DNA of 14,459 bases from Candidatus Krumholzibacteriia bacterium (GCA_036478295.1 JAZGDW010000315.1:1-14459), one strand, 5' to 3'. Shown: positions 1-14,459, numbered from the stretch's first letter. A program made the numbers and translations. Notes: generated by a model not told the origin, from the letters alone.

Positions 1-896
1 TCCTCCGATTGCAGCCTGGGGTCGACGGCCACGGCGTCCGTGTTGACACCGTCGATGTAGGTGGCCACCGGAAAGCGAGTCAGCACGTCGCGGCAGCCGA
101 CGGCGAAGGGTCCTTTCATGTCGACACCGATGAGAAGCCCGGTTGGATTGGTTGTGATTTCCACCGCGTCGAGGCCGGCAGAGGCCTCCAGAGAGGCGAA
201 TTTGGTTACGTTGCCTCCCGTGTCAATCTTGAGAAGCTCGGGAAAAACCTGGCGGACCGCGACATACAAATCACCACGGGGTGAAAAAGCGATGTCCCAA
301 ACAAACGGCAGAATGCCCTCGACCTTGGGCAACTCCATAAAGCTCGAGGCCGTTGGCGGAGGGAAGGGGTTTACGCGAACGATGCCCGCGGCGCCGGCAG
401 AGAAGAGCGAAGACCGGCTGGTCGCGAGAAAGAGGTGTCCTGACGTCCCATACGACACCCGCAGCGTATCCTCCGCCTCCGGACAGAGAAAATTGCTGGA
501 CATCGCCTCGAATACGACGGATCCCGCATCGATACTCGCCCGCACTTGGTTTGTGCCCAACGGGGGTCCCAAAGTGAATCGCGTCGAGGCCAAGCCCTGT
601 TCGTTGGTCTGAACTGTCGGGCTCGATACCTGCCCGCCCCCGGCAAGGGGAAAGAAGGTGACGGTCACGTTGGCGGCGGCCGCGCCGTCGGCGGTCACGA
701 TCACCACCTCCAGCGGGTCGGGCAGCTCTGTGCCTCTGAGCGACCATTGGTTATTGCCGGACCTGATGCCGATGCTCCCCGGTGGCGCTGGCGCCGTGGA
801 ATCACTGCACTGGGAAAGCAGGGTAACCAGCACGAGCAAGCCGATTGCGATAGCGAGTTTGGAAAGCAGTGCCGTTCTCGAAATTACGACTTTCAT
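1..896 (-). CDS. Putative lipoprotein with an Ig-like (Big_1-like) domain followed by a beta-propeller-like region; 3' end runs off the window
   Basis: Absent from the ORF track because it has no stop in the window. Manual translation from the ATG at 896 is open to position 3: MKVVISRTALLSKLAIAIGLLVLVTLLSQC-SDSTAP... It has a hydrophobic signal and lipobox-like LSQC (Cys30). SGNNQ...LPDPLEVVIVTADG...NVTVTF...TNEQGLASTRFTLG is a typical Ig-like/invasin pattern; WDIAFSPRGDLYVA and AVAVDP resemble NHL/propeller repeats. AAGGA lies upstream on the minus strand. Confidence 0.8.
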   Translation of the reverse strand, partial: MKVVISRTALLSKLAIAIGLLVLVTLLSQCSDSTAPAPPGSIGIRSGNNQWSLRGTELPDPLEVVIVTADGAAAANVTVTFFPLAGGGQVSSPTVQTNEQGLASTRFTLGPPLGTNQVRASIDAGSVVFEAMSSNFLCPEAEDTLRVSYGTSGHLFLATSRSSLFSAGAAGIVRVNPFPPPTASSFMELPKVEGILPFVWDIAFSPRGDLYVAVRQVFPELLKIDTGGNVTKFASLEASAGLDAVEITTNPTGLLIGVDMKGPFAVGCRDVLTRFPVATYIDGVNTDAVAVDPRLQSE

Positions 897-1072
897 TCGG
901 ACAGATCCTTGGTCGACGGTGGGACATACCTCGTGTATTTAGCTCGGAGCACCAGTGGTGGGGAAGGCCCCGCACAATCCCTGCGGCCCGCTTCGTGGGG
1001 TTTGTGGGCCAGTACCGGTAGCCTAACCTTTTTCAAGGTGAAGCACAATGCCCATTCCCCCCGGCCCGCTAC

Positions 1073-1090
1073 TGTCAAATAAATTTGACA
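1073..1090. promoter_or_regulatory. Palindromic operator/enhancer (UAS) 1a, TGTCAAATAAATTTGACA
   Basis: 8-bp perfect inverted arms; the identical 18-mer recurs at 1717 and 1806; upstream of a sigma54 promoter. Confidence 0.8.
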
Positions 1091-1163
1091 CTCGGCGTCG
1101 AGTAAACGTCAGGCCTGTATTTGGTTGAGATTTAACGCGTTATCCACATCGCCCGACGCTGGG

Positions 1164-1181
1164 TGTCAACTCCGTTTGACA
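1164..1181. promoter_or_regulatory. Palindromic operator/enhancer (UAS) 1b, TGTCAACTCCGTTTGACA
   Basis: Same TGTCAA-N6-TTGACA consensus; 91 bp after site 1a and 124 bp before the TGG of sigma54 promoter 1. Confidence 0.75.
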
Positions 1182-1287
1182 CTCGTGCGGACTTTTTGAG
1201 ACCCGTACGCGAAGCGACAAGGAACAACGCTCCATTAACCTCCCGTGTCGTAATCAATTAGGAGTTTTCCGTCACAATGCGGCACGA

Positions 1288-1302
1288 TGGTACACCACTT
1301 GC
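1288..1302 (+). promoter_or_regulatory. Sigma54 (RpoN) -24/-12 promoter 1, TGGTACACCACTTGC
   Basis: Matches TGGCAC-N5-TTGC (one mismatch) with exact GG-N10-GC spacing; paralogous copy at 1929. Confidence 0.8.
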
Positions 1303-1374
1303 CATAACACGCTACCAAGAAAGCGGCTCCCGAAGGTTGGGAGAGAGATCAAACCCTCGGAGGAGGTGTCCAAA

Positions 1375-1464
1375 ATGAAGTATATCATCATGTCAAATCT
1401 CGGACTGCTCGTTACACTGCTGGCCTTCTTCGGCAAAAGCGTCTGGGGCAAGAGCGTTTGGTAG
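1375..1464 (+). CDS. Small hydrophobic peptide 1, 29 aa: MKYIIMSNLGLLVTLLAFFGKSVWGKSVW
   Basis: Strong SD AGGAGGTG at 1361-1368, ATG at 1375, TAG at 1462-1464. Shares 17/24 aa with the paralog at 2033, with conservative and synonymous changes. Flanked by a promoter and a terminator. Too short for the ORF track. Confidence 0.85.
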   Translation: MKYIIMSNLGLLVTLLAFFGKSVWGKSVW

Positions 1465-1484
1465 GATGCCGGAAAGCGCAAGAG

Positions 1485-1514
1485 AAGAGCCTGCATGCTG
1501 CAGGCTCTTTTTTT
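1485..1514 (+). terminator. Intrinsic terminator after peptide 1
   Basis: AAGAGCCTGCA-TGC-TGCAGGCTCTT 11-bp stem running into a T7 tract (1508-1514). Confidence 0.85.
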
Positions 1515-1716
1515 GATCATGATCGACTGGTCGTCACGGCCGATCCGGAGGATTGCCCGGGGTTGCGGCGTGGATGCCCATAATCAACTTCGATAGGCCT
1601 CACCCGGGCCTGGAGCGTGGGTGCCTGGCCCCGGCCGGGTCGCGGCCTCGCGCCTCGCCCGCCGACCTCGGGCCCAGGGGCAGGTAACTGTATCAGCGCC
1701 AGGCCAGGTGAGGGAG

Positions 1717-1734
1717 TGTCAAATAAATTTGACA
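1717..1734. promoter_or_regulatory. Palindromic operator/enhancer (UAS) 2a, TGTCAAATAAATTTGACA
   Basis: Identical to 1073-1090. Confidence 0.8.
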
Positions 1735-1805
1735 CTTTATGTCCAATAAACAATACATGTTAACTATCTATATTTCATATAGTTATATATATAGACAACA
1801 TTTAC

Positions 1806-1823
1806 TGTCAAATAAATTTGACA
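1806..1823. promoter_or_regulatory. Palindromic operator/enhancer (UAS) 2b, TGTCAAATAAATTTGACA
   Basis: Identical 18-mer; 89 bp after site 2a and 123 bp before the TGG of sigma54 promoter 2. Confidence 0.8.
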
Positions 1824-1928
1824 CTTCCGACTTGCAAACTGGACATTCTGTGCTATTAAAAGAAGGACCTGGGAAGCAACGTCTTTTATGAGAAGTGATT
1901 AGGAACTTCAAGGCGTTCCCGGGATTCT

Positions 1929-1943
1929 TGGTACACGGCTTGC
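1929..1943 (+). promoter_or_regulatory. Sigma54 (RpoN) -24/-12 promoter 2, TGGTACACGGCTTGC
   Basis: GG-N10-GC; differs from promoter 1 at only 2 spacer positions. Confidence 0.8.
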
Positions 1944-2032
1944 CCTTACAGGGAGGCGTGAGTAGCGGAGCAAAGCGTACTCATTTGTTGATGGAACGCA
2001 GCGAACACTCAGACAGACGGGAGGTGGTTGAG

Positions 2033-2113
2033 ATGAAGTATATCATCTTCGCCAACATAGGATTGCTCGTCTCGATCCTAGCGGTCTTGGGAAAGAGCGT
2101 TTGGATTGCGTGA
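2033..2113 (+). CDS. Small hydrophobic peptide 2, 26 aa: MKYIIFANIGLLVSILAVLGKSVWIA
   Basis: SD GGGAGGTG at 2019-2026, ATG at 2033. It is the 3' end of track ORF 1895..2113 and a paralog of peptide 1. Confidence 0.85.
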   Translation: MKYIIFANIGLLVSILAVLGKSVWIA

Positions 2114-2119
2114 GTTAAC

Positions 2120-2153
2120 AAAAAAGAGCCTGCCCTGCGCAGGCTCTATTTTT
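2120..2153 (+). terminator. Intrinsic terminator after peptide 2 (possibly leaky)
   Basis: AGAGCCTGC-CCTGC-GCAGGCTCT 9-bp stem (same stem sequence as terminator 1), followed by ATTTTT and preceded by an A-run. Confidence 0.7.
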
Positions 2154-2182
2154 GGGTGCATGACACGCCCGGGAGACACACC

Positions 2183-3823
2183 ATGGCGAACCACAGCAAG
2201 AAGGAACAGGGGCGAACGCCAGACGCAGCGAGGGTGTTCGCGGAGATCGACAAGCACGTCGGTCCGCCGCCTGGGCCGGCCGAGCGCGAGCCCGGTATAA
2301 AAGACCTCAAGCGGCGTTACTCGATCATCGAGACCCTTCTCAACGTCAGCACCTCCATCAATTCCACGATGAATCTCGGCGAGCTGCTGGAGAAAATCGT
2401 CGACGCGGTCGTGAAGATTACCGACTGCAGCCGGGGTTACCTCATGCTGCGACACAACGGCGAGCTCACCCTGAGCCTGGCGCGATCCCGGCACGGCAAG
2501 CCGATGTCACACAAGAACTTCGACCGCAGTCTCAGCGTCATCCAGAACGCTGCCGAGACCGGCCTGCCGCAGGTGGTCACCAACGCCCAGGAAGAAGACG
2601 ACCTTCGTGACAAGAAGAGTATCGTCGAGCTGGACATCAAGACGGTCATCTGCATTCCCCTCCAGTTCGAAGAGAACCTCGTCGGCGTAATCTACGCGGA
2701 CAGCGACCGCATATCAGAGACGTTCAGCCAGGCGGATCTCTCGATATTGAACGCCTTTGGCGCGCAGGCGGCGGTGGCGATCGAGAATACGCGTCGCCAT
2801 GGCGATCTCGAGATGTTGAAGAACGCGCTGGAAACCCAGAACGTGAGCTTGCGCCAGGAAGTCGCCGGCAACTACGAATTCGCCGGCATCATCGGTCGCA
2901 GCCGTGCGATGAAGGAGACATTCGAGGTCATCAAGAAGGTCGCGCCGCTGTCGACGACCGTCCTCATCCAGGGCGAAACCGGTACGGGCAAGGAACTGAT
3001 CGCCAAGGCGATCCACTACAACAGCGCCCGAAAAGAACGGCCCCTGGTGTCGATAAACTGCGGTGCGCTGCCGAAGGACATTCTGGAGAGCGAGCTTTTC
3101 GGCTACCGCAAGGGGGCGTTTACCGGTGCAGACCAGGACCGGGCGGGCCTGTTCGAGGCGGCCAACGGCGGCACCATCTTTCTGGATGAAATAGGCGACA
3201 TGCCGATCGAGCTGCAGGTCAAGCTTCTCCGTACGCTGCAGGAAAACGAGGTGCGGCGCCTCGGTGATGACCGCGTGATCCAGATCGACGTGCGGGTTAT
3301 CGCCGCCACCAACAAGGACCTGGCCCTCGAGGTCGAAAAAGGGAGGTTCCGGGACGACCTGTTCTACCGGCTCAACGTGGTGCCGATCCACCTGGCCCCG
3401 CTGCGAGATCGTCCGGAAGATGTCCTGCCGCTCGTCGACCATTTCCTCGAGAAATATTGCCGCGAGATGAAGAAAGAAAAGCCGCTGCTGACGCGGGTGG
3501 CGAAGGAGATGCTGTTGTATCACTCCTGGTCCGGCAACGTGCGGGAGCTCGAGAATTCGATCGAACGTGCCCTCGCCCTCGGTGAAGACAAAAAGGTTAT
3601 CGACGTCGATCAGTTCGAGCACCTGATCAAGACGGCCACGGTCGGCGGAACGGACGAAACGGTGTCCCTGAAGAAAATGCTCGACGTGTGGGAAAAAGAA
3701 CTCCTGCAGAAGATGCTGGTCAAACACTCCTGGAATATCTCTCACACGGCGCTCGCCCTTAACCTGAGCAGACAGCAGCTCTACAACAAGATTAAGCGAT
3801 TCGGGCTGGCGCCGCTCATCTAG
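2183..3823 (+). CDS. Sigma54-dependent transcriptional activator (bEBP), GAF-AAA+-Fis-type HTH, NifA/FhlA-like architecture
   Basis: GAF region ([20 protein letters not shown]...QAAVAIEN), Walker [21 protein letters not shown] loop, Walker [30 protein letters not shown] and a C-terminal HTH ([23 protein letters not shown]). ATG 2183 with SD GGGAG is preferred over GTG 2156. Confidence 0.95.
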
Positions 3824-3828
3824 ACACT

Positions 3829-4053
3829 CCGCCTCGCGGGGGCGTCTGTTGGATTGTCTCCCTCGCCGCGCTCCGCTTCGCTCGGCTACCCCGCTACGCG
3901 GGGTGATCCTCGCTCGCTCGCGCGACGGCTCTGTCAACAGCCCAACAGACGCCCCCTCGCTCGCTCCCGCGACGGGTCCGTCAACAGCCCAACTGGCGCA
4001 CCGCCACTCATCCCCGCATGGGGCTCCGTCAACAAACCAACAGGCGCCCCCCC
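3829..4053 (+). repeat. Structured REP/REPIN-like intergenic repeat, copy A
   Basis: An ~85-bp core (ttgtctccctcgccgcgctccgcttcgctcggctaccccgc...ggggtgatcctcgctcg...gtcaaca) is shared with copies B and C. It is enclosed by a perfect 15-bp inverted repeat (3838-3852/3942-3956), with GTCAACA sub-repeats at 3933, 3980 and 4028. Confidence 0.8.
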
Positions 4054-4183
4054 AATTCATTCCCGCGCTCGAACGCTGTCCGTGGCGTATACCGTTGAGA
4101 TTTGGTAGACTCCTCTCTCGGCACCGGGAAGGGAATTCCAGAAAAGATTGATCCATCGTTCGTCCCGAAAGGAGCAACACCTC

Positions 4184-6136
4184 ATGGCGGACAAGCATCT
4201 GGAAACGATTCTTGATGAAAAGCGGAAATTTCCACCCCCAAAGGCGTTTCAGCAGGGCGCTCACATTTCTTCATTTGGTCAATTCAAGGAAGAATACGAG
4301 GAGAGCATCAAGAACCCGGAGAAATTCTGGGCCTCCGTCGCCGAGGAACTGCACTGGTACAAGAAGTGGGACCGAGTGCTGGACGAGAGCGAAGCGCCTT
4401 TCTTCAAGTGGTTCGTGGGAGGCAAGACCAACATTACCGAGAACTGCCTCGACCGGCATCTAACAACTGCGACCCGGAACAAAGCGGCGATTCTGTGGCA
4501 GGGCGAACCTGGGGACGAACGGGTGCTCACATACTGGGACCTGTGGCGCGAGGTCAACAAGTGCGCCAATGCGCTGAAGGACCTGGGCATCAAGCGGGGG
4601 GACCGGGTCGCCATTTATCTGCCGATGATACCGGAACTCGCCATCACCATGCTGGCATGCGCCCGGATCGGCGCGGTCCATTCGGTCATCTTCGCCGGGT
4701 TTTCCGCCGAATCGATTCGTGACCGCGTGCTCGATAGCGAGGCGGCGCTCGTCATCACGGCCGACGGCGGCTGGCGACGTGGCAAAATACTGCCCTTGAA
4801 AGACATCGTGGACGAGGCCATTGAGGACTGTGACTGCGTGGAGAAAGTGATGGTCGTCAAGCGGTCCGCCGCTGATCCGTTTCCCTGCCGAATCAAAGAG
4901 GGCAGAGACCACTGGTACCACGATGTGGTGGAAAAGAGCGCGACCCACTGCCCGCCGGAGGAGATGGACAGCGAGGACATGCTTTTCTTGCTCTACACCA
5001 GCGGTACGACCGGCAAGCCCAAGGGGATCATCCACACGACGGGCGGGTACATGGTCTACACGTACCACACGATGAAGTACGTTTTTGATATCAAACCCGA
5101 TGACGTCTACTGGTGCACGGCCGATATCGGTTGGGTGACCGGGCACAGCTACACCGTTTATGGTCCTCTGGCGAACGCGGCGACCCTGGTGATGTACGAG
5201 GGCGCGCCGAACGCACCGGATGAGGGGCGCTTCTGGGAGATTGTCGAGCGCTACGGTGTCACCGTGTTCTATACCGCGCCGACAGCCATCCGCACGTTTA
5301 TGAAATGGGGTGACCAGTGGCCGGAGAAATACGAGCTCGGTTCGCTTCGCCTGCTGGGGACCGTCGGTGAGACGATCAACCCCGAAGCGTGGATGTGGTA
5401 CCACAACGTCATCGGACACAGCCGCTGCCCCATCGTCGATACGTGGTGGCAGACGGAAACGGGCGGCATTCTGATCACACCGATTCCCGGCGCCACAACG
5501 ACCAAGCCCGGCAGTGCGACCTTGCCGTTTTTCGGCATCGACGCCGCGGTACTGGATGAGAGCGGAAAAGAGACCAATGCAGGCCTGCTCGCCATCCGCA
5601 AACCGTGGCCGGGGATGCTTCGCGGCATCTATGGAGACCCCGAGCGGTACAAGGAGACATATTGGTCCAAGTGGGACGGCATCTATTTTGCGGGCGATGG
5701 TGCGAAGAAAGATGACGAGGGGTATTACTGGATACTGGGGCGGGTCGATGACGTCGTTAATGTTGCCGGCCACCGGATCGGGACCGCGGAGCTGGAGAGC
5801 ATATTTGTCGAGCACAAGGCAGTCGTCGAGTCGGCCGTGATCGGGATGTCCCACGAGATCAAGGGGCAGGCACTGGCCGCATTCGTGACCCTGGCCGGTA
5901 CGGTCGAAGGAACCCCGGAACTCGTAAAGGAACTCAAGGCTTGGGTGGCCAAGAAGATCGGCAAGTTCGCCATCCCCGAGCGTATCATCTTCGCCGCCGA
6001 TCTACCGAAGACCCGGTCGGGAAAGATCATGCGCCGGCTGCTCCGCGACATCGCCGAGGGCCGCGCACTGGGCAACGTGGCGACGCTGGCCGACGCGAGC
6101 GTCGTCGAATCCCTGAAGGTCCAGTACGAAGACTAG
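4184..6136 (+). CDS. acs: Acetyl-CoA synthetase (acetate--CoA ligase, AMP-forming)
   Basis: [14 protein letters not shown]-binding loop, [30 protein letters not shown] and [11 protein letters not shown] (acetylatable Lys). ATG 4184 has SD AGGAG. Confidence 0.96.
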
Positions 6137-6147
6137 GCGGCGTACGG

Positions 6148-6390
6148 GTTACGACGGTGCGCTGTCGAATTGTCTCCTGACCCGCGCTCCGCTTCGCTCG
6201 GATATCCCGCTTCGCGGGGGCGCGTGTTGGGTTGTCTCCCTCGCCGCGCTCCACTTCGCTCGGCTACCCCGCTGCGCGGGGTGATCCTCGCTCGTTCCCG
6301 CAACGGCTCTGTCAACAACCCAACACACGCCCCCTCAATTCGTTTCCCGCATGGGGCTCTGTCAACAATCCACCCGTGCGCCGCCGTAAC
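6148..6390 (+). repeat. Structured REP/REPIN-like intergenic repeat, copy B
   Basis: Same core as copy A; inner 20-bp inverted repeat 6216-6235/6315-6334 (1 mismatch); imperfect outer arms gttacgacggtgcgc...gtgcgccgccgtaac. Confidence 0.8.
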
Positions 6391-6473
6391 TTGTTTGCAA
6401 CGGGTCGGGCGTGACAAACTGTGCTACGCTATAGATGGCCTGCGACAGACGTTTACCCACAAGGGCGTGGGTC

Positions 6474-7022
6474 ATGAAAAAAGCACTGTTATTGACGGTC
6501 GTGTTCACGCTGTGGGCGACCATGGTTCTTGGCCAGGCGGGGATTATTTCGATATTCGCTGACGTGACGGGCAACAACTGCAATCTGGTGGACACAAACA
6601 ATCCCAACCACTTTTACCTGGTACACACGATCACGCCGGGTGCGATGGCGATCCTGTTTCAGGCGTCGTTGCCCGCCTGCTATCCAGGCATCTGGCTCTC
6701 GGACCTCCAGCCCTTCGCCGTCACGGTCGGCGACTCGCAAGCCGGCGTTGCCGTTGCGTATGGCTCATGTCTGGCGGCGCCAATCCACGTTCTGACGGTG
6801 GTCGCGTTTGGCGGCGGTACCCCGGCCTGCTGCGTGTACCCGATTACCCCGCACCCCGATTCTGCCTCGGGAACGATCGAAGTGACTGATTGCTCATTCG
6901 AGGACCATGCCGGAGTTCCCAGTTACAACGGGATTATAAACAGCAACGCGACGTGCGTGTGTGGCGACCATCCGGTCGAAGAGACCACCTGGGGCCGAGT
7001 AAAATCGCTGTACGGTGACTAG
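6474..7022 (+). CDS. Secreted Cys-rich hypothetical protein with C-terminal TWGxxKxLY motif
   Basis: Signal peptide MKKALLLTVVFTLWATMVLG, 8 Cys, ends PVEETTWGRVKSLYGD. ATG 6474 is preferred over 6435 because it gives a canonical signal peptide. Confidence 0.85.
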   Translation: MKKALLLTVVFTLWATMVLGQAGIISIFADVTGNNCNLVDTNNPNHFYLVHTITPGAMAILFQASLPACYPGIWLSDLQPFAVTVGDSQAGVAVAYGSCLAAPIHVLTVVAFGGGTPACCVYPITPHPDSASGTIEVTDCSFEDHAGVPSYNGIINSNATCVCGDHPVEETTWGRVKSLYGD

Positions 7023-7051
7023 CGTTCCGCTGTTGCATCATCCGGGACAAA

Positions 7052-7266
7052 AGGGGGGCGCCAGTTGGGTTGTTGACAGAGCCCCATGTGGGCATGAGGG
7101 GCGGTGTGTGGCTAGGTTGGTGACGGAGCCGTTGCGGGAACGAGCGAGGATCACCCCGCGCAGCGGGGTAGCCGAGCGAAGTGGAGCACGGCGACGGAGG
7201 CAACCTAGCCACGCACCGCCCCGAGCTGCAGGTGGAGCGCGGGTCAGGAGACAATCCACCCGTGCG
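7052..7266 (-). repeat. Structured REP/REPIN-like intergenic repeat, copy C (inverted), between convergent genes
   Basis: Reverse complement of the A/B core; 22-bp inverted repeat 7098-7119/7201-7222 (1 mismatch, G-U compatible). Confidence 0.8.
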
Positions 7267-7277
7267 ACGCCAATAGC

Positions 7278-7856
7278 TCAGGGAGCAAGAAGCGAGATCG
7301 CCCAGCCGTCCTCGCGTCGTGTGTACAGGTAGCGCTCGTGCAGCCGGTCCTGCTTTCCCACCCAGAACTCGATGCGCTGGGGGACGAGGCGGTACCCCGA
7401 CCAGTGGGGCGGGCGGGGAATCGGCTGATCGCCGTACTTGTCCTCCACCGCCTTGACAGCGGTTATGAGTTCGTCACGGGACGACAGCTCACTGCTCTGG
7501 TCGGATGCCCACGCGCCGATCTGGCTGCCACGGGGACGGGTCGCAAAGTAGTCATCCGCTTCCTCATCACTGACCGCCTCCACCGAACCCTCCACACGTA
7601 CTTGCTGTTCCAGCGCCGGCCACCAAAAGCAGGCCGACGCGAGCGCGTTCTCTTCCATCTGCCGTGCCTTGGGGCTCCGCATGTTCATGTAAAATACGAA
7701 ACCGCTGTCATCCGCGTCCTTGAGAAGCAGCATGCGGACGGTCGGTTGGGATTCCTTGCCGACGGTGGCGAAAGCTGCCGCGTTGGGGAGTACGATTCCG
7801 GCCGCCTCCGCTTGCGACAGTACTTCCTTGAAGCGGGCGATGGGGTCCTTGATCAT
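7278..7856 (-). CDS. pdxH: Pyridoxine/pyridoxamine 5'-phosphate oxidase
   Basis: RMLLLK, QVRVEG, YFATRPRGSQIGAWASDQS, PRPPHWSGYRL and EFWVG..DRLHER motifs; SD AAGGAG upstream. Confidence 0.95.
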   Translation of the reverse strand: MIKDPIARFKEVLSQAEAAGIVLPNAAAFATVGKESQPTVRMLLLKDADDSGFVFYMNMRSPKARQMEENALASACFWWPALEQQVRVEGSVEAVSDEEADDYFATRPRGSQIGAWASDQSSELSSRDELITAVKAVEDKYGDQPIPRPPHWSGYRLVPQRIEFWVGKQDRLHERYLYTRREDGWAISLLAP

Positions 7857-7879
7857 TGATTCTCCTTGCGAGTTGCGGG

Positions 7880-8506
7880 TTATTTGACGAGCTCGAGATA
7901 GTGGAGAGTCCTGCCGGCGAACTCGTACTTCAATTCGTAGTTGGTTTTTGCGCAGGCGGCGAACAACCGGTCGTTCGTCTTCTCGATAACTGCACTCCAG
8001 GCCACGCCGCTCTGTACCACCGCGAGCCGCATTTGCATAAAATAATCGTCGTGATCTGTCGCCAGCTCGATGACGCCCTTGTCCGTCAGGCGCCCGGCGA
8101 GCAGGTTCAAGAAACCACCCGTAATGAGGCGCCTCTTACGGTGGCGGCGTTTCGGCCAGGGATCCGGGAAATAGATGTGAAAGATAGATACACTGTCGTC
8201 GGGAATCCCGCAGGTCACGAGTTCGCGGGCATCCGTCCTGATAAACTTCAGGGTGGCCAGGCCCCGCTTGTTCGAGCGTTCCACCCCGCGCTTCATCCAT
8301 TTCCACGACACGTCGATCCCCAGAAAATTGATCTCCGGGTGTTCGAGCGCCCGCGCGATGAGGAACTTGCCCTTGCCGCAACCGATTTCGATTTCCACCG
8401 GGCAGTCGTTACCGAAAGTGTCGCGGAAAGCGGGGAAATCCCTTGGGTGATGCCGCAAGAGCGAGTCTGTCAGGGGCCGCGGTTCAGCCGCGGTCGATAG
8501 TTCCAT
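7880..8506 (-). CDS. trmB: tRNA (guanine46-N7)-methyltransferase
   Basis: EIGCGKG SAM motif, FPDPWPKRRHRKRRL, ATDHDDY, TNYELK. Confidence 0.93.
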   Translation of the reverse strand: MELSTAAEPRPLTDSLLRHHPRDFPAFRDTFGNDCPVEIEIGCGKGKFLIARALEHPEINFLGIDVSWKWMKRGVERSNKRGLATLKFIRTDARELVTCGIPDDSVSIFHIYFPDPWPKRRHRKRRLITGGFLNLLAGRLTDKGVIELATDHDDYFMQMRLAVVQSGVAWSAVIEKTNDRLFAACAKTNYELKYEFAGRTLHYLELVK

Positions 8507-8627
8507 CGGGACCTTCCTGTCGGTTTGAGATTCCGCCGCGGGTATTTCCCAGAGCCACGATTATGCCACAAAGGCACTCGCTAAACAACATGAGACGGCG
8601 GTACGCGAATCGCACGGGCGTGGCGAC

Positions 8628-10685
8628 CTAGGAGGGCAGGAGCTCCTTGATGAAATTGTGAACGTCCACGGGGTTCTGAACCTGATCCTTCGTGCCCCGA
8701 AACCGCCGCGGGTATATGATAAACGGCTCGGTCTGCTGCCCGCCCAGGCCACCGTGCGTACCCCGTTGGTTCTCGAAACTGACCACCGTGCGGTCGGGCA
8801 GAATGGTCCCGTTCAGAATGAGGTCGCCAGCGCTCGGGTAGCTGCTCATCTGCACCAGCGCGTCGACCAGCTGCTGCGGGTCGTGACCGCTCGTGTAGGG
8901 CGCGAGCGGGTCCTCGCCGTCGATCTCGCCCGAACGCAGTTTTCGCATACCCCCTTTGCCCATCATCAGCAGTTCACCCTCGCTGTTGGTGGCGATGAGA
9001 AAACCGATCCCCGGATGCGAGACGAGATATTCGATCAGCGTCGCGTACTTTTCCATCAGGTAGTCCACCCGCAGCCGCTCCGGGACCTCGGTAAAGTACA
9101 CGTGCGCCAGGTTCCCGCTGGGGCACACGACAACCCCCCCGGCCGCTTTTTCCTCGGTAACCTCCTCCTTTATCCGCGCATGCAGCCTCTCCAGTGTCCG
9201 GCGCCCCCGCCGGATGGGGATGGTTCCGTAGGCGTCTTCGACCATGCGCATCTCCCGCAGCAGTGTGTCGAAGTAGGCGAGCTCTCCGGTGCGCGGAAGG
9301 TGCCGCACCTGCCCGTGCTCGAGCTTGTCCTGGATGACCTTCTCCAGCGACTTGCCGTAGAGTCCCGAGAAGGAGACACACCGGGTTTGGCCGTGATCGG
9401 AGAGAATAATCATGTCGAAATGTTTTCTCGCCTTCTTGCGAATTGTACGGCTTATGTGCTTGAAGCGGCGGTCGATACCGGTCAGGGTGCTCAGCGCGTT
9501 GCGCGAGTCGGGCCCGGCGTAATGCGCAACCATGTCGTAACCGATGAAATTCGCAAAGATGATTGGTATACCGCGGACGATATCCTCACGGACAAAGAAG
9601 GAAGTCATCTCGCGGAAACACGCGTTACCGATGGCCCGGTGGAGCGAAAATATCACGCTGCGAACCAGCCGGGGCTTCTTGCTCTTCATGAACTCGATGC
9701 CCGCTTCAAAACGGTCGACGAGGAAATCCCACAGCATGAAAAGAATGGTCCGCGTATAGAGGTAGGGATGGAGCGAAAAGATGGCGAAGTCCTCGAGCTC
9801 ACCCCGGTGGTGCTTGATATCCTTGTTGCTGAGGGCGCTCGCGGTGAGGATCTTCTTGTTCGCGTTGCCGTGCACCAGCGTGCTGATGCAGGTACCGCTT
9901 TCCAAAATCGACTGGCGCTCGGACCCCATGCGCTCGTCGATCGCCCTCAGGTCGGACGCGCTGGACGATACGATCATTTTCCCCTCTCTCTTGTTGTACC
10001 AGCGAAAGCCCGGCACGTCGTAGCTGCTCCCGTAGAAAATGCCCGTTTGCACGGCGGAGGTCTGGGACGGCAGCCCGGAAAACCACTTACGGATCACGTG
10101 CCGCCGTCGCTTGAGCAGCGAGTTGAGAAAGGGCATCTTGCCCCGTTTGATTGCGCGCTTGAAGCTGCCGTAGGCGAGGCCGTCGATTTGCAGAATGAGA
10201 AGGCCTCGGTTGTGGAGGTCCACCTCGCGTGGGCGGGTCAGGGTGCTGAACTTGTTCATGAGGGTCGAATAGAACGAGTAGTCGTCTCCGAGCTTGATGA
10301 GGTTGCCGAGCAGGGTGTTGACCAGGGTGAGGACGAGCAGCCCCACGACGGCCCCGCCGAAGCTCTCGATGACGAACGTGTCCACCACCACGGGAATGAA
10401 ATAGAACAGGGCGGCATTGAGCGCCAGTGTGGCGAGCCCGAGGGTGACAAACGTGATGGGGAGGAGCAGGATAATCAACACCGGCCGTACGAGGGCGTTA
10501 AGCAGGCCGAGGAGGAGCGCGACGGTAAAGGGATGTAGGTACCAGAAGCGGTCCTCACGCAGAAAGTAAATGCCGGGCAGGAGAAAGGCAGTGACAGCGA
10601 TCGAAACCGCATCGGCCACCCACACCACGGTGTAGCGCAGGACCAGGTCGCGGATCACGCGAAATCTGAAACTTAAGCGTTGCAT
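8628..10685 (-). CDS. Membrane protein: N-terminal 4-TM holin-like (YvlD/phage holin 4 family) domain fused to an alkaline phosphatase/nucleotide pyrophosphatase-phosphodiesterase domain
   Basis: The N-terminal ~130 aa are hydrophobic, with LLNALVRPVLIILLLPITFVTLGL. AP-superfamily motifs follow: LQIDGL, PSQTS (Thr nucleophile), YDMVAH, LSDHGQ, HGGLGG. Confidence 0.85.
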   Translation of the reverse strand: MQRLSFRFRVIRDLVLRYTVVWVADAVSIAVTAFLLPGIYFLREDRFWYLHPFTVALLLGLLNALVRPVLIILLLPITFVTLGLATLALNAALFYFIPVVVDTFVIESFGGAVVGLLVLTLVNTLLGNLIKLGDDYSFYSTLMNKFSTLTRPREVDLHNRGLLILQIDGLAYGSFKRAIKRGKMPFLNSLLKRRRHVIRKWFSGLPSQTSAVQTGIFYGSSYDVPGFRWYNKREGKMIVSSSASDLRAIDERMGSERQSILESGTCISTLVHGNANKKILTASALSNKDIKHHRGELEDFAIFSLHPYLYTRTILFMLWDFLVDRFEAGIEFMKSKKPRLVRSVIFSLHRAIGNACFREMTSFFVREDIVRGIPIIFANFIGYDMVAHYAGPDSRNALSTLTGIDRRFKHISRTIRKKARKHFDMIILSDHGQTRCVSFSGLYGKSLEKVIQDKLEHGQVRHLPRTGELAYFDTLLREMRMVEDAYGTIPIRRGRRTLERLHARIKEEVTEEKAAGGVVVCPSGNLAHVYFTEVPERLRVDYLMEKYATLIEYLVSHPGIGFLIATNSEGELLMMGKGGMRKLRSGEIDGEDPLAPYTSGHDPQQLVDALVQMSSYPSAGDLILNGTILPDRTVVSFENQRGTHGGLGGQQTEPFIIYPRRFRGTKDQVQNPVDVHNFIKELLPS

Positions 10686-10895
10686 TCTTGCTAGGGTTTG
10701 TGCATCTTACCGTCAGTTTCGTTCTATCGCGCCCAGTCAGCAGGCCTTAATCATTGAGAAATAGTAGGTTCCACCCGGGCCTGAAAATTGCTTTCCAAAC
10801 CCTCTGCGTTAAGTTAGCTTCTCTCGGAATGCCCAGCATCTCATACCCGAGTAGGCAAGTCGAGCGGGTTAGTCTCACACCAACAGGAGAGAGAA

Positions 10896-11759
10896 TTGCA
10901 TCCTCAGCACCACACTACCAATGGACACGCCCACATAACATTCGTCGGTCATGCCACCACCATCGTGGAAATGTCGGGTACCAGGATACTAACCGACCCC
11001 GTCTTTCGCCCTAAGTTCCGCTTTTTGAAGCGTCAATCCGACCTGTCGCCCGGATCCATCGATCTGCGAGAGATAGACGCCGTGGTGCTGTCACACATGC
11101 ACTTCGACCACATGGATTACGCCTCGCTCCGCATGGTCCCGGGGGACGTTCCCATCATCGCCCCGGCAGGCGCGAGCAGATACCTGCGCAGAAACGTCCC
11201 GCACGAGGTCGTGGAGATGAAAGTGGGTGACGTCATGAAAATCGGTGATGTGAAGATCCACGCCACGCCGTCCCAGCACGAATCGGGCCTGTACTGGCCG
11301 TTCTGGTACCCGAAGACGGTCCTGAGCTACATGTTCGTGGGTGACCAGACCGTCTTCTTCATCGGCGACACGGCCCTTTTTGATGACATGCGCGAGTTGG
11401 GTCAGACGTTCGATATCGACGCGGCGATGATCCCCATTTGGGGTTGCGGCCCCTACCTGCGCGGCGACCACATGGACCCCGCCCAGGCAGCGGATGCGCT
11501 CGGCATGTTGACACCCCGGGTAGCGGTTCCCATCCACTGGGGAACCCTCCATCCGGTCGGACCCTGGTGGCGCAAGGCCGGTTTCCTGCGGCGGCCGCCC
11601 CGCGCCTTCGAGCTGGAAGCTTCGCGAAGGGCCCCGCTGACGGACGTCCGCGTCCTGATGCCCGGAGAGAGCACCATCGTTGCCCCGGAGCCGATACCGT
11701 TCGTCGAGCCGGCGGCCGCGAGCGTGCCCGCCCTGGAGATAAAACCCGCCCTCGTCTAG
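10896..11759 (+). CDS. MBL-fold metallo-hydrolase (UlaG/NAPE-PLD-like subgroup)
   Basis: GHAT, LTDPVF, SHMHFDH (HxHxDH), FIGDT, PIHWGT; TTG start with AGGAGAG upstream. Confidence 0.9.
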   Translation: MHPQHHTTNGHAHITFVGHATTIVEMSGTRILTDPVFRPKFRFLKRQSDLSPGSIDLREIDAVVLSHMHFDHMDYASLRMVPGDVPIIAPAGASRYLRRNVPHEVVEMKVGDVMKIGDVKIHATPSQHESGLYWPFWYPKTVLSYMFVGDQTVFFIGDTALFDDMRELGQTFDIDAAMIPIWGCGPYLRGDHMDPAQAADALGMLTPRVAVPIHWGTLHPVGPWWRKAGFLRRPPRAFELEASRRAPLTDVRVLMPGESTIVAPEPIPFVEPAAASVPALEIKPALV

Positions 11760-11876
11760 CCATTTCTCTACACACCTGGTAAGGCCGGCTTGGAGACCGA
11801 GAGTGCAGCACCCGCGCTGTCGATTCCAGTCCCCCCAGGAGCAAACCGCGACAAGGTCGTTGTAGCGCAATTTCTG

Positions 11877-11906
11877 TTGAAAAGCCCGGGACCGATTACG
11901 TATGCT
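11877..11906 (+). promoter_or_regulatory. Candidate sigma70 promoter for the metal-uptake operon
   Basis: TTGAAA-N18-TATGCT. The ATG at 11902 falls inside the -10 box, favouring a later start. Confidence 0.45.
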
Positions 11907-11922
11907 GTCACCAGGTATGCCG

Positions 11923-12330
11923 ATGAGACGACGATCCCTGCGAAACCTGGGTGTTGTGCTATGCCTGCTCTACACAGGCCAGGCGACGGCACTTCCCGTC
12001 CTCCATATTGTCAGTCATTCGGCGGCTGAAGCCGCCGAGACCGCCTGCGAAGATCGTGACGCCGCGCGGCGGCGCGGCCCGGCTTTTGAAAGCGCCTGTG
12101 CCGGGGCGTGCTCGGCGCCGGAGCACCATCATCATTCCCATCGACAACACCACGATCCGACCACCTGCCCCGTATGTGCGAGCAACCAGGCACCGGGCAT
12201 CTGCAAGACCGCTCACCTGTCCGCTGTTCCGTCGGACGGGCCCCCGCTGGCGGCGGGGGCGTGGGAAATCGCCCCCCAGGCGACCCACAGCGACGCCACC
12301 TCTCCTCGAGCTCCACCCAACCTTCTGTAG
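11923..12330 (+). CDS. DUF2946-like His/CxxC-rich leader protein with C-terminal RAPP arrest motif
   Basis: N-terminal basic/hydrophobic segment, HHHHSHRQHHD, CPVC and a Pro/Ala linker, ending SPRAPPNLL. The start is uncertain (11902, 11917 or 11923); AGGT lies 6 nt before 11923. Confidence 0.8.
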   Translation: MRRRSLRNLGVVLCLLYTGQATALPVLHIVSHSAAEAAETACEDRDAARRRGPAFESACAGACSAPEHHHHSHRQHHDPTTCPVCASNQAPGICKTAHLSAVPSDGPPLAAGAWEIAPQATHSDATSPRAPPNLL

Positions 12331-12400
12331 ACGCCGTTGTTCCGGGAACTTGCCCGGATACACACGTGACCAGCTGTTGGTCATCCGTTTATAGAAGGAG
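12321..12400 (+). promoter_or_regulatory. Predicted SD-sequestering RNA structure (translational attenuator)
   Basis: CCTTCTGTAGACG (12321-12333) pairs with CGTTTATAGAAGG (12386-12398): 13 bp with 2 G-U pairs, overlapping SD AAGGAG (12395-12400). Inner hairpins at 12341-12358 and 12367-12383. Confidence 0.65.
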
Positions 12401-12408
12401 ATCCATTC

Positions 12409-13686
12409 ATGCCCAAACCAATCCAGGCTGCAGGAATTCTGCTTGTCACCTGCCAGTTTCTTTTTCAGCCCGCATCCGCGCAGGAAAAGCGCCCGACGGC
12501 TTCGAGCGTCGAAGTGCTGGCAAAGAAGGTCGCGGAGCTGGAAGTGAAACACAAAGAGCAGATCGAAGAACTCGAGCGGCTGATCGACGCCCTCGAGCAA
12601 CAGGTCACCCGGAGTTCACGGCAGGCCGCCACTGCGAAAACACAGAGCCTGAATGTCTTCAACCCGCGGGTCACTGTTTTCGGTAACTTCCTCGGACGGG
12701 TGGACAGCGATCCGGTCTTGACCGAAGAAGGTGACCCGATAGACGACCGCTTCAATCTGCGCGAAGTCGAGGTTGATTTCCGCGCCGCAGTCGACCCGTG
12801 GGCGGACGCGGTCGTGATTACGACCTGGGAATCGGAGGTCCCCAACCAGTTCTCAACCGAGATAGAAGAAGGGTACGTCACACTGAAAAAGCTGCCGCTG
12901 CTCGACGCGGCACCGTGGGGACTCAAACTCAAGGCCGGGCGCTACCGGCCCGAGTTCGGGCGCTTCAACAAGATTCACACGCACGATCTGCCTCAGACGA
13001 CCCGGCCCCGGTCGCTGCAGACCTTTCTGGGAGAGGAGGGCTTCATCCAGAACGGTCTCTCGGCGCAGTTCTTCCTTCCCACGCCCGGCGAGGCGAGCAC
13101 GCTGGAGGCCACCGTCGACGTTCTCAATGGAGGCAACCTGCCCGTTGCCGGGGAGAACATCGGTTCAGACCCCGCGGTGCTGGGACACCTCAAGTGGTTC
13201 TGGGACGTGGCGGCCGGACATGACGTGGAAATCGGCGCCTCTTACTACCAGAGCAAGTTCGATGCAGCGGGCGATCTCGACACCAAACTCTACGGTGTCG
13301 ACCTCTCGTATAGATGGAAACCGTTCGGCGGGGGTGAATGGAGGTCGTTTCTCGTGGGTGGGGAACTGCTCGGCGCCGATATCGACGGGGCCGGCGGCAT
13401 TGTAACGCCGCTGGGGTTCTACGGCTGGTCGCAGTACCAGTTCAATCGCAGGTTATACCTCGGTGTCCGCTACGACTTCGCGCAGGACCTTGCGGACACG
13501 AACCTGGAGAACCGCACGGGGGGCGCCTTCTTGAGTTATTACACGACCGAGTTCCTTCGCTTTCGCCTGGGGTACGAGCATACGAAGAGCGATATTCCCG
13601 AGCTGGACGACCTGAACACCGGCTATCTGGAAATCAACTTTGTCTTCGGATCACATCCGGTCGAACCCTACTGGGTCAGCCGCTAG
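12409..13686 (+). CDS. Outer-membrane beta-barrel (porin-like) protein with N-terminal coiled coil, associated with a metal ABC uptake operon
   Basis: Signal peptide ending ASA-Q, coiled coil (LAKKVAELEVKHKEQIEELERLIDALEQQV), amphipathic aromatic beta-strands, FGRFNKIHTHD, and C-terminal FVFGSHP; directly upstream of a ZnuA-like gene. Confidence 0.75.
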   Translation: MPKPIQAAGILLVTCQFLFQPASAQEKRPTASSVEVLAKKVAELEVKHKEQIEELERLIDALEQQVTRSSRQAATAKTQSLNVFNPRVTVFGNFLGRVDSDPVLTEEGDPIDDRFNLREVEVDFRAAVDPWADAVVITTWESEVPNQFSTEIEEGYVTLKKLPLLDAAPWGLKLKAGRYRPEFGRFNKIHTHDLPQTTRPRSLQTFLGEEGFIQNGLSAQFFLPTPGEASTLEATVDVLNGGNLPVAGENIGSDPAVLGHLKWFWDVAAGHDVEIGASYYQSKFDAAGDLDTKLYGVDLSYRWKPFGGGEWRSFLVGGELLGADIDGAGGIVTPLGFYGWSQYQFNRRLYLGVRYDFAQDLADTNLENRTGGAFLSYYTTEFLRFRLGYEHTKSDIPELDDLNTGYLEINFVFGSHPVEPYWVSR

Positions 13687-13703
13687 ATCAGGAAGGAGTA
13701 GTG

Positions 13704-14459
13704 ATGAGAGATTACAGCGCAATCGGATTCATATCGAGCCTGCTGGTCGTCACAGGTCTCCTGGGCGCGCCCGCGGCCGGCGAGCGGGACAAGCTGAACG
13801 TGGTGACCACCCTCTCGGTCCTCGAGTATATCGCGGGGGAAGTCGGAGGGACCCGCACCAGCGCGCAGAGCCTCAGCGACCCGCGTCAGGATCCGCATTT
13901 CGTCCAGCCCCGTCCGACCCTGATGAAGAAGACGCGGCAGGCCGACGTGTTTGTCGAAGTGGGACTGCAACTGGAACTGTGGGCGCAGAAGGTCATCGAC
14001 GGCGCGGGCAACCCCCGGATCCAGGCGGGCCAGCCGGGCCGGGTCGTGGCGTCGAACGGCATTTCCACGTTGGAGCTGCCCGGGATTTTGTCGCGAGAGT
14101 GGGGAGACGTCCACCCCTACGGCAACCCGCATGTCTGGCTCGATCCGGTGAACGTCAAGCGGATGGGCGCGAACATCGCCGATGCCTTCACGAGCGTCGA
14201 TCCGGAGCACGCCGACCACTACGCGGGAAAACTCGCCACGTTCAACGCCCGGGTGGACAGTGCGCTTTTCGGCGCGGAGCTGGTGGCGAACGTCGGCGCG
14301 GCGAAGCTGACGCGGCTCGCCCAGCGGGGAAGACTTTTCGAATACCTGGCGGACAAAGGGCTCGCTGGAGAACTGGGGGGATGGCTGAAGAAGGCCGAAC
14401 CCCTCCGCGGCCAGAAGATAGTGACCTACCACAAGACCTGGGTTTATTTTGCCCGGCGT
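13704..14459 (+). CDS. Metal (Zn/Mn) ABC transporter substrate-binding protein, ZnuA/TroA family; 3' end runs off the window
   Basis: Absent from the ORF track. Manual translation: MRDYSAIGFISSLLVVTGLLGAPAAG-ERDKLNVVTT...QDPHFVQPRP...ADVFVEVGLQLE...GDVHPYGNPHVWLDP...IVTYHKTWVYF, with three conserved His ligands. SD AAGGAG at 13693-13698. Confidence 0.92.
   Translation, partial: MRDYSAIGFISSLLVVTGLLGAPAAGERDKLNVVTTLSVLEYIAGEVGGTRTSAQSLSDPRQDPHFVQPRPTLMKKTRQADVFVEVGLQLELWAQKVIDGAGNPRIQAGQPGRVVASNGISTLELPGILSREWGDVHPYGNPHVWLDPVNVKRMGANIADAFTSVDPEHADHYAGKLATFNARVDSALFGAELVANVGAAKLTRLAQRGRLFEYLADKGLAGELGGWLKKAEPLRGQKIVTYHKTWVYFARR

Follow-up and report, generated by a model that had tools for sequence, protein, structure and literature searches.

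To what end would a bacterium maintain a sigma54 activator whose local output appears to be two peptides of less than 30 amino acids? The question is posed by a stretch of DNA from a Candidatus Krumholzibacteriia bacterium (GCA_036478295.1, JAZGDW010000315.1:1-14459), here called the window, which is 14,459 nucleotides long. An earlier note, based on this sequence, described two tandem mini transcription units, each composed of enhancer palindromes, a sigma54 promoter, a Shine-Dalgarno (SD) sequence, a peptide gene and a terminator, followed by a GAF-AAA+-HTH activator. Each of these elements was recovered at its place (Table 1). We compared the source genome (G000; 3.52 Mb, 91% complete) within a set of 208 genomes of the phylum, divided into families f1 to f9. 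Relatives with names are, by title, Krumholzibacteriia or Latescibacteria MAGs.

The cassette

The two units are built to the same measure. The enhancer palindromes are spaced by 91 bp in unit 1 and 89 bp in unit 2, and the proximal site precedes the promoter by 124 versus 123 bp, i.e., the conserved geometry claimed in the note stands. The activator, its domains matched by models, begins 28 nt past the U-tract of the second terminator. The exact palindrome occurs six times in the 3.52-Mb genome, four of these at the cassette, and the reversed pattern is absent from the genome; thus the cluster is not a chance event. Further lone palindromes are located at C59, C96, C28 and C100 and at eight loci of three relatives. 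None of them carries a peptide unit; one is positioned 172 bp before a sigma54 promoter. A possible housekeeping-type promoter abutting the proximal site of unit 2 can be made out in 6 of the 8 unit-2 regions aligned; a consensus promoter scan made no call at this position. The genome has rpoN (contig C267) and, counted by motif, 13 bEBP-like ORFs.

Table 1. Features of the cassette and its surroundings, numbered from the first nucleotide of the window
Feature	Position	Strand	Remarks
Big_1 lipoprotein, divergent	1..896	-	cut by contig end
Unit 1 distal enhancer site (TGT-N12-ACA palindrome)	1073..1090		from sequence; equivalent ~190-231 bp before promoter in many orthologues
Unit 1 proximal enhancer site	1164..1181		124 bp before promoter
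Unit 1 sigma54 -24/-12 promoter (TGG-N8-TTGC)	1288..1302	+	pattern/matrix match
P1 Shine-Dalgarno	1359..1367	+	from sequence; conserved among orthologues
P1 ORF, 29 aa	1375..1464	+	basic N-end, hydrophobic stretch, GKSVW-GKSVW end, Trp-COOH
Unit 1 intrinsic terminator hairpin	1479..1515	+	z -3.8 for 1440-1520
Unit 2 distal enhancer pair	1717..1757		perfect site 1717-1734 plus degenerate site 1740-1757
Unit 2 proximal enhancer site	1806..1823		123 bp before promoter
Possible housekeeping-type promoter (TTGCAA ... TGCTAT)	1832..1858	+	inferred only; abuts unit 2 proximal enhancer
Unit 2 sigma54 -24/-12 promoter	1929..1943	+	pattern/matrix match
AGCGGAGC leader motif	1964..1977	+	common to leaders of MASE9-linked micro-genes
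P2 ORF, 26 aa, paralogue of P1	2033..2113	+	one GKSVW plus IA at end; SD 2019-2025
Unit 2 intrinsic terminator hairpin	2120..2154	+	z only -1.3 for 2085-2190
GAF-AAA+-HTH sigma54 activator, ATG start	2183..3823	+	GAF 64-202, sigma54 AAA+ 236-403, HTH_8 504-540; GAFTGA intact

The peptide genes

Are the micro-ORFs genes? An alignment of 30 sequences gives a pS of 0.65 and a pN of 0.23 for codons 2-24, and 0.56 and 0.07, respectively, for the GKSxW codons. Against a genome of the same genus P1 differs by seven synonymous and two conservative changes, P2 by four synonymous changes and a conservative one. Judged by this comparison, the peptide genes are under coding selection, and both micro-genes are real and unannotated.

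A peptide profile matches 71 of the 208 genomes: 10/12 in f1 plus the source genome, 20/23 in f2, 35/43 in f5, 1/1 in f8 and 4/8 in f9, yet 0/120 in f3, f4, f6 and f7. Activator orthologues (E under 1e-120) are present in 27 of the 36 genomes of the order. At 26 of the 27 activator loci the peptide gene is located immediately upstream; the remaining locus starts at a contig edge. The proximity of peptide gene and activator holds for the order of the source genome, but not for f5, f8 and f9, where the two are unlinked. Peptide and activator occur together in 65 genomes, the peptide alone in 6 and the activator alone in 12 (3 of these 12 at least 90% complete), a co-occurrence which represents one clade and is not independent evidence.

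The cassette peptides have 26-59 aa and are hydrophobic, with 17-residue hydropathy means of up to 2.1 and 2.5. The terminal pentapeptide is present in one to six copies across the family, and in one f2 genus copies of GNSTW are additional. The two-unit layout is limited to part of family f1. In one f1 genome P2 is frameshifted. In another genome (L022) unit 2 keeps enhancer and promoter and has neither peptide nor terminator, so that the promoter feeds the activator directly.

A profile search of 1.84 billion representatives yielded 48 matches, 46 of them short family peptides and two unrelated repeats. A scan of a species collection with the DNA pattern found 21 loci; the named ones are all Krumholzibacteriia or Latescibacteria, the others are entered as 'uncultured bacterium'. 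No entry of Pfam, NCBIfam or Rfam could be assigned to the peptides or to their RNA, and the ESM Atlas gave no usable match for the peptides. Longer proteins with these repeats are represented by one unnamed match of 135 aa, and no protease; we regard this as weak evidence. No description of such peptides was found in the literature within view, which excludes most subscription journals and bioRxiv supplements, among them Figure S5 of the MASE9 paper.

A Trp-containing pentapeptide in up to six copies calls to mind a RiPP precursor, in which W-G-K or S-x-W repeats would serve a Trp-crosslinking or prenylating enzyme as cores, comparable to those of darobactin or ComX. A UbiA-family gene indeed follows the peptide gene in 17 of 20 loci fetched from f5 and f9. 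However, in f1 and f2 the cassette has neither a modifying enzyme nor an exporter as a conserved neighbour, the neighbourhoods of f1/f2 and f5/f9 have no modifying enzyme in common, and the N-terminal part forms a hydrophobic helix, unlike a typical leader. We consider this reading highly improbable.

One may also ask whether the ORFs are leader peptides, i.e., Trp-codon attenuators, or whether the RNA is the active species, in either case controlling the activator in cis. The short distance of 28 nt from the end of unit 2 to the activator would fit, as would the invariant Trp codons and the complementary arms which flank the micro-ORF in sister families. Yet unit 1 ends in a terminator of its own, the gene is unlinked from the activator in f5, f8 and f9, and conservation is on residues, not on codons, as the pN and pS of the GKSxW codons demonstrate. 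Further, no Rfam family comes near its cut-off (best Thr_leader, 22 of 55 bits), and the 5' part folds no better than shuffled sequences. A cis-acting leader is therefore quite unlikely.

The activator and its probable targets

The activator has all the attributes of a GAF-type bEBP: GAF, an AAA+ domain with Walker A and GAFTGA, and a Fis-type HTH. Compared with the NCBIfam equivalogs NifA, NorR, FhlA and PrsR it remains below every cut-off, the best being NifA with 381 of 529 bits. A GAF profile sets 77 orthologues apart (at least 197 bits; next 146), which are confined to f1, f2, f5, f8 and f9. The model of the GAF domain resembles generic GAF domains, at 12-20% identity, and gives no hint of a ligand. 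In an AAA+ tree (63 rows) the activator group has a support of 95/69, with one f4 protein inside the group. This tree lends no support to an identity of the activator with the bEBP next to purM in sister families.

In the order of the source genome a promoter was detected in 29 of 32 units, and by a lenient rule each of the 29 is preceded by an enhancer site at a distance of 123-127 bp. A strict enhancer-promoter pattern produced 24 matches in 21 of the 36 genomes, each and every one at the cassette; the reversed control had no match in the same 36 genomes. When the promoter matrix was built without the source genome, the two promoters of the latter ranked first (49 and 40; next 29 and 15). 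In f5, f8 and f9 the peptide gene is free-standing: no bEBP is beside it in the 20 regions fetched, and in G076 and G107 more than 1 Mb separates it from the activator. Nevertheless, the enhancer sites are kept at about 136, 198 and 220 bp upstream, six of six pattern matches in five genomes are at peptide genes (control 0), and the recognition helix RQ(Q/H)LHNKIK is common to the activators.

The note had proposed that the activator binds the palindromes and that its local output is the two micro-peptides. The geometry fixed across the order, the conserved recognition helix and the exclusivity of the pattern strongly imply, at the level of sequence, that the activator binds the palindromes and switches on the sigma54 promoters. 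Its detectable regulon appears to consist of the micro-peptide genes, and nothing else was found in the genome-wide scans. Through unit 2 it possibly drives its own gene as well.

Could the GAF domain of the activator itself then have the peptide, or a GKSVW piece of it, as its ligand, in a self-contained autoinduction or feedback switch comparable to that of Phr/AimP peptides and without any role for MASE9? Peptide and activator co-occur in the 65 genomes and are neighbours within the order, no targets other than the peptide genes were detected, and the unit 2 promoter of L022 feeds the activator. Such a switch leaves unexplained the leader motif and the complementary pattern of MASE9 leaders described below, and K-x-x-W peptides exist in families which do not have this GAF activator. 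Moreover, a loop with its own signal as the only output has no evident purpose. We consider a GAF ligand unlikely.

A proposed connection to MASE9-HD-GYP

To our knowledge MASE9 is a widespread sensor domain with no known signal. By neighbourhood clustering, MASE9-HD-GYP is encoded a few kb ahead of the cassette in f1 and f2, and near the activator in f5 and f9; in both clades the activator has remained in the vicinity of the MASE9-purM operon, with TPR-bEBPs flanking the activator in f5 and f9 only. In relatives the Big_1 lipoprotein is located between the cassette and the purM/MASE9-HD-GYP operon. MASE9-HD-GYP is present in 143 of the 208 genomes. The source genome's own copy (G000:C76:13305-14606) is near a contig end, followed by purM and a repeat. 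The MASE9 model PF20972 scores 21 bits in this copy and 40.6 bits in L108; the HD-GYP motifs are intact. MASE9 and cassette are on different contigs in the source genome, and no overlap between these was found. In a genome of the same genus a single contig carries MASE9, purM, the Big_1 lipoprotein, two M16 genes and also the cassette.

A different picture emerges in f3, f6 and f7, the families without a cassette. Thirty-six loci, out of 61 genomes with a match, were examined. An SD-led ORF of 11-20 codons is directly before the MASE9-HD-GYP gene in 35 of the 36 loci, as against 0 of 33 in the cassette-bearing f1, f2, f5, f8 and f9, counts which do not amount to that many independent tests because the family split is probably one evolutionary event. 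All 35 micro-peptides end with Trp since a terminal W was a selection criterion. Position -4 is Lys in 32, Arg in two and His in one, and this K-x-x-W is in the same register as GKSVW. In one f6 genome (L161) MASE9 is kept and the micro-gene is missing. Many MASE9 copies of f5 and f9 have a sigma54-like promoter in the micro-gene's place (7/11 and 3/3 in two samples). Genome comparison thus brings out a complementary distribution of micro-gene and cassette. Family f4 has neither peptide nor enhancer-promoter, and a MASE9 protein in 0/7 and 0/5, numbers to be read with a Pfam model that is weak on this clade.

The leaders point in the same direction. A motif AGCG(G/A)AG recurs in the leaders, in 17 of 19 from sister families and 14 of 32 from cassettes, compared with shuffle means of 0.8 and 1.3, respectively, and a maximum of 4. 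Hydrophobicity, a Trp at or near the C-end and a AGCGGAGC-type leader are features which the cassette peptide has in common with the MASE9-linked micro-peptides. The homology of the two peptide types, which we consider probable from sequence, would rest on two residues, hydrophobicity and this 7-base motif.

We also looked beyond the genome set, at metagenome and plasmid loci (78 of 83 parsed). Eight of 12 loci with a MASE-region score of at least 24 bits have an upstream hydrophobic micro-ORF with a Trp near its end; MASE9-scoring loci include Natranaerobius and Nonomuraea. Two loci have an intermediate score. Other HD-GYP loci have a Trp-ending micro-ORF in 2 of 64 cases, neither hydrophobic, many of these controls being without upstream sequence. 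By eye, the upstream peptides of two MASE9-type loci outside the phylum (L182, L218) have no Trp. For a DUF5317 partner gene, PF17248 has no match in the 91% complete source genome. A complex prediction with MASE9 residues 1-232 and P1 had a score of 0.20 (mark 0.32) and, its controls not folded, carries no weight for or against a contact. The accessible part of the paper by Galperin and Chou predicts that the MASE9 ligand binds within the membrane and names none (bioRxiv 10.1101/2021.11.05.467447).

A proposal for peptide function

We propose, with slightly better than even confidence, that a partner peptide of MASE9 was moved, expanded by repeats and given its own activator, and now acts in trans on the MASE9 sensor. 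In the ancestor of the class a K-x-x-W micro-peptide and its MASE9 phosphodiesterase would have been made from one transcript. In the ancestor of two orders the gene would have left the MASE9 leader, its hydrophobic part lengthened and its terminal pentapeptide multiplied, and the relocated gene would have come under a dedicated GAF activator. P1 and P2 would be translated from their own sigma54 transcripts under control of the adjacent activator. The hydrophobic peptide may then insert into the inner membrane where the GKSVW end engages the MASE9 domain, a target we infer, and this contact would tune the breakdown of c-di-GMP. The sign of the effect, and a feedback of c-di-GMP on the activator, are speculative. 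With its own terminator and its distant location in f5 and f9 the peptide can act in trans only.

Two modes of action are conceivable. A modulator held in the membrane is suggested by the hydropathy and by the sister peptides of 11-14 aa, release of the pentapeptide by the exactness of the repeats; our preference for the former is slight. A far-reaching version of release is diderm cell-to-cell signalling: GKSVW/GNSTW pentapeptides would be cut out, exported and read by the MASE9 of neighbours, with c-di-GMP acting on the GAF activator in an autoinduction loop. The one-repeat P2 would then be an attenuated or antagonistic variant. We give such signalling little credence.

Finally, the sigma54-driven micro-proteins might have another membrane target, their likeness to MASE9 leader peptides being convergence. 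Cassette peptides are longer (26-59 aa versus 11-20 aa) and repeated, and the distribution argument is that of one lineage split. On the other hand, convergence would require the coincidence of a lost leader gene, a newly gained peptide in the same register and a common leader motif. Convergence appears to us improbable compared with a relocated MASE9 partner.

Relation to known systems

In the RRNPP systems Phr, PapR and AimP a signal-like hydrophobic N-part precedes a short C-terminal pentapeptide which is sometimes repeated, an arrangement reminiscent of the cassette peptides. In contrast, no RRNPP/TPR receptor is beside the peptide gene here, the adjacent activator has a GAF domain, the host is a diderm, and a Sec signal would not fit into the shortest peptides of the sister families, which have 11-14 aa. 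With the GAF-bEBPs NifA, NorR and FhlA the activator shares the GAF-AAA+-HTH layout and TGT-N12-ACA enhancers about 100-200 bp upstream. LuxO-Qrr and CbrB-CrcZ are examples of bEBPs with a small regulator as output. Unlike in all of these the output here is a peptide gene, neither an sRNA nor a metabolic operon.

A likeness exists to MgrB-PhoQ, where, according to the portion of the report available to us, a regulator drives a tiny membrane protein that feeds back on a membrane sensor (PMC2789325). Here, too, a regulator would transcribe a tiny membrane protein proposed to act on a membrane sensor. As far as this portion of the report allows a comparison, the two are unrelated in sequence, a c-di-GMP phosphodiesterase would take the place of the kinase as target, and sigma54/bEBP control, a repeated C-terminal pentapeptide and two paralogues are particular to the present system. 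The proposed target is a protein of the type of the MASE9-HD-GYP phosphodiesterases TM1467 from Thermotoga and HdgA from Streptomyces. The accessible texts on such proteins report neither a ligand nor a partner peptide (bioRxiv 10.1101/2021.11.05.467447 and PMC6205966), and the terms 'peptide' and 'small protein' are absent from PMC6205966.

Implications

By comparative evidence this is a real, conserved and undescribed sigma54-wired micro-peptide system. A K-x-x-W micro-gene before MASE9-HD-GYP in sister families, absent there in cassette-bearing ones, is newly seen. The sigma54 activator is apparently devoted to genes for less than 30 aa which annotation misses. As long as a micro-gene resides inside a MASE9 leader, a cis-acting upstream ORF and a peptide ligand are indistinguishable. 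In the lineage presented here nature has done the experiment: a free-standing gene has promoter, enhancer and terminator to itself, and its K-x-x-W end is under strong selection; hence the peptide itself must act in trans. Since the peptides resemble a relocated mini-protein of the MASE9 leader, they are a candidate input for the MASE9 sensor, and the GKSVW repeats would be exact, short and synthesisable candidate ligands with a named cognate receptor.

Neighborhoods of the peptide genes and the activator

In families f5, f8 and f9 the peptide gene stands apart from the activator. At 17 of the 20 loci of such lone peptide genes (L085-L104) a UbiA-family gene is located downstream, and so is a rhomboid protease gene at 15 of the 20. 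The products of both are possible, but unproven, candidates for enzymes which process the peptide. Instead of these genes, f2 and some f1 genomes possess a divergent M16 peptidase pair. On contig C5 of genome G092 the lone peptide unit is present in two identical copies separated by 16 kb (L089, L090); either the unit was duplicated recently or the second copy is an artefact of the assembly.

The GAF activator of f5 and f9 has two bEBPs of the TPR type as neighbors, together with a short secreted protein (L139-L158) which ends in a DPGEDPH motif (L142, L143, L148). Possibly, these bEBPs and the secreted protein constitute a separate peptide-receptor pair.

Further enhancer-promoter candidates and window features

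In genome G001 a membrane GAF protein has a sigma54 promoter with a perfect enhancer copy 172 bp upstream, and is possibly an extra regulon member in this genome. The third-ranked enhancer-promoter candidate of G000, the genome of the window (score 29, spacing 130), adjoins another bEBP gene and is probably this bEBP's own target. In the window, a secreted protein with no Pfam match ends in a TWGxVKSLY-type motif which we take to be a C-terminal sorting signal of the host phylum. A 12-base core of the REP-like intergenic repeats occurs 45 times in G000, also at the end of contig C76, where the repeat may explain the assembly break.

Coordinates of the features discussed
Feature	Location	Strand
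Membrane GAF protein locus with enhancer copy	L076:1485-2673 (G001:C79)	
Third-ranked enhancer-promoter candidate	G000:C218:13260 (L080)	-
REP-like intergenic repeats	window 3830-4060, 6140-6330, 6930-7250	
Secreted protein, TWGxVKSLY-type end	window 6435-7022	
About 240-aa protein before MASE9 unit	L175:8395-9132 (G000:C76)	
Same	L180:3813-4478	
Same	L182, L184, L185, L194, L207	
Large secreted repeat protein	L191:2483-7283	

Surroundings of the MASE9-HD-GYP genes

In several phyla a protein of about 240 aa with no Pfam match precedes the micro-gene/MASE9 unit. Because its C-terminal end is predicted to adopt the fold of the LeuA/CMS regulatory domain, the protein may bind an amino acid and be part of the module. 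At another locus, the gene immediately ahead of a MASE-like sensor encodes a large secreted protein, which carries pentapeptide repeats of the DGR type close to its C-terminus.

In the sister families (L159-L174, L263-L282) complementary CCGG-type arms flank the micro-ORF on both sides and two or three AGCGGAGC repeats are positioned ahead of it, which suggests a structured leader. In place of the micro-gene leader, many f5 and f9 loci have a sigma54-like promoter, TGGCA-N6-CTGC, upstream of MASE9-HD-GYP (L176-L178, L292-L302). Therefore, in these families the putative MASE9 receptor as well as the peptide may be sigma54-dependent.
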